Of a DNA stretch of 64,000 bases, positions 1 through 64,000 are shown one piece after another. Position numbers and translations under genes: made by a program. The notes beneath the pieces were generated by a model. The model did no database searches. It was not told the origin of the DNA and was given only the letters and a program-made list of their open reading frames with translations. Where the stretch lies: positions 244,919 to 308,918 of the forward strand of contig CAVXEP010000013.1 of the NCBI GenBank assembly GCA_963760795.1, read 5' to 3'. The number at the start of each line of letters is the position of its first letter. The stretch's first letter is position 1. The stretch is from an uncultured delta proteobacterium. Its GTDB lineage: Bacteria > Desulfobacterota > Binatia > UBA9968.

Positions 1-3000
1 TGGAGAATTTCTTCGCGTCGTTGCGCAGTTTCAACGAGACCGTTGAAGAAATCGCAGTTATGCGTGACCAACCCATCCGCCCGTAACCTGGGAGTTTGAA
101 CAGTCGAGCGTTCCTCGAGGGACAACATTTCCAACGTCTTGACGCACAAGCGGACGCCAATTATGACGGCCCTGGCCGGCCGGCCGGTGCACGCTCCGCC
201 CTGGCGGTTCCCCTGCTTCGCGAAGGAACAGCGATCGGAACCATTACAATCTGGCGTGATGTTGTGGAAGCATTTTCTGAGAGGCAAATTGAGCTGGTCA
301 AAACCTTTGCCGCCCAAGCGGTGATCGCCATCGAGAATGTGCGCTTGTTCAAGGAACTCGGCGAGCGCAACGCGGAACTGCGCGAGGCGCTGGAGCATCA
401 GACGGCGACGGCCGAGGTGCTCGGCATCATCAGCCGCTCGCCCACCGACGTGCAGCCGGTGCTCGACGCCATCGTCGAGAGCGCCGCGCGGGTTTGTGGG
501 ATCGATGACGTGGTGCTGCGACTCCGCGAGGGGAACAGTCTGGTTCCACGGGCTCATTTTGGTCCCATACCCATCGCCCGCGTCGAGATCAGTATTGATG
601 AGCCACGATTTTCGCTGGATGCGCGAGCATGGCACGCTCCACATTCCCGACGTCCGCGAGCAGAACGACTTTCCAACGTTGGGTTCCACCGGCGGCTGGC
701 GCACCTTCTTAGCCGTTCCCCTTCGTCAGCAGGGGGAACTCATTGGAGCACTGAACGCACGTCGCACCGAGGTACGCCCCTTCACCCCGGCGCAGATCAA
801 ACTGCTCGAAACCTTCGCCGACCAGGCGGTGATCGCCATCGAGAACGTGCGGCTGTTTCAAGAACTCAAGGAATCGTTGGAACAGCAAACCGCGACGAGC
901 GAGATCTTGGGCGTGATCGCCAGCTCGCCGACGGATATTCAGCCGGTGCTGGACGCCGTTGCCGAAAACGCTGCGCGGCTATGCGAGGCAACCGATGCGC
1001 AGATCACGCGTGTCGACGGCGATGTCCTCCGTATCGTGGCTTCACATGGCTCGATCGCCGTGCCATCAAGTGCACGAGCGGAAGGTATCCCGATTCGCCG
1101 TGACATCGTTGCGGTCGAGCGGTCCTCGACCGTCGAACTGTTCACGTTGAAGACTCTGGCAGCCGAAATAGATGGCGAGTTCGCTGGAGCTAAGTATCTT
1201 CAGCAGATCACGGGCCAGCGTGCGACGCTTTCGACACCCTTGCTCCGCGAGGGTGTTGCCATAGGCGCGATCGTGATTCGACGCATGGAGGTCCGGCCTT
1301 TCTCGGAAAAACAGATCAAGCTGCTCGAAACCTTCGCTGCACAAGCGGTGATCGCCATCGAGAACGTGCGCTTGTTCAAGGAACTGCGGAGCGCAATGCG
1401 GAATTGCGCGAGGCGCTGGAGCATCAGACGGCGACGGCCGAGGTGCTCGGCATCATCAGCCGCTCGCCGACGGACGTGCAGCCGGTGCTCGACGCCATCG
1501 TCGAGAGCGCGGCGCGGGTTTGCGGGATCGATGACGTGGTGCTGCGACTCCGCGAGGGCGACGCTATGGTTGCACGGGCTCATTTTGGCCCCATACCGAT
1601 CGCGCGCATCGAGATCAGTATTGATGAGCCAGCAGTTTCGCTGGATGCGCGAGCATGGCACGCTCCACATTCCCGACGTCCGCGCCCAGAACGATTTCCC
1701 AACGTTAGGTTCCGTCGGCGCTGGCGCACCTTCTTGGCCGCTCCCCTTCGTCAGCAGGGGGAACTCATTGGAGGACTGATCGCACGTCGCACCGAGGTGC
1801 GCCCCTTCACCCCGGCGCAGATCAAACTGCTCGAAACCTTCGCCGACCAGGCGGTGATCGCCATCGAGAACGTGCGGCTGTTCAAGAACTCACGGAGGCG
1901 CTTGGAGCAGCAGACGGCGACGAGTGAGATCTTGGGCGTCATCGCCAGCTCGCCGACGGATATTCAGCCGGTGCTGGACGCGGTTGCCGAGAGCGCCGCC
2001 GCGTCTGTGCGACGCAAACGATGCGCAATTTGGCGTCGTTGACGGAGACATGTGCTTCGGCTGGCGCCTCACATGGATCGATGCCTCTCGTCGCGGCCGA
2101 GAAGGTCGCCGATTGACTCGCGCTATCGGTGCGCGGTCCGAGCGATGCTCGACCGGCAGACGATTCACATTCCAGACATCTGCAGCCCGGACGCGCAAGA
2201 CGAGATTTCCGGACAGCTCAGGTTCATTGCCAGGCGATCGGCTGTCCGAACCGTGCTTGGCGACGCCGCTGCTTCGCGAAGGTACGGCGATCGGGGTGAT
2301 TCATGATCCGCCGAACGGAAGTCCGGCCGTTCACCGACAAGCAGATCGCGCTGCTCAAGACCTTCGCCGACCAAGCGGTGATCGCCATCGAGAACGTGCG
2401 GCTGTTCAAGGAACTGCAGGAGCGCAACGCGGAATTGCGCGAGGCGCTGGAGCATCAGACGGCGACGGCCGAGGTGCTCGGCATCATCAGCCGCTCGCCG
2501 ACCGACGTGCAGCCGGTGCTCGACGCCATCGTCGAGAGCGCCGCCAGGGTTTGTGGGATCGAATACCTGACACTGCGACTCCGCGAGGGGAACGTGCTGA
2601 TTCCGCGGGCTCATTTTGGTTCCATGCCCACCGCCCGCGCCGAGATCAGTGTTGATGAACCACGGTGTCGCTGGATGCGCGAGCACGGGACGCTTCACGT
2701 TCCCGATATCGCGCGCGCAGAACGATTTCACAAGGGCGGGTTACCGACAGCAACTCGAATCGCACCTTTTTGGCCGTTCCCCTTCGTCAGCAAGGGGAAC
2801 TCATTGGAACACTGACTGCGCGTCGCACCGAGGTGCGCCCCTTCACCCCGGCGCAGATCAAGCTGCTCGAAACCTTCGCCGACCAGGCCGTGATCGCCAT
2901 CGAGAACGTGCGGCTGTTCAAGTTGCAAGAACTCAACCGGAGCTCAGCTTGGAGCAGCAGACGGCGACGAGTGAAATCCTGGGTGTGATCGCCAGTTCGC

Positions 3001-6000
3001 CGACGGACATTCAACCGGTGCTGGATACGCATCGCCGAAAGCGCGTGCGCGTGTGTGCGGCGCGACCGATGCGTCACGATTCGCCTGCTCGATGGCGAGA
3101 TGTTCTTCGGGTCGTCGCCCACTATGGCGAGACTGCCGAAGCAAGTACGCCTGGCTGCAGAGCCGACCGGGACGTGTTGGATTGCCGACTTCAGGCAATC
3201 GCGCATTCAGCGAGCGACAAGCCATCCACGATTGCCGATGCTGCAGGCAGAGCGAGATTCCCGAGCAGTCATTGCCGCACGGCATGGAGTCGAGACCATG
3301 CTTGTCAACGCCGCTGCTGCGCGAGGGCACGGCCATCGGGGTGATCAACATTCGTCGCGACGGAAGTGAAGCCTTTCACCGACAAGCAGATCGCGCTTGC
3401 TGGAAACCTTCGCCGCCCAAGCGGTGATCGCCATCGAGAACGTGCGGCTGTTCAAGGAACTCGGCGAGCGCAACGCGGAATTGCGCGAGGCGCTGGAGCA
3501 TCAGACGGCGACGGCCGAGGTGCTCGGCATCATCAGCCGCTCGCCGACGGACGTGCAGCCGGTGCTCGACGCCATCGTCGAGAGCGCCGCGCGGGTTTGC
3601 GGGATCGATGACGTGGTGCTGCGGCTCCGCGAGGGGAACGCTATGGTTTCGCGGGCTCATTTTGGTCCCATACCCATCAGCCGCGTCGAGATCAGTATTG
3701 ATGAGCCACAGTATCGCTGGATGCGCGAGCATGGCACGCTCCACATTCCCGACGTCCGCGCGCAGAACGATTTCCCAACGTTGGGTTCCGTCAGCCAGTT
3801 GTCGCACCTTCTTGGCCGTTCCCCTTCGTCAGCAGGGGGAACTCATTGGAACACTGAACGCACGTCGCACCGAGGTGCGTCCCTTCACCCCGGCGCAGAT
3901 CAAACTGCTCGAAACCTTCGCCGACCAGGCGGTCATCGCCATCGAGAACGTGCGGCTGTTTCAAGAACTGCAAGAACGCAATCGCGAATCACCGAGCTCT
4001 GGAGCAGCAGACGGCGACGAGTGAAATTCTGGGCGTCATCGCCAGCTCGCCGACCGACATTCAGCCGGTGTTGGATGTTGTTGCGGAGAACGCAGCGCGG
4101 CTATGTGACGCGACCGATGCCAACATTTACCGTATTGACGGCGACTGGTTATCGGCTCGTGGCCTCATACGGAGCTATGCCTATCCCCGACCGCGATAAA
4201 CCGAGACCTCTCATTCGGGGTCATGCTCCAGCCAGAGCTATGATCGATCGAGCGGTCGTACACGTCGATGACATGTTGAGCCTGGAGGCTCAGGCCGAAT
4301 TTCCTGAAGGCTGGGCTTTCACCCAGGCCGTCGGTCTACGTACTATGCTTAGTCGCACCGTTGCTGCGCGAGGGGGTCGCAATCGGTGCGATCTTGATTC
4401 GCCGCACGGAAGTTCGCCCATTCATCGGACAAGCAGATTGCGCTTCTCAAAACCTTCGCCGACCAAGCGGTGATCGCCATCGAGAACGTGCGGCTGTTCC
4501 AAGAGCTCAAGGAATCACTGGAGCAGCAGACGGCGACGAGTGAGATTTTGGGTGTCATCGCTAGCTCGCCGACGGACATCCAACCCGTGTTGGATGCAGT
4601 TGCGGCGAGCGCGGCGAGGCTGTGCGATGCCACGGATGCCACAGTCATTCGGCTCGACGGCGATGTTATGCATCAGGTGGCGGTCCATGGGTCGATGCCT
4701 GTCCCTGGGTCTCGACGAATAACCCACGGCACGCCCGTGGGCCGAGCTCTTATCGATCGAAGCACCATTCATATTCATGACCTCGTGGCGGAACTCGAAG
4801 CCGAATATCCGGAATCGAGGGATCGGCAGGGGCCGATCGGTACGCGCACGATGCTCATCACGCCGATGCTGCGCGAGGGAGCGCCGATCGGGGCTATCGT
4901 CATTCGCCGCATGGAGGTCCGCCCCTTCACGGAGAAGCAGATCAAACTGCTCGAAACTTTTGCCGCTCAGGCCGTCATCGCCATCGAGAACGTGCGGTTG
5001 TTTCAAGAACTGCAAGAGCGAACCCAAGAGCTGATTAGGTCAGTGGGAGAGCTGAAAGCACTCGGCGAAGTCGGTCAGGCGGTTAGCTCGACTTTGGATT
5101 TCGAAACCGTGCTGACGCGCATCGTTTCCCATGCGGTCCAATTGAGCGGCACCGACGGCGGGGCGATTTACGAATACGACGAGCCGTCTGAAGAGTTCCT
5201 GCTGCGCGCCACCGATCATATGGAGGAAGAACTGATAACCGCTTTGCGGGCGAATCCCCCGCGTCTTGGCGACGGGTTAGTGGGGCGCGCGGCATTGGAG
5301 CCGGGAGCCGATTCAGATTCCCGATATTTCGCAATCTAGCGCCTACGCGCCGCGCATGCGCCAGATACTCGAACGCTTCGGTTTTCGTGCCAGCCTGGCC
5401 GTTCCCTTGTTACGTGAAGATCGCATCATCGGCGGCTTGGTAGTGCGACGAAAATCGATCGGCGAGTTTCGCCCCGAAGTCATCGAGCTTTTGAAAACCT
5501 TCGCGACCCAGTCGGTGTTGGCGATCCAAAACGCCCGGCTGTTTCGCGAGATCGAGGAAAAGAGCCAGCAGATCGAAGCCGCCAACCGCCACAAGTCTGA
5601 GTTTCTCGCCAACATGTCGCATGAGCTGCGCACGCCGCTCAACGCCATCATCGGCTTCTCCGAAGTCCTGCAGGAAAGACTGTTTGGCGAGTTAAATGAA
5701 AAACAAGCCGAATACACTGACGACATCCTTACTTCCGGTCGCCATCTGCTGTCCCTCATCAATGAGATTCTCGATCTGTCCAAAGTCGAAGCCGGGCGCA
5801 TGGAGCTGGAGACTGCTACGTTCGATCTGCCGTTGGCCATAGACAACGCCCGCACCTTCGTGCGCGAGCGGGCGACAAATCATGGGATTACTCTAAATGT
5901 CAAAGTTGACGAGCGGCTCGGCGACATCGTCGGCGACGAACGCAAGATCAAGCAGATACTTCTGAATCTCTTATCCAACGCCGTCAAGTTCACGCCCGAG

Positions 6001-6285
6001 GGCGGACGGATAACAATTAACGCCAGACCGATTAACGGCGCAGTCGAGATTTCAGTAACCGACACCGGCATCGGCATCGCCGAAGAGGACCAGCCAAAAG
6101 TCTTCGAAGAGTTTCGTCAGGTGGGCAGCGACAACGCGAAAAAGGTCGAAGGCACCGGACTGGGCTTAACGTTGGCGAAGAAGTTTGTCGAGCTGCACGG
6201 TGGAAGGATTTGGGTCGAGAGCGAAGTGGGCAAAGGTTCCACTTTCGTGTTTACCCTGCCGACTGCCATGGCCGCACAGAGTTAG
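1..6285 (+). CDS. Giant multi-GAF sensor histidine kinase (>=11 GAF domains, then HisKA + HATPase_c); 5' end outside window; split by many indels
   Basis: Repeated GAF ends '[15 protein letters not shown]' across overlapping ORF fragments 96-5339. C-terminal ORF 5356-6285 has H-box '[19 protein letters not shown]', N-box '[10 protein letters not shown]' and G-boxes 'DTGIGI' and 'GTGLGL'. Confidence 0.88.
355..4020 (+). repeat. Intragenic tandem repeat, ~1.03-kb unit x4 (constant GAF + variable GAF)
   Basis: GAGCATCAGACGGCGACGGCCGAGGTGC recurs at 393, 1419, 2450 and 3496 (spacings 1026, 1031, 1046). Each is followed by a highly similar ~450-nt GAF; the third is more diverged. Confidence 0.9.
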
Positions 6286-6499
6286 CGTTTGAAATTCAAA
6301 TTCTAGACAGATGTGAGGTTAACACCCGAGGGCGAATCTCGAGAAGGCCAGTCCGTAGATGAAGGATTTACCCTCGGCGCCAACGAGCGCTGGGCCGAGA
6401 TAGGCTGCGGTTTGTTAGGGAGATAGGCCGCCGACTGCGGCGGTGTTTGACGGCTAGAAAATTATTGACAAGTTGGGGTAGCCGGTGGATATTCCAACC

Positions 6500-6586
6500 C
6501 GTTCAGATTTCATTGGTGGAGCCGTCTTAGGAGATAGGCCGACCGGCAATTGTCGCCGCCTACGGCGGCTCACTTAATAGTTAGGC
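6500..6586 (+). other. Degenerate integron attC-like site
   Basis: Imperfect hairpin GAGCCGTCTTAGG (6519-6531) / CCTACGGCGGCTC (6559-6571), ending in core site GTTAGGC (6580-6586). The left RYYYAAC box is not intact. Confidence 0.45.
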
Positions 6587-6620
6587 TTACTATCGCAAGT
6601 GACTACGGAGGATTGAACCA

Positions 6621-7412
6621 ATGCCGCGCGTCGCTGCTCTGTATCGTTATCCTGTGAAGGGCTTCACTCCCGAAGAGTGTGACACGTTGACGGTTCTCGA
6701 CGAAGGGAGAATTGCCGGCGACCGTGTCCTCGGCATACGGTTTGCTGACACCGAAGCGGCCGATGATGCCTGGAGTAAGAAAACGGGGATGGTGGCCCTT
6801 GTGAATACACCAGGGCTGGCACGTCTGCACATTAGGTTTGAGGAAGAGGCACTTCGGTTACGCATCAGCTTAGCCAGCACCGTCTTAGTGGATGAGGTAC
6901 TCAATAATGATGGAAGAAAGCGGCTCGCGGCCGCGGTGGCGGATTATGTGCTCAAGCTCGACGAGAATCCGCTTTCTAGCCACCCGGAGCGGCTCCCGCT
7001 ACGGGTGGTTGGCGACGGCATCACGCCGCGATACCACGACGCCGAAGCAGGTCAGGTGACGCTACACGGCCGTGGGAGTCTCCAAGTGCTTACGGCTGCG
7101 ATTGCGAACGCCGAAGTCAGCGAGCTTCGCTTTCGCTCAAACATTGCGGTTGAGAGGCTGGGAGCCTGGGAGGAGCAAAGCTGGGTGGGACGAAAGGTTC
7201 GCATAGGCACGGTCGACTTTGACGTGATAAAGCCCAAGCTCAGGTGCCTTGCTACGCATGCAAATCCTAAGACAGGTGAACGGGACTTGCCGATTTTGAC
7301 GACCCTGACCAGGGTTTTTGGGCAGGAGCAGCCAACGTTTGCAGTGGCAATGGTTCCTAGTCACGGCGGCGGACAAATTCACGCCGGCGATGAAGTCAGC
7401 CTCGTTGATTAA
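6621..7412 (+). CDS. MOSC domain-containing protein
   Basis: N-terminal 'LYRYPVKG' and 'GDR'; MOSC core 'RFRSNI...WEE..W...RC'. GGAGG RBS at 6607. Confidence 0.88.
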   Translation: MPRVAALYRYPVKGFTPEECDTLTVLDEGRIAGDRVLGIRFADTEAADDAWSKKTGMVALVNTPGLARLHIRFEEEALRLRISLASTVLVDEVLNNDGRKRLAAAVADYVLKLDENPLSSHPERLPLRVVGDGITPRYHDAEAGQVTLHGRGSLQVLTAAIANAEVSELRFRSNIAVERLGAWEEQSWVGRKVRIGTVDFDVIKPKLRCLATHANPKTGERDLPILTTLTRVFGQEQPTFAVAMVPSHGGGQIHAGDEVSLVD

Positions 7413-7487
7413 AGACAGGTTAAGGCCAGATGGGTGGGACTAAAGGATTGTGCCAGGTTTCTATCAGTCCATTTTTGCCTAACCATT

Positions 7488-7676
7488 CGCTTTAGACCGC
7501 TAACGACGCTGAATGTAAACCGCTTCGACTTGGAGAACCGCGAGATAGCCGAGTTCATCGGTCTGGAACTCGCTAGGCTGATTGTTGACACTTGCTATCC
7601 TGAACTTCTGCGCGAGCGGGAGGAAACGGAGAGAGTTATTGAACGGCAAACCTTGAAATCGCCTTATCGACGTTAA
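7488..7676 (+). pseudogene. Probable 3' fragment of a hypothetical protein gene
   Basis: Protein-like stretch 'RFRPLTTLNVNRFDLENREIAEFIGLELARLIVDTCYPELL' with no clear start. It begins right after the GCCTAAC box. Confidence 0.3.
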
Positions 7677-7691
7677 TCATTCCGGATAAGG

Positions 7692-8684
7692 GTGACCCCC
7701 GTGCACAAAAAAATCACCATATTGGTTCTCTGCGCTCTGCTCCTTGCTCCCTGTTTCCCCGCCCAAGCACAGCAGCCAACGAAAATCCCGCGGATAGGAT
7801 TTCTAGCTGCTAACTCCCTTTCCTCCCTCTCGGCCCGCATTGAGGCATTCCGGCAAGGTCTGCGCGCACTTGGGTATGTGGAGGGGAAAAACATTGTCAT
7901 TGAGTATCGATATGCAGAGGGAAATGCCGAGCGTCTCCCCGCGCTGGCGACCGAATTAGTGCAGCTAAATGTCGACATCATCGTCACGGCTGGCTCGGCA
8001 TCGACCCGTCCCGCCAAGGAAGTAACTCGAATTATTCCCATTGTCATGGCGGCGGATAGCGATCCTGTTGGGACCGGTTTCGTCGTCAGTCTTGCGAGAC
8101 CTGGGGGAAATATTACTGGATTGTCCAACCTCGCCCCGGAGATCAGCGGGAAACGACTGGAGCTTCTAAAAGAAACCGTTTCTAAACTCTCCCGCGTAGG
8201 CGTCTTCGGACAGTCGAGCACACCCGGTACCGCGCCAGCGTTGAGAGAGACGGAACTCGCTGCGGCGGCACTCAAGGTGCAACTTCAATTCCTAGAGGTA
8301 CGAGATCCCAAAGATATTGAGAATGCATTCCGAAGCGCAAGCAAGTGGCGCGCGGGGGGAGTCATCCTCTTGTCGAACCCGGTCTTCACTTCTCAGGGAA
8401 AACTACTTGCAGACCTCGCGGTAAAGAGCCGGCTGCCGGCTATATCTCAAATTAGTGAATTTGTGGATGACGGAGGGCTGATGAGCTATGGCGTGAGCGT
8501 TGTCGACTTATACCGGCGTGCCGCCACTTATGTGGACAAGATTTTGAAAGGCCGAAAGCCCGTAGACCTTCCCGTGGAGCAGCCGATCAAGTTCGAGTTC
8601 ATCATCAGCCTGAAGGCAGCGAAGCAGATCGGCCTGACGATTCCTCCCAATGTGTTGGTGCGGGCGGATCGGGTTATCAAATGA
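7692..8684 (+). CDS. ABC transporter substrate-binding protein (ABC_sub_bind/DUF534 type)
   Basis: Signal peptide; 'RIGFL...GYVEGKNI.IEYRYA', 'SLARPGGNITG', 'GGLMSYG', terminal 'PPNVLVRADRVIK'. Confidence 0.92.
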   Translation: MTPVHKKITILVLCALLLAPCFPAQAQQPTKIPRIGFLAANSLSSLSARIEAFRQGLRALGYVEGKNIVIEYRYAEGNAERLPALATELVQLNVDIIVTAGSASTRPAKEVTRIIPIVMAADSDPVGTGFVVSLARPGGNITGLSNLAPEISGKRLELLKETVSKLSRVGVFGQSSTPGTAPALRETELAAAALKVQLQFLEVRDPKDIENAFRSASKWRAGGVILLSNPVFTSQGKLLADLAVKSRLPAISQISEFVDDGGLMSYGVSVVDLYRRAATYVDKILKGRKPVDLPVEQPIKFEFIISLKAAKQIGLTIPPNVLVRADRVIK

Positions 8685-8830
8685 CCCCGTCTTCAAAGCA
8701 GGAGTCCGCGACGATTTCCGGTAAGCATCAGGCGCCATCCCCCCGCTGAATGTGCTGACGGTAGAGGGTAATTTGATTAACAATCCAAGACGCATAGGGC
8801 GAAAAGCAAAGGGTAAGATACGGAAGAAAT

Positions 8831-9424
8831 ATGAGAAACAACATGGTGCGTCTCACGCTTGTCGCTCTGCTCTTCGCGCTTAGCTTTTCCGCCGACGCCC
8901 AGCAGCCGGCGGGAACTCCCCGGATAGGAACCCTGGCCGCGGCCTCCGCGACCCCGGATCTAGGTGGCAAACGGTTGGAACTGCTCAAGGAAGTCTTCCC
9001 TAATCTTGACCGGGTGGCTTTCCTCTGGGAACCGGGTACTCCGAGAGGAAACGAGCCCCTCACAGATATGGAGGCTGCGGCCAAGGCGTTACGACTCACA
9101 CTTATATCGATCGAGGTGCGAAGTGTTGGCGATTTTGAGGACGCATTTGCGCGAGTGAGAAAGGAACGCGCCCAGGCGCTCATTATGAACCCAGGTCCAC
9201 TTTTCAATACTCAGCAACGCCAAATCTTGGACTTCGCGGCAAAGAACCGGTTGCTGGCGATGTACCCAACCAGTGAATTTGTTGAGGCCGGCGGCTTGAT
9301 GAGCTACGCGCCGATCGAGCAGCCGATAAAGTTTGAGTTCATCGTCAATCTGAAAGCGGCGAAGCAGATCGGCCTGACGGTTCCCTCGAATGTGCTGGCG
9401 CGGGCGGATAGGGTGATCAAATAA
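8831..9424 (+). CDS. Internally deleted ABC_sub_bind-type SBP (197 aa; two in-frame deletions)
   Basis: Signal peptide, 'KRLELLKE' and the terminal 'VLARADRVIK' are kept. About 95-100 aa and about 26 aa are missing relative to 7692-8684. Confidence 0.75.
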   Translation: MRNNMVRLTLVALLFALSFSADAQQPAGTPRIGTLAAASATPDLGGKRLELLKEVFPNLDRVAFLWEPGTPRGNEPLTDMEAAAKALRLTLISIEVRSVGDFEDAFARVRKERAQALIMNPGPLFNTQQRQILDFAAKNRLLAMYPTSEFVEAGGLMSYAPIEQPIKFEFIVNLKAAKQIGLTVPSNVLARADRVIK

Positions 9425-9637
9425 GCACGCGGCGATGCTAGGAGTGAACTGAATTTTCCATCTAACAAATCCTGTGAAAATTGCCTGTGGCGTCTTACAA
9501 TTCAATCCTGCGGCATTCCGCGCGTTGCGACTCTTCAATTTAGTCCAACACGCTCGTTTTAGCGCTTTCCCGCAACTTGATTGTTTCCAAGCTTTGGGGA
9601 TAAAACGCTTCACGATAGGCTGCTTTTGAGGCCGAGC

Positions 9638-11254
9638 ATGTTCCTCATATTGAAGAAGTTTAGTCTGAGGGTAATTATCCCGAGCGTTTCCCTGATCATA
9701 CTTGTGAACCTGCTTCTTTCAGAGTCCCATGAAAGTAATCCGCATAAACGCATCGAAGAGGCGTTGGCCTCGGGGAATTATGACCTCGCAAAGGCGGAAT
9801 ACCGAAAGCTGATTCAGGACAACTTCTTCAAGGTCGAGTATCACAGAGGCTATATTCGTAGCCATCTCAGGCTATCTGAGCGGACAACCCGCCCGTCCAG
9901 GCGAGACAATCAGGACATAATAGAGGGGTATCGGCGCTACGCTTCGGCGAGTGCTCCCGAAGTGTCTGATATCGGCTACTACGGACTCGGCTTTTTCTAC
10001 GGTCTTCAGACCGACGACGAGCGGGCACGTGAGAATTTTCTGCACGTTCGGAATACACGACTCCCCTACCTGAACTATTCTCTTGGAGCCATCTATAGCA
10101 GGACGGGTCGTCGCGATCTCGCGAAGCAACACTTCGATCGAGAGATCCAACTTGGAGGCATTGTCACCGGAGCGTATTCGAACCTCGCTGTGCTGCTTTT
10201 CGCAACAAAGCAGTACAGTGAGCTCAAGCAAATTGCTGCGCGTCCTGAAGCAAAAAACTCTATCCCATTGGATATCCGACGCTTACTTGCGCTACGAGAG
10301 GGGAGGTATGCGGACTACGTACGGGAAGTTTTGGGTTTCCACGGCGTAACCACCTACGGTCTTCTCGGCGCTGTGCTGATACTTGGCGCGTGGTTTGTCT
10401 ATCTCCAGCAGATCGAGGTGTTCGAGCCGAAACGCCTTTGGTTCGGCGGGATAATCCTGGCCGGAGGGATGATTTTTTCTTGCTTTGCGCTCCCGCTCTA
10501 CGATTTTGCCTTCGGATTCCGCCCCAATCTCACAAACCTGAGCGATCTCCTTTTTTATATGTTTTTAGGCGTGGGACCGATTGAGGAAGTACTAAAAATT
10601 CTTCCTATGCTCCTGCTCATGTGGTTGACCCCTGCGCTCGAAAAGCCAGTGAACTACATTATCTACGGCTCTATATCGGCGCTAGGATTCGCCTTCATGG
10701 AAAACCTGCGCCCTTCCTATGAATGGAGACTCGGAGCAGTCTCCACGCGCGCCTCTGGCGCTGTCATCCTGCACATGACACAGACATCATTAGTTATGTA
10801 CGGCCTCTTCTACAGCAGGTACCGCGTCAAGAAAAAGCCGTTTCAGTACTTTCTCCTCGCTCTTTTAGCAGCATGCGTCCTTCATGGGACTATTGATTTC
10901 TTATTGTTCAAGGGCTGGGGCGTTCTCTGTCTTCCAATACTGATTTATGTCATCCGCCAGTACGGTATCTTTATCAATTGCACCCTGAACCTGTCCGACG
11001 GTAATCCGGACCAGCCAAAGCGACAGCTCGATCTCACCGAGTATCTCTGCTATTCGCTGGCGGCCATCGTTATCCTCCAGTATGTCGCAATGGCTGTGAA
11101 GTACGGCCCCAGCAATGCCAACTCGGCTTTCCTCGGGACAGCATTTCTCTCGTTTTTTTTGCTATGCGTGATTTTGGTAAACCTCGGGAGCTTCGACATA
11201 CAAAAACGGCAATGGTTGCCACTGCTGAGGAGGAAAGCAACCTCAGAAATATGA
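9638..11254 (+). CDS. TPR-containing PrsW-family intramembrane glutamic protease
   Basis: N-terminal helical TPR-like region, then multiple TM segments with 'GPIEEVLK', 'GFAFMEN', 'ILH' and 'LHGTIDF'. Visibly lower GC than neighbours. Confidence 0.8.
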   Translation: MFLILKKFSLRVIIPSVSLIILVNLLLSESHESNPHKRIEEALASGNYDLAKAEYRKLIQDNFFKVEYHRGYIRSHLRLSERTTRPSRRDNQDIIEGYRRYASASAPEVSDIGYYGLGFFYGLQTDDERARENFLHVRNTRLPYLNYSLGAIYSRTGRRDLAKQHFDREIQLGGIVTGAYSNLAVLLFATKQYSELKQIAARPEAKNSIPLDIRRLLALREGRYADYVREVLGFHGVTTYGLLGAVLILGAWFVYLQQIEVFEPKRLWFGGIILAGGMIFSCFALPLYDFAFGFRPNLTNLSDLLFYMFLGVGPIEEVLKILPMLLLMWLTPALEKPVNYIIYGSISALGFAFMENLRPSYEWRLGAVSTRASGAVILHMTQTSLVMYGLFYSRYRVKKKPFQYFLLALLAACVLHGTIDFLLFKGWGVLCLPILIYVIRQYGIFINCTLNLSDGNPDQPKRQLDLTEYLCYSLAAIVILQYVAMAVKYGPSNANSAFLGTAFLSFFLLCVILVNLGSFDIQKRQWLPLLRRKATSEI

Positions 11255-11269
11255 GTCGAAGGGCCGCTG

Positions 11270-12352
11270 TCATTTGATTATCCTAGTCGCCCGCGCCAGA
11301 ACCTCCGGCGCAATCGTCAAACCGATCTGTTTCGCCGTCTTGAGATTGATCACAAACTCGAACTTCATCGGCTGCTCCACCGGCAGGTCGGCGGGCTTGG
11401 CTCCCTTCAAAATCCTGTCGATGTAATATGCGACTCGCCGGTAGCTGTCCGCGAAGTCCGCTCCGTAGTACATCAGCCCACCCGCATCTACAAATTCGAT
11501 GCTCTGGTACACCGACGGCAACCGGCTCTTTAACGCAAGGCCGACGATCCGTTTTGTGTTAGCACGCAAGACTGAGCCCGCGCTGGACACATAGAGTCCA
11601 TCAGGGCGCTGTTTGCCCAACGCAGCGAATACCCTGTCGAAATCGTCCACAGTGCGTACCTCCCACGGCTGAAGAGTCAACTTCAGCGCACGCGCCGCCA
11701 CTGGGAGAACTTCTTTCACCTCGCGTACGCTAGCCGGAGTTGACACACTGCCCGGATCGTAGAGAAACGCGACACGAGCAAGTTTGGGAACCGCTTCTTT
11801 GAGCAGCTCCAACCGCTTCCCGCCAAGTTCTTGGCTAAGGTTTGTAATGCCGGTGACGTTGCCGCCGGGACGGGCAAGGCTTTCAACGAAGCCTGCCTCG
11901 ACAGGATCGACCCCTCCGCCCACCATAACGATGGGAATTGTCTTGGTGGCATTCATGGCCGCCAGGATCGGCCCACCCCCTCTTGCTACCACGATGATTT
12001 CGACCTTGAGATGCACCAGCTCGGCCGCAAGCTCGGGGATCCGATCGCGCTTCCCCTCCGCAAATCGGTATTCGGTGGCGATGTTCTGTCCCTCGATGTA
12101 GCCGCGCTCGCGCAGGGCCAGCCGAATTGCCTCGGCACGGGCGGAGTCACTAACTGCATCGCCCGGCGATAGATACCCTATCCGCGGGACTTTCTTCGGC
12201 TGCTGAGACTCAACCCCGCCTTCCAATCCTACGAACGCGATAACGAGGGCGAGCAACCCTAGCCATTTTGGATCGCGGATTTTAATCCGCGGGGCCGCTT
12301 TTGGATTACCGGAAAAAGAATCGGAAACTCGCTTCGAAGCAATTATTTTCAT
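11270..12352 (-). CDS. ABC transporter substrate-binding protein (ABC_sub_bind type)
   Basis: 'PRIGYL...GYIEGQNI', 'SLARPGGNVTG', 'GGLMYYG', terminal 'PEVLARATRIIK'. ATG at 12352. Confidence 0.9.
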   Translation of the reverse strand: MKIIASKRVSDSFSGNPKAAPRIKIRDPKWLGLLALVIAFVGLEGGVESQQPKKVPRIGYLSPGDAVSDSARAEAIRLALRERGYIEGQNIATEYRFAEGKRDRIPELAAELVHLKVEIIVVARGGGPILAAMNATKTIPIVMVGGGVDPVEAGFVESLARPGGNVTGITNLSQELGGKRLELLKEAVPKLARVAFLYDPGSVSTPASVREVKEVLPVAARALKLTLQPWEVRTVDDFDRVFAALGKQRPDGLYVSSAGSVLRANTKRIVGLALKSRLPSVYQSIEFVDAGGLMYYGADFADSYRRVAYYIDRILKGAKPADLPVEQPMKFEFVINLKTAKQIGLTIAPEVLARATRIIK

Positions 12353-12392
12353 GCGTCTTATTCCCCCATCCAAAATCGAAAATCCAAAATTA

Positions 12393-13066
12393 ATCGCGGT
12401 AGGGACGGTCATTGCTGACCGCCCCCCGCACAGACCCGTACGTGCGGCGCTACCGCATACGGTTCTTACCTCGGATGTTGACGTGCAAAGCTACACGTAC
12501 ACCCAGCAATCCGCGCGACCTGGCTACGAACGGTTTCCCGTCCGAGTTCCGGCTCTGTGTCCGGTCCAGTAGCGATTGCTCGGTGTTCTCCTTGGTCAGT
12601 CCCCTTCCCTCCGCCAACTCCGCAGGCAGCGCCACGCCGCCCTTGTTCGCTGGTTTCTTCGGTACTATGGAACTGTATGACTCCCCGTTAACGTGCATGT
12701 CGGGATTGTGGCCTCGCGCCTTCTCCGACCGTTCCGCTTCTGTTGTAGAAACGGAAGTCACCGGGGTCTCTCGGCTTCCGTGAGAAAAGTTTCCAACCGT
12801 GCCAGTGGTCTTTGACTCCGTGGGGGTCCCATCGAACTTGCCAATATCGCTCGACATGACTGTTGCCTTCCCCATATCAAGATAAGGTCGGCCTCCACAA
12901 AAGGGTGTTTTCGGAGCTCAATACACCGCCCGGTTGTACCTCTGTGAACGCTTCGCCCTGCCGGTTGCCCGACACTGCGCATCACTCGAGGCCAAGGCGA
13001 CTGGCTAGGTCTTACCTCGTACGACTCTTTCATTCGCTACCTTCCTCCGGCTTTTGCCGACGCTTC
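12393..13066 (-). mobile_element. ORF-less group II intron (IIB-like), IEP internally deleted
   Basis: Minus strand: domain V GAACCGTATGCGGTAGCGCCGCACGTACGGGTC (12465-12433); domain VI GGGGCGGTCAGCAATGACCGTCCCTACCGCGAT ending at 12393; domain I motifs. EBS1 CTTGAT (12881-12876) is complementary to the 5' exon end ATCAAG. No RT motifs. Confidence 0.9.
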
Positions 13067-13105
13067 CTTGATGACCTTATTCGCTCGCGTGAGCACCATC
13101 GGCGG
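13067..13105 (-). pseudogene. 3'-terminal relic of an ABC_sub_bind SBP gene (intron 5' exon)
   Basis: Encodes PPMVLTRANKVIK, matching the family C-terminus. Removing the intron places TAA (12392-12390) directly after the last Lys codon. Confidence 0.8.
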
Positions 13106-13180
13106 ATTTGCTCAGCCAAACGAATGCGCTTGACCTATGTCCCCCTTGCTCTTAGAATTCCCTCGTAGGAGGTTTTTCCA

Positions 13181-13399
13181 ATGAGAGCGATAAAAATCCA
13201 TGTGCCAGATACCCTGCTGCGCAAGCTGCCTAAGAGCCAAGCCGAGAGAAAAGAAGTTGTAAGATTGGGACTGCAGCGCTTCACTTCGCGTCGGCGCAAG
13301 AAAGCGCGTAGCGTTGTAGACGATACTTTTGCCGCGCTGGCCGTCCGAAACCATGCCAAAATAGAGCAGCTGATTGAGCAAACAAAATATGGCGATTAG
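13181..13399 (+). CDS. Putative antitoxin (VapB-like)
   Basis: 72-aa ORF with GGAGG RBS, overlapping the downstream PIN gene. Confidence 0.7.
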   Translation: MRAIKIHVPDTLLRKLPKSQAERKEVVRLGLQRFTSRRRKKARSVVDDTFAALAVRNHAKIEQLIEQTKYGD

Positions 13400-13886
13400 A
13401 TCCCTGGAGGATGTCCCGGATGAATCAAATATTTTTGTTGATACCAATATTCTCATCTATCACCTGCTTGACGATGAGTTGTATGGGGTCTCCTGCCGAG
13501 ATTTTCTCAAGCGAGTGGAGACTGGCTCGGTCATAGCGTTAACTTCGCCCATTGTCGCTTCCGAAACTCTGTTCATTTATCTTCGCGCTTGGCTTATCAA
13601 AAACAAGAAGATCGCTCCCAAACGTGTCCTTCGTTATCTCAAGCGCCATCGAGCGGCGGTCAAGGAAGTGGACTTTCATAAGCCACTGGCTCTGCTCGCC
13701 CTCATGCGGATCCTTCCCCTTAGTAAGGACGTCATGCAGACCTCCTATGACTTGATGACGCGCTACCAATTGCTCCCTGCCGATTCCATCGACGCCGCTC
13801 TTATTCGCCGCCACCATCTAGCGGCTCTGGCCACTCGCGACGACGACTTTGATCTTGTTGAGAGTCTCGATGTGTACAAGCCTTGA
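13389..13886 (+). CDS. vapC: PIN-domain toxin
   Basis: 'IFVDTNILIY', 'E', 'D', 'LATRDDDF' acidic PIN residues. Confidence 0.88.
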   Translation: MAIRSLEDVPDESNIFVDTNILIYHLLDDELYGVSCRDFLKRVETGSVIALTSPIVASETLFIYLRAWLIKNKKIAPKRVLRYLKRHRAAVKEVDFHKPLALLALMRILPLSKDVMQTSYDLMTRYQLLPADSIDAALIRRHHLAALATRDDDFDLVESLDVYKP

Positions 13887-13905
13887 ATCGCGTTTTGTTG
13901 GCCGC

Positions 13906-14000
13906 TTTTGGATTTTCGATTGTCGGATCGAAGCCCGCTAATTGCAATCCGAAACTTCTTTGTCATGTTCTAGCCCCCCCCAAAATCCACAATCGACAAT
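13906..14000. repeat. Heptamer-periodic inverted repeat (TTTTGGA/TTTTCGA family)
   Basis: TTTTGGATTTTCGATTGTCGGAT ... AAAATCCACAATCGACAAT. Related copies at 12370, 24096-24195 and 25269. Confidence 0.6.
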
Positions 14001-14026
14001 TATTTATTTATGCCCCAGTCTATCAC

Positions 14027-14878
14027 TCACACTGGCTCCGGCAGCTCTTCGTTTTCAAAATCGATGACGATCTCCCAGCCGTGACGGGAAAACACTCGAT
14101 GCGCTGCTTCGGTTCCTTCCAACTTCAGCCCGAGCTCTTCGGCCATCTTGAGAGCGTTGCCGGTGCGGCCGGGACGCAGTCTCAGGCGGTGTTTCTTTTC
14201 GCCAAGGTTGAAAACCCCGTCGACCAACTCATCGAGTCGCCAGGTCTGCGCGCAGCCCGCCGACGCGGCGCGGGCGAACATCTGCAACGGCAATCCCATT
14301 TTCTCCGCCAGCAACATGCCTTCGTAAATCGCCAGCTCGGACATCGCCTGCATCATCTGATTGATTTTCTTGCCCACCTGGCCGTTACCGTTGACGCCCA
14401 GGTAAGTGACCATCCTGCCGATTTGTTGGAGCACCGGCAGACAGCGCTGGTAGGCTTGATAACTGCCGCCGACAAAGAGCGTCAGGTTGCCGTTGGTGGC
14501 GCCGATGTCCGCGCCGCTCAGCGGCGCGTCGAGCATTTCAATGCCGCGCGCGCGCAATGCATCGGATACTTTGATCGCCAACTCCTGCGAGGTGCTGCTG
14601 AGATCGACGAAGACCAACCCCGGGTTCTTCGCCGCAGCAATGCCGTCGGCGCCGCAGGCAACTTTCTCGACGTCGTCAGGCTGCAGCGACGCGAGGACAA
14701 TGGTGGAACGTTCGGCAACTTCGCGCGGCGTCGCCGCCGTCGTCGCGCCTTCTTTGATGAGCCCCGCCATCCTGTCCGCGGCCAAATCGAGAATCGTCAA
14801 CGGATAGCCGGCGCGCAACAGCCGCAACGCAATCGCGCCGCCCATATTACCCAAGCCGATAAAGCCGAGGCGTTCCAA
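14027..14878 (-). CDS. NAD(P)-dependent beta-hydroxyacid dehydrogenase (3-hydroxyisobutyrate DH family)
   Basis: 'GFIGLGNMG', 'DAPLSG', 'GNGQVGKKINQ'. Confidence 0.88.
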   Translation of the reverse strand: MERLGFIGLGNMGGAIALRLLRAGYPLTILDLAADRMAGLIKEGATTAATPREVAERSTIVLASLQPDDVEKVACGADGIAAAKNPGLVFVDLSSTSQELAIKVSDALRARGIEMLDAPLSGADIGATNGNLTLFVGGSYQAYQRCLPVLQQIGRMVTYLGVNGNGQVGKKINQMMQAMSELAIYEGMLLAEKMGLPLQMFARAASAGCAQTWRLDELVDGVFNLGEKKHRLRLRPGRTGNALKMAEELGLKLEGTEAAHRVFSRHGWEIVIDFENEELPEPV

Positions 14879-15106
14879 AGGAGCGGTAAATTTTTATATT
14901 TTCATCGCTTTGGTCCCATCAAATTTGCAAATCTCCTCGGCTCGAGATTTCTCTCTCCGTTCGAAATGACAACGTTCACCCTTTGCGCCTTCGCGTCCCT
15001 GTCGACCTCGCTCAGGACAGACTTTGCGAGAGATAATCCGAGACTAACCGGTGCGCAAGCGCACCTCGAAACCTGTGGCGTTCGTATTACCATAGTTGAA
15101 AGCGCC

Positions 15107-15136
15107 GTAGAGGGCGGGTTTCAAACCCGCCAATAC
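15107..15136 (+). repeat. GTAG-type REP-like palindrome
   Basis: GTAGAGGGCGGGTTTCAAACCCGCC. Related elements at 28515, 34780 and 47437. Confidence 0.6.
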
Positions 15137-15265
15137 GAATCCCGATGCTTTTTTTGCGTACTTTGCGGTTAAGAATCCGATTCCTAATGGCGGGCTAGAA
15201 AGCCCGCCCGCCCTTATTTCTTTGTGCCCTTTGTGCCCTTTGTGGTTAAAATTCTTCTCCGCCGA

Positions 15266-16472
15266 TCAGATTTGCTCCGACTGCTGCTGCAACTCAGCCA
15301 GCAACGATTTCATTTCCTCTGGAACTGCGTCCACCGGATACTGTTCGACGCCGATGTCGAGATCGACCACGGCGAGATCCTCTTGCAGCACGCCCTTGGG
15401 CTTTTCGCCATTGGCGACCGCGGCGACGCCGTCGCGAATCATCTTGCGCAAAAGCAAAATAGCCCGGTCGCCGTAGCCGGGATGTTCGAGAGTGCGGTCG
15501 ACGATGGCGCCTTGGCTTTCCACCATCGCTTTGTCTTCCAACGGCACGTTGCCGCGGATCTCGCCGTAGAAACGCCGGTCATAAGATTTTCTCTCGCGCT
15601 GTTTCGCCTGCTTGACGTAGCCGCCGTGATAGCTTTTTTCCTCGGGGGTCTCGGGATAGACCGTGATGCGCATCTCCTCGCAATGAGTGTCATCGATGGG
15701 AATCACCCAGATCGCCTGCTGTAACGTCACCGTCTGCTCGCCCGGATTTTTCGGGTAAAGTTCACGGGATTTACGATTGATCGTCGGCAGCACTGTGCAT
15801 CTCTTGCGCAGTGCGATGTGATTAGGCTTTGCCCGCGGATCGAGGATGTAAAGTTTCACGCCGTACTCGCCTTCCACCGGTTTAAAAGCGGGACAATTTT
15901 TGTAGATACCATGCAGATAGGTCAGATGCGTCGTGTCGGTGGTATTTTCGACGCCCTGGAGCCAGTTACAGTGATAAGCTTTACCGGCTTCGGCGTCGCC
16001 CCGTTCGACGACCCGGTAGCCGTCTTGTATCAGCACGTCGTACCTTGGCAGCGGCGGTGGGCTGTCCGTTCCCAAGTAGGCAAAGACAAATCCGCCGAGT
16101 TCTTGGACGGGATACCAAGGATGGCGAATATTCGGCGCGCTCTTGATCGGCTCGGCAGGCCGGTCGACCACATTGCCGCGGCGGTCGTAGCACCAGCCAT
16201 GATAGGCGCAGCGAATGCCGTCGGCTTGAATGATGCCGTATTCCAGTGACGCGCGCCGATGCGAGCAGTAGGCGCCAAGCAGCACGAGCGCACCGGAGAG
16301 ATCTCTGAACAGCACTAGCTCCTCGCCGAGAATCTTCACCGGTACGGGAATATCCTTAACCTCTTCCGACAAGCGCCACCGGCCACCAAAAGCAGCGCAA
16401 GTAATTGCCGCCCGGCGTGCCTGGCCCGACGCGAACGACTTCATCCCAGGTAAGATCGCTTGGTTTGATCAT
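15266..16472 (-). CDS. Rieske non-heme iron oxygenase, phthalate 4,5-dioxygenase-like (frameshift near 5' end)
   Basis: Rieske 'CSHR...CAYHGW' and iron motif 'ENTTDTTHLTYLH'. Likely true start ATG 16472 (MIKPSDLTWDEVVRVGPGTPGG) behind GAGGAG. Confidence 0.85.
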
Positions 16473-16504
16473 AAGCCTGTCTCCTCTTCAGCGACAATCA
16501 CTCT

Positions 16505-16588
16505 TTCACCACGAAGGCACGAAGGACACGAAGTTTTCGGACATTTAAAACTCCGACCTTCGTGCATCTTCGTGTCCTTCGTGGTGAA
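16505..16588. repeat. Intergenic hairpin of (CACGAAG)n/(CTTCGTG)n units
   Basis: TTCACCACGAAGGCACGAAGGACACGAAG ... CTTCGTGCATCTTCGTGTCCTTCGTGGTGAA. Related copy at 22854-22922. Confidence 0.7.
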
Positions 16589-16690
16589 CAGGTCCCTTTC
16601 CGAACTTTCGCCCCCTTTGCGTTCTTTGCGGCCATTCTCGGCATCCGAATCTTCTTCCGCCAACGATTTGACCGGCTGGAACAAGTTTGC

Positions 16691-17817
16691 TTATTTGTTC
16701 GCCATCTCACTGACCAAATCCGTGATCGCCCGATCGGTCCCACACCGCCGGTCCCCAGAGCCGGATATAGTTCACGCCCTTTTGCCGCTGCGCCCAGGCC
16801 GGCAGATGCTCTTTCGGAATATCTTCGCGCAGCGAATTATAGCCGGGCTCGCCAGCACCGGTTTTCTGCACGGCCATCTGTCCTTCGCGCGAGAGAAACC
16901 AATTGATCAGCACCTTGGCCGCGTTGGGATGCGGCGCTTTGTTGGCGAGCGCGATCATGGTGCCGCCGGCTTCCAAACCGACGCCATCTTTTTTCATCAC
17001 GTGAGCATCGAGCACCTCGACGGGCAGCCCCTTGCTTTTGGCTTCTTCGAGCTGCTCCGGTTTAGCCGTAATCGCCAGGGGAAACCTACCCGAGGCGATC
17101 CAATCGAGTCTGCTGTCCCTCGTTACGGATCAGCGTCAGGCCGGCCACGGTGAAAAGCTTTTTGATGAATTCCGGTCCCAGCTGCGGGTTGTGGTAGAGA
17201 AACAGCAAGGGACTGGCGCCGCCCGGATCGCGCGGGTCTTTGAGGGTGATCTTGCCTTTCCATCTTGGATCCAACAGATCGGCGTAGGCGCGCAGGCTTT
17301 GGCCGTCGACGAGTTTCGGATTGTAACCGAGCAGGTGCAACGGGAAGGCGGCGTAGATAAACACATACTGGTTGTCGACATCGTTGTAGTGATGCCGTCC
17401 CTCGAGCCACTTCGATGCATCTTTGACTTCCGGCAGCATGAACGCGGCGCCGATCGGGTCGAGCGCCTTGGCTTTGTACAGCGACGTGCTGGTGCCGCCG
17501 CCGAGCCGCACCACGTCGGCGAGAAATTTTCCCGCGCGCCGCTCGGCCAGCAGTCGCTGCAAATGTTGCGCAGCCGTGGCTTGAACTAAGTTGACTTTGA
17601 TTCTCGGATACTTTTTTTGAAACGCATGCCACTCCGAATCGCTGGAGATCTTGTAGACCACCACCTGCCCTTCCTGCTCGGCGGCTTTGACCGTCCGCTC
17701 CCATTCGCTGTCAGGAGCTGCGGGGGGTTCCGCCGAGCGCCCGGGCCGCGGCGCCAACAGTACGAGGTGGAGAACCAACAGCGCCAGTAGTTTAACCCGC
17801 GGGCCTTGATGGATCAT
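16691..17817 (-). CDS. Extracellular solute-binding protein (AfuA/Fe3+-like cluster), frameshifted
   Basis: Fragments 17086-17817 and 16707-17015 carry 'AAEQEGQVVVY', 'AERRAGK' and 'APHPNAAKVLINWFLSREGQ'. Stop TAA at 16691. Confidence 0.8.
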
Positions 17818-17842
17818 CGAGGGTCCTCCTTAAGAAAGCCGC

Positions 17843-18855
17843 TCAGAGATCGAGCGTGGCCGGCGCGAACAGTTCCTCGATTTTCGGTTTCTGCGGAATC
17901 AAGCCCTGCTCATGGGAGTAGTCGATGATGGTTTCGAGCATCGGCCGGTTCGCCTTGAGGCCGTAGGGGAAAGGATCGTCGCCGAGAATCTCTTTGGTTT
18001 TGGCGAGATATTCGCGGCCGAAAAACAGTCCCGACGGCAGGCTTTCGCTGAGGCGATCTTGGTAGACTTGCTTCGCGCTGACAAACGCCTTGTACAGATT
18101 GAACGCCAGCCAGGGATATTTTCTGTCGACATCGCCGCGGATGGCGTACGCATGATTCGCCGGCACATAGCCATGCTGCTTGATGAACCGGGCCGCTTCG
18201 GCCATGCGGTCGGGAAACAGCGGCTTGACCTTGCTCCAGTCGCCGCCCTGGGCGCGGATATGGGTCGAGCGGTCGATGATGTTCGATTCGCGCGAAAAAG
18301 CCCGGGTCACCGAGGCGACATCGATCTCGTGGTTGACCAGCATCGATGCGATACTTTTGTCAGGGGGGATCTTGTGGAAGGCGATTCCCTTAGGCGGGGT
18401 AAAGCCGGTGGCGCCGCCATGGCTCAACTCATCGGTGCGCTCCATGTACCAATCGACCTTGTACTGCGACACACCGAAGTCATGTTCCAGCGTGCCGCGC
18501 ACCCAGAGCGAGGCGGTCTGCTGGTATTCGCCGACGCCGATGCGCTTGCCGGTTACATCTCCCGGCGCCCGGATTCCGGAATCGACGTGATAGGAAAGCT
18601 CCGCGTGCATGAAGCGGCGCGACGGGAAGACCGGGATCGCCACGAAATCCATGCCGCGCGATCTGGCGATCAGATAGGACGACAGCGACATCTCCGAGAT
18701 TTCAAATTCCTGAAACTTGAGCTGGCGCCAAAAAGTTTCCGACGGATCGGAATAGGTCGGCATCAGCTCGACCCCTTCAGGTTGGATGCTGCCATCCATC
18801 AAAGGTTGGACGCGCTCGTTGAACGCCGAAACAAAACTCAATCTAGTCGCGGCAT
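17843..18855 (-). CDS. 4,5-dihydroxyphthalate decarboxylase-like protein
   Basis: 'ETFWRQL..QEFEISEMSLSSY', 'IPVFPSR.F.H', 'EYQQTA..W.RG', 'DPFPYGL..NR'. ATG at 18855 with GGAGG; indel just after the start. Confidence 0.85.
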
Positions 18856-18871
18856 GAAACCTCCGGTTTCG

Positions 18872-18950
18872 GTTCAAAGTTCAAGGGTTCAAGGTCGGAG
18901 CGCCTTCCGAGTTCCGAACCTTGAACTTTTGAACGCTTGAACCTTTGAAC
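18872..18950. repeat. Intergenic hairpin of (GTTCAA)n/(TTGAAC)n units
   Basis: GTTCAAAGTTCAAGGGTTCAAGG ... CCTTGAACTTTTGAACGCTTGAACCTTTGAAC. Related half-copies at 34870 and 37336. Confidence 0.7.
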
Positions 18951-18971
18951 AGAAGTAGTCGCGCGGCGCGA

Positions 18972-20072
18972 CTACTTCTGCGTGCACCCCGGATGATAGG
19001 GCATGTTGCACTTGGCGCCGGCGGCTTTCATCGCCGCCTCGAAGTCTTTGTGGATCTGCGGATCCTCGTCTTCGAACTCGATCTGGTTGCCGCCGAGTTT
19101 CAAGCTTGTATAGGTGCCGCCTTCGCCGTCCGTTGAGCGCAAGAAGCGGTAGCGCCAGTTGTTCCAACGCAAGGCGAGATAGCGCGCCGGGGCCGCGCCG
19201 GAATTAAAATGCTGGTGGAACCATTGATCCGGCGGCACGACGACACTGCCCGGCCCCCAATCGACGCGCTCGGGCTCGCCATCTTTCCACAACACCGAAT
19301 AACCCTGGCCGGAAAGAATGATCACATGGGCGCCGGGGCCGTGGCGATGGCCTTTCTTGTAGGTGCCCACGGGGAACTCGGAGATATGCGCGCCCATGGT
19401 GTTGCGCGCCAGGTCGAACTTCATGTTGGTGCTGCCCTTGCCGCGCTCATCGTAATTAGTCAGCTTGAGCGTGTGGGTATCGGGGACAAAATTGGTGGTC
19501 ATGAAAAAGCGCCCGGTGATCGTCCCCTCGCCGTTGAAGTAACCTTCGGTGTGCGGATCGAAGCGGTCGGTGAAAACGTAATCGCTGTTAAAAATGTAAT
19601 CGCTGTTGTGAAACAGGTTCATCATGAAGCAAGAGTTAGTCACCGCAAAATAACGCGCGGTCTCGCTGCCGCTGGCGTTGAAGTGCTGGTAGTCGGCGTT
19701 GATCGGGATCGCGAACATGCTGCCCGGCCCCCACTCGAACGTATGCTTCTTCTTGCCGTCGCGCTGCCATACCGTGGTCGCGCCGTAGCCTTTGGAGACG
19801 TAGACCATTTCCTCGTACATATGTTTCTGCGGTTTGGTCTTGCCGCCGGCGGGGATCTCACAAACATAGCCATCGTTGGTGCCGCCGGTGCCGTCGAGCA
19901 CGACAAAGGAACAAGGCACGCCTTTCAAATCCCAAGGCTCCACGGGAACCTGGTTGACGTCCTTGACGAAGAAACCGCGAATACAAGGAATCCGTTGCTC
20001 CGCCTGCCAAACCTTATAAGTGTCGAGCCGATCCGGCTTGAGATCGGCCGGTTGCGTGTTCATTTCGGCCAT
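18972..20072 (-). CDS. Bicupin protein (gentisate 1,2-dioxygenase-like)
   Basis: Two cupin motifs 'QKHMYEEMVY...YQHFN' and 'GHRHGPG...FHQHFN'. AGGAGG RBS. Confidence 0.8.
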   Translation of the reverse strand: MAEMNTQPADLKPDRLDTYKVWQAEQRIPCIRGFFVKDVNQVPVEPWDLKGVPCSFVVLDGTGGTNDGYVCEIPAGGKTKPQKHMYEEMVYVSKGYGATTVWQRDGKKKHTFEWGPGSMFAIPINADYQHFNASGSETARYFAVTNSCFMMNLFHNSDYIFNSDYVFTDRFDPHTEGYFNGEGTITGRFFMTTNFVPDTHTLKLTNYDERGKGSTNMKFDLARNTMGAHISEFPVGTYKKGHRHGPGAHVIILSGQGYSVLWKDGEPERVDWGPGSVVVPPDQWFHQHFNSGAAPARYLALRWNNWRYRFLRSTDGEGGTYTSLKLGGNQIEFEDEDPQIHKDFEAAMKAAGAKCNMPYHPGCTQK

Positions 20073-20165
20073 TGAAACTTCCTCCTGATATCTTCCTGGC
20101 TGCGTTCGATTTATCGCTGATGCCGTCCGATTGTCATGCGAAAGCAAAACTTAAAGGCGAAATCC

Positions 20166-21332
20166 TCACGCCACCTTCTTCTCTTTAACAGAAATCCCGA
20201 TGCGCTGGTTGATCACTTCGAACTCGATCAAACGATTCTTTTGCGCATCGCGCACCACGCCGAGCGGTTCGCCGCCGTTGCGCACCGTGTCGATCTGTTC
20301 GCGCAGGATTTTTCTCAGCAGGATGATGCCCTCGTCGCCGACGCCCAAATGCTCCTGGGTGCGATCCGTCGGCGCGCCTTGGGTTTCCCAGGCCATGGCG
20401 TCTTGCGCCAGCACGTGATCGAGCCGGTACTCGCCCTTGTCGTCGCGAATGCGAAAAAACTCCCAGGGCGTATCGCCGTCCGCCGGCGAGCGGTCGGTGT
20501 CGTTGGGCGAAAAATAAACTACGAATACCTGCGTATGGGCATCGTCCACCGGCACGCGGATCTGCAAATTATGACGCACCCGGCCTTCGAACAGCTGCTC
20601 CCGGAACACATGGCGCAGCGTGCTCGGGAACAATAGCGGATGCTGGTCGACCACCGGCGCGTCGCCGGGTTTTCTGCCGGGCGTGATGCGCCGCTTCATG
20701 ATGCCGTACTCGAACGGCGTGAAGCTATGGTCCTCTTCATAGTGGTCCACGCTCGGCGCTAAATGCGCGGTGTCGCCGTGCAGCCAAAACAGATGGGACG
20801 GGTCGACGGAGTTTTCCGTCGGCTGGAGCCAGTTGCAGTTATAAACTTCGTGCTTCTCGATCCAGCGGTAACCGTCCTCCCACACCAAGACATCCCAGCG
20901 CGGCAAGAGCGGCCGCGGCTCCGGTCCCATGTAGGTCCAGATCAATCCGCCCAAGCGCTCGGCTGGATAAGCCGTATGTTTGATCTTGTCTTTGAAACCG
21001 CCGTCAACCGGTTCCGCCGGCTGTTCGAGACATTTTCCCGTACAGTCGAATTTCCAACCGTGATACGGACAGCGGATGCCTTCGGCATCGACGCGGCCGA
21101 AAGCTAACGAAGCTTTTCGGTGCGGGCATTGTTCGGCGACCACACCGTAGCGGCCGCTTTGGTCGCGATAGACCACCAGATTTTCGCCCATCAGCCGAAA
21201 CGCTTTGATCGGCTTCTCCTCGGTCAATTCGCCGGCGCAGGCCACCGGCATCCAGTAGCGCCGCAAATACTCGCCGCCCGGCGTGCCGCGGCCGACTTGC
21301 GTCAGCGTTTCGTTTTCTTCACGTGTGAGCAT
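20166..21332 (-). CDS. Rieske non-heme iron oxygenase, phthalate 4,5-dioxygenase-like
   Basis: 'MLTREENETLT.VG.GTP', 'CPHR...CPYHGW', 'ENSVDPSHLFWLH'. Confidence 0.92.
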   Translation of the reverse strand: MLTREENETLTQVGRGTPGGEYLRRYWMPVACAGELTEEKPIKAFRLMGENLVVYRDQSGRYGVVAEQCPHRKASLAFGRVDAEGIRCPYHGWKFDCTGKCLEQPAEPVDGGFKDKIKHTAYPAERLGGLIWTYMGPEPRPLLPRWDVLVWEDGYRWIEKHEVYNCNWLQPTENSVDPSHLFWLHGDTAHLAPSVDHYEEDHSFTPFEYGIMKRRITPGRKPGDAPVVDQHPLLFPSTLRHVFREQLFEGRVRHNLQIRVPVDDAHTQVFVVYFSPNDTDRSPADGDTPWEFFRIRDDKGEYRLDHVLAQDAMAWETQGAPTDRTQEHLGVGDEGIILLRKILREQIDTVRNGGEPLGVVRDAQKNRLIEFEVINQRIGISVKEKKVA

Positions 21333-21396
21333 GTTTCACCTCTCGCATGAAAGCCCATCTGCTCAACTATCGCTTGGCTTTCCGTCCCTCTTACTT

Positions 21397-21489
21397 CCTC
21401 TCCCTCTGGGAGAGGATCGAGGTGAGGGCTCTTTCATGGCGACCGAATCGGAATTGCCCTCACCCTAGCCCTCTCCCAAAGGGCGAGGG
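21397..21489. repeat. REP-like composite palindrome (CCTCTCCC..GGGAGAGG..GGTGAGGG / CCCTCACC)
   Basis: Near-identical copy at 38594-38680; partial copy near 40001-40036. Confidence 0.7.
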
Positions 21490-21516
21490 TGAATACGCAT
21501 CGCGTCTCGAATGAGC

Positions 21517-22664
21517 CTACTTCCCCTTATCCGCTCCGGCCATGATGTCTTTGGCCAGATCGAAGATCGGTTTCATATCACCATATTCGGGTTTTACAAC
21601 ATCGAAGTATTTCATTCCCGGCTGCAACCGGTTTTCCGGCGGGATGTCGTCTTTGGGGATATCGATGCGCCGCGAGTTGGCCGGATCGTCGACATCGCCG
21701 AGCTTCTGCAAAGCGATCTGGCCTCGGCGCGAGAGAAACCAGTTGAGGAAAACTTTGGCGGCATTGGGATGCGGCGCCTGATTCAGGTAGCTCACTGAAC
21801 CGCCGCCGGCGGAGAAGCTCGAACCCTTCTTTCCAATGATTGGTATCGAAATCGTCCACCGGCAACCCCTGCTTTTTCGCCCGCGCCGAATCTTTGCAGC
21901 CCATGCAGATGGCGTACTTCCCTTGCGCCAGCCAGTTGGTCATCTGCTGGAAGTTCTTTGCGTAAGTAATCTCCATGCCGCCGAAGAATTTCTTCATGAA
22001 CTCCGGGCCGATTTCCGGGCTGTAATAGTAGAACTGCATGGTCGCGCCCAGGCCGGTATCGCGCGGATCGAGGGAGACGATCTTACTTTTCCACTTGGGA
22101 TTGATCACGTCGGCGTAGGATTTGAACTCTTTCGGATTGACCAGATTGGTATTGTAGGCCAGCTGGGCGTTGCTCGGCGAGCCGATGAAGGCGAAGATAT
22201 ATTTCCCCTCCGGATCGGCGTAGCGATGCTCCTTGCCGTACCATTTGGAGAGATCGGTGACTTCGGGGAGAATCAGCAGCGGCTTGAATCGGATCGAGCG
22301 CTTTGCCTTTGTAGAGCGTGTTGTAAAGACTGTTGGTGCCGCCGCTGTAAACGTCGGCGATAAACTTACCGCCGCGCCGCTCGGCCATGATGCGGTTGGT
22401 CAGATCGTTGCCCCGGCCGGTCACCGCGACAACGTTGATGCCGGGATAGTCGCGTTTGAAATCCTGCAGCAAGCCCTCGTAGCGGTAAATGTAGACGGTG
22501 ACCTGCCCCTCTTTCTTAGCCGCGGCCAGGGTCTGCTCCCAGTCCTTTTTCCAGTCGAATTGGGCCGCCTGCGTGTGCGCCGCTAGCAGGAATAATGCTA
22601 ACGCGGCCAAAAAGGTACGGGCGAAAAATCTTTCGCCCCTACAATACTTTTTACGGTTAATCAT
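21517..22664 (-). CDS. Extracellular solute-binding protein paralog, frameshifted
   Basis: Three fragments (22083-22664, 21578-22108, 21517-21795) reconstruct a full paralog closely similar to 22991-24092. Confidence 0.8.
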
Positions 22665-22990
22665 GCGCGACGTTTCTCCACTCCGATCGATCTTCGAACC
22701 GACCTCATGCACCGGCAGAATATTTCCCGATGGGCATGCCAATGTCAACCGGCGAATTGGCTCGATGAATGCATTATGAATCGGCATGCCCCTAATGACT
22801 CTTCAGACGTCCATGTGGCGTAACCTGGCGCTGTCGACGAAATTTCATTCAGCCACGAAAGATCACGAAGGTTTCGGAAGATCAAAATTCCGAACTTCGT
22901 GAACTCTTCGTGTCGCTTCGTGAGTGAACGACTGTCGCTGATCTTCTTGGATCGCATTCAGCGCACCGTCTAATTGCGAGGCCATTCCGT

Positions 22991-24092
22991 CTACTTCTTC
23001 GCTTCGATGCGCCGCCATGATCTCCCTGGCCAGATCGGCGATCGGCTTCAAATCGGCATACTCGGGTTTGACCACGTCGAAATACCTGCCCTCTGGTGAC
23101 ATGCGGTTCGATGGCAGAACATCGTCCTTGGGAATATCGATGCGCCGCGAATTGGGCGCATCGTCGACGTCGCCGAGCTTTTGCAAGGCGATCTGCCCAC
23201 GCCGCGACAGGAACCAATTGATAAAAACCTTGGCCGCGTTGGGGTGCGGCGCCTGATTCAAATAACTGAGCGAACCGCCGCCTGACGAAAAACTCGATCC
23301 CTCCTTCCACCGGGTCGTATCGAAGTCGTCCACCGGCAGTCCCTGGTTCTTAGCGCGCATGGAATCCTTGCAGCCAAAGCACAGGGCGTAGCGCCCCTGG
23401 GCCAGCCAGTCGGTCATCTGGCGGAAATTCTTGGCGAACTGGATGTCCATGGTGCTAAAGAATTTTTTGATAAATTCCGCGCCGAGTTCCGGGTGATAGT
23501 AGAAAAACTGCATGGTGCCGCCCAAGCCGCCGTCGCGCGGATCGAGGGAGACGATTTTACCCTTCCACTTGGGCTGCGTGACATCCCAATAGGATTTGAA
23601 TTCCTTGGGACTCACCTGACTCGTGTTAAAAGCTAACTGAGCGTCGCTCGGACTGGCGAGATAGGCGAAAACATATTTCCCCTCAGCGTCGGCGTAGCGG
23701 TGCTCCTTGCCATACCACTTCGACTCATCGACGACTTCGGGCAGGCTCAACAGCGGTTTGATCGGGTCAAGCGCCTTGCCTTTGTAGAGAACGTTATAGT
23801 TGCCGCCGGTTCCCGCGCTATAGACATCCGCGATGAACTTGCCTGCCCGCCGTTCAGCCATGACGCGGTTAGTCAGCTCGTTACCCCGTCCGGTCACGGC
23901 GACCACGTTGATACCGGGAAACTCCCGCTTGAAATCCTGCAGCAAACCCTCATAGCGATAGATGTAAACCGTGACCTGCCCTTCCTTCTTGGCGGCAGTC
24001 ACCATCTGTTCCCATTCTTCCTTCCAATTGCCTGGATCTGCGGCGATAGCGCTTGCCGCGATGCCGAGCAAGTACGCTAACAGCACCGCCAC
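22991..24092 (-). CDS. Extracellular solute-binding protein paralog
   Basis: 'AAKKEGQVTVY', 'AERRAGK', 'APHPNAAKVFINW'. Probable true stop TAG at 22991 after a terminal indel; start uncertain. Confidence 0.85.
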
Positions 24093-24222
24093 CCATTTTG
24101 GATTTTGGATTTAGATTTTGGATTGGGGACATAAGAAATTCATCGACGCCGCAATTCGAAAAATCGGTCTTTTTTCGAGAATCCAAAATTCAAAAGCGAG
24201 CCCCGCAGACGATAATCGATAA

Positions 24223-25252
24223 TCATTTGATCACCCTATCCGCTCGCGCCAAGCACCTCCGGCGGAATCGTCACGCCGATCTGCTTCGCCGTTTTCAAAT
24301 TAATGACCAGTTCAAACTTCATCGGTTGCTGCACAGGAAGGTCAGCAGGCTTCGTTCCTTTGAGGATTTTGTCCACGTAGACGGCGGCGCGCCGGAATTG
24401 ATCGCGCCGGTCATGTCCATAAGAGATGAGACCGCCGGCCTCGGACCACTCGGGGTTGCCACACATCGTCGGAATGCGGATCTTGGCCGCAAGATCCAAG
24501 AGCGTTGTTCGATGAAAAGCAGTGAAACTACCGAGAAATATAATCAGAGCCTGCGCGCGTTCCTTGGTCATCGCCGTGTAGGCGCTCTGGAACTGGTTGG
24601 GTTCCAGCATATGCAAGGGTTGAATCTGCAGTCCCAAGGTCTTTGCCGCTGTCTGAGCCTCTCTCAGTTCTTCCTGGTCCCCACCCGGACCGCCATGGTA
24701 AAGCACCGCCACGCGAGAAACCTTGGGAAGTGTTTCCCTGAGAAGCTGTAGCCGCTTTGCGCTTAAATCCGGATCGATGCTCGTAAACCCCGTAACGTTT
24801 CCACCTGGTCGCGCCAGACTGGCAACCAGGCCCTCACCGACGAGATCACCCGCGTTACCGACGAGGATAGGAATTGTACTGGTTGCTTGCTTGGCAGCAA
24901 CGGTTGCTTGCGTGCCGAAAGTTACGATGATATCCACAGGAAGATTGACGAGCTCCGCTGCTAAAATACCATAGCGCTCCTCTTTACCTTCGGCAAAGCG
25001 GTATTCGACTGAGATGTTTTGCCCCTCAATATAACTTAACTCCCGCAATCCTTGGCGTAATGCCTCAATATTAGTTGGCATTGGAGAAGAACGCGCGCCG
25101 GAGAGCAATCCAATCCGGAAAACTTTCTTCGTCGGCTGCGCCTCAACCACCGCCGCCGACAGTGTGTATGCGATAACGATGGCGAGGAACCCAGCCCATT
25201 TTAGCTTGTCTGAAAAAGAATTCAGAACCTGGGGAACAGATTTATCATTCAT
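24223..25252 (-). CDS. ABC transporter substrate-binding protein (ABC_sub_bind type)
   Basis: Family motifs present. A terminal indel hides 'VLARADRVIK*' with TGA at 24223. Confidence 0.88.
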
Positions 25253-25291
25253 GCATTTTTTCTCCGTTAATCCAACATCGAAAATCCAAGA

Positions 25292-25372
25292 TCACTTTCG
25301 CCGTTGTTCCAACAATTCCTTGACGAACTTACGGATCGGTTCTTGATCCATCCACTCGGCGCGATCGGCGAA
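25292..25372 (-). repeat. 81-nt duplicate of the 3' end of SBP gene 26255-27394
   Basis: Direct repeat of 26255-26335 with 4 substitutions, including the stop codon. Confidence 0.9.
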
Positions 25373-25573
25373 GTGCGAACGATCGATCATTCAACTGTCT
25401 TCTCAAAGCCAGCACAGACTAATCCCGAGCCTTCTATCGTGTCAATTCTTCGACTGCCGCTAGTTTCGGTTTTCGCATTAACTCGAAATTCGAACCCCGA
25501 GAATGCTGCCTACTGCCACCTAACTGTATTATCTCCTGACCTTGTGCTACTTTGAATCGCACACAGAACCAAA

Positions 25574-25885
25574 ATGAAAAAAAGCGGGAATTTAACACGG
25601 CAACGGATTCTGAAGTCCCTAAAAGACCGACCGGAAATGCTACGGAAATATACGGTTAAGAGAATCGGCCTGTTCGGCTCCTATGCCACGGGCAAGCAGA
25701 CGCCGAGAAGCGACATTGATTTTTTAGTCGACTTTGAAAAGCCCACCTTTGACAATTTCATCGGATTGAATTCCCATCTTGAGCGGCTGTTTAAAAGAAA
25801 AATCGACCTAATCACCGACGGCAGCCTCAGCCCCCATATCAAACCATACGTCGAGAAGCAGATCCGGTGGCATGAAGTCGAATGA
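25574..25885 (+). CDS. Minimal nucleotidyltransferase (MNT) antitoxin
   Basis: 'GLFGSYA.G.....SDIDFLVDF'. Confidence 0.9.
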   Translation: MKKSGNLTRQRILKSLKDRPEMLRKYTVKRIGLFGSYATGKQTPRSDIDFLVDFEKPTFDNFIGLNSHLERLFKRKIDLITDGSLSPHIKPYVEKQIRWHEVE

Positions 25886-26207
25886 AGTTTTTCTCAGGCA
25901 TGTGCTCGATGAGATTACTTTCTTATTGGAGCATACGCGGGGGTTGAGTTTCGATGACCTTATGGAAGATGCCGTGCTGCAACGCGCCTGTGCGCGAAGC
26001 TTTGAAATTATGGGTGAAGCCGTGAAGCACATTTCCAATGACTTCAGAAGGAAACACAAGGAAATCGACTGGAGAAATATCGCCGGCATGAGAGATAAGC
26101 TAATCCACCAGTACTTTGGCGTAAACTGGAATATCTTGTGGGACGTAATAAAAGAGAAACTGCCAGGCGTTCAGATTCACCTTGAGAAGATCTTAGAAAG
26201 AAAATAG
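25872..26207 (+). CDS. HEPN (DUF86) toxin
   Basis: 'EIMGEAVK' and RxxxxH 'RDKLIH'; overlaps the MNT gene. Confidence 0.9.
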   Translation: MKSNEVFLRHVLDEITFLLEHTRGLSFDDLMEDAVLQRACARSFEIMGEAVKHISNDFRRKHKEIDWRNIAGMRDKLIHQYFGVNWNILWDVIKEKLPGVQIHLEKILERK

Positions 26208-26254
26208 TCTGTCGACCCGTTATTTTCATTTCTCTTCCAATTTAATATCTAGAA

Positions 26255-27394
26255 TCACTTTCGCCGTTGTTCCAACAATTCCTTGACGAACTTACGGATC
26301 GGCTCCTGATCCATCCACTCGGCGCGGTCGACGAACGGATAGCGGGCTTCATCCGCGTTGGCGGGCCGGCGGTTGCCGCGCGGCACTTTGTCTTTGGGGA
26401 TATCGATGCGCAGCGAATCCGGCCCTTCTTCGCCGGTGGTGAAGATCCGCTGATAGTGCATCTGCCCTTCGCGCGAGAGCAGCCAGTTGAGCGCGACTTT
26501 GGCGGCGTTGGCGTGGGGCGCTTTGTTGAGCAACGCCGTGCCGCCTGAACCGGCGGTGAGATAAGCGCCTTCTTTCAACTGCTCGGGATCGAACCAGTCT
26601 ACGGGTATCCCCTGGGTCTGCATGACATCGAGATCCATGCGCGCCACCGGCGCGAAGATCGATAACGCAAACTTTCCACCCGCCAACCAGTCGCCCATCT
26701 GGCGCGTGTCGCTGCTGATGACGATGTCGGTTTCGGTCAGCACCCGGCGGATGAATTCCTTGCCCAAACTCTTGCTGTGATAGAAAAACCGCATGGCGTC
26801 GCCGGAGCCGCCCAAGTTGGGATCGTAGCCGACGACCTTGCCTTTCCATTTGGGATTGAGAATGTCCCAGTAGGACTTGATCTCGCCGGGAGCGACGAGC
26901 TTGGTATTAAAACCCATGACGATGCGCCCGCCGCCGTTGAAGTTTAACAAATACTTGCCTTCAGGATCGACGTAGTGGTGTTTTTTCTGCCACCACTTCG
27001 ACAGGTCGGTGACTTCCGGCAACACCAACACCGGCGGGATCGGGTCGAGCACTTTGGCTTTGTAGAAAACATTGTAGCCGGTGGTCAGCCCATTGAGATA
27101 AAGATCGACCAGAAACTTATCCGCGCGCCGCTCCGCCATCAGCCGCTTGGCGACATCCGCGCCGCGGCCAAACACCCCGGTCACTTTGATCTCAGGATAC
27201 TTCTTGTGAAACTCAGCAAAGAGCTTCTCGAACTCATCGCTGCCGTAAAGAACCAGCTGCCCTTCCTTTTTCGCCGCCTCGATCGTCTTCTCCCAATCGG
27301 CTTTCCACGCATCGGCCTGGGCAGCGCGTGCTACATTCACACCGCACAAAGAGTAAATGGCGACAGCAAGAAAAGTTAACGTCGCAATCTTCAT
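26255..27394 (-). CDS. Extracellular solute-binding protein paralog
   Basis: Intact 379-aa ORF with signal peptide and family motifs. Confidence 0.9.
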   Translation of the reverse strand: MKIATLTFLAVAIYSLCGVNVARAAQADAWKADWEKTIEAAKKEGQLVLYGSDEFEKLFAEFHKKYPEIKVTGVFGRGADVAKRLMAERRADKFLVDLYLNGLTTGYNVFYKAKVLDPIPPVLVLPEVTDLSKWWQKKHHYVDPEGKYLLNFNGGGRIVMGFNTKLVAPGEIKSYWDILNPKWKGKVVGYDPNLGGSGDAMRFFYHSKSLGKEFIRRVLTETDIVISSDTRQMGDWLAGGKFALSIFAPVARMDLDVMQTQGIPVDWFDPEQLKEGAYLTAGSGGTALLNKAPHANAAKVALNWLLSREGQMHYQRIFTTGEEGPDSLRIDIPKDKVPRGNRRPANADEARYPFVDRAEWMDQEPIRKFVKELLEQRRK

Positions 27395-27492
27395 TCGTTC
27401 TCCTATACAATACTTATTTCTTCATCCCGCCAATCCTCGACGCAAAATTTCCGACAAAGCGTTATTTTGCCTTTTTTATTTTTACTTTTGCC

Positions 27493-28481
27493 TTATCTGA
27501 TGACTTTATCCGCCCGATACAGCACCGACTGCGGCACCGTCACGCCGATCTTGTTTGGCGGTGTTAAGATTGATCACGAACTCAAACTTGGTCGGTCGCT
27601 CGATCGGGAATGTCCGCGGGTTTGGCGCCTTTGAGAATCTTGTCCACGTAAGTGGCCGCGCGTCGGTAGGATTCGAGAAAACTTGCGCCATAGGACATCA
27701 GTAAGCCAGCGTCAGCAAATTCCTTGACCCCGCTTACCGCCGGCAGACGATGCTTGAGAGTAAGTCCCACGATCTGTTTGCGGTGCGTGTTGAACACCGG
27801 ATCGCCGAGGACCTGTAGCGCCCTCGTGCGCTCACTGACTATCGCTGCGAAGGCGCGGTCAATTTCCTCGGGATCGCGCGCCTGCAGGCTCTGCAGCTTT
27901 ACGCCTAATGCTTTGGCCGTGACTTCCACCTCTCGCAGTTGCGCGGCCTGGAACACTGGATTCGCCGGATTCCAAAGCGCTGCCACTCGGGAGATTTTCG
28001 GCAGAGTTTCCTTGAGTAGCCCCAGGGGTTTCCCAGCGGTCTCGGCAGTCATCGTAGATGTTCCGGTGAGATTCCCACCCGGCCGCGCGAGGCTGGCGAC
28101 AAGCCCGGACCCCACGGGATCGGAAACGGCCACCATCACGACCGGGATCGTCGCGGTTGCGGCCTTCGCTGCCAACGACGGTTGCGTCACCGCCGCGACA
28201 ATCACGTCGACCTTGAGACGAACTAAATCCGCGGCAAGTTCCGGCAACCGCTCGAACTTGCCGTCGGCACATCGGTATTCAATCGCGATATTCTTCCCCT
28301 CCACGTATCCAAGGTCGCGCAGACCTTGGAGGAATGCCTCGGTGAGATGCGCACTGCCAGCGCGCCCAACCGCAGTGAGATAGCCGAGCCGCGCCATTTT
28401 CCCCGGCTGCTGCGCGTCGACGAACTGCACAAAGGCGAAAATCACAGTGAGAACCGCGAGACCGAGGAGTTTTTTCTTCAT
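27493..28481 (-). CDS. ABC transporter substrate-binding protein (ABC_sub_bind type), C-terminal indels
   Basis: Family motifs. 'PIERPTKFEFVINL' lies in a shifted frame and 'ADKVIR*' ends at 27493. Confidence 0.88.
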
Positions 28482-28514
28482 GGACCTCCCGTTAACACAG
28501 CAGGCAACGCGTTT

Positions 28515-28574
28515 GTAGGGGCAATCCCCTGTGGTTGCCCTCCGACCGGGCAGGCACGGGGGCCTAGCCCCTAC
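28515..28574. repeat. GTAG-type REP doublet
   Basis: GTAGGGGCAATCCCCTGTGGTTGCCC ... GGGCAGGCACGGGGGCCTAGCCCCTAC. Confidence 0.65.
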
Positions 28575-28595
28575 AAGATGATCACGACACCGTTA

Positions 28596-29696
28596 CTAAT
28601 TTTTACCTGCACTCTTCAGCGCTTCATTCACGACATCGATGATCGGCTTCATCTCGATCCACTCGGGCTTGCCGGTGTCGAGATACTTGATTCCGTCCAA
28701 CCGGCGATTGTCGTAGGGCACTTCTTCTTTGGGAATGTCGATGCGCAGCGAATCGGCCGGGCTTTCCGCGTTCATCGTTCGTCTTTGCAGCGCAATCTGG
28801 CCGGCGCGCGACAGCAGCCAATTGATGAAAACCTTGGCGGCGTTGGGATGGGGCGCGCGGTTCACCAGCGCCAGGGTGCCGAACTGCTGCACCAGGCCGC
28901 CGCCTTCTTTAAAAACTTTCGGACCGAAGGTGTCCACCGGCAACCCTTGCCGCTTCAAGACATCGACGTCGCAAAAAAAGCAGATCGCATATTTCCCCGT
29001 GGCCAGCCAATCCGGCCCCTGGCGAAAGTCGCGAAACAAAGTCGCGTCCATCTCGCCAAACAGTTTGCGAATGAATGACGGCCCTAGCTCCGAATTGTAG
29101 TAAAAGAACCGCGTATTCCCCGCCCCCGGCCCCGCCTCACGGATATCGCGAATCGCGATCTTGCCTTTCCACTTCGGCTGCAAGAGATCGCCGTAAGACT
29201 TGAACTCTTTCACGTCGACGAGCTTGGTGTGGTAGCTGATCGAGCCGTAGGTCGCCGAGCCGACATAGTTGAATACATACTGTCCGTCGGGGTCGGAATA
29301 CTGATGCTTCTTCAGATACCACTTCGACGGGTCGGTGACTTCCGGCAAGATCAGCGCCGGCTTGATTGGATCGAGCGCCTTGGCGACGTGAAACTGTTGG
29401 TAATTGGGATTCGCCCCGGTGCTGGAAACATCGGCGATAAATTTTTCCGCGCGCCGTTCCGCCAGCAGACGCGGTCCAAGTTGATTACCGCGCCCGGTGA
29501 CCGCGACAACTTTGATCTCAGGAAATTCTTTCTCGAAGTCCGGCAGAATCGCCTCATAGCCGCTGATGTAAACGACGACCTGCCCTTCCTTCTTGGCGCC
29601 GTCGAGAGTCTTTTCCCATTCCAGCTGCCAAGCAGGCTTGGCTTGAGCCGCGAACGCAGAGTTGATCGCTATCACAAACCCCAAGGCATAGACCAT
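28596..29696 (-). CDS. Extracellular solute-binding protein paralog
   Basis: Family motifs; highly similar to the two upstream paralogs; start uncertain. Confidence 0.88.
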   Translation of the reverse strand: MVYALGFVIAINSAFAAQAKPAWQLEWEKTLDGAKKEGQVVVYISGYEAILPDFEKEFPEIKVVAVTGRGNQLGPRLLAERRAEKFIADVSSTGANPNYQQFHVAKALDPIKPALILPEVTDPSKWYLKKHQYSDPDGQYVFNYVGSATYGSISYHTKLVDVKEFKSYGDLLQPKWKGKIAIRDIREAGPGAGNTRFFYYNSELGPSFIRKLFGEMDATLFRDFRQGPDWLATGKYAICFFCDVDVLKRQGLPVDTFGPKVFKEGGGLVQQFGTLALVNRAPHPNAAKVFINWLLSRAGQIALQRRTMNAESPADSLRIDIPKEEVPYDNRRLDGIKYLDTGKPEWIEMKPIIDVVNEALKSAGKN

Positions 29697-29701
29697 TGGA
29701 A

Positions 29702-30988
29702 TTAAATTTCGTCAAACATAACATGCCGACTGTGAGACTTCTCCCAGACTTTGCGTCTTGGCGACCAATTGCGGAAACCAATCCGAAAGAAATCCGAGAT
29801 TCGAACGTCCACAATCGTCGCATCGTTCCTCCAAGCATCGCAAAGTCTTGGAAAATCCAATATTTCCCCGCCGCTCTTGAGCGCCTCATTGACAACATCG
29901 AGAATCGGTTTCATCTCGAGCATCTCGGGTCTTCCCGTGTCGACATACTTGACACCGTCCAGCCGCCGGTTTAGCAGCGGCACATCGTCTTTGGGAATGT
30001 CGATGCGCAGAGAGTCGCCGGGGCTTTCGCCGGTGCTCAAGCGCTTTTGCAGCGCGATCTGGCCGCGGCGCGACAATAGCCAATTGATAAAAACCTTGGC
30101 CGCGTTGGGATGTGGCGCGCGATTGACCAGCGTTAAAGTGCCGAATGCCTGGACCAAGCCACCGCCTTCTTTGAAAACCCGCGGCCCGAAGGTGTCCACC
30201 GGCAAGCCTTGCTGCTTCGCTATCTCCACGTCGCAGGAAAAACAGATGGCGAATTTTCCCGCCGCCAGCCAATCCGGCCCCTGGCGAAAATCACGAAACA
30301 AAGTCAGATTCATTTCGCCGTAGAGTTTGCGAATGAACGGCGCGCCTAACTCGGGATGATGAAAAAAGAACCGCGCGTTACCGCCGCCAGGGCCGGGCGC
30401 CCGGACATCGCGGGCGACGATTTTATCCTTCCATTTCGGACTGAGCAGATCCCAGTAGGATTTAAACTCCTTCGGGTCGACCAGCTTGGTGTTGTAATTC
30501 ACCGAGCCGTAGGTCGCCGAGCCGACATAATTGAAAACATATTGGCCCTCGGCGTCGGCGTAATGGTGCTTTCCCTCATACCATTTGGACGGGTCGGTAA
30601 TCTCCGGAAGAATCAGCGCCGCTTTGATCGGGTCCAAGACTTTGGCCGGATAGAGCTGCTGGTAGGTCGCATTGGCTCCCGTGCTGACGACATCGGCGAG
30701 ATACTTCTCGCCGCGCCGCTCGCTGATCAACCGCTGGACAATTTGCGCGCCGCGCGCCGGAACAGCCACGAGCTTGATTTCCGGAAATTCTTTTTCAAAG
30801 TCCGGCAGCACCGCTTCGTAACCGCCGATGTAGACAACGACCTGTCCTTCCTTTTTGGCGGCTTCGAGGGTTTTCTCCCATTCCTGTTGCCACGCGGGCT
30901 TTGGCTGAGCCGCCAAAGCAACCATCGCTAAGCCAAAGAAAACGATCGCCGAAAAAGAACTACTTAACGCGGCCACTCTTCGTCTCAA
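29702..30988 (-). CDS. Extracellular solute-binding protein paralog (true end probably near 29860)
   Basis: Family motifs. Homology to paralogs ends at 'EALK..GK'; the extension is likely due to an indel. Confidence 0.82.
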   Translation of the reverse strand: MRRRVAALSSSFSAIVFFGLAMVALAAQPKPAWQQEWEKTLEAAKKEGQVVVYIGGYEAVLPDFEKEFPEIKLVAVPARGAQIVQRLISERRGEKYLADVVSTGANATYQQLYPAKVLDPIKAALILPEITDPSKWYEGKHHYADAEGQYVFNYVGSATYGSVNYNTKLVDPKEFKSYWDLLSPKWKDKIVARDVRAPGPGGGNARFFFHHPELGAPFIRKLYGEMNLTLFRDFRQGPDWLAAGKFAICFSCDVEIAKQQGLPVDTFGPRVFKEGGGLVQAFGTLTLVNRAPHPNAAKVFINWLLSRRGQIALQKRLSTGESPGDSLRIDIPKDDVPLLNRRLDGVKYVDTGRPEMLEMKPILDVVNEALKSGGEILDFPRLCDAWRNDATIVDVRISDFFRIGFRNWSPRRKVWEKSHSRHVMFDEI

Positions 30989-31016
30989 TTTTCAATTCTC
31001 CATTGTCAATTATCCA

Positions 31017-32135
31017 TTAACTCTTCCCCGCCGCCTTGAGCGCTTCGTTCATGACGTCCAAGATCGGCTTCATCTCCTGCCATTCCGGACGGCTGGTGTC
31101 GAGGTACTTCACACCATCGAAGCGGCGTTGCAAAATCGGTATTTCGTCTTTAGGAATGTCGATACGCAGGGAATCGGTGGGATTCTCGGTTTTGAGCATA
31201 TTTTTCTGCAGGGCGATTTGGCCTCTGCGCGACAACAGCCAATTGATAAAAACCTTCGCCGCGTTGGGATGGGGCGCGCGATTGACCAGCCCGAGGGTAC
31301 CGAATTGCTGCACCAGGCCGGCGCCTTCCTTGAAAACTCCTGGGCCAATGGTGTCCACCGGCAGCCCCTGCTGCTTGGAGACATCGACTTCGCAAAAAAA
31401 GCAGATCGCCGCCTTGCCAACGGCAAGCCAGTCGCTTCCCTGGCGGTAGTCACGAAACAAAGTAGTGTCCATTTCGCCGTATAACTTGCGAATGAACGAG
31501 GGACCGACATCCGGCAGGTAATAGAACAAGCGCGCGTTACCCGAACCGGGGCCGGGCACGCGGACGTCCCGCGAAATGATTTTGCCTTTCCATTTAGGAT
31601 TGAGCAGGTCCCAATAGGATTTGAAATCCTTCACGTCGACCAACTTAGTGTTGTAGCTCACCGAGCCGTAGGTCGCGGTACCGACGTAACTGATAATGTA
31701 TTGGTTTTCCGGGTCGGCATAGTGGTGCCTGCCTTGGTACCACTTGGTCACGTCGTTGATCTCGGGCAACAATAACGCCGGCTTGATCGGGTCGAAGACT
31801 TTCGCCGGAAACAACTGTTGATAGGTGGTCACGCCGCCGGCGCTGACCACATCGGCAAGAAATTTGTCGGCGCGCCGCTCGGCGAGCAAACGCTGGCCGA
31901 CCTGGCTGCCGCGGCCGGTGATCGGCAAAACCTTAATTTCCGGATACTCCTTTTGGAAGTCGGGGAGATTCTCTTCATAGCCGCTGATATAAATCGCCAG
32001 CTGGCCTTCCTTCTTGGCCGCTTCGAGCGTCTTCTCCCACTCCACTTGCCACGCAGGCTTGGGTTGAGCGGCAAAGGCAGTATCGAACGCGCTTAGCAGC
32101 GCAATACATAGCAAAGGTAACAATCTTCTCAGCAT
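31017..32135 (-). CDS. Extracellular solute-binding protein paralog
   Basis: Intact 372-aa ORF with signal peptide. Confidence 0.9.
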   Translation of the reverse strand: MLRRLLPLLCIALLSAFDTAFAAQPKPAWQVEWEKTLEAAKKEGQLAIYISGYEENLPDFQKEYPEIKVLPITGRGSQVGQRLLAERRADKFLADVVSAGGVTTYQQLFPAKVFDPIKPALLLPEINDVTKWYQGRHHYADPENQYIISYVGTATYGSVSYNTKLVDVKDFKSYWDLLNPKWKGKIISRDVRVPGPGSGNARLFYYLPDVGPSFIRKLYGEMDTTLFRDYRQGSDWLAVGKAAICFFCEVDVSKQQGLPVDTIGPGVFKEGAGLVQQFGTLGLVNRAPHPNAAKVFINWLLSRRGQIALQKNMLKTENPTDSLRIDIPKDEIPILQRRFDGVKYLDTSRPEWQEMKPILDVMNEALKAAGKS

Positions 32136-32161
32136 AATTTTGGCTTCCTGTTTTACTTAGA

Positions 32162-32218
32162 TTTATCGGCGCGCCGCTCGGCGATCATGCGCTGCGCCAT
32201 CTGCGAACCGCGGGCGAT
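32162..32218 (-). pseudogene. Internal relic of a further SBP paralog
   Basis: Encodes IARGSQMAQRMIAERRADK, the conserved family motif, isolated in an intergenic gap. Confidence 0.7.
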
Positions 32219-32265
32219 AGTTTGGCAATAAATCTCTGACACAATTTGCGCATGAATCATTTACC

Positions 32266-33393
32266 TCAGCTGGCTTTTTTCTGCGTGTAGCTCCACTCAT
32301 AGTCCCGATCGCGGTACGCCTCGTCCGGCATGACCGACTGCAATCCTTTGCGCGCCAACTCGGACTCGAACTTCTCGCGGATCATCGGGTCTTCAGCGGT
32401 GTACTCGATCTGATCGCGCGCGCGGTCTTCGACCTTTTCGCTGATGCCGTTGAGCCCGCGAGGCGGATGGATCGCCAGGTAACGCGCCGGCGCGCCGCCG
32501 ATGTTGAAATGTTGGTGAAACCAACGGTTGGGCGGCACGAACAAGCTCGCTTCATGCCAAGGAATTATGATTTTCTCGCCGCCCTCCGGCCACATGATCG
32601 AGTAGCCCTCGCCGGCGGGAATGACAATCAAGTAACCGGGTCCATGGCGGTGGCCTTTCTTATACGTCCGCGCCGGAAACACCGACATATGCGCCGAGAT
32701 CGCCGAGCTGGGAAATCCCACCCACACCACGTGACCACCGGCGCCGCGCCGCTCAAAATGATCGAGCCGGTCCCAGGCTCTCATGTCGGCGAAAAAATTA
32801 CCGAACCAAATGTTACGCCCGTCGCGCGCGCTGCCAGGCTCGTTGAGCGTCACGACTTTCGCTTCGGAATAAATCTCGCGCGCGCCCTGGCCGTAGAGCA
32901 GATCGTAATCCACCAGCGGATTATTGAAGAAATAATCCGGATCGGGCAGCACCGACATCGCCAGCGGCAAATAGCTGCAATGCAAGAGCTTCACCGACTG
33001 GTCGCCTTGCATGTTGCTCAACTGGCAATGATAGTTGCCCGGAATTAGAAACATCGCGTGGCTTTGCCACTCGAAAATCTTTTTCTCGCGCGTGCCGGCC
33101 CAGATGCTAGCGACGCCGCGTCCTTGCAAGACGTAGACGACTTCATCGATGGCAACCCTAAACGACGGTAGCGTTTTCCCCGGCGGAATCTCTGTTACAT
33201 AAGCGCCGGTCACGCCCTCCTGGCCGGCGAGCTGGATAAACGCCGCGTCACACTCGCGCTCCGGCCAATAGCCCAGCTCCACCGTGCGGCAATCTTCGAT
33301 GTAATAGCCGCGATGAATCGGCGCGCCGGTCGACTCGATCCAGTATTCATAGGGCGTTTTCTTGTCCCAAAAATTCGCCGTCGATCTAGCCAT
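32266..33393 (-). CDS. Bicupin protein
   Basis: 'GHRHGPG...FHQHFN'; homologous to 18972-20072. The N-terminal cupin lacks the His residues. Confidence 0.82.
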   Translation of the reverse strand: MARSTANFWDKKTPYEYWIESTGAPIHRGYYIEDCRTVELGYWPERECDAAFIQLAGQEGVTGAYVTEIPPGKTLPSFRVAIDEVVYVLQGRGVASIWAGTREKKIFEWQSHAMFLIPGNYHCQLSNMQGDQSVKLLHCSYLPLAMSVLPDPDYFFNNPLVDYDLLYGQGAREIYSEAKVVTLNEPGSARDGRNIWFGNFFADMRAWDRLDHFERRGAGGHVVWVGFPSSAISAHMSVFPARTYKKGHRHGPGYLIVIPAGEGYSIMWPEGGEKIIIPWHEASLFVPPNRWFHQHFNIGGAPARYLAIHPPRGLNGISEKVEDRARDQIEYTAEDPMIREKFESELARKGLQSVMPDEAYRDRDYEWSYTQKKAS

Positions 33394-33417
33394 GTCTGTC
33401 TCCGTCTAAATTCTAAC

Positions 33418-33485
33418 CGAGGATAGACGATGGAAGATCGAGGATCGAAAGAAACCATCCTCCATCCTCGATCCTCAATCCTCGA
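33418..33485. repeat. Heptamer-periodic hairpin (GAGGATC/ATCCTCG)
   Basis: CGAGGATAGACGATGGAAGATCGAGGATCG ... CCATCCTCCATCCTCGATCCTCAATCCTCG. Confidence 0.65.
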
Positions 33486-33513
33486 CGATTGTCGATCTCG
33501 TCTCACTTCGCGC

Positions 33514-34605
33514 TCACTTTTTCTTCGCCATCGCCTTCTCGACGATGTCATAGATCGGCGCCATATCGATATATTCCGGCTTATCCACCAGCAAATACTT
33601 CACACCGTCGACACGCCGCAATTCGCTGCGCACCATGTCCTTGGGAATATCGGTGCGCAGCGATTCTTCGGAATTGTACGGTGTGTTGGTCGCGCGCTGA
33701 AGCGCCGTCTGGCCCTCGCGCGAGAGTAGCCAATTGACAAACACGCGCGCAGCGTTCGGGTGCGGCGCCTGGGTCGGCAATATGACCGATCCCATGTTGC
33801 CGGCGGAAATCGCTCGGCTTTCTTTCCACTGCACCGTGCGAAATTCGTCCACCGGCAGCCCTTGAGCTTTGACTTTGAGGATTTCAGAGCAAAAAAAGCA
33901 GATGGCGAATTTTCCGTGCGCCAGCCAATCGGTCGCTTGACGAATTTCTTGGGTGAGCGTCACATCCATCTCACCATAAAGACGGCGAATAAACTCGGCG
34001 CCTAGTTCCGGTGTATGATAAAAGCCGCGCAGACCGATGCGCTGGCTGCCGGAAATCTTCGGATCGCGCGAAAGAATTTTGCCTTTCCACTTGGGTTGGA
34101 GAAAATCCCAGTAGGAACGAATCTCGCCCGCCTCCACCGACTTGGCATGGTAGGAAACATACTCGCTGACGTTGCCGACATAAACAAAAACGTATTGGTT
34201 CTCAGCGTCGATGTAGTGGTGCTGGCCGAGCCACCACTTGGACTCATCGACGACCTCGGGAAGGATCAGAGCCGCACGCACGCTGTTCAAAATTTTCGCG
34301 CGATAAAAAACTTCATAGGCCGTCGTCGCCCCGGCGATATAGGCGTCGACGAGATACTTCCCGGCGCGCCGCTCCGCCATAATCTTGGGCGCAAACGTAT
34401 TCCCCCGCCCGGGGGTCACGACCACGTTGATCTCCGGATATTTTTTTTGAAACAGCTGCGCCATCGCGCCGAGCTCGCCCTCGCCCTGGTAGAGATAGAG
34501 CGACAGCGAGCCTTCTTTCTTCGCCGCACTGACGGTGCGCTCCCACTCGATTTGCCAGTTAGGTTTAGATTCAGCGGCGTAAGCGACGCTGACCGACAGA
34601 AGCAC
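33514..34605 (-). CDS. Extracellular solute-binding protein paralog
   Basis: Family motifs. Start may be ATG 34646 with an indel. Confidence 0.87.
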   Translation of the reverse strand: MLLSVSVAYAAESKPNWQIEWERTVSAAKKEGSLSLYLYQGEGELGAMAQLFQKKYPEINVVVTPGRGNTFAPKIMAERRAGKYLVDAYIAGATTAYEVFYRAKILNSVRAALILPEVVDESKWWLGQHHYIDAENQYVFVYVGNVSEYVSYHAKSVEAGEIRSYWDFLQPKWKGKILSRDPKISGSQRIGLRGFYHTPELGAEFIRRLYGEMDVTLTQEIRQATDWLAHGKFAICFFCSEILKVKAQGLPVDEFRTVQWKESRAISAGNMGSVILPTQAPHPNAARVFVNWLLSREGQTALQRATNTPYNSEESLRTDIPKDMVRSELRRVDGVKYLLVDKPEYIDMAPIYDIVEKAMAKKK

Positions 34606-34906
34606 AAACGAAATACCAGCATTGATCTAAGAGAATACACGCTCATCGCAGGCTCCGAATTCTTGCCCCGTCAGCCAAGGGTGTTTCAGCTGTCATTCCG
34701 AGGTCCTTCGACATATTCAGGATAAACTCCGCCGAGGAATCTCGCCTTCGTAAGTGTCCTCCCATTCGCTACTCAGCAAAGCGGGCGCGATGAATCGCCC
34801 CGCTACGGAGTCCGATTTTTTGCGTCCTTTGCGGCCACTTCCGGTTCCGATTCTTCGTCGGTCAACAATTTGAACGGCTTGAACGATTGGAGCGATTGAA
34901 ACAGTC

Positions 34907-36076
34907 CTACGCTTTCGGCGGCACATGATAAGTCACGGAACCCGCCTTACCCACTTCCAGGGAATGATCCATTTTGGTGTCGATGATCGGGTGATTGGGG
35001 TCCCGAAAGACGTTCATCGGCTCCAAGCCCTGCGCTACTTTCTTGATTTCGCGCGCCAACATTTCCCGATAGACGACCACGCCGCGATCCGATGCGGCAA
35101 GCCGCTCGCGCGTGCGGTCGAGCACCGGCCCCTGGGTTTCCCAGGCCATGAAATCTTGAGCGTCGACTTCGTCGAGGCGAAACTTCGTGTCGGGATGGCG
35201 GGCGCCGAGCGGGTTCTTGAACGGCTTGCGGTAACTGACCGGCACTTCGTCTTTGTTCGCGTGCGGCTCGGCGGAGTCCGGCACGAAGTGGACATAAACG
35301 ATCCAGGTGTGCGTGTCGTCGATGGGCACGCGAATCTGCGTGCGGTTGGCTTGGCGCAGCACCGTCGGGAATAACAGCGGATGCTCCTCGACTTTGCCAT
35401 CTTTGAATACGCGCCGTTTGATCACACCGTGATCAAACTCCTCAACCTCGAACTTTACTAAATTATCGATGGTGCCCCGGGTCGTGCTCTCGACTTTGAA
35501 GCCGTCGGTTACCAGCTCTTGATGCAGAACATGCAGATGAGCCGTGTCGACGGAATTCTCCATCGCTTGCAGCCAGTTACAGTCGAGCTGCGGCAAGGCG
35601 CGGAGCCAATGCCAGCCGTCAGTGCGCGCCCAGACATCGTATTTGGGCATCGCCGGCGCCGGCTGCGGGCCGAAATAGGCCCAGTAGAGGCCGGCGAGCT
35701 TCTGCACCGGATAGGCTTTTTGTTTGACCGTGTGGCAGAACTTACTGTCCGCCGGTTCCGCCGGCGTCTCCAGGCAGTTGCCCTTTATATCGTAAAGCCA
35801 GCCATGGTACGCGCAGGCAAGGCCGCGCTCCTCGACCCGGCCGTAGGAAAGCGACACACCGCGATGGGCGCAGCGATCATGCAAAAGCCCGACCTCGCCG
35901 CCGGTGGTTTGGAACAAGACCAAATCCTCGCCGAGGATGCGCAGAAACTTGGTCGGATTTTCCGCGGTCAAGTCCGCCGCGATCGCCACCGGATGCCAGT
36001 AGCGCCGCAGCAATTCCCCCGCCGGCGTGCCGGGACCGACTTTGGTCATCATTTCATTTTCTTCAGCGGTCAACAT
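34907..36076 (-). CDS. Rieske non-heme iron oxygenase, phthalate 4,5-dioxygenase-like
   Basis: 'CAHRG...CAYHGW', 'ENSVDTAHLHVLH'. Confidence 0.92.
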   Translation of the reverse strand: MLTAEENEMMTKVGPGTPAGELLRRYWHPVAIAADLTAENPTKFLRILGEDLVLFQTTGGEVGLLHDRCAHRGVSLSYGRVEERGLACAYHGWLYDIKGNCLETPAEPADSKFCHTVKQKAYPVQKLAGLYWAYFGPQPAPAMPKYDVWARTDGWHWLRALPQLDCNWLQAMENSVDTAHLHVLHQELVTDGFKVESTTRGTIDNLVKFEVEEFDHGVIKRRVFKDGKVEEHPLLFPTVLRQANRTQIRVPIDDTHTWIVYVHFVPDSAEPHANKDEVPVSYRKPFKNPLGARHPDTKFRLDEVDAQDFMAWETQGPVLDRTRERLAASDRGVVVYREMLAREIKKVAQGLEPMNVFRDPNHPIIDTKMDHSLEVGKAGSVTYHVPPKA

Positions 36077-36153
36077 TTTCTACTCCCCCTTAAACATCGA
36101 CGAACAGACGCGTCATCCGCGATTCTCAATCCTCTATCCTCAGAACCGCTCCG

Positions 36154-37284
36154 TCATTTCTTACCGGCTAAAACCTCATCCATCAACTTGGTCACCGGCG
36201 TAACATCCCGCGTGCCCAGCTCGTCGGGATCGAAATACTTACCGCCGTCAAGGCGCCGCTCCGGCGCCGGAATGTGATCCTTGGGCACGTCGATGCGCCG
36301 TGAGTTCTTTGCCTCTCCCGGCGTGCTGATCACGCGCTGGAAGGCGCTTTGCCCTTCGCGCGAGAGCAGCCAATTGACAAAAACCTTGGCGGCATTGGGA
36401 TGGGGCGCGCGGTTCATCAAGGCAAGTTGGCCGAAGGCTGCCGAGATGCTCGCGCCCTCTTTGAAATGATGCGGATCGAATTCGTCCACCGGCAGCCCCT
36501 GCGCCTTGGCTTTGACCGTGTAAGAACCTTGCGTCGGCATCGACAAGGCGAACTTACCCGCCGCCAGCCAATCCATCGCCTGACGCCCGTCGGCGGTCAA
36601 AGTAACGTCCATCTCGCCGTAAAAACGGCGCAGAAACTCCGGGCCGAGATCGGCGTGGTAATAAAGATATTGGAACGACGGCCCGGAACCGCGCACCCGC
36701 CGAAGATCGGGAGAGACGATCTTGCCTTTGAGTTTGGGGTTGAGAAAGTCCCATAAGGATTTGTAGTCTTTCGGATTGATCAGATTGCTGTTGTAGGCCG
36801 GACTCGCCCCCGCCGCCACGTTGGCTTCGTAGACAATAATGTAGCGCCCTTCGCGGTCGGCATATCTTTGCTTGCCCTCCCACCACTTGGTCGGATCGAT
36901 CACTTCAGGCAAGATCAGCGCCGGCTTGAGCGGATCGAGCATCTTGGCGAGATAAAGATTCTGATAGATCGAGCCGCCGCCGCCACTGTAAACATCGGCG
37001 AGATACTTGTCGCCGCGCCGCTCGGCGACGATGCGCGGCGCGAGCTGGGTGCCTGAGCCGGTGACGCTGGTAACCTTGATTTTAGGATAAGCCTTCTGAA
37101 ACACCCCCGAATCGATCAACGCGCCATAGCCGGCGATGTAGACCGTCAACTGCCCTTCTTCCTCCGCAGCCTTGACCGTCCGCTCCCATTCGGCTTGCCA
37201 CGCCGGCTTGGGCTCGGCCGCTAAAACTGGGATAGCGGCGCACCAAACAAAGGCAAGCAACAATAGACAAGTCAGATGCTTCAT
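36154..37284 (-). CDS. Extracellular solute-binding protein paralog
   Basis: Intact 376-aa ORF with signal peptide and family motifs. Confidence 0.9.
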   Translation of the reverse strand: MKHLTCLLLLAFVWCAAIPVLAAEPKPAWQAEWERTVKAAEEEGQLTVYIAGYGALIDSGVFQKAYPKIKVTSVTGSGTQLAPRIVAERRGDKYLADVYSGGGGSIYQNLYLAKMLDPLKPALILPEVIDPTKWWEGKQRYADREGRYIIVYEANVAAGASPAYNSNLINPKDYKSLWDFLNPKLKGKIVSPDLRRVRGSGPSFQYLYYHADLGPEFLRRFYGEMDVTLTADGRQAMDWLAAGKFALSMPTQGSYTVKAKAQGLPVDEFDPHHFKEGASISAAFGQLALMNRAPHPNAAKVFVNWLLSREGQSAFQRVISTPGEAKNSRRIDVPKDHIPAPERRLDGGKYFDPDELGTRDVTPVTKLMDEVLAGKK

Positions 37285-37373
37285 AAGAGCCTCAAACCTG
37301 GCCTACTCCCGGCAAGGAGGATGGGACAAATCCGAAACCTTGAACTGTTGAACCCTTGAACCTTGAACAAGTT

Positions 37374-38561
37374 TCACTCCGGACTCGGCACCTGATGCGA
37401 CAGCATGATCTCTTTGCGCTGCTTTGCCGACTCCAGCATCGCCAGGCAAACTTCCAAGGTCGCCGCGCCCCAGCGGCCGCCGTGAAACACCGGCCGCCCT
37501 TTCACCACCGCGTCGTACAATTCTTCAACTTCCGCCTCGCGGCCACGGCTGCCCGCCGGCAGTGTAATCTCCCGTTGCTCGCTCTCGCCGTAAATCTTCA
37601 GCCCATCCGGCGTCTGGCGAATATCGCCCTTCTGACAGCTTACCACGGTGTGGCCGAAAAACGGCTGCTTGCGCGCGCCGCTCCAGACATGGCTGTACTC
37701 GCCCTCACGCTTGCCGCCAAAGCGCATGCCTTCTTTTAACTGCTCTTCTTCTTCCGCCGTGCGCACTTCGCGTAATTTTTCTCGCACTGTCAAATTGGTC
37801 TCGGGCGGCCGATGTTGCCCGCCCTCGCCGACCCAATCGAACAATTCCGCGGTATCGAAAAAGCCATAGCCGCTATATACCAGCGTCGCCGGCGTGCCGT
37901 CTGCGAATTCTAAATAACAAGTATAGCTGCCTTCCCACTCGCGCGCCGGGTCCCAGATACCGGTCATGGCGCGCACACTGCGCACCATGCCGCCGCCGAT
38001 CAAGCGCACCACGTCGACATGGTGCGGTCCTTGATTGAGCACCACGCCGCGGGTCATGGCCAGCTCATGCTTCATCCGGGGACGGTACATGAACTCGTTG
38101 TAGTTCCAGGTATTGATCATGCACAGCTTGCCGAGCTCGCCGCTTTTGACGATCTCGCGGATCTTGCGGATCGGCGGATCGAAGCTATGGGTGTGGCCGC
38201 ACAGCAATTTAACGCCGTATTTGTCCGCCGCTTCATTCATGGCGTCGCATTCCGCCAGATTCATCGCCATGGGTTTTTCGACGATGATATGCTTTTTGTG
38301 CTTGGCGGCGAGAATCGCGTGCTCCGCGTGCAGCGAATTGGGCGTGGCGATGTAGACCGCGTCGACGTTGCGGCTGGCGCATAACTCCTCGACGCTGGTG
38401 TAGCCTTCGGCCTGATACTGCTCGCGGAACTTTGCCACGGCGTCCGCGCGCATATCCGCGGCTGCGGTGATTTTGATAAACGGCAACTTGGCGATGGGCG
38501 GCATGATCTGCGTGCTCGCCACGCCCAAGCCAGCCATGCCTAATCGAAGAATGTCACTCAT
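37374..38561 (-). CDS. Gfo/Idh/MocA oxidoreductase, phthalate 4,5-cis-dihydrodiol dehydrogenase-like
   Basis: 'LRLGMAGLG', 'VEKPMA', 'GHTHSFD.P', 'YNEFMYRPR..EL', 'YSGYGFFD'. ATG at 38561. Confidence 0.85.
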   Translation of the reverse strand: MSDILRLGMAGLGVASTQIMPPIAKLPFIKITAAADMRADAVAKFREQYQAEGYTSVEELCASRNVDAVYIATPNSLHAEHAILAAKHKKHIIVEKPMAMNLAECDAMNEAADKYGVKLLCGHTHSFDPPIRKIREIVKSGELGKLCMINTWNYNEFMYRPRMKHELAMTRGVVLNQGPHHVDVVRLIGGGMVRSVRAMTGIWDPAREWEGSYTCYLEFADGTPATLVYSGYGFFDTAELFDWVGEGGQHRPPETNLTVREKLREVRTAEEEEQLKEGMRFGGKREGEYSHVWSGARKQPFFGHTVVSCQKGDIRQTPDGLKIYGESEQREITLPAGSRGREAEVEELYDAVVKGRPVFHGGRWGAATLEVCLAMLESAKQRKEIMLSHQVPSPE

Positions 38562-38689
38562 TGATTGTTCCTTCGCTGCAGGCTTTCTTCCCTCCTCTCC
38601 CTCTGGGAGAGGACCGAGGTGAGGGCGCATTTTGTACGAATGCGATGGCCCTCACCCTTCCCACTCCCAAAAGGCGAGGGTTAAATTCA

Positions 38690-39970
38690 CTACGCGGACA
38701 AACTTTGCTCGGCAATTTTTTGTTGCACGATGGACCTAATATCCGCGGTCTTTGGAGCGACCTCTGAAATGACCGCGAGGTGCGCAAAGTCATTCTTACG
38801 CGGATCGCGCACCACATGCAGCGGATCGCGCCCTTCCTTCACGTCTTGAATGCCCTTGAGCAATAGCTTGCGCGCGGCGACAATCGCCTTGTCCGAAGTC
38901 ACCAGATGTTCCTTGGTCCGGTCTTGGATCGTTCCGGCGCCTTCGATGACGCAGGCGTCCTGCGCCTGGAAGTTGTAGCCGATGCCGCTGAAGGTTTTAT
39001 CTTTCATTGACGCGCGGTCTTGCAAGTAGCGGTTCGCCTTGGTGCGGGTCATACGATAGTCGGGCTGCAACTCGTCGCGCCCGCGCAGCATCATCGACCG
39101 GTCGAGCGCGCGCTTGCGGCTGAAAACGATGACGAACTTCCAGTGATTGTAGTCGTCGATCGGCACATGCCAGTTGACCGAGTAACCCTCCGCCGCGGTC
39201 TGGCCGGGGAAGGTGCTGAAGTTGGGCATGATGAAATTCGACGTGCGAAAATAAATCTTGTCGTCGTCGAGGTTGCGAATGGAAAAAATCCGCACGCCAA
39301 AATCGGTCAGCTCGACTTCGATGCGCGGCGCGATATCGGCGCCGAACAGCGAATTGGGCGAACTCTCGCTGCCCGGCACGCGCCGCTTCTTGTCGGTTTC
39401 GGAAAGTTCGAGATTGCGGTGCAGGAAGGACAGATGCACCGGATCGATATTGCCTTCATTTGATTGAAGGTAATTGCACGAGTGATGAATCTTCGAGACG
39501 AAGCGCTGGTCGTCGGGAACTTGAAGAAACTCATAGTTAGGCAACAGCGGCGGCTCGCCGGGACCGATATAGGCGAGAATGACGCCGCCGATCTCGCGGC
39601 AAGGAAAGGACGGCTGGCAAAAGTCATCGCGATGCTCGCCGCCGTTGGGCTCGCCGGGCTGTTCGAGAATCTTGCCGTTCACGTCATAGAGCCAGCCATG
39701 GTAAATACAGCGCAGCCCGCCGTCTTCCAACCGGCCGTAGGTCAAATCGGCGCCGCGATGGCAACAATGCGCATCGAGCACGCCGACACGCCCTTTGTCG
39801 TCGCGAAAAATCGCCAACTCCTCACCCATCAATGTTACCGCCACCGGCGCGCCGTCGGCTTTCAACTCTTCCGACAACGCCACCGGCTGCCAATAGCGGC
39901 GCAAGAGTTCGCCGCACGGCGTGCCGGCGTTGGTTTGAGTTAGAAGTTGATTTTCCTCCCGACTGATCAT
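38690..39970 (-). CDS. Rieske non-heme iron oxygenase, phthalate 4,5-dioxygenase-like
   Basis: 'CCHRGADL...CIYHGW', 'EGNIDPVHLSFLH'. Confidence 0.92.
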   Translation of the reverse strand: MISREENQLLTQTNAGTPCGELLRRYWQPVALSEELKADGAPVAVTLMGEELAIFRDDKGRVGVLDAHCCHRGADLTYGRLEDGGLRCIYHGWLYDVNGKILEQPGEPNGGEHRDDFCQPSFPCREIGGVILAYIGPGEPPLLPNYEFLQVPDDQRFVSKIHHSCNYLQSNEGNIDPVHLSFLHRNLELSETDKKRRVPGSESSPNSLFGADIAPRIEVELTDFGVRIFSIRNLDDDKIYFRTSNFIMPNFSTFPGQTAAEGYSVNWHVPIDDYNHWKFVIVFSRKRALDRSMMLRGRDELQPDYRMTRTKANRYLQDRASMKDKTFSGIGYNFQAQDACVIEGAGTIQDRTKEHLVTSDKAIVAARKLLLKGIQDVKEGRDPLHVVRDPRKNDFAHLAVISEVAPKTADIRSIVQQKIAEQSLSA

Positions 39971-40066
39971 CTGGTAATTCCCTCGCTTTATTATCTACGT
40001 CCCATCGCCCGCTTGCGGAAGGGGCTAGGGTGAGGGTTCTTTGCAGGGGCGACCGGCCGGTCGCCC

Positions 40067-41554
40067 TCACGCCCCCGGAAACGGGATCACTCCTTTGAAC
40101 TTGGCGATGGTCTTCTCGCGCAGCTCGCGGCTCGACCGGCTGACTTTGGGAAACTTATCTTTCCAATGATACGGCCGCACGGCGTAGAAGATCGCCCGGC
40201 CGTTGGTGTGATCCTTGTTATCGCGCTTTTCCGGCGGCATGCGCGGATCGAGGGGCGTGCTCCAGCAGCCGTCGATGATGTCGATATTGGTCGGCGGATC
40301 GACCCGCGTCATCATCGCCCACAGCACTTCTTTCATATTGGTCGGGTCGATATCCTCGTCGACCACCACCACGTAACGGCCGTTACGATTGGCCGCCGCG
40401 CAGCTGAGCGCCGCTTGCCCCGCCTGCTTGGCATGTCCGGCGTATTTTTGCTTGATCGAAACGACGGTCATATAGGAAGTGTGATTGTAGACGCCGGCGA
40501 TGTCTTGAATGCCGGCGCTCTCCAATTGATCCCACAGCACGCCGGCGGAGATATGCAGATCCATCTTCACCGCCCCCGGCCACAGCGGCGCCTCGTCTTC
40601 GAGGATCGGATCGTTGCGGTAGTAGATCGCTTTGATGCGAATGATCGGTTGGTTCTCGCCGGTGCCGCCGGTGCCGCCGGAATAATAACCCGGCCATTCG
40701 CCGAACGGTCCTTCGGGCCGCGCCTCTTCCGACGGCGGCGGAATCTCGCCTTCAATGGCGATCTCCGAGGACGCCGGTATCGGCAAGCCGGTAATCGGCC
40801 CGCGTAAAACTTCCAGCGGCCGGCCCATCAAGCCGCCGGAGATTTCCATCTCCGAGCGGCCGTAGGGAAACTTCGTGTACGACGGCATGAACACCATCGG
40901 ATGCTGGCCGTAACTCGCCACCACCGGGCAGCTCTTGCCCTTGTCCCAATACTTGGCGCAAATCTGCCGGCCGTTCTGGCCGGGGCTCATCCAAAGGCCG
41001 AGCGTGTTTTTGTCGTGCAACTGCATGCGGTAGGTGCCGCTGTTGACATAACCGTTGTCGGGATCGCGATTGATCAATCCGCCGCCGGGCCCAAAGTAGC
41101 GCCCGCCGTCGTTCTCGTGAAATCGCAACGCGGGAAACTTGAGCAAGTTAACGTCGCTGCCGGTCAATTTGTTTTCGAACAGCGGCGAGCTGCTTACTTC
41201 CTTCGGCGCAATCGGCTCGGCACTGCGCACCTTGCGCGCCGCCAGACGCAAGGTTTCTAATTTAGTCTTGTCGGTGGGCAATCCCAGCGCCAAGGCCACG
41301 CGGCGGTACGCCGCGTAAGGCAAGCTGCAAACCCGAAACCCCGCCGGATAGCCTTTGACCTTGTCGAAGATCAGCATCGGCGGTTGCGACACCAACTCGG
41401 CGGTGGACTCGACCAACGCGCCGATCTCGGCATCCCAATCCGCTCCTTCGATGATCCGAAAGTCGCTGATCTTTTTCGCCTCTTCAATGAAGCTGCGGAA
41501 ATCTGTGTAAGCAAGTTCGCCATATTTAGTTCTCCTCGAATTATCGTCTGTCAT
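40067..41554 (-). CDS. UbiD-family prFMN-dependent decarboxylase
   Basis: 'DGGRY', 'N.GTYR', 'EGPFGEWPGYY', 'VVVDEDIDP', 'STPLDP'. Confidence 0.9.
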   Translation of the reverse strand: MTDDNSRRTKYGELAYTDFRSFIEEAKKISDFRIIEGADWDAEIGALVESTAELVSQPPMLIFDKVKGYPAGFRVCSLPYAAYRRVALALGLPTDKTKLETLRLAARKVRSAEPIAPKEVSSSPLFENKLTGSDVNLLKFPALRFHENDGGRYFGPGGGLINRDPDNGYVNSGTYRMQLHDKNTLGLWMSPGQNGRQICAKYWDKGKSCPVVASYGQHPMVFMPSYTKFPYGRSEMEISGGLMGRPLEVLRGPITGLPIPASSEIAIEGEIPPPSEEARPEGPFGEWPGYYSGGTGGTGENQPIIRIKAIYYRNDPILEDEAPLWPGAVKMDLHISAGVLWDQLESAGIQDIAGVYNHTSYMTVVSIKQKYAGHAKQAGQAALSCAAANRNGRYVVVVDEDIDPTNMKEVLWAMMTRVDPPTNIDIIDGCWSTPLDPRMPPEKRDNKDHTNGRAIFYAVRPYHWKDKFPKVSRSSRELREKTIAKFKGVIPFPGA

Positions 41555-41692
41555 GTTCGACTAGCGACAGACCACCACGGCGTGCCACGAGGCCGAATCG
41601 CGATATTTGCTCCTACTTCGGATCCTTCTTGGAATCCGAATTTGCGTCCACTTTGCGTCCCTTGCGCCCTTTGCGTTCTTTGCGGCCAATCC

Positions 41693-42731
41693 TCACTCTT
41701 CCACGACTGAAATCTCCGACTTCACGCCGTTGCGCTGCAACTCTGCCAAGTACAGTCGGATGAATATCCGCAGGCTCCTCGTCCAAGGGGATCATCTCAT
41801 GCAGCTTGGTGCGGAAACGGTCCTGGCTGAACTTCGGGCTGCGGCCGCGCATGGCGAAGTGGCGCAGCGTCGAATGGCCGGTGTTGAAATGGCCGTGGTA
41901 CATGAGATCGCCGGGCGAGTAGATCGAGCCCGGCTTGATCTCGAAGCGCGTGCGCTCGTCGCCTTCGCGCCAGACCATCGCGAAGCCGCTGCCTTGGGTC
42001 ACGCAAACGATGGCGCCGGGACCATGGCGGTGAAACAGGCTGCGGCTGCCCGCTGGGAATTCTTGAACGTGGCAGCCGTAAGTCGTGCCGGCCAGGCCGA
42101 AGCGCATGATCTTCACGCCCTTGCCCTTCATTGGATAATCGTCGAGGGCAAACTGATTGACGTCGGGAACCAGATTGGACTCCCATGACCGTACCGTCAA
42201 TTTCTTGTTCTCATTGAAAAATTCCCGGTCCGGCCGGAAGCGGTCGCGAAACTGGAATGGATTGCGAAAAATAAAATCCTCGTTGTGAAATAAATTAATC
42301 ACGTGAGGCGCGTTGGTGCCGGCGAGAAAGCGCACCGGCTCATTGGACGCGTTGAAGTGCTGATAGGAAACGTTGAGCGGAATCGCGAAGATCGCCCCCG
42401 CCGCCCACTCGAAAGTCTGCTTGGCGTCGCCCTCGAACCAAACCGTGGTCGCGCCCCGCCCTTTGTGAATGTAGATCAGCGTCTCGAACATATGATGCTG
42501 CGGCTCGGTCTGCTTGCCGGCGGGAATCTCGCAGATATAGGCGTCGTTCTCCTGCTGCTCGCCCATGTTCAGGTAGGAGCCGAGCGCCCCCATGCGCGCC
42601 CAAGGCTTGACCTCGACGTCCATCAAGTCTTCGATGAAAAAGCCGGTGACCGAGGGGATACCCTCTTTCTCCTGAAACAGTTCATAAGCTGTCAGACCCA
42701 GCTGAATCGGGTCGCGGTGCGGCAATCGCAT
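41693..42731 (-). CDS. Bicupin protein (C-terminal indel)
   Basis: 'QHHMFETLIY...YQHFN' and 'HRHGPG...HGHFN'. Probable stop TGA at 41693. Confidence 0.8.
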
Positions 42732-42920
42732 GAATCAAATTCTCCTTGCGCCGGGCAAAATGCTGCGCAGCTGTTCGCTTAACGTTAGAAATTCTATATT
42801 CTTGGCAGGGAGAAACTGCAAGGTGAGGTTGTTTAGGTATCAACTAATCTGGCGGGCGCCGGAAATGGCGAGCCGGACTTCTAGCAATAGCTCGAATCAA
42901 AGCCGCGAAAAAGCTTAGAA

Positions 42921-43320
42921 CTAGTTGATAGCAAAATAATCAACCATGATCTGCGGGATTTTGTCATAGTGCTCATCAGTGGTGACGACACGTAGCCCAT
43001 GCTCCATAGCGCTTGCCGCGATCCAGATATCATTGGTGGGTATTGGGGTACCGGCTTGCCATAGCGAATTGAGAATAACCGCATATCGTTCGGCGGTTTC
43101 TTCGCTCACATCCAACAATGAGACACGGGGCGACATGAGAAATCTCCTAAGCTCATCTTCATTTTTCTTTCGTCGCCCGCCCTTGATGAATCCGGCCATG
43201 AGTTCGCCAACAACAATCGAATTTAAGATAGATCTCTTCGTTGGTTCGAACCATCACACGAATTTCCTCATGGCCGCGCAGGAAGGCAGAATAAGCTGAG
43301 GTATCCAACAGCAACCGCAT
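42921..43320 (-). CDS. vapC: PIN-domain toxin (one indel)
   Basis: ATG 43320 'MRLLLDTSAY', continuing as 'GELMAGF...PIPTNDIWIAASA....VVTTDEHY'. Confidence 0.85.
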
Positions 43321-43582
43321 TACTTCCACAGCTCGGGATCTACAGTCCTTTGAGCCGCCAGGGCCTTGTCAAATTCAGCAGCTTCTTTTTTTGTCCAAGT
43401 CCCTGCGAGCGCGTCAAGGTCGTCATACTGCCGTTTCTGGGCGGTCTTTTTTTGTGTCCTTCTGCTTTTCGCTCCAATAGGCTTATCACCGCCTTATTGA
43501 CGCTGGTCCGTTTCCGCTCCGCCTCTTTGCGCACGGCCTCCGCTAATTCCGGAGGTAGGTTTCTTAGTGTGATCGCTTTCAT
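43320..43582 (-). CDS. RHH-type antitoxin (one indel)
   Basis: 'MKAITLRNLPPEL...SVNKAVISLL', shifted C-terminus 'DLDALAGTW...DPELWK'. TAATG overlap with the toxin. Confidence 0.8.
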
Positions 43583-43598
43583 GGTCTCCCCTTGGCTT

Positions 43599-43611
43599 GC
43601 ATCACTGATGC
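43599..43611. promoter_or_regulatory. Putative TA operator palindrome
   Basis: GCATCACTGATGC just upstream of the antitoxin start; further TGATGC/GCATGC copies to 43641. Confidence 0.45.
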
Positions 43612-43775
43612 GCCACTATGATGCGTGATAGCATGCCATGCTGATTGCACAAAGCGCGAATATTGAGCGGATGCCTTTTGCCGACACACCGATTCTCCAG
43701 TTGCCCCTTGTCATCAAACTCCAACTTGGGCTATGACAACGGCTTAAGCACAACATTAAAGCGGGGAGAAACAAT

Positions 43776-44644
43776 ATGGAGTACTTCGAACCGAAATCCA
43801 TCGGCGACGCCTTGTCGCTGTTGTCCAAGCATGGCGCCGAGGCCAAGGTCATCGCCGGCGGCACCGACGTGATGGTGGACATTAAATTTAAGGAGGAGCC
43901 GGGCTGCCTGGTGAATATTAAAAAAATTCCCAGTCTGGCCGGCATCTCGGAAAGCGGCGGCGCGCTGCGCATCGGCGCGCTGACCACCATCCGGGAGCTC
44001 GAAACCAGCGCGCTGGTGCGCGATAAGTTGCCCGTCCTCTGGGAAGCATCGCACCAGTTCGCATCGCTGCAAGTGCGCAACACCGCCACCATCGGCGGCA
44101 ATATCTGCCGCGCCTCACCGTCGGGTGAAACGCTCACGCCGCTTTTGGTATTGGAAGCCAACGCGTGCTGGCTTTCTCCGACGGCGAGCGCAGCGAACCG
44201 TTCAAGTCATTTTTTCAGGGACCGGGCAAAAGCGCTGCCGGCGTGAAAGGCTTGTTGACGGAAATCGAAGTGCCGATTCCACCGGCCGGCAGCAAGGGCG
44301 TTTACTTGAAGCACGCCGTGCGCGGCGCCATGGATATCGCCATGGTCGGCGTCGCGGTCCTGCTCACGCCGGATGCCGGGAAGAATAACGTGCAAGAGGT
44401 CCGCATCGGCCTGGGCGCCGTCGCGCCGACACCGCTGCGCGCGCCGAAGACCGAAGCGCTGCTGCGCGGCAAACCGCTCACCGCGGCGCTGCTCAAAGAA
44501 GCCGGCGCCCTGGCGGCCAGCGAAGCGAGTCCGATCAGCGATCAGCGCAGCAGCGCCGAGAACCGCCGCTGGATCGTCGAAGCGTTGACCCGCCGCGGTC
44601 TCGAACAAACCTGGAAAGCCGCCACCGGCAAGGAGGTAGTGTAA
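43776..44644 (+). CDS. Molybdenum hydroxylase FAD-binding (medium) subunit, one indel
   Basis: 'IAGGTD', 'VRNTATIGGNI...SP', 'IGLGAVAPTP' across ORFs 43776-44246 and 44165-44644. Confidence 0.88.
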
Positions 44645-45219
44645 TGAGCGTCACGATCAATACCACCATCAATGGCAAAGCGGTCAGCGCCAGCGCCGAA
44701 GCAGCGACTTCGCTGTTGGAATTTCTCCGCGACACTTTGGAAATGAAGGGCAGCAAGCTCTGCTGCAACACCGGCGAGTGCGGCGCCTGCACGGTGATTT
44801 ATAACGGCAAGCCGATCAACACCTGCGTGACCATGGCCGCCGACGCCAACGGCGCGCAGATCCTCACCATCGAAGGACTCGCCGACGGCGACAAGCTCCA
44901 CCCGGTGCAGCAAGCCTTCATCGACACCGGCGCGGTGCAGTGCGGCTACTGCACGCCGGGCTTCATCATGTCGGTCAAAGCACTGCTCGACCGCACCACC
45001 AAGCCGACGCCGGCGGACATCGAAGAGGCGGTCTCGGGCAACATCTGCCGCTGCACCGGCTACAACAAGATCGTCGACGCGATTCATCTCGCCGCCGATC
45101 GCATCTCAGGGAGGGCATCGTCATGGCAAAAGCTGAATTCAAAGTCGTCGGCACCAGCCCGGCAAGAATGGGCGGCATCGACCGCGTCATCGGCAAGGGC
45201 GTTTACGGCATCGACCTGA
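44644..45219 (+). CDS. Molybdenum hydroxylase (2Fe-2S) small subunit (true end probably near 45125)
   Basis: 'C..GECGACTV', 'QCGYCTPG', 'GNICRCTGY'. Confidence 0.88.
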   Translation: MSVTINTTINGKAVSASAEAATSLLEFLRDTLEMKGSKLCCNTGECGACTVIYNGKPINTCVTMAADANGAQILTIEGLADGDKLHPVQQAFIDTGAVQCGYCTPGFIMSVKALLDRTTKPTPADIEEAVSGNICRCTGYNKIVDAIHLAADRISGRASSWQKLNSKSSAPARQEWAASTASSARAFTAST

Positions 45220-47405
45220 TGCTCAAAGACCAACTGCAGGGCGCGATACTGCGCAGCCAATACGCCCACGCGAAAATTATCAGCATCGACACCAGCGAAG
45301 CGAAGAAAATTCCCGGCGTCCACGCCGTGGTCACCGCTGAAGATGCCCCCAACGTGCGCTATGGCCGCAGCTACATCGACCGCCACATTCTCGCGCGCGG
45401 CAAAGTGCGTTTCATGGGCGACCCGGTCGCCGCCGTCGCCGCCGAATCTCTGGCCATCGCCAAGCAGGCGCTCAAAAAAATCAAAGTCACCTACGAGCCG
45501 CTGCCGGTGGCGCTCGACGCCGAGGAAGCGACCAAACCAGACGCACCGGTGCTGCACGAAGATATGCCGCTGCCGAAAACCACTCCGGCTGGGATGAAGA
45601 ACGTCTGCGGCCACGCTGTCGTCCATGTCGGCGATCCCGACAAGGCGATGGCCGAAGCCGATCTCGTAGTCGAGGAAGTTTACGAAACCAAGATGATCCA
45701 TCCGCAGTATTTGGAGCCGCGCATGGCCGCGGCGCAGATGGAACCCAACGGACGGCTGACGGTTTGGGCCAACGCCCAAGCGCCGTTCCCCGTACGCCAG
45801 GAAACGGCGAAGATGCTGGGCCTGCGATTGAATGACGTGCGCGTCATCTCCGCCGGCTTGGGCGGCGGATTTGGCGGCAAAGGCAGCGGCATCACTTCAG
45901 GCGCCGCCGTCGAGCCGATCTGCGGCCTGTTGGCGATCAAAGCCAAGCGTGCCGTAATGATCGTCCTCGACAAGGCCGAGGAAACGATCTCGACAACGAT
46001 TCGCTCCGGCGCGCGCATGTACATCAAAACCGGCGTGAAAAAAGACGGCACCATTCTCGCCCGCACCGGCAAAGTCTTCTACGACGCCGGCGGCTACTCC
46101 GGCTTTGGCGTTCAGGCCGGCGGCCGCTGCACCAACATGCTCGGCGGCTGGTACTTGATGCCCAACTGCCACATCGAGGGCTTTACGGTCTACACCAACA
46201 AACAGGTGTGCGGCCCAGTGCGCGGCCCTGGCGGCCCGCAAGCCGCGTTTGCGGTCGAGTCGCACATGGACTCCATCGCCGCCAAGCTCGGCATGGACCC
46301 GACGGAATTCCGCCTTAAGAACATGCCTAAAGCCGGTGATAAGATCGTCGGCGTGCCCAAGCTGCGCGATGTGTCGCTGGGTGAAACGATCCGCATCGCC
46401 AAGGAGAAGATCGGTTGGGGCAAAGTGAAGCTGGAAAAGAACCAGGGCATCGGCCTCGCCACGGGATCCTGGATCGAGAGCGCCGGTCCCGGCGGCGGCT
46501 CGATTGTAAAAGTGAATGAAGACGGCTCGGTGACAGTGCACATCGGTAAGATCGACATGGGCACCATCCCCGGTTTCGGTATTCCCATGATTGTTGCCGA
46601 GGAGCTCGGTATCCCGGTGAGCGATGTCACTGTCGTCAATGTCGATACCGACGCAAGCCCATGGGACGCGGGCACGGTCGGCAGCCGGGGCATCCTGGTG
46701 TCCGGCACCGCATCCCGGCTCGCAGCCATCGACGCGCGCAATCAGCTGTTTAAAATGGCCGCGGGCAAACTGGAAGCGAGCCCGGACGATTTGGAGATCG
46801 TCGACAAGCAGATCCGGGTCAAAGGCACGCCGGCGAAAACGATCGCACTGGCGACGGTCGCCACCGACGCGCACAACGTCATCGGCGAAGTGATTGGCCG
46901 CGGCTACTGCGATAACCTGGCATTGGTAGCCGAAGAAAAAGCCCACGGCAGCTCGCAGCCATTCACCACCCATGCCTGCATCGTCGAAGTCGACACCATG
47001 ACCGGCAACGTGAAGATTTTGAAATACGTCGCCGTCCACGACATCGGCCAGCCGATTCATCTGGCCGCCGTTGAAGGCCAAGTCGAAGGCGCGACAGCGA
47101 TGAGCATCGGCCAAGCGCTGTGCGAACAAGTCGTCTTCGACAACGAAGGCAGAACATTGAACCCGTCTTTCGTCGATTATCTGATGCCGACCATCAACAT
47201 GATGCCGCGCATCGAGACGACGCTAGTCGAAGGCTTCCCCGGCGCCGGCCCCTACGGCGCCAAAGGCGCCGGCGAAATCGCCTGCGTCCCGCCGATGGCG
47301 TGTATCGCCAACGCGATTTACAACGCCACCGGCGTGCGAGTTACGAAGTTGCCGTTGAGTCCGGAGAATGTGCTGCGGGCTTTGAAGGAGGCGGGGAAGG
47401 CGTAG
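45123..47405 (+). CDS. Xanthine dehydrogenase-family molybdopterin-binding large subunit
   Basis: 'LGGGFGGK', 'GPVRGPGGPQAAFAVE', 'GTVGSRG', 'GAKGAGE'. ATG 45123 after GGAGG. Confidence 0.92.
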   Translation: MAKAEFKVVGTSPARMGGIDRVIGKGVYGIDLMLKDQLQGAILRSQYAHAKIISIDTSEAKKIPGVHAVVTAEDAPNVRYGRSYIDRHILARGKVRFMGDPVAAVAAESLAIAKQALKKIKVTYEPLPVALDAEEATKPDAPVLHEDMPLPKTTPAGMKNVCGHAVVHVGDPDKAMAEADLVVEEVYETKMIHPQYLEPRMAAAQMEPNGRLTVWANAQAPFPVRQETAKMLGLRLNDVRVISAGLGGGFGGKGSGITSGAAVEPICGLLAIKAKRAVMIVLDKAEETISTTIRSGARMYIKTGVKKDGTILARTGKVFYDAGGYSGFGVQAGGRCTNMLGGWYLMPNCHIEGFTVYTNKQVCGPVRGPGGPQAAFAVESHMDSIAAKLGMDPTEFRLKNMPKAGDKIVGVPKLRDVSLGETIRIAKEKIGWGKVKLEKNQGIGLATGSWIESAGPGGGSIVKVNEDGSVTVHIGKIDMGTIPGFGIPMIVAEELGIPVSDVTVVNVDTDASPWDAGTVGSRGILVSGTASRLAAIDARNQLFKMAAGKLEASPDDLEIVDKQIRVKGTPAKTIALATVATDAHNVIGEVIGRGYCDNLALVAEEKAHGSSQPFTTHACIVEVDTMTGNVKILKYVAVHDIGQPIHLAAVEGQVEGATAMSIGQALCEQVVFDNEGRTLNPSFVDYLMPTINMMPRIETTLVEGFPGAGPYGAKGAGEIACVPPMACIANAIYNATGVRVTKLPLSPENVLRALKEAGKA

Positions 47406-47520
47406 AATGAGTCGGCAACAAGAATTCAGGGTTCTCGTAGGGGCGGGTTTTAAACCGCCCTTTTTGCCCAAGTAGAAGTAAACGAAAAGCTAAACTGCTG
47501 TTAGGTCGAAGGAGTTCGCC

Positions 47521-48525
47521 ATGAAAACCCGCAGCATTTTTCTTATCGCGTTTTTGTTAGTGGCCCCTTGCCTCGGCTTCGCCCAAAACCAGGAGCTGAT
47601 CAGCAAGGCAGAGAAAGAGGGCGAGGTGATTATTTATGCGACGATGTCGGTGGCGGATTTCGCCCACCTAGCCAAGGCCTTTAAAGAGAAATATCCCCGT
47701 ATCAACCTGCGCCATATTTCCTTGCCGTCCTCGCGCCAAACGGCGCGCGTGATGCAGGAGTTCCGCGCCGGCGCTGTGCAAGCCGACGTTTTGGGCAACA
47801 GTCCCGATGCGTTGCTGTATCTGAAACAACAAGGAGTTGTCGGCCAGTATCGGTCGCCGGAGGCTAAGAATCTATTTCAGGGTTCGTGGGACAGCGACGG
47901 TTTTTGGTTCGGCATAACGACGGATCTCCTTGTGACCGGCTTCAATCCCCGGCTGCTTTCAAAGGCCGCGGTGCCAAAGAGTTATGACGATTACTTGCGG
48001 CCGCAGATGAAAGGGCAGCTCGCGCTCAATCGCGGGGTGCCTTATCCGCTCACCGGCATGGTCTCGCTGCGCGGGGAAGAACAAGGCATTGCCTATTTCA
48101 AAAGATTGAGCCAGCAGGATTTGCGCTTGATCGGCGATTTCAATCACATGGTCAACCTGATGGCGGCCGGCGAATATTCCCTTACCGGTTTCATGCAGGT
48201 CTCCAAACTAGACGCCATGAAGCGCAAAGAAGCGCCGGTGGATTGGGTGGCAGCGCCGCAGACATTGGCGACGATTGCCAGCATCGGCATGGTGAAAAAC
48301 CCGCTGCATCCGGCAGGAGCGCAGTTATTGATCGATTTCTATCTTTCGGCCGAAGGCCAACGCGCCTTGGCAGCCGCAGGAAAGATCCCGCTGCGTAAAG
48401 GCGTGAAGAGCCCATCCAAAGACATCGATCAGGTACTCGATAGCGGCAACTTGCACGTCATTCGCCCCGACAATAGCTACGATAAGTATATGAAGATTTA
48501 CAACGAGTACCTGGGGGTCAGATAG
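47521..48525 (+). CDS. Extracellular solute-binding protein (Fe3+/AfuA-like, distant paralog)
   Basis: Signal peptide; 'AEKEGEVIIY', 'HPAGAQLLIDFYLSAEGQ'. Confidence 0.88.
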   Translation: MKTRSIFLIAFLLVAPCLGFAQNQELISKAEKEGEVIIYATMSVADFAHLAKAFKEKYPRINLRHISLPSSRQTARVMQEFRAGAVQADVLGNSPDALLYLKQQGVVGQYRSPEAKNLFQGSWDSDGFWFGITTDLLVTGFNPRLLSKAAVPKSYDDYLRPQMKGQLALNRGVPYPLTGMVSLRGEEQGIAYFKRLSQQDLRLIGDFNHMVNLMAAGEYSLTGFMQVSKLDAMKRKEAPVDWVAAPQTLATIASIGMVKNPLHPAGAQLLIDFYLSAEGQRALAAAGKIPLRKGVKSPSKDIDQVLDSGNLHVIRPDNSYDKYMKIYNEYLGVR

Positions 48526-48684
48526 GCCCCCTACGGCGCCAAAGGCGCCGGCGAAATCGCCTGCGTCCCGCCGATGGCGTGTATCGCCAACGCGATCTTC
48601 AACGCGACTGGAGTGCGGGTGACCAAGCTGGCGTTGAGTCCGGAGAATGTGCTGCGAGGGTTGAAGGAGGCGGGGAAGGCTTAG
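48526..48684 (+). repeat. Diverged duplicate of the last ~52 codons of the Mo-hydroxylase large subunit gene
   Basis: Direct repeat of 47247-47405 including TAG. The first ~65 nt are identical; the remainder shows mostly synonymous changes. Confidence 0.92.
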
Positions 48685-48710
48685 AGCGTCTGGAAATATG
48701 GTGCTTAGTT

Positions 48711-48738
48711 AAAGGGCGACCATGCGGTCGCCCTTTTT
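48711..48738 (+). terminator. Rho-independent terminator
   Basis: AAAGGGCGACC-ATGC-GGTCGCCCTTTTT. Confidence 0.7.
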
Positions 48739-49180
48739 ATTGCTGGTTGAACACAGGAAAAACTCTCAACAGGCAGTTCAGTCCTCTGTCCTAAAAATTT
48801 CTCGTAATGGTGCGATTAGCTCTGTTATTAAAAAACTGAATAACATTGTTATTTAGTTTTTATATTGGACAATAACTCCGCATCGGAGGTAGAAAGCCGG
48901 AGACAGAATCGTATTCAACAGGGCTGTTACCCTTGCTCGGAAACTCTATTATTTAGACTGCGTTGATTAAAGGTCCCTATATGGCAAACGCGCGATCAAG
49001 AGAACCCACCAGACGGTCGGCAAAAAAACGACAGTCGTCCAGAAATGCGGAGTCTCCGCTCATCATCTACATTCACCGGAGTCGCATTGCTATTTTTCGC
49101 GCTCGCGTTTCTCTGCCGCGACTCTAACACGCGGAGTCATCGGGCGGCACCGCGTGAGCACCAAATCGTCTCTACCCACG

Positions 49181-49218
49181 TTGCCGGCATGCCCACGGCA
49201 TGCTAACGTACCGGCATG
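49181..49218 (+). promoter_or_regulatory. Putative sigma70 promoter with GGCATG operator repeats; leaderless TA transcript
   Basis: TTGCCG-17 nt-TAACGT with extended TG; ATG 7 nt downstream; GGCATG at 49186, 49197 and 49213. Confidence 0.55.
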
Positions 49219-49449
49219 GCAAATATTCAGGTCAAAAACATACCGGAGAAGCTGCACAACCAGCTGCGCCGGTACGCGCGCCAGCAGGAGTGCACCCTTG
49301 GCGAGATCGTCTTGGAAGCCATCGAGCGGGAAGTCGCACGGCGGGAATGGCACAAGCGCTTCTCCACCCGGCCGATGACCAGGCTCGGCACTTCGGCGGC
49401 AGCCCTGCTAGAGGAGGAACGCCGGCAGCGCAGCAGTGAGCTACCGTGA
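49216..49449 (+). CDS. RHH (FitA-like) antitoxin
   Basis: 'MANIQVKNIPEKLH..LR..A'; GTGA overlap with the PIN gene. Confidence 0.85.
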   Translation: MANIQVKNIPEKLHNQLRRYARQQECTLGEIVLEAIEREVARREWHKRFSTRPMTRLGTSAAALLEEERRQRSSELP

Positions 49450-49847
49450 GCCGCTACGTCATTGATGCGTCGGCCGCCACGGAATATCTGCTTCGGACGC
49501 CGTTGGGGCTGAAACTTGTCGACATCCTTAACGATGCGACGCTGCTGGCGCCAGAGTTGTTCGATGTCGAAGTGTTGTCGGTGCTACGACGCGCGGTGCT
49601 TCGCGGCGAGCTTTCCGACCAACGGGCGGCACTTGCTCTCGATGACCTGACGGATTGGGGCGTCGATCGAATTCCCCACCTGCGACTGCTCCGAGTAGCA
49701 TGGCAACACCGCAACAATGCTAGTGCCTACGACGCTTTTTATGTCGCCGCCGCGCGTATCGCCAATGCAACGCTGCTCACGGCCGATGGCCCGCTATCCC
49801 GCGCACCTTCCCTTGGCATCACCGTGGAGAATATCAGGTTGCCGTAG
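49446..49847 (+). CDS. vapC: PIN-domain toxin
   Basis: 'VIDASA', 'APELFDVEV', 'AYDAFYVA', 'LLTAD'. Confidence 0.9.
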   Translation: MSRYVIDASAATEYLLRTPLGLKLVDILNDATLLAPELFDVEVLSVLRRAVLRGELSDQRAALALDDLTDWGVDRIPHLRLLRVAWQHRNNASAYDAFYVAAARIANATLLTADGPLSRAPSLGITVENIRLP

Positions 49848-50114
49848 CCTGAATTTCAACTCCGATCAGTGAAACACAAACACAGAGATTAGGGCAACCT
49901 TGCCATTCATTCTGTCCTCAATAAGGTCGAGTCCACCGCGACACGCTCCACCGGGCATTGCAGACGTTCTCGACCTGCACTAGAGTCGGGCCGCAAAGAG
50001 GGATCGTCACACGAGGCAAGACCCGAACCTACTAGGGAGGGATAATGGACTACAGCCGGGTTGCACACGTGAGGCTCACGCCTTTTGAATTGTGGACCCA
50101 GTCCGAAGGCTCCA

Positions 50115-50330
50115 ATTCATCACGACGCGCACGATCTCCGCGCTCGCCACAACGTGCTTTGCCGCTGTAGCGGCCCCCGCCTAGGCCTGCTGGACGAGGT
50201 TCTCTATGGTCCGGACTCAAGTCGAAAACCGTCACAGGAAACCCGTCTTCAAGACGTTCAACACCATCGGATTGGCCATGTTGCCGAGAGCGATAAACGC
50301 TGCTGAAACCGTAATGAGGTTCTCCGCCAT
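50115..50330 (-). pseudogene. Decayed N-terminus of a beta-hydroxyacid dehydrogenase
   Basis: 'FIALGNMANPMVLNVLKTGF', then shifted 'PVTVFDLSP', with stops. Resembles the start of 14027-14878. Confidence 0.6.
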
Positions 50331-50372
50331 TCATCGCCGAGACTGAATCAGCCAAATCTAAGGAAGACAAAT

Positions 50373-51401
50373 ATGAAGACCGCGTACGCAAGCGCCGCGC
50401 TCGCCCTCGCCCTGGCAGCATCACCGGCTATCGCTCAGAACGTAAAAATCACGCCGGTCGGCTCGCACCCCGGCGAGCTTTGCGCGAACGATCGCGCGAC
50501 GATATTCGAAGATCCGACCGGCGTTCGCATCCTCTACGACGTGGCCCACAATGTCACCGGCGCCGACGACCCGCGGCTGGGCGAGATCCACCTGGTGCTG
50601 TTGAGCCATGTCCACGGCGACCACATCGGCGACCAGAAGCTGAAGGCGCTGGGCGCCGGCACGTGCGCGAACTCGGACAGGGTGCCGGCGGGTCCGAATT
50701 CCATGACAGCCGAAGTCGCCGCAGCGAAGAACGCAGCGCTCGTGATGACCAGAGACATCAGCGCGTTTGATCGGCGCGCAAAATCCAGAATATCCGCGGC
50801 GGCAAGCCGATAACCTCCTGCCCGCAAACCGATGGTGCGACCAACGTCCCGGTCGCAGCGGTGTGCCGCTCGAACACGGATCTCGGCGGCGTCTTCATCG
50901 CGAAGGCGCCCAACGCATCGCAAGGCGTGGAAATCACGATCGTTTACGCTTCGCACGCGAACAACGTGCCGCCGGCGCTCCTCTCCGAGGCGCAACGCGC
51001 GACCCTGAACGCCGACGGCGCCGGCCTCGATTTCGGACCGCCCACCGGCTTCGTCGTCAAGTTCACCAACGGGCTCACCGCTTATCTCTCGGGCGACACC
51101 GGCATCCACACGCGAGATGAAAACGGTCGTGAACGAGTACCACAAGGCGAATCTCGCGGTGCTCAATCTCGGACCGAACGCGGGAACCGTCATGTCGGCC
51201 GCGCACGCGATGAACGAGCTCGTCCGGCCCGCATCGGTGATCCTCACCCACCCGAACGAGGCCGTGACCGAAGGCGGCAAGCTGAGGCCCGCTTCGCGCA
51301 CCGCGGCGCTGATCAAGCAACTGAAGGGCACCGCGCACCTTGCCATCAGCGGGCGCACGATGGAGTTCGACGGCAAGGGCAAGTGCGTTGCCGGATGCTG
51401 A
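50373..51401 (+). CDS. Secreted MBL-fold metallo-hydrolase, frameshifted
   Basis: Signal peptide; 'SHVHGDHIG', 'AYLSGDTG', 'ILTH' across three fragments. Confidence 0.8.
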
Positions 51402-51479
51402 TATCAAGGTCGAGTTACGATCCGCAACGCGACAATTCTCGCGAGCCGGTAATAGCCGGCGCGACAGCGGAGTCAAATC

Positions 51480-51916
51480 ATGAGTAGCGATATGTATCGA
51501 AGCATCGACTTGGAATCCTTCATACAAGCGGCGGGCGATGCGATCATCGCGGTGGGGAATGACGGTAAGATCTTACTATGGAACCCGGCGGCCGAGCGAA
51601 TTTTCGGTTTCACGGCAAAGGATGCCATTGGCCAATCCCTCGACCTGATTATTCCCGAACGATTTCGCGAGCGCCACTGGAACGGTTTTCACCAGGTGAT
51701 GCTTTCGGGCCATTCTCGTTATGGCACCGAAGTACTGCGCGTGCCGGCTCTGCACAAAGACGGGCGCGCTCTCTCCATCGCGTTTACAGTTGCTCTGGTG
51801 AATTCGCCCGACAGTGAATCTCGTCAATTGTTGCAATCGTTCGCGATGAGACTCAACGATGGAATGAGGAACGCGAGCTGCGGCGCCGGATAGCCGAGTT
51901 GGAGCGCCCGACTTAG
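51480..51916 (+). CDS. Stand-alone PAS-domain protein (C-terminal indel)
   Basis: 'DAII....G.I..WNPAAERIFGF....AIGQSLDLIIPE'. Confidence 0.8.
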
Positions 51917-52288
51917 TGATACTCAAGAAGGTGATTCGAGAAGAAGAGACAAGTCGCATCGTTCCTCTTGATAGTCACCCTTATCGAGTGCGATTCCGAC
52001 GATTCCTTGGAGGACACAACGCTGACAAATTCTATGAAAATGTTGTCCGGTTAAACGCGAGAGCTAAGGACGGGAATCGGGACAGGGCCTTTCAATCTAG
52101 ACAATCTTAGTCAACCTCTCCGATTGGAAATGCTGTCACGCGATGGAAACATCGCGAATTCGACGCTGACTAAAAACCAAGGCATAGCCTCAGTTGGCTA
52201 ACGACCACATGCTCCAGCCATGCGTCTCTCCGGGCCCGATTTGACAACCCCACAGCGGTCTCGTAGCATTACTGCTCAGAGGCTTCCC

Positions 52289-52570
52289 ATGGAAAATCTG
52301 GCTCACACGACGCAACACCCATACATTGTTTCGCAAAAGGATTTTTGCGGCGGTAGTCCGGTGATTCGAGGCAGCAAATTTCCGGTCCGCTCCGTCGTCA
52401 ATTACGTGCTCCGTCAAGGTCTTTCGCCAGAAGAACTCGTAAAGGAATTCTCTCATCTAACCCTTGCGCAGATCTACGACGCGCTTTCGTATTATTACGA
52501 TCACCAAGAATCAATCGATAACGACCTCCGGGACAATTCAGCCGACTCAACAACAGAAGCCGCGAGTTGA
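52289..52570 (+). CDS. DUF433 antitoxin-like protein
   Basis: 'CGGSPVIRGSKFPV', 'LTLAQIYDALSYYYDH'. Confidence 0.88.
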   Translation: MENLAHTTQHPYIVSQKDFCGGSPVIRGSKFPVRSVVNYVLRQGLSPEELVKEFSHLTLAQIYDALSYYYDHQESIDNDLRDNSADSTTEAAS

Positions 52571-52917
52571 TGGCTCAGATCAGCCTGCTGCTCGACGAAG
52601 ATGTGCGGCCGTTGCTGGCCGAGATTCTTCGCCAGCGAGGCTACGATGCGGTCCACGTCTTGGACTTGGAGCGCACGGGCAAAACCGACGCTGAACAACT
52701 TGAATTTGCTGTGAGCCAGCAACGATCTATTCTCACCCACAATATTCGAGATTTTCTTGGGCTTGATCGGCATTATCGGACAAGCGGTAGAGAACACGTC
52801 GGCATACTACTCGCCGATCAAGTAACACTGCGGGACTTACTGCGAAGAACATTACGTTTCCTGGGACAACACAGCACTGACGATTTGAAAAACAATGTTT
52901 TCTGGTTGAAGGCATGA
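52570..52917 (+). CDS. DUF5615 PIN-like protein
   Basis: 'LLLDEDV', 'GYDAVHV', 'D.EQL.FA....R.ILTHN..DF', 'H.GI'. Confidence 0.85.
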   Translation: MAQISLLLDEDVRPLLAEILRQRGYDAVHVLDLERTGKTDAEQLEFAVSQQRSILTHNIRDFLGLDRHYRTSGREHVGILLADQVTLRDLLRRTLRFLGQHSTDDLKNNVFWLKA

Positions 52918-53032
52918 GACTAAAAGTTTTAAACCTCGCCGTGCTAAACAATCAACGCAACTCGTTCAGCGATGGCGTAGGCGCTACTTATTGATTTCAT
53001 TGCTCCTTGATTTCGAACCAGTCCGCAGCCAA

Positions 53033-54028
53033 CTATTTTCGCCCGTAGAGTTTTTCGATAAAGCCGCTTTTTCTCAATTCGTCGACGAAGCGCAGCTCCA
53101 CCATCTCCTCGGCCTTGACTTTCGCGGCGCGCGGATCGGTCAGGGCCTGCACCTCCAGGGTTTGCTTCAGCCCCTCGACGGTCGGATAGGTGTCATTGAT
53201 GAGCAGCTCGGAGTTGGCGGTATGAGCGCCTTCCAAGACCTCGCGCGGCAAGCCGCGGGTGTATTTGGCCATGATCTTGATCGATTCTTCTTTGCGGGTT
53301 TTAAAAAAGTGAATCGATTCCGCCATAGTCCAGACCAGGCGTCGCACTTCATCGGGTTCTTCGCGGATCTTCTTGCGGGTGGTGACGCTGCAGTTGAACT
53401 GAAATGGCACGTTTAGTTTCGCCATGTCGATGATCACCTTCATGCCCATCTTTTCACCCTGGATTCGTTCCCCGTCGGTTACCACCGTAAAATCCGCCTG
53501 GCCTTGAGCGACCGCGGCAAGCCGGGCCGGCGCACCGCCGACGGTGATCGCTTTGATGTCTTTGTAACTGACGCCGACTTTGGAAAGTGCCAATCGCATG
53601 GCGAAATCCGCGGATGTGCCGGGAATGTGCACTGCCGCCGCGCGCCCTTTGAGCAATTCCGGGGAACGGATGCTGGCGTTGCCGATAATGAAATAAGGCA
53701 ATGTATTCATCTGGCTCTGGATGATGGCAATGTCCGCGCCGGCGAGCTTGGCGTTGATCACCGCGGGGCCGACCGCGCCGCTATAGCCGAGATCGCCGGC
53801 GATCAGGCTTTGAATCCCGCGCACGCTGCCATTGATGAAAATCGTGTCGAGATCGAGGCCATGTTTTTTGAACAGACCCGCTTCTTTGGCGATCCAATAA
53901 ATTACCGATGAGTTGGTCGAATCGGAGATATAAGCGATGTAGCTTTTCGCCTCAGCGTCCTGCTGGCGCGGCGCCAGTGCCACTAACAGCGTGCAGAAGA
54001 CGATCCATTTAATTCGTCGATTCAACAT
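53033..54028 (-). CDS. NMT1/THI5 (SsuA/TauA-like) ABC substrate-binding protein
   Basis: Signal peptide; 'IAKEAGLFKKHGLD', 'YPTVEG', terminal 'FVDEL.KSGFI.KLY'. Confidence 0.9.
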   Translation of the reverse strand: MLNRRIKWIVFCTLLVALAPRQQDAEAKSYIAYISDSTNSSVIYWIAKEAGLFKKHGLDLDTIFINGSVRGIQSLIAGDLGYSGAVGPAVINAKLAGADIAIIQSQMNTLPYFIIGNASIRSPELLKGRAAAVHIPGTSADFAMRLALSKVGVSYKDIKAITVGGAPARLAAVAQGQADFTVVTDGERIQGEKMGMKVIIDMAKLNVPFQFNCSVTTRKKIREEPDEVRRLVWTMAESIHFFKTRKEESIKIMAKYTRGLPREVLEGAHTANSELLINDTYPTVEGLKQTLEVQALTDPRAAKVKAEEMVELRFVDELRKSGFIEKLYGRK

Positions 54029-54570
54029 GAAGCCCTCCTACTGAATGGGCGCTGCCGGCCGTCGTAAGAATGTTCACGCTTTATCCGATCCCACAGCCCT
54101 GAACAAGAGCCATGCTCGGCGGTGAAATAGCGGGCACCGGCGATCAAAATGCAGTAAACCGGGAGGAAACGGGCTAAGGCATAACAGTCAATATCTTTTT
54201 CGACATCTGAGCCCTTGGATTCTTTGTTGCTCACAATGGCACGGCATTCTGAACTGTTGCCATCGAGGGCACGAGGGCATGGAGCCAAGTCTAGCATTCA
54301 CACACTTTCGCCAAGGAACCTTGCATCGCCAGCGAATTTTTGTTTTTGGCCGTTGCCCCACCTTGCTAACTTGCGGTTAATTCCTAGCAGACATGCCTTG
54401 CTGCGACGAATATGTTTTCTCATTTGACACAGCGTAGCGAGCGGAAGTAGAAATCATCACGACAATCTGGATTTGTGGAAGTGAGCGAACGGCGCCACCC
54501 CGTCTTATCGCGCTAGGCCGGTCAGTGCCGCTGAAGCAACGCTGTTAGTCAAACGAAGCAAGGAGTCACG

Positions 54571-55575
54571 ATGCTCCAACCGCGAATGGTTACACGGCGT
54601 AAGTCTATCATGACACTGATCACCGTGCTGGTCGCTTCGTTTTGCGCCACCGGCGCTCACGGCCAGGATAAGATCAGGGTTGGCTATGGTTCTCTGAGCA
54701 CAAGCTACGCCGCGATATGGGTGGCGGGCGAAGCGCGTTTGTTTCAGAAAAACGGCATCGATGCGGAAGTTCTTTACCTGGAGAGCGCGCTCGTGCGCAC
54801 GGCATTGCTCACCGGCGATATTGCCATGGGCGGCATGTCGGGGACGACCATGGCCGCGCCCCGCTTGCAAGGTGCGGATCCGATACTTATCGCGAGCTTT
54901 TCAAATTCGCTGCAGTACCGCTTGGTCGTGCGGCCGGATATTCGAACGGTTGCCGATCTCAAGGGCAAGCGCGTCGGGGTCGCGGGCTTTGGCTTAGGTG
55001 CGCACCGCGGGGCGCAGATCATGTTGGCCAAGCTCGGTCTCAATCCCGATACCGATGTGACCATGCTGCAAATCGGCGGCGATCCGACACGCCTGGCGGC
55101 TTTGTTGAGCGGTACCATCGATGCCTCGGTGTTCAATCCACCGCTTCACAAACGCGCGGCGGAAGCAGGCATGAGAGTGTTGGCGAATATTGAAGAGATG
55201 GGATTTTCGGTTCAGGCCTCCGCGCTGGTCACTACGGACCGGTTCACTAAAAAGAACTACGACCTCACACGGCGCGCCATTCGATCGATCATCGAATCGA
55301 TCCACCTGATAAAAACCAACCCAGAGATCACCAAACGGTCGATCAGAAAATACCTGCGCTTCAAAGACGAGCGGGACACGGAAGAAGCCTATCAAATCAT
55401 GCGCGACACTCTGGCGAGAAAACCCTATCCGACCGTCGAAGGCGTCAAGACGGTCCTCGAAGAGCTGAGCCCGAAGTTGCCCGCGGCAAAAACCGCTCAG
55501 CCGCGCGATTTCATGGATACGCGGTTCATCGATGAACTCGATCGCTCGGGTTATATCGACCGGCTTTACAAATAA
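54571..55575 (+). CDS. NMT1/THI5-type ABC substrate-binding protein
   Basis: 'LFQKNGID', 'DLKGKRVGV', 'KPYPTVEG', 'ELDRSGYIDRLY'. Confidence 0.9.
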   Translation: MLQPRMVTRRKSIMTLITVLVASFCATGAHGQDKIRVGYGSLSTSYAAIWVAGEARLFQKNGIDAEVLYLESALVRTALLTGDIAMGGMSGTTMAAPRLQGADPILIASFSNSLQYRLVVRPDIRTVADLKGKRVGVAGFGLGAHRGAQIMLAKLGLNPDTDVTMLQIGGDPTRLAALLSGTIDASVFNPPLHKRAAEAGMRVLANIEEMGFSVQASALVTTDRFTKKNYDLTRRAIRSIIESIHLIKTNPEITKRSIRKYLRFKDERDTEEAYQIMRDTLARKPYPTVEGVKTVLEELSPKLPAAKTAQPRDFMDTRFIDELDRSGYIDRLYK

Positions 55576-55638
55576 AATTTCGCAGCCCAATCGCCGCGTC
55601 GGTCCTTGGGTCGCGCTCAAAGAATGCGGACAAGGATC

Positions 55639-56796
55639 TCAATCCAGGATCCTCGGTCCAAACAATTTGACCGCATTGTCCCACAGAATCTTGCGCTTGT
55701 GGTCGTCGGCAATGGGTTGGGCGTCCAGATCGGGGAGCGCTCGTTTTGGCTCGATCGCATCGGGGTGCGGGTAATCCGTGTTCCAGACAATGTTCTCGCC
55801 TTTTAGATCCTCCACCACATACTTGAGAGCCCGCTCATCGCTGTCGCAAGAGATCATGCACTGGCGCATGAAGTATTCGCTCGGCAGCATCCGCAATTTT
55901 TCCGATCTTCCCATGACGCTATTGCGCCCATGGGTATGATCATCCATGCGGCCAAGCCAGAAGGGCAGCCAGCCGGCGTTGGATTCGAGAATCGCGACCC
56001 GCAGCTTCGGAAAGCGCTCAAGAATGCCGGTGAAGATAAAATGGCCGAGGGTGGTCATGTTGTCGCAAGGAAATCCCAGCGCATGGTCTAGGCCGCGCAG
56101 CGCCAGCTCCATGTCGTCTTGCCGTTGACCTTCAAGCTGGCGAAACGGATGAAAGCGACGCTGCCGGTATTCGCCGTGGGCCGAGATCGGAAAATCCAAC
56201 TCAGAGGCGAGCGCCCAGAGCGCGTCATATTCCGGTTCATGCAGATACTTGCCGACCGGAAGAAATGGGTTACGCACCGATACCGCGCCAAGTTCGGTGA
56301 CCGCGCGCCGCGCTTCCTTGACCATTTCGCCGATATCTGAACCAGGCAGGACCGCAACAAACTTCAGCCGCTTCGGATCGGCGCTACAATAGTCACGGCA
56401 CCAATTATTGTATGCGCGGCACATGGCAGCGCCCAATTCAAGATCCGTCAACGCAACCCGGAAAGCGAAGTTACCATTGTTGCCGGTCGGGAGCAGGACT
56501 TGAATGTCCCACCCATACTTATCCATGTCCTTGAGCCGGATCTCTGCGGACCACCACTGGCGATAGGCTTCGCCATACTTTTCTTCCAATACCGCCCAGG
56601 CACTCGCCGGCGGCCGGAGTTGCAGATCGCCTTTAGGAATAATTTTACCATCGGGCTCATACACCATGAACACACCGTCCATGAAAGCGACCTTTGGAAC
56701 GCGATCACGGAACTTCGGTTCGACATATCGATCCCAAAGATATTCGGGTTCATGCATATGCGCATCGGCATCGATGACCTTCATTCCCTTCCACAT
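55639..56796 (-). CDS. Amidohydrolase family 2 protein
   Basis: 'IDADAH', 'ERFPKLRVAILE...GW', 'DYPHPD', 'DNA..LF'. Confidence 0.9.
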   Translation of the reverse strand: MWKGMKVIDADAHMHEPEYLWDRYVEPKFRDRVPKVAFMDGVFMVYEPDGKIIPKGDLQLRPPASAWAVLEEKYGEAYRQWWSAEIRLKDMDKYGWDIQVLLPTGNNGNFAFRVALTDLELGAAMCRAYNNWCRDYCSADPKRLKFVAVLPGSDIGEMVKEARRAVTELGAVSVRNPFLPVGKYLHEPEYDALWALASELDFPISAHGEYRQRRFHPFRQLEGQRQDDMELALRGLDHALGFPCDNMTTLGHFIFTGILERFPKLRVAILESNAGWLPFWLGRMDDHTHGRNSVMGRSEKLRMLPSEYFMRQCMISCDSDERALKYVVEDLKGENIVWNTDYPHPDAIEPKRALPDLDAQPIADDHKRKILWDNAVKLFGPRILD

Positions 56797-56992
56797 GGTT
56801 GAGTCTCCTTCGTGATCAATTTAGCTCGGACAGTAGGTGATACGATGACTTGGTGTCAACAGCTCAAAGTGCGCTGTTAAGAACGGACAATTCTGGCGAC
56901 ATGCCCGAAAGCCTTGGAGCGTCACGGCAGCGAGAACAAACGGGTTGCCGTCGCAGACATCGGCAGTCCAACTTACGACGACGACCTATAAT

Positions 56993-57970
56993 TCAACGGT
57001 AAAGGCCGTCGATGTATCCGGAGCGGTCTAACTCCTCCAAAACCCTCACGTCAACAAAATCTTTTGGCTCTGCGGTCCTGGCCGCGGGAATTTTTGAACT
57101 CAACTCGCTGATGATATTCTTGAGCCCTTCCAAGGTGGGATAAGGCTTTCTTTGTGTGAGGCTGTCAAGAATCTCATAGGCCTCGTCCAGTTCTTTTTGA
57201 TCTTTCATGCGCATGTATTTGCCAATCGCCCGCTTGGTCACTTCCGGGTTGGTCTTAATCAAATGGATCCCTTCGACAAATGACTTTACCAGACGGCGCA
57301 TGACCTCCGGGTTTTTCGCGATAAAACGCTGCGATGTCACCAGCGCTGAATTCTGAAAAGGAATCCCCATCTCCGCCATATTCGCCAGGACCCTCATGCC
57401 AGCCTCGACCGCCCTTTTATGTATTGGTGGATTCAAAACCGTGGCATCGATTGAGCCATTGATCAACGCGGCGAGCCGAGTCGCCTCGCCGCCAGTTTGT
57501 AAAAGGGTGACATCCTTATCAGGATTGAGCCCGAGCTTCGCTACCACCAGACGGGCCGCCCGTTCGGCCACTAGCCCGAAGCCGGCCACGCCGACGCGCT
57601 TTCCCTTGAGTTCCGCCGCCGACTTGATCTCCGGACGAACAACCAAACGGAACGGCAAGTAATTCTGAAACCCCAGGAGCACAACCAAGTCAGCGCCTTG
57701 AAGCTTGGGCGCAGCCATCGCGGCGCCCGACATCGCGCCGATCGGAATATCTCCGGAAATTAAAGCCGTGCGCACCAAATTGCTTTCGAGATAGAGTACA
57801 TCCACGTCCTGACCGTTCTTTTCAAACAACCGTCCTTCCTTGGTGATCCAGATCAGCGCATAGCCCAAGGAGAAAGCACCGTAACCGATTTTCAAGTTTT
57901 CGGCTCGGCTCGAACCGGTGGACATCCCGAATGTCAGAAACACTACCCATGATATATATCGTAGTTTCAT
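56993..57970 (-). CDS. NMT1/THI5-type ABC substrate-binding protein (paralog of 54571-55575)
   Basis: Shares 'VLYLES.LVRTAL', 'FNPP.HKRA.EAGMRVLAN' and 'ELDRSGYID.LY'. Confidence 0.9.
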   Translation of the reverse strand: MKLRYISWVVFLTFGMSTGSSRAENLKIGYGAFSLGYALIWITKEGRLFEKNGQDVDVLYLESNLVRTALISGDIPIGAMSGAAMAAPKLQGADLVVLLGFQNYLPFRLVVRPEIKSAAELKGKRVGVAGFGLVAERAARLVVAKLGLNPDKDVTLLQTGGEATRLAALINGSIDATVLNPPIHKRAVEAGMRVLANMAEMGIPFQNSALVTSQRFIAKNPEVMRRLVKSFVEGIHLIKTNPEVTKRAIGKYMRMKDQKELDEAYEILDSLTQRKPYPTLEGLKNIISELSSKIPAARTAEPKDFVDVRVLEELDRSGYIDGLYR

Positions 57971-58243
57971 ATCCTTTCGACTGACGCCGACGAACGCAAA
58001 AGATTTCGGATTATCGACGCGCCGCGCCCTTTATCAACTCTATACATTGGTTGGACGAGTACCACGGCGCGCTTCGAACCGTCAATAACATATTCCAGGA
58101 ACTGCTCGGCCTTTCGCTCTTGTCAGCCCGCCACTTATTTCAGTATGGTAACGACTGTCGTCATATTCGCCTCGACTCTCGACTCAATCGCAGTCGAGCG
58201 CTGAGGCGAATTGAGAAGCCACGAGCATCCAACGGAGGTTTCC

Positions 58244-59773
58244 ATGATTGGGCAGACTGATGGGAAGATCAGCTTAGCAGTCATTCTTCTTTTCCTAGCC
58301 GTTGTCAGCCCGGTGCAGCCTGCGGCTGCGCAGACCCGTGTCACGGTCGGCGTAACCGAGACTATGGAAACCTTTCATCCCTACGGCGACAGCGTGGCGT
58401 TGCTCAATACGATCTGGTGCCAGGTCAACGGTTGCCTGGTCGGCTATGATTTTGACAAAGGCGATTACGTCGGGCTATTGGCCGAGCGCTGGGAAGTCAA
58501 AAATCCCAACACCTGGATATTTTACTTGCGGAAAAATCTGCGCTTCCACGACGGCACGCCGATGACCGCGGCCGACGTCGTGCACTCTTACAAGCGGGTC
58601 AGCACCGACCCGCAAAGTAAACAGATGCAAAACGTTTCGCCCATCGCCAGCGCGGAGGCGATCAATCCCACGACGGTGAAGATCACCACCAAAGAACCGA
58701 CGGCGCCGTTGCTGGAGTATATTTCGGATAAATTTTCCATCACCAGCAAAGCCGTCTATGACAAGTATGGCCCCGACGTCGGCGACCGCAAGTTTCCCAT
58801 CGGCGCCGGACCTTACAAGTTCAAAGAACTGATTCCGGGACAACACTTCGTGATTGCCAAGAATCTTGAGCATCCTGACGTAAAGAAAAATCCTCAGGCG
58901 CCTGATGAACTGATTTACCGTGTCATGCGCGAGCCCGAGCAGCGCATGACCGCGCTGCTCAACGGCGAGATCCAAATCGCCCAGTTCGTCCCGCCGCATC
59001 TGCGCGAACGGATCGAAGCCAATCCCAACAACCGGTTAGTTTCGGTGGACTCCATGGAGATCATGTTTTTGGCGATGAGTCCCAAGGTCAAGCCCTGGGA
59101 CAACAAACTCATGCGCCAGGCGGTTGCTTACGCCATCGACCGTGACACCATCATCGCCACGCTATTAAGAGGACAGGCCACGCGGTTGGATGGACCCATC
59201 GGCCAGGGCCAATATGGTTTCGATCCGAAGTTAAAACCCAAGTACGAATTTAACATCGAGAAGGCGCGCCAGCTGGTCAAACAGGCAGGCTATGCCAACG
59301 GCGTCGACGTTGAGTTCTCGACGCCGGTAAGCCGGTACACGTTGGACAAGCAGATCGCCGAAGCCATCGTGCCGATGCTGAACGCCGCCGGCATCCGGGC
59401 GAAATTACAGACGCCGGAGTGGGCGACGCTTTGGGCCAACGTGCAGCAGGGGAAAGTGCCGTTTTATTACATGGGGCGCGGCGGTATCATCGATCCCAGT
59501 CCGGCGATTTCCCAATATTTTGAAACCGGCGCCTCCCCTCGTATCGGCTATTCGAATCCGCAACTGGACAAGCTCTTGGCCCAGGAACGGCAGACCTTCG
59601 ATGCCGCCAAACGCAAACGGGTTCTCGCTCAGGCCATGAGTTTGATCACCGAAGACGCGCCGGCGCACTTCCTGTGGCGCCATCAACTTACCGACGGCGT
59701 CAGCAAAACTATCGAGTACAAAGCCAGACCGGACTTACGAGTCTTCGGCTTGAATATCAAAGTGCTGCGGTAG
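58244..59773 (+). CDS. Family 5 (peptide/nickel) ABC substrate-binding protein
   Basis: 'LAERWE', 'FHDGTPMTAADVVHS', 'PIGAGPYKF', 'RQAVAYAIDR'. Confidence 0.9.
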   Translation: MIGQTDGKISLAVILLFLAVVSPVQPAAAQTRVTVGVTETMETFHPYGDSVALLNTIWCQVNGCLVGYDFDKGDYVGLLAERWEVKNPNTWIFYLRKNLRFHDGTPMTAADVVHSYKRVSTDPQSKQMQNVSPIASAEAINPTTVKITTKEPTAPLLEYISDKFSITSKAVYDKYGPDVGDRKFPIGAGPYKFKELIPGQHFVIAKNLEHPDVKKNPQAPDELIYRVMREPEQRMTALLNGEIQIAQFVPPHLRERIEANPNNRLVSVDSMEIMFLAMSPKVKPWDNKLMRQAVAYAIDRDTIIATLLRGQATRLDGPIGQGQYGFDPKLKPKYEFNIEKARQLVKQAGYANGVDVEFSTPVSRYTLDKQIAEAIVPMLNAAGIRAKLQTPEWATLWANVQQGKVPFYYMGRGGIIDPSPAISQYFETGASPRIGYSNPQLDKLLAQERQTFDAAKRKRVLAQAMSLITEDAPAHFLWRHQLTDGVSKTIEYKARPDLRVFGLNIKVLR

Positions 59774-60151
59774 CAACTGGCGCGACAAATGACCGGTACC
59801 GGGCACAGGGCTGGTAATCCAAACGATCTGTCGGCGAGAGACGCAAAACGTTAACATCTCGATGGCCATCGTTGCCTTGGAACTCGGCACAGTCCGCTGG
59901 AAAAACACGAGGAGTTCAAACCAAGCATTGCCCAGAAATGCAGCCTTTGTTTAGAAAGTAAGGCTTGGGCTTAATGGTTCTGGCACATGCGCACCGCTTG
60001 TCGGCGAGCGTAGGTATTACTCTAGCGGGCGTCTTGAAACCGCTTGGCCGAGACCTTAATCGGCTGTGCAGTTCATCGCGCCTAATCTTGCCGTCACCAT
60101 CGGTGGGCGGGTGCTTGACGAAAGCATTTGTAGAACAGAGAAACTATTAGA

Positions 60152-60403
60152 ATGCACCTGCTTGCCAGTATCTTCGGTCGTCTCATCCTCTGTCTCGGCG
60201 TGATGATTACCGTCGTCGGCTGCGTGATCGGTTCCGTGGTGGGATCGAGTACCGGCACAACTTTGCCCGGTGTCATTTTAATGATTGGTGGCGCGGCGAT
60301 CTATTGGTTTGCTTCGACGACTGTTTGTTCGCAATGCGACAAACGAGTCAGACACGCCGCGCTCGAATGCAAACACTGCGGCGCCATACAACAGCGCCGC
60401 TAG
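60152..60403 (+). CDS. Small two-TM membrane protein with C-terminal zinc ribbon
   Basis: Two hydrophobic helices, then CSQC-x10-CKHC. Confidence 0.6.
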   Translation: MHLLASIFGRLILCLGVMITVVGCVIGSVVGSSTGTTLPGVILMIGGAAIYWFASTTVCSQCDKRVRHAALECKHCGAIQQRR

Positions 60404-60507
60404 GGCCAGGCATGCCAATGATTACAATCTTTACGCTTCTGGCCGACTGCTCGCTTTAACTGCGGGGTCGACTAGAATTGATACTTATCTTCGTGATTGG
60501 GGTCACT

Positions 60508-61373
60508 TTACTTTGCTGCTGATTGAGACATTTGGTCGAGAAACTGCACAGCGCGTGTCAGGTCATACCCATAGAGATGCTGAACCGTGCGAATAGCGCC
60601 TATACGGTCGCCGCTGTCGATGAGATGCAGGATCATCGCTTCCTGTTCGCGCTCGGGCATATGGGCGATGTCACGATAATCGATGGCGCTCGAAGCAGGC
60701 TCGGCAAAGATGACCAAGGGTTGCATCTCCGCCAGTAGAATTTTGAGGGATGGACGGACGCCCCACTCCACTCGAACATTGCCGTCGACGATCTGAACGG
60801 GGTAATGACGACTTCGGCTCGATCCGCTGCCGTACCACTTCGGCTCTCGGGGACCTTGCCGTTGTCTCTCCTCGACCAGCCTGTCATGCAGTTCTTCCGT
60901 ATGCGCTCGATCCCGAAATCGAAATTCAAAATATCGGAGCCGCTGATTCCAGTCATCGCCGCGGTAAAGCCGGGCGTGGAACGCTGCAGTTTGTGTGCGC
61001 GTGCCCATTCGATTTCCGAATACGCAACGCGCAAGACCGTGGGATTGTCGTTGGGAAAACGATGACTGAGATAGGATCGGAATTTAATCAACATCTCCCC
61101 CCTCCCGGTGCGCACCAGCCAGTTGGGGGCTTTCAACCGCGACTTGAGCATTCGCCAGATCATCCACGAGAACAGCCAGAACCAGAACACGATCCAACCA
61201 CAGATGAAGACTCCAAACCATGCGCCTTCGCGCCGCGTCTCAATGGCGCCGATGACTCCGCCGATCGCGATTGCAACTGTTATGAACAGCGCCAGTGAAA
61301 CGGAGTAAACGCGATATTTGAACTCTGTTTTGTAGGGCTCCAACCCTGCCTGAGACAACGTCAGCAACTGCAT
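60508..61373 (-). CDS. Hypothetical membrane protein with an L7/L12-CTD-like tail, one indel
   Basis: ORFs 60633-61373 (2 TM) and 60508-61008 overlap in different frames. Tail 'GDRIGAIRTVQHLYGYDLTRAVQFLD'. Confidence 0.6.
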
Positions 61374-61863
61374 GGTCTGTTCTTTAAGGCTGCTTCCTGC
61401 TCGGAATCGATTCCACCGCCAATCTCAACCTATCCAATCAGACCCACCTGAGGCGGAACTCATTATAGCTTCGGTTGAGTACGATGCACAAATTAAGGGT
61501 TAACTCGCGTTTACGGCAATTCCAATTTTAACGTACGGGTCTCGCCCATCGAATGAAGCAGGAAGACTTGACGATTGCGGTCGCGCCATTGAAGTGATCC
61601 CAGTAACAGTTTTCATCGCCAGTTTGGACTCTGGCTAATATTGGCGTAACTAAGTAAGCGGACCCGCAGCCATCCGTTCACACATCCGTATCCGATCGTT
61701 CACAGCCCAATCTATGTCCGTTTGGCTTGGCCAATCTGAACCGCTGAATTTACAAGTAGATTCCGTCGACTGAACTCGTTGATGTCTCCTGGCATCTGTC
61801 TTGCTCAAAAGGATTATCAACGATTCGAATCGGATTCCAAAAATAATCTTAGGAGGAATACCC

Positions 61864-62740
61864 ATGAAAAATGGCAATGGTAAAAAAGTTGAATCCTATA
61901 TCGCCCACGCCAGCGTTAAGGCCGGCGCATCGGCGCGCGCGATCCTGTCAGCGTACAAGATCGAGGTGCGATTTCTCGGCGGATTGACTACCGCACAGAA
62001 GAACGCTTTCAAAGGCGCCGCCGATCGCTGGTCAAAAGTAATTGTCGGCGATGTGCCCAGCGTAATGATCGGCGGAGAAATCATCGACGATATTCTAATA
62101 TTAGCGCAGGGCGTGGCCATCGACGGCCCCGGCGGTATTCTCGGCCAGGCCGGGTCCTACCCATCTGCGGCCGCCATCGGCTGGGGCCAATGCATTCCTT
62201 CCAGCTAAAGGAATCATGTCGTTCGATACGGCCGACCTCGCGCAAATGCAGGCCAACGGCACGTTATTGGATGTGATCACCCATGAAATGGGTCATGTCA
62301 TTGGGGTCGGCACCATTTGGACCAACAAGGGGCTGTTATTAGGCGCCAACACTAACAATCCGAGGTTCAAAGGAACCGAAGCGAAAAAACAATACGGTAT
62401 TCTGAAGGGCACCGGACCCGTCGCCGTGCCTGTCGAGAACACCGGTGGACCTGGCACGAGAAACAGCCACTGGCGCGAGAGTGTGTTTAAAAACGAACTC
62501 ATGTCTGGATTTATCGCTGCCGCGATCAACCCGCTCAGTAAAGTTACCGTTGCCGGTCTGAAGGATCTCGGCTACTCGGTGAATCTGAGCGCGGCCGAAT
62601 CGTACACCTTGCCGAACTTGCTCCTGATGGCCGAGCGAGGAATGATGGAGGCACAATTCAATCGCGAACACGTGCACACCCTGCCGGTCATCCCGATGAC
62701 ACTACCGCCCGACAGCATGGTTGTCGCACCGCATGCGTGA
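61864..62740 (+). CDS. Leishmanolysin-related zinc metallopeptidase, frameshifted
   Basis: 'IDGPGGILGQAG', 'HEMGHVIG', 'SHWRE', 'NELMSG'. GGAGG RBS. Confidence 0.85.
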
Positions 62741-62797
62741 GATAAATAAAACCTGGGACGCCGCAGCGCTGCTGCGGCGTCGAGGGGAGAATAACCC

Positions 62798-63076
62798 GTG
62801 GAAAAAGTAATCCGTCCGAAGACGACAGTTCTTCCGGACTCGGCACAGCTGCCGGATAGAAATATGCTCAAGCCTGCGCCCAACCGATTCACCCATGAGA
62901 TCGTCGCGGAGCAGCCCTATTACTACATGGGAAGATCTCAGGCTACTCCGCCGGAGGGCGCGTTTGCACCGGGCACGAAGGTAATCCTACTGCGACACGA
63001 TGATGCCGATTGTTGGGTCGCCGATGGCCGCGGATTGTACGTCGCGACTGCATGCTCAGGATTGCGTTTGTTGTAG
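62798..63076 (+). CDS. Hypothetical protein (possible SH3-like fold)
   Basis: 92-aa ORF with GGAG RBS downstream of the peptidase. Confidence 0.55.
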   Translation: MEKVIRPKTTVLPDSAQLPDRNMLKPAPNRFTHEIVAEQPYYYMGRSQATPPEGAFAPGTKVILLRHDDADCWVADGRGLYVATACSGLRLL

Positions 63077-63133
63077 ATAATGCCGCTCGCGTCTACAAGC
63101 CGCGTCGATCTGCGGCCACTTGGCGGGGAGCCA

Positions 63134-64000
63134 CTATTTTCGCCCATAGAGCTTTTCGACAAAGCCGCTTTTTCTCAATTCGTCGACGAAGCGCAGCTCC
63201 ACCATCTCCTCGGCCTTGACTTTCGTGGCCCGCGGATCGGTCAAGGCTTGCACCTCAAGGGTTTGCTTCAGCCCGTCAATGGTCGGATACGTGTCATTGA
63301 CGAGCAGCTCGGAGTTAGCGTATGCGCGCCTTCCAAGACCTCGCGCGGCAAGCCGCGGGTGTATTTCGCCATGATCTTGATCGCCTCTTCTTTGCGGGTT
63401 TTAAAAAAGTGAATCGATTCCGCCATAGTCCAGACCAGGCGGCGCACTTCGTCGGGTTCTTCGCGGATCTTCTTGCGGGTGGTGACGCTGCAGTTGAACT
63501 GAAAAGGCACATTTAGTTTCGCCATGTCGATGATGACCTTCATGCCCATCTTTTCACCCTGAATCCGTTCCCCGTCGGTTACCACCGTAAAATCCGCCTG
63601 ACCCTGAGTGACGGCGGCAAGCCGGGCCGGCGCACCGCCGACCGTGATCGCTTTGATGTCTTTGTAATTAACGCCGACTTTTGAAAGTGCCAAGCGCATG
63701 GCGAAATCCGCAGATGTGCCGGGAATGTGCACCGCCGCTGCCCGCCCTTTGAGCATCTCCGGTGTACGGATGCTGGCATTGCCGATAATGAAATAAGGCA
63801 ATGTATTCATCTGGCTCTGGATGATTGCGATATCCGCGCCGGCGAGCTTGGCGTTGATCACTGCGGGGCCGACCGCGCCGCTATAGCCGAGATCGCCGGC
63901 GATCAGGCTTTGAATCCCGCGCACGCTGCCGTTAATAAAAATGGTGTCGAGATCGAGGCCATGTTTTTTGAAAAGCCCGGCTTCTTTGGCGATCCAATAA
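63134..64000 (-). CDS. NMT1/THI5-type SBP, near-identical second copy of 53033-54028 (5' end outside window; indel near 3' end)
   Basis: Colinear with 53033-53900 with mostly third-position differences. Stop TAG at 63134. Confidence 0.88.

Follow-up and report, generated by a model that had tools for sequence, protein, structure and literature searches.

An ORF-less group II intron and its relatives at the stop-codon junction of a multicopy ABC substrate-binding-protein gene family

In the window (the whole stretch of DNA analysed here, 64,000 nt), 674 nt separate the last sense codons of an ABC substrate-binding-protein (SBP) gene end from a stop codon. Is this insert a group II intron, and does its lineage recognise such gene ends, or did one copy happen to arrive at one of them? 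The preliminary description of the locus, made from the sequence alone, had proposed that the stop junction of an expanded SBP gene family is the intron's target. We favour, at a probability of roughly 0.85, the reading that deletion in a mobile group II intron produced this element, whose exon-binding sites (EBS) are tuned to the last SBP codons and the first base of the stop (...GGUG AUCAAG^U, where the caret marks the junction here and below). Its parts are as follows (IEP, intron-encoded protein).

13111-13067, minus strand: 5' exon, 15 codons (ANPPMVLTRANKVIK) left over from the 3' end of a PF04392 SBP gene, from translation and paralog alignment
13078-13073, minus strand: IBS2 region, in the 5' exon
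13072-13067, minus strand: IBS1, AUCAAG, the end of the 5' exon
13066-12393, minus strand: group II intron without an ORF, 674 nt, from RF02005 and RF00029 matches, empty-site paralogs and homolog ends
13028-12806, minus strand: domain I core (Rfam group-II-D1D4-6, RF02005), 160.4 bits, E 2.6e-46
12907-12902, minus strand: candidate EBS2, CACCCU, from its complementarity to SBP ends
12882, minus strand: presumed delta, U, adjoining EBS1
12881-12876, minus strand: EBS1, CUUGAU, in the 9-nt terminal loop of an Id3-type hairpin, from CM alignment
12813, minus strand: EBS3, A, pairing with the T of the stop codon, within GAGUC-A-A-AGACC
12812, minus strand: presumed delta', A, within the same GAGUC-A-A-AGACC
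12698-12495, minus strand: IEP remnant, first 68 codons (MHVNGESYSSIVPKK...GLLGVR), aligning with the N-terminus of the 558-aa IEP of a related copy, L005
12465-12432, minus strand: domain V, 34 nt, from the RF00029 alignment
12431-12396, minus strand: domain VI, from the RF00029 alignment and fold
12392, minus strand: IBS3, the T that opens the stop codon and the 3' exon
12392-12390, minus strand: start of the 3' exon, TAA stop, with intergenic TTTTGGATTTT-type repeats next
12352-11270, minus strand: downstream intact PF04392 SBP gene, 360 aa, ATG at 12352, Pfam PF04392 E 3.6e-40

The sequence statements of the preliminary description (exon ends, CTTGAT, CACCCT, GTCAAAGACC and paralog ends) were all reproduced, and the boundaries that it gave, 13066 and 12393, are borne out by empty-site paralogs and by a profile match. 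On the minus strand ...AAG GTC ATC AAG (13078-13067) is followed by GAAGCG, and ...CCGCGAT stops at 12393 before TAA (12392-12390), giving the intron termini 5' GAAGCG ... CCGCGAU 3'. The RF02005 match spans model positions 1-225 of 225 (gathering score 49), its 160 bits comparing with 147-164 for full-length relatives. The RF00029 match to domains V-VI (12467-12393, stopping exactly at 12393) has 40.6 bits, the gathering score being 40; its alignment and the fold leave an A bulged at 12400, the presumed branch point, at a distance of 8 nt from the 3' splice site. This genome has two paralog ends that lack the intron, with the sequence CGGGTC ATCAAG^TAA TTTTGGATTTT..., and both align with the spliced junction of the window from ~45 nt upstream to ~50 nt downstream; since no shifted boundary reproduces that sequence, these empty ends fix both intron boundaries. 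A 5' boundary at GUGCUC (~13097), or one shifted by +/-1, was rejected because it either fails to reproduce the empty-site sequence or leaves EBS1 unpaired. Homologs of 90-93% identity have the same first and last bases in differing flanks, and environmental contigs of related introns part from the window sequence at 12392-12394. In the RNA-seq check no spliced joint across 12393-13066 was seen in contigs from four sequencing runs with at most 0.33 of the sampled words, none of which clearly contained the organism.

The consensus 5' end of group II introns is GUGYG, which the window copy, with GAAGCG, lacks. Among relatives GUGCG, GAGCG, GAUGCG, GAAAGCG or GUAAGCG stands before the same downstream sequence, and the GAAGCG type is also found in copies with an intact IEP. 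The catalytic triad of domain V is AAC, not AGC, opposite G; a survey found AGC in 26 distinct copies, AAC opposite A in three, and AAC opposite G at four loci (the window, L005, L270 and L294), with an intact IEP in L005 and L270. Because both peculiarities occur in intact-IEP copies at intact genes (L005, L270), they are probably tolerated. At the level of sequence and predicted fold, the element is confirmed as a real group II intron with the features of domains I, V and VI.

What it interrupts is a gene remnant, not a gene. A point missed in the preliminary description is that the frame leading to KVIK is open for 15 codons only, after an in-frame TGA at 13114-13112. No SBP open reading frame in the window ends at the 5' splice site, the remnant aligns with intact paralog ends over ~45 nt only, and tblastn found no further SBP homology upstream of it. 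Comparison of the upstream flank (13067-13900) with 31 genomes of the genus gave matches of ~40 nt only and no intron-free ortholog locus. The intact SBP gene at 12352-11270, which starts 40 nt past the intron, is not the host. Its closeness, together with a ribozyme scoring as well as those of its full-length relatives and intact domains V and VI with their bulged A, would suit a window copy that still self-splices in the 5' leader of this gene and could affect its expression. We consider this unlikely: the 5' exon is a dead fragment, so that nothing selects for splicing, no maturase is encoded in the genome assembly, the sequencing runs gave no transcript evidence for the locus, and a simple scan found no minus-strand promoter-like site upstream of the intron, the sole promoter-like site (13130-13158) facing away from the intron strand.

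The EBS positions proposed earlier agree with the CM fold for EBS1, and all three covary with exons across relatives. In the window, EBS1 CUUGAU pairs with the exon end AUCAAG at 6 of 6 positions. Over 26 distinct combinations EBS1 and IBS1 form a mean of 5.58 of 6 pairs, versus 3.55 in shuffled combinations and with 0 of 2000 shuffles as high, the observed mean being somewhat inflated because the 5' splice site was picked by best pairing among up to five offsets. Examples are CUUGAU with AUCAAG, UUUGAU with AUCAGA, UUUGAU with AUCAAA, UCGAAU with AUCCGA, CCUGAC with GUCAGG, and CCUGUC with GACAGG. Typical SBP ends have GGUG at -10..-7, to which the CACC of the EBS2 candidate is complementary (the window exon, with GGUC, keeps 3 of the 4 pairs); CACC is present in all 11 SBP-targeting copies examined, versus CAUC in 13 of 16 non-SBP relatives. 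Two paralog ends in the window read AGGGTG ATCAAA TAA (9410-9424) and AGGGTG ATCAAA TGA (24237-24223), the second belonging to a gene that is frameshifted before it. The loop GTCAAAGACC is present at 12816-12807 on the minus strand. In subgroup IIB-type recognition, EBS3 in domain I pairs with the first base of the 3' exon, and here the base after GAGUC does so: it is Watson-Crick with 3'-exon +1 in 20 of 21 copies, in three pair types (A-U 9, U-A 8, G-C 3). Delta is U throughout and delta' is A or G, a pattern that fits the pairing and is uninformative.

Targeting of SBP stop junctions, as the preliminary description inferred it, is supported by the relatives. Published genomes of this bacterial family contain 16 closely related (group A/B) copies, of which 10 lie at a PF04392 KV(I/L)(K/R)^stop junction, and every SBP-junction copy with a known 3' exon has a stop codon directly next. 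A qualification is that the wider intron lineage is mostly at another site, ..AAAAGGGGTCRGG^A. Metagenomes yielded at least 8 further SBP junctions among at least 122 pattern matches, most of them other intron lineages. Among the matches listed, all six with a strong profile score and both clipped by contig ends are SBP junctions, but since the pattern demanded a GAWGCG 5' end it favoured the SBP clades, and since it was too general its matches are examples and not a frequency.

Proteins bear a second mark of the same insertions. C-terminal extensions from read-through into GAAGCG had been predicted, and they exist: among the 120 database proteins that best match one SBP end, 39 have (E/D)ASA(K/Q)AG.. 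after KVI(K/R), and 9 others have the tails expected of the sister clade (B-type). The search could return proteins of 161-513 aa only, and 31 of these 39 reach 300 aa or more. The read-through tail follows 23 distinct 11-residue contexts.

Might the SBP-end association have arisen once by chance and spread passively, with duplication and recombination of intron-bearing SBP genes? There are grounds for asking. SBP genes are massively duplicated and lie in tandem arrays (~70 SBP-type target sites per genome), the IEP is broken in many intron copies (L139 and L119, for example), and three occupied ends (L211, L283, L299) have the same 30-nt exon context. Introns 90-93% identical to each other nonetheless occupy paralog ends with differing IBS1 and unrelated 3' flanks, and EBS1 tracks the IBS1 differences. 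The diversity of contexts before the read-through tail argues in the same direction, as do full-length copies with an intact IEP at intact genes. Moreover, the SBP-targeting copies form two separate clades, ~67% identical, whose union into a single clade is rejected (AU p = 4e-6). Passive spread is thus very improbable, and we retain recognition of the SBP end by the intron's own EBS.

The census has one feature not foreseen by simple homing into genes. Intact SBP host genes are present at L130, L138, L211 and L270, yet in the family census remnants of 8 to ~38 codons precede 7 of the 10 copies at SBP junctions. One explanation makes the SBP 3' stubs by-products of intron movement, for instance by cDNA synthesis into 5'-exon RNA and integration elsewhere, so that intron and stub spread together. 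The 7 remnants among 10 occupied ends compare with ~8 among ~70 empty ends in the window's own genome (Fisher p = 1.8e-4, on hand-assigned classes and mixed genomes), and at L127 two stubs in a row come after an intact SBP gene, and the intron follows the second of them. Stub length, however, differs at every locus, many intact genes carry the intron in metagenomes, and the 3' flank in the window is ordinary intergenic sequence of an SBP array, which is what deletion of the host gene in place would leave. Survivorship, with introns persisting wherever their host gene can be spared, accounts for the skew with no new mechanism, and we judge the by-product explanation quite improbable. A census heavy in remnants fits persistence where an intron is harmless, within our preferred reading of an intron tuned to SBP ends.

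The window copy has no intact reverse transcriptase/maturase in domain IV. Compared with L005 it lacks 1264 nt between intron positions ~577 and ~578, with the deletion junction at ~12494/12493. The preliminary description was right that such a copy would need an IEP in trans: 68 N-terminal codons are left, and TIGR04416 has no match in the assembly. Full-length, RT-encoding copies, for which it had suggested a search, exist in relatives; they measure 1941-1948 nt, and some have an intact IEP of 558-574 residues. The L005 IEP matches TIGR04416 at 354.8 bits, with RVT_1 as its sole Pfam match; it ends ~40 residues past the maturase match, and no endonuclease domain was detected in it. An Rfam family number had been considered as a class label for the IEP and was dropped as a guess. 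Three ORF-less copies of clade A (window, L140 and L136) have a common deletion junction, and the junctions of the clade-B ORF-less copies differ. The common junction was first taken to prove that a single ancestral ORF-less element had been mobilised in trans, a conclusion then dropped: as trees of D1-D3 do not group the three copies exclusively, recombination, or recurrent deletion at the ACGTGA/GCGTGA microhomology, is possible.

In its own assembly the window intron is a single copy. Intron RT gave 0 TIGR04416 matches there, in an assembly 88.9% complete with 6.15% contamination, so that an IEP-encoding copy could be unassembled. Twelve of the 78 motif termini in this genome read ATCAAG plus a stop, and all 12 are unoccupied. 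With a host gene of 15 codons, no IEP, no second copy and twelve perfect sites empty, the window copy is most likely a stranded relic.

By established group II biology, a lariat-IEP particle would reverse-splice into DNA right after the last sense codon and before the stop; the IEP of a full-length copy would serve to splice or move the ORF-less ones. Splicing would restore ...KVIK-stop; if it failed, translation would add nine residues (EASAKAGGR) in the window clade and four (DAPG) in the sister clade. Because splicing would restore the end and read-through would add those nine or four residues only, the site should be cheap for the host. We infer from these predicted ends that KVIK^stop is probably an abundant, low-cost landing site.

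The two SBP clades had no match at E <= 1e-20 in 400 other genomes (a phylum sample with one genome of the same family; two candidates scored per genome). One scenario for their origin, which we offer tentatively and as a whole, is that two related clades in one uncultured soil-bacterial family independently retuned EBS1-3 to KVIK^stop. From an ancestral site ..AAAAGGGGTCRGG^A, EBS1 might have gone from CCUGAC to CUUGAU or UUUGAU, EBS2 from CAUC to CACC and EBS3 from U to A, the new target being the SBP family of ~70 members. The conserved C-terminus and stop would then have become a distributed safe harbour, with 3' stubs maybe generated or preserved. If true, this would be a natural near-neutral colonisation of a paralog family and a new model of intron spread through gene families.

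An association of introns with PF04392 SBP stop junctions was not found in the literature searched, which covered few subscription journals. Bacterial group II introns are mostly said to stay clear of host genes, with mobile elements, intergenic DNA and places behind terminators as their refuges (PMC12584367; PMC7306698). An exception is known at stop codons, for single-copy housekeeping genes and a lineage that has a special additional domain. In public metagenomes the SBP-stop introns occur in dozens of different genes, most of them full-length. They offer a natural data set of many targets with matching EBS changes, useful for work on recognition and for engineering, and a case in which the near-neutral spread of introns within the coding genes of one paralog family can be tested. 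There is also a point for annotation: PF04392 proteins ending in ...KVIK-EASAKAGGR or -DAPG would be read-through artefacts of an overlooked intron.

Intron lineages that target stop codons, and others that target multicopy sites, are already known; SBP-stop targeting is a new form. The groEL stop-codon introns, a specialised IIB1 start/stop-codon clade, are tied to a termination codon and hardly alter the host protein; as described in PMC12584367, citing Michel et al. 2007 for the clade, they insert between the second and third bases of the stop codon in an essential gene present as a single copy, they have a subdomain Ia of 300-700 nt close to the 5' end, and their RT is a CL1 enzyme that includes an endonuclease domain. 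The lineage in the window shares their site specificity at a termination codon, but it inserts just ahead of the stop, directly after the last sense codon, and its target is ~70 paralogs per genome rather than a single-copy gene. The large 5' insertion of the groEL clade is absent (38 nt lie between the splice site at 13066 and the RF02005 start at 13028), and the L005 IEP, which matches RVT_1 and TIGR04416 only, shows no C-terminal endonuclease domain.

The introns of Thermosynechococcus elongatus are said (Mohr et al., 2010) to have proliferated, with ORF-less derivatives that rely on the IEP of another copy and with diverged EBS. Closely related proliferated copies and ORF-less derivatives are common to both systems, but the Thermosynechococcus copies are at unrelated sites, whereas the window's relatives converge on one codon-level site in paralogs. 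RmInt1 of Sinorhizobium meliloti uses replication forks (PMC12584367), and its target is another mobile element (PMC1802570), in contrast to the coding end of a host gene family. Group IIC introns have terminator hairpins and attC sites as abundant, low-cost, multicopy landing sites (PMC12584367; PMC7306698). The window lineage resembles them in landing on a feature that is generic and abundant in the genome. For recognition IIC introns depend on a DNA hairpin together with short EBS pairings, whereas here there is ordinary EBS1-3 pairing with coding sequence, an RF02005 match and an IIB-type EBS3. What is new against these known systems is an ordinary-looking lineage without an endonuclease domain, in which base pairing alone would recognise the last codons and the stop.

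The window carries a group II intron between the KVIK end codon and the stop codon of an ABC substrate-binding-protein (SBP; PF04392, ABC_sub_bind) frame, an SBP junction. The features in and beside it, with IEP for intron-encoded protein, are:

13066-12393, minus strand: group II intron of 674 nt (RF02005 and RF00029 matches)
12698-12495, minus strand: IEP remnant of 68 codons, aligning with the N-terminus of a full-length relative's 558-residue IEP
12465-12432, minus strand: domain V (RF00029 alignment)
12400, minus strand: bulged A of domain VI, 8 bases from the intron 3' end
13181-13886, plus strand: probable toxin-antitoxin pair, a 72-aa ORF without Pfam match overlapping a 170-aa PIN protein (PF01850, E 1.8e-15)

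RF02005 (Rfam group-II-D1D4-6) covers 13028-12806 over the full model length, scoring 160.4 bits (gathering score 49), and RF00029 (domain V-VI) covers 12467-12393 at 40.6 bits, its match ending on the last intron base. PF04392 is a very large family in the window genome (72 jackhmmer matches among ORFs of at least 120 aa, many fragmentary). Two intron-free SBP ends, on contigs C32 and C19, read CGGGTC ATCAAG|TAA TTTTGGATTTT..., and the window minus its intron reads AAGGTC ATCAAG|TAA TTTTGGATTTT..., alignable with them from ~45 nt upstream to ~50 nt downstream. These ends are empty sites, with which a single pair of boundaries is compatible. Homologs of 90-93% identity in other genomes have the same start and stop bases within unrelated flanks, and environmental contigs of related introns part from the window sequence at 12392-12394. 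PF04392 paralogs are often frameshifted or truncated, in the window (24236-25252 and 27582-28481, minus strand; 8831-9424, plus strand) and likewise genome-wide; the gene ending at 24236 loses its frame 8 codons ahead of the KVIK end. There are ~70 SBP-type termini in the 6.6-Mb genome, often in tandem arrays with TTTTGGATTTT-type repeats between them.

The exon-binding sites (EBS) covary with the intron-binding sites (IBS) of the exons. EBS1, CUUGAU (12881-12876), lies in a terminal loop unpaired in the covariance model and makes 6/6 pairs with the exon end AUCAAG; elsewhere the loop tracks the exon (UUUGAU with AUCAGA or AUCAAA, UCGAAU with AUCCGA, CCUGAC with GUCAGG or GUCGGG, CCUGUC with GACAGG). 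With the splice site taken as the best-pairing of up to five offsets, EBS1/IBS1 average 5.58/6 pairs, versus 3.55 with shuffled exons, and none of 2000 shuffles was as high (26 distinct combinations). EBS3, the A at 12813 following GAGUC, forms a Watson-Crick pair with base +1 of the 3' exon in 20 of the 21 copies compared (A-U 9, U-A 8, G-C 3), as is typical of IIB introns. The EBS2 candidate has CACC in all 11 SBP-targeting copies, which fits the GGUG that typical SBP ends show at -10..-7; among 16 other copies it has CAUC in 13. In the window exon itself this position is GGUC, not GGUG. The delta/delta' positions are compatible with pairing but invariant among copies. The intron, its boundaries and its three exon-binding elements, all proposed in the preliminary description, are confirmed by Rfam matches, empty sites and EBS/IBS covariation.

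Domain IV contains an 83-codon frame. Relative to L005, a full-length copy in another genome, ~1264 nt are gone from the window intron, including the entire reverse-transcriptase (RT) domain; the preliminary description had inferred the need for an IEP in trans and proposed looking for an RT-encoding copy. The L005 IEP is a group II RT/maturase (TIGR04416, 354.8 bits) with RVT_1 as its sole Pfam domain, and the Pfam domain search found no endonuclease domain in it. The window ribozyme is without visible decay (160 bits versus 147-164 in full-length relatives), and its GAAGCG 5' end and AAC triad, both unusual, are common to intact-IEP copies. The domain V catalytic triad is AAC rather than AGC in 7 of 33 distinct copies (window 12432-12465, L005, L270, L294, L006, L020, L032), some with intact IEPs, and in four of the seven the base opposite is G in place of A.

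To census such introns, RF02005 was searched against all 90 genomes of the window organism's bacterial family (all genomes used here are MAGs); 44 had matches, at 92 places above cut-off, of which eight from unpublished genomes were dropped and 83 others were retained with the window. One unpublished genome, G041, supplies rows to some alignments and profiles and enters no census count. The two clades nearest the window hold 16 copies: clade A (n=7 including the window, 90-93% identity) and clade B (n=9, ~67% identity to the window). Of these 16, ten lie directly 3' of ...(K/R)V(I/L)(K/R): from clade A the window, L134 and L140, and from clade B L119, L120, L123, L125, L127, L130 and L138. Another five are at ..GGGGTCRGG-type or other sites, and the 5' end of L133 is ambiguous. 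TAA or TGA is immediately 3' in all eight SBP-junction copies, of the ten, with known 3' exon. The 5' ends of otherwise alike introns differ in length and sequence (GUGCG, GAGCG, GAAGCG, GAUGCG, GAAAGCG, GUAAGCG; window 13061-13066); translation in the host reading frame would meet a stop after 9 intron codons in clade A, owing to the extra 5' base, and after 4 codons in clade B, owing to GAUGCGCCGGGAUAA.

A metagenome scan keyed on the GAWGCG-type 5' end of clades A and B, and biased to the SBP clades by design, gave at least 122 matches, the majority of those listed being other lineages. SBP junctions account for all six listed matches with clade-profile score of at least 120 and for two contig-truncated matches (among the matches listed, L211, L224, L270, L283, L294, L299, L310 and L318). 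A soil contig aligned to the window spans the 5' junction, with exon AAGGTG ATTCGG. SBP C-termini extended past VIK, which the preliminary description had proposed to look for, were found in a 5.8-billion-protein collection using the 44 C-terminal residues of L270's natural read-through frame, a query again biased to the SBP clades by design: 39 of the best 120 proteins end ...KVI(K/R)(E/D)ASA(K/Q)AG.. (31 of at least 300 aa; 23 different preceding contexts), and nine more of the best 120 have clade-B-type tails (DAPG, EAPG, ESAGI..). All read-through-tailed proteins are annotated PF04392. Gene calls ending ...KVIK-EASAKAGGR, -DAPG, -EAPG or -ESAGINR (P0004-P0060) result from read-through into an unannotated intron and are a systematic annotation artefact in public databases. 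The proposal that this lineage uses SBP stop junctions is supported by 10/16 family copies, eight metagenome junctions and 39 + 9 read-through tails.

MAGs with the labels Nitrospirota, Planctomycetota, Acidobacteriota and others also contain relatives of the IEP, and this wider lineage sits mostly at AAAAGGGGTC(A/G)GG|AGTCTTT, so that SBP targeting is a derived specialisation. A maximum-likelihood tree was built on the leading 520 nt of the introns (39 rows). In it, one group joins seven SBP copies and one non-SBP copy (support 100/99), nested among non-SBP introns, and another joins ten SBP copies and one non-SBP copy (99/93); the well-supported (starred) branches require at least two target changes. 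The AU test rejects a single clade of all 17 SBP-targeting copies (p = 4e-6); when the two nested exceptions are included, a grouping chosen after the tree was seen, p is 0.035. We favor two independent target switches, each with identical EBS1, EBS2 and EBS3 changes; possibly, domain I segments were instead exchanged between co-resident introns. A target switch is easy to imagine, we infer, given the likeness of the SBP end (AAGGUGAUCAAG|U) to the ancestral site (AAGGGGUCAGG|A).

Other introns met in the searches deserve mention: (i) At L072 and L073 in genome contigs, and at L248 and L250 in metagenome contigs, related group II introns are arranged head to tail, the 5' flank being another copy's 3' end (..CCCTACCGCGA) and the 3' exon the next copy's start; L073 has at least five in series, ~880 and ~2003 nt long. 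These are tandem intron arrays, not nested twintrons. (ii) A third clade in same-family genomes (L117, L122, L124, L126, L137, L166), with 5' GTGCGCCGGTAAAAGCCGG or GATGCGCCGG..., sits 3' of short tandem GTTCAAAGTTCA-type repeats, a further multicopy target in this bacterial family. (iii) An abundant fourth RF02005-type clade with 5' GTGTGTCCAGATG (L151, L153, L157, L158, L160, L165, L167, L168, L170-L172, L174, L175, L177-L179, L182, L188, L189, L193, L198) has a GGGTCAGRC-like motif 10-12 nt upstream of it, similar to the ancestral IBS of the window lineage. (iv) Two full-length non-SBP copies are centered in imperfect palindromes, L006/L141 (G049:C52) in GGGAAAGGGGACAGG|..|CTGAGCCCCTTCCC and L019/L139 (G051:C45) in GGGGCGTATGG|..|CATACGCCC; the latter looks like an ectopic insertion because of its poor EBS1 pairing (4/6) and EBS3 mismatch.

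At the window junction, only 15 codons of the host frame that ends in KVIK are open, with a TGA before them at 13114-13112, and no more SBP homology was found upstream of this stub. Immediately upstream of the stub, a promoter-like site (13130-13158) is oriented to the PIN-domain toxin pair, which is upstream of the intron on the opposite strand; a scan of the upstream region found no such site facing the intron. Also in the window (9581-11254, plus strand) is a 557-aa protein with TPR repeats and a PrsW-family intramembrane protease domain (PF13367, E 7.5e-21). The window copy is probably stranded, unable to move and likely without help in splicing, because it is single-copy in its genome, a TIGR04416 profile search of its own assembly (88.9% complete) gave 0 matches, and the 12 of 78 SBP-type termini that read ATCAAG plus stop codon are all unoccupied, one of them identical to the window exon over 12 nt. 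The idea of a many-copy landing site is supported for the lineage; the window copy itself is an orphan, preceded by a gene stub and not by an intact gene.

Stubs recur in the census, where the SBP-junction copies lie behind intact genes in 2/10 cases (L130, L138), a gene with a terminal frameshift in one (L119) and stubs of 8 to ~38 codons in seven, against stubs at ~8 of ~70 empty SBP-type ends in the window's own genome only (Fisher p = 1.8e-4, on hand-made classes). Since intact host genes are numerous in the metagenome and protein data, survivorship in assembled genomes may account for this skew.

In 2010 Mohr et al. reportedly described ORF-less derivatives that depend on help in trans in the Thermosynechococcus elongatus intron family. 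Such derivatives are known from cyanobacteria (PMC12584367). The groEL introns, which form a specialised IIB1/CL1 clade characterised by a large subdomain Ia and by an RT with an endonuclease domain, are associated with stop codons (PMC12584367); our introns share the stop-codon association, whereas the window intron has no large subdomain Ia and no endonuclease-bearing RT was found here. Multicopy targets are an insertion sequence for RmInt1 (PMC1802570) and terminators for IIC introns (PMC12584367, PMC7306698), while here they are SBP gene ends. Stop-codon, multicopy-target and ORF-less introns are thus already known, and literature searches turned up no account of introns placed at the ends of PF04392 genes.
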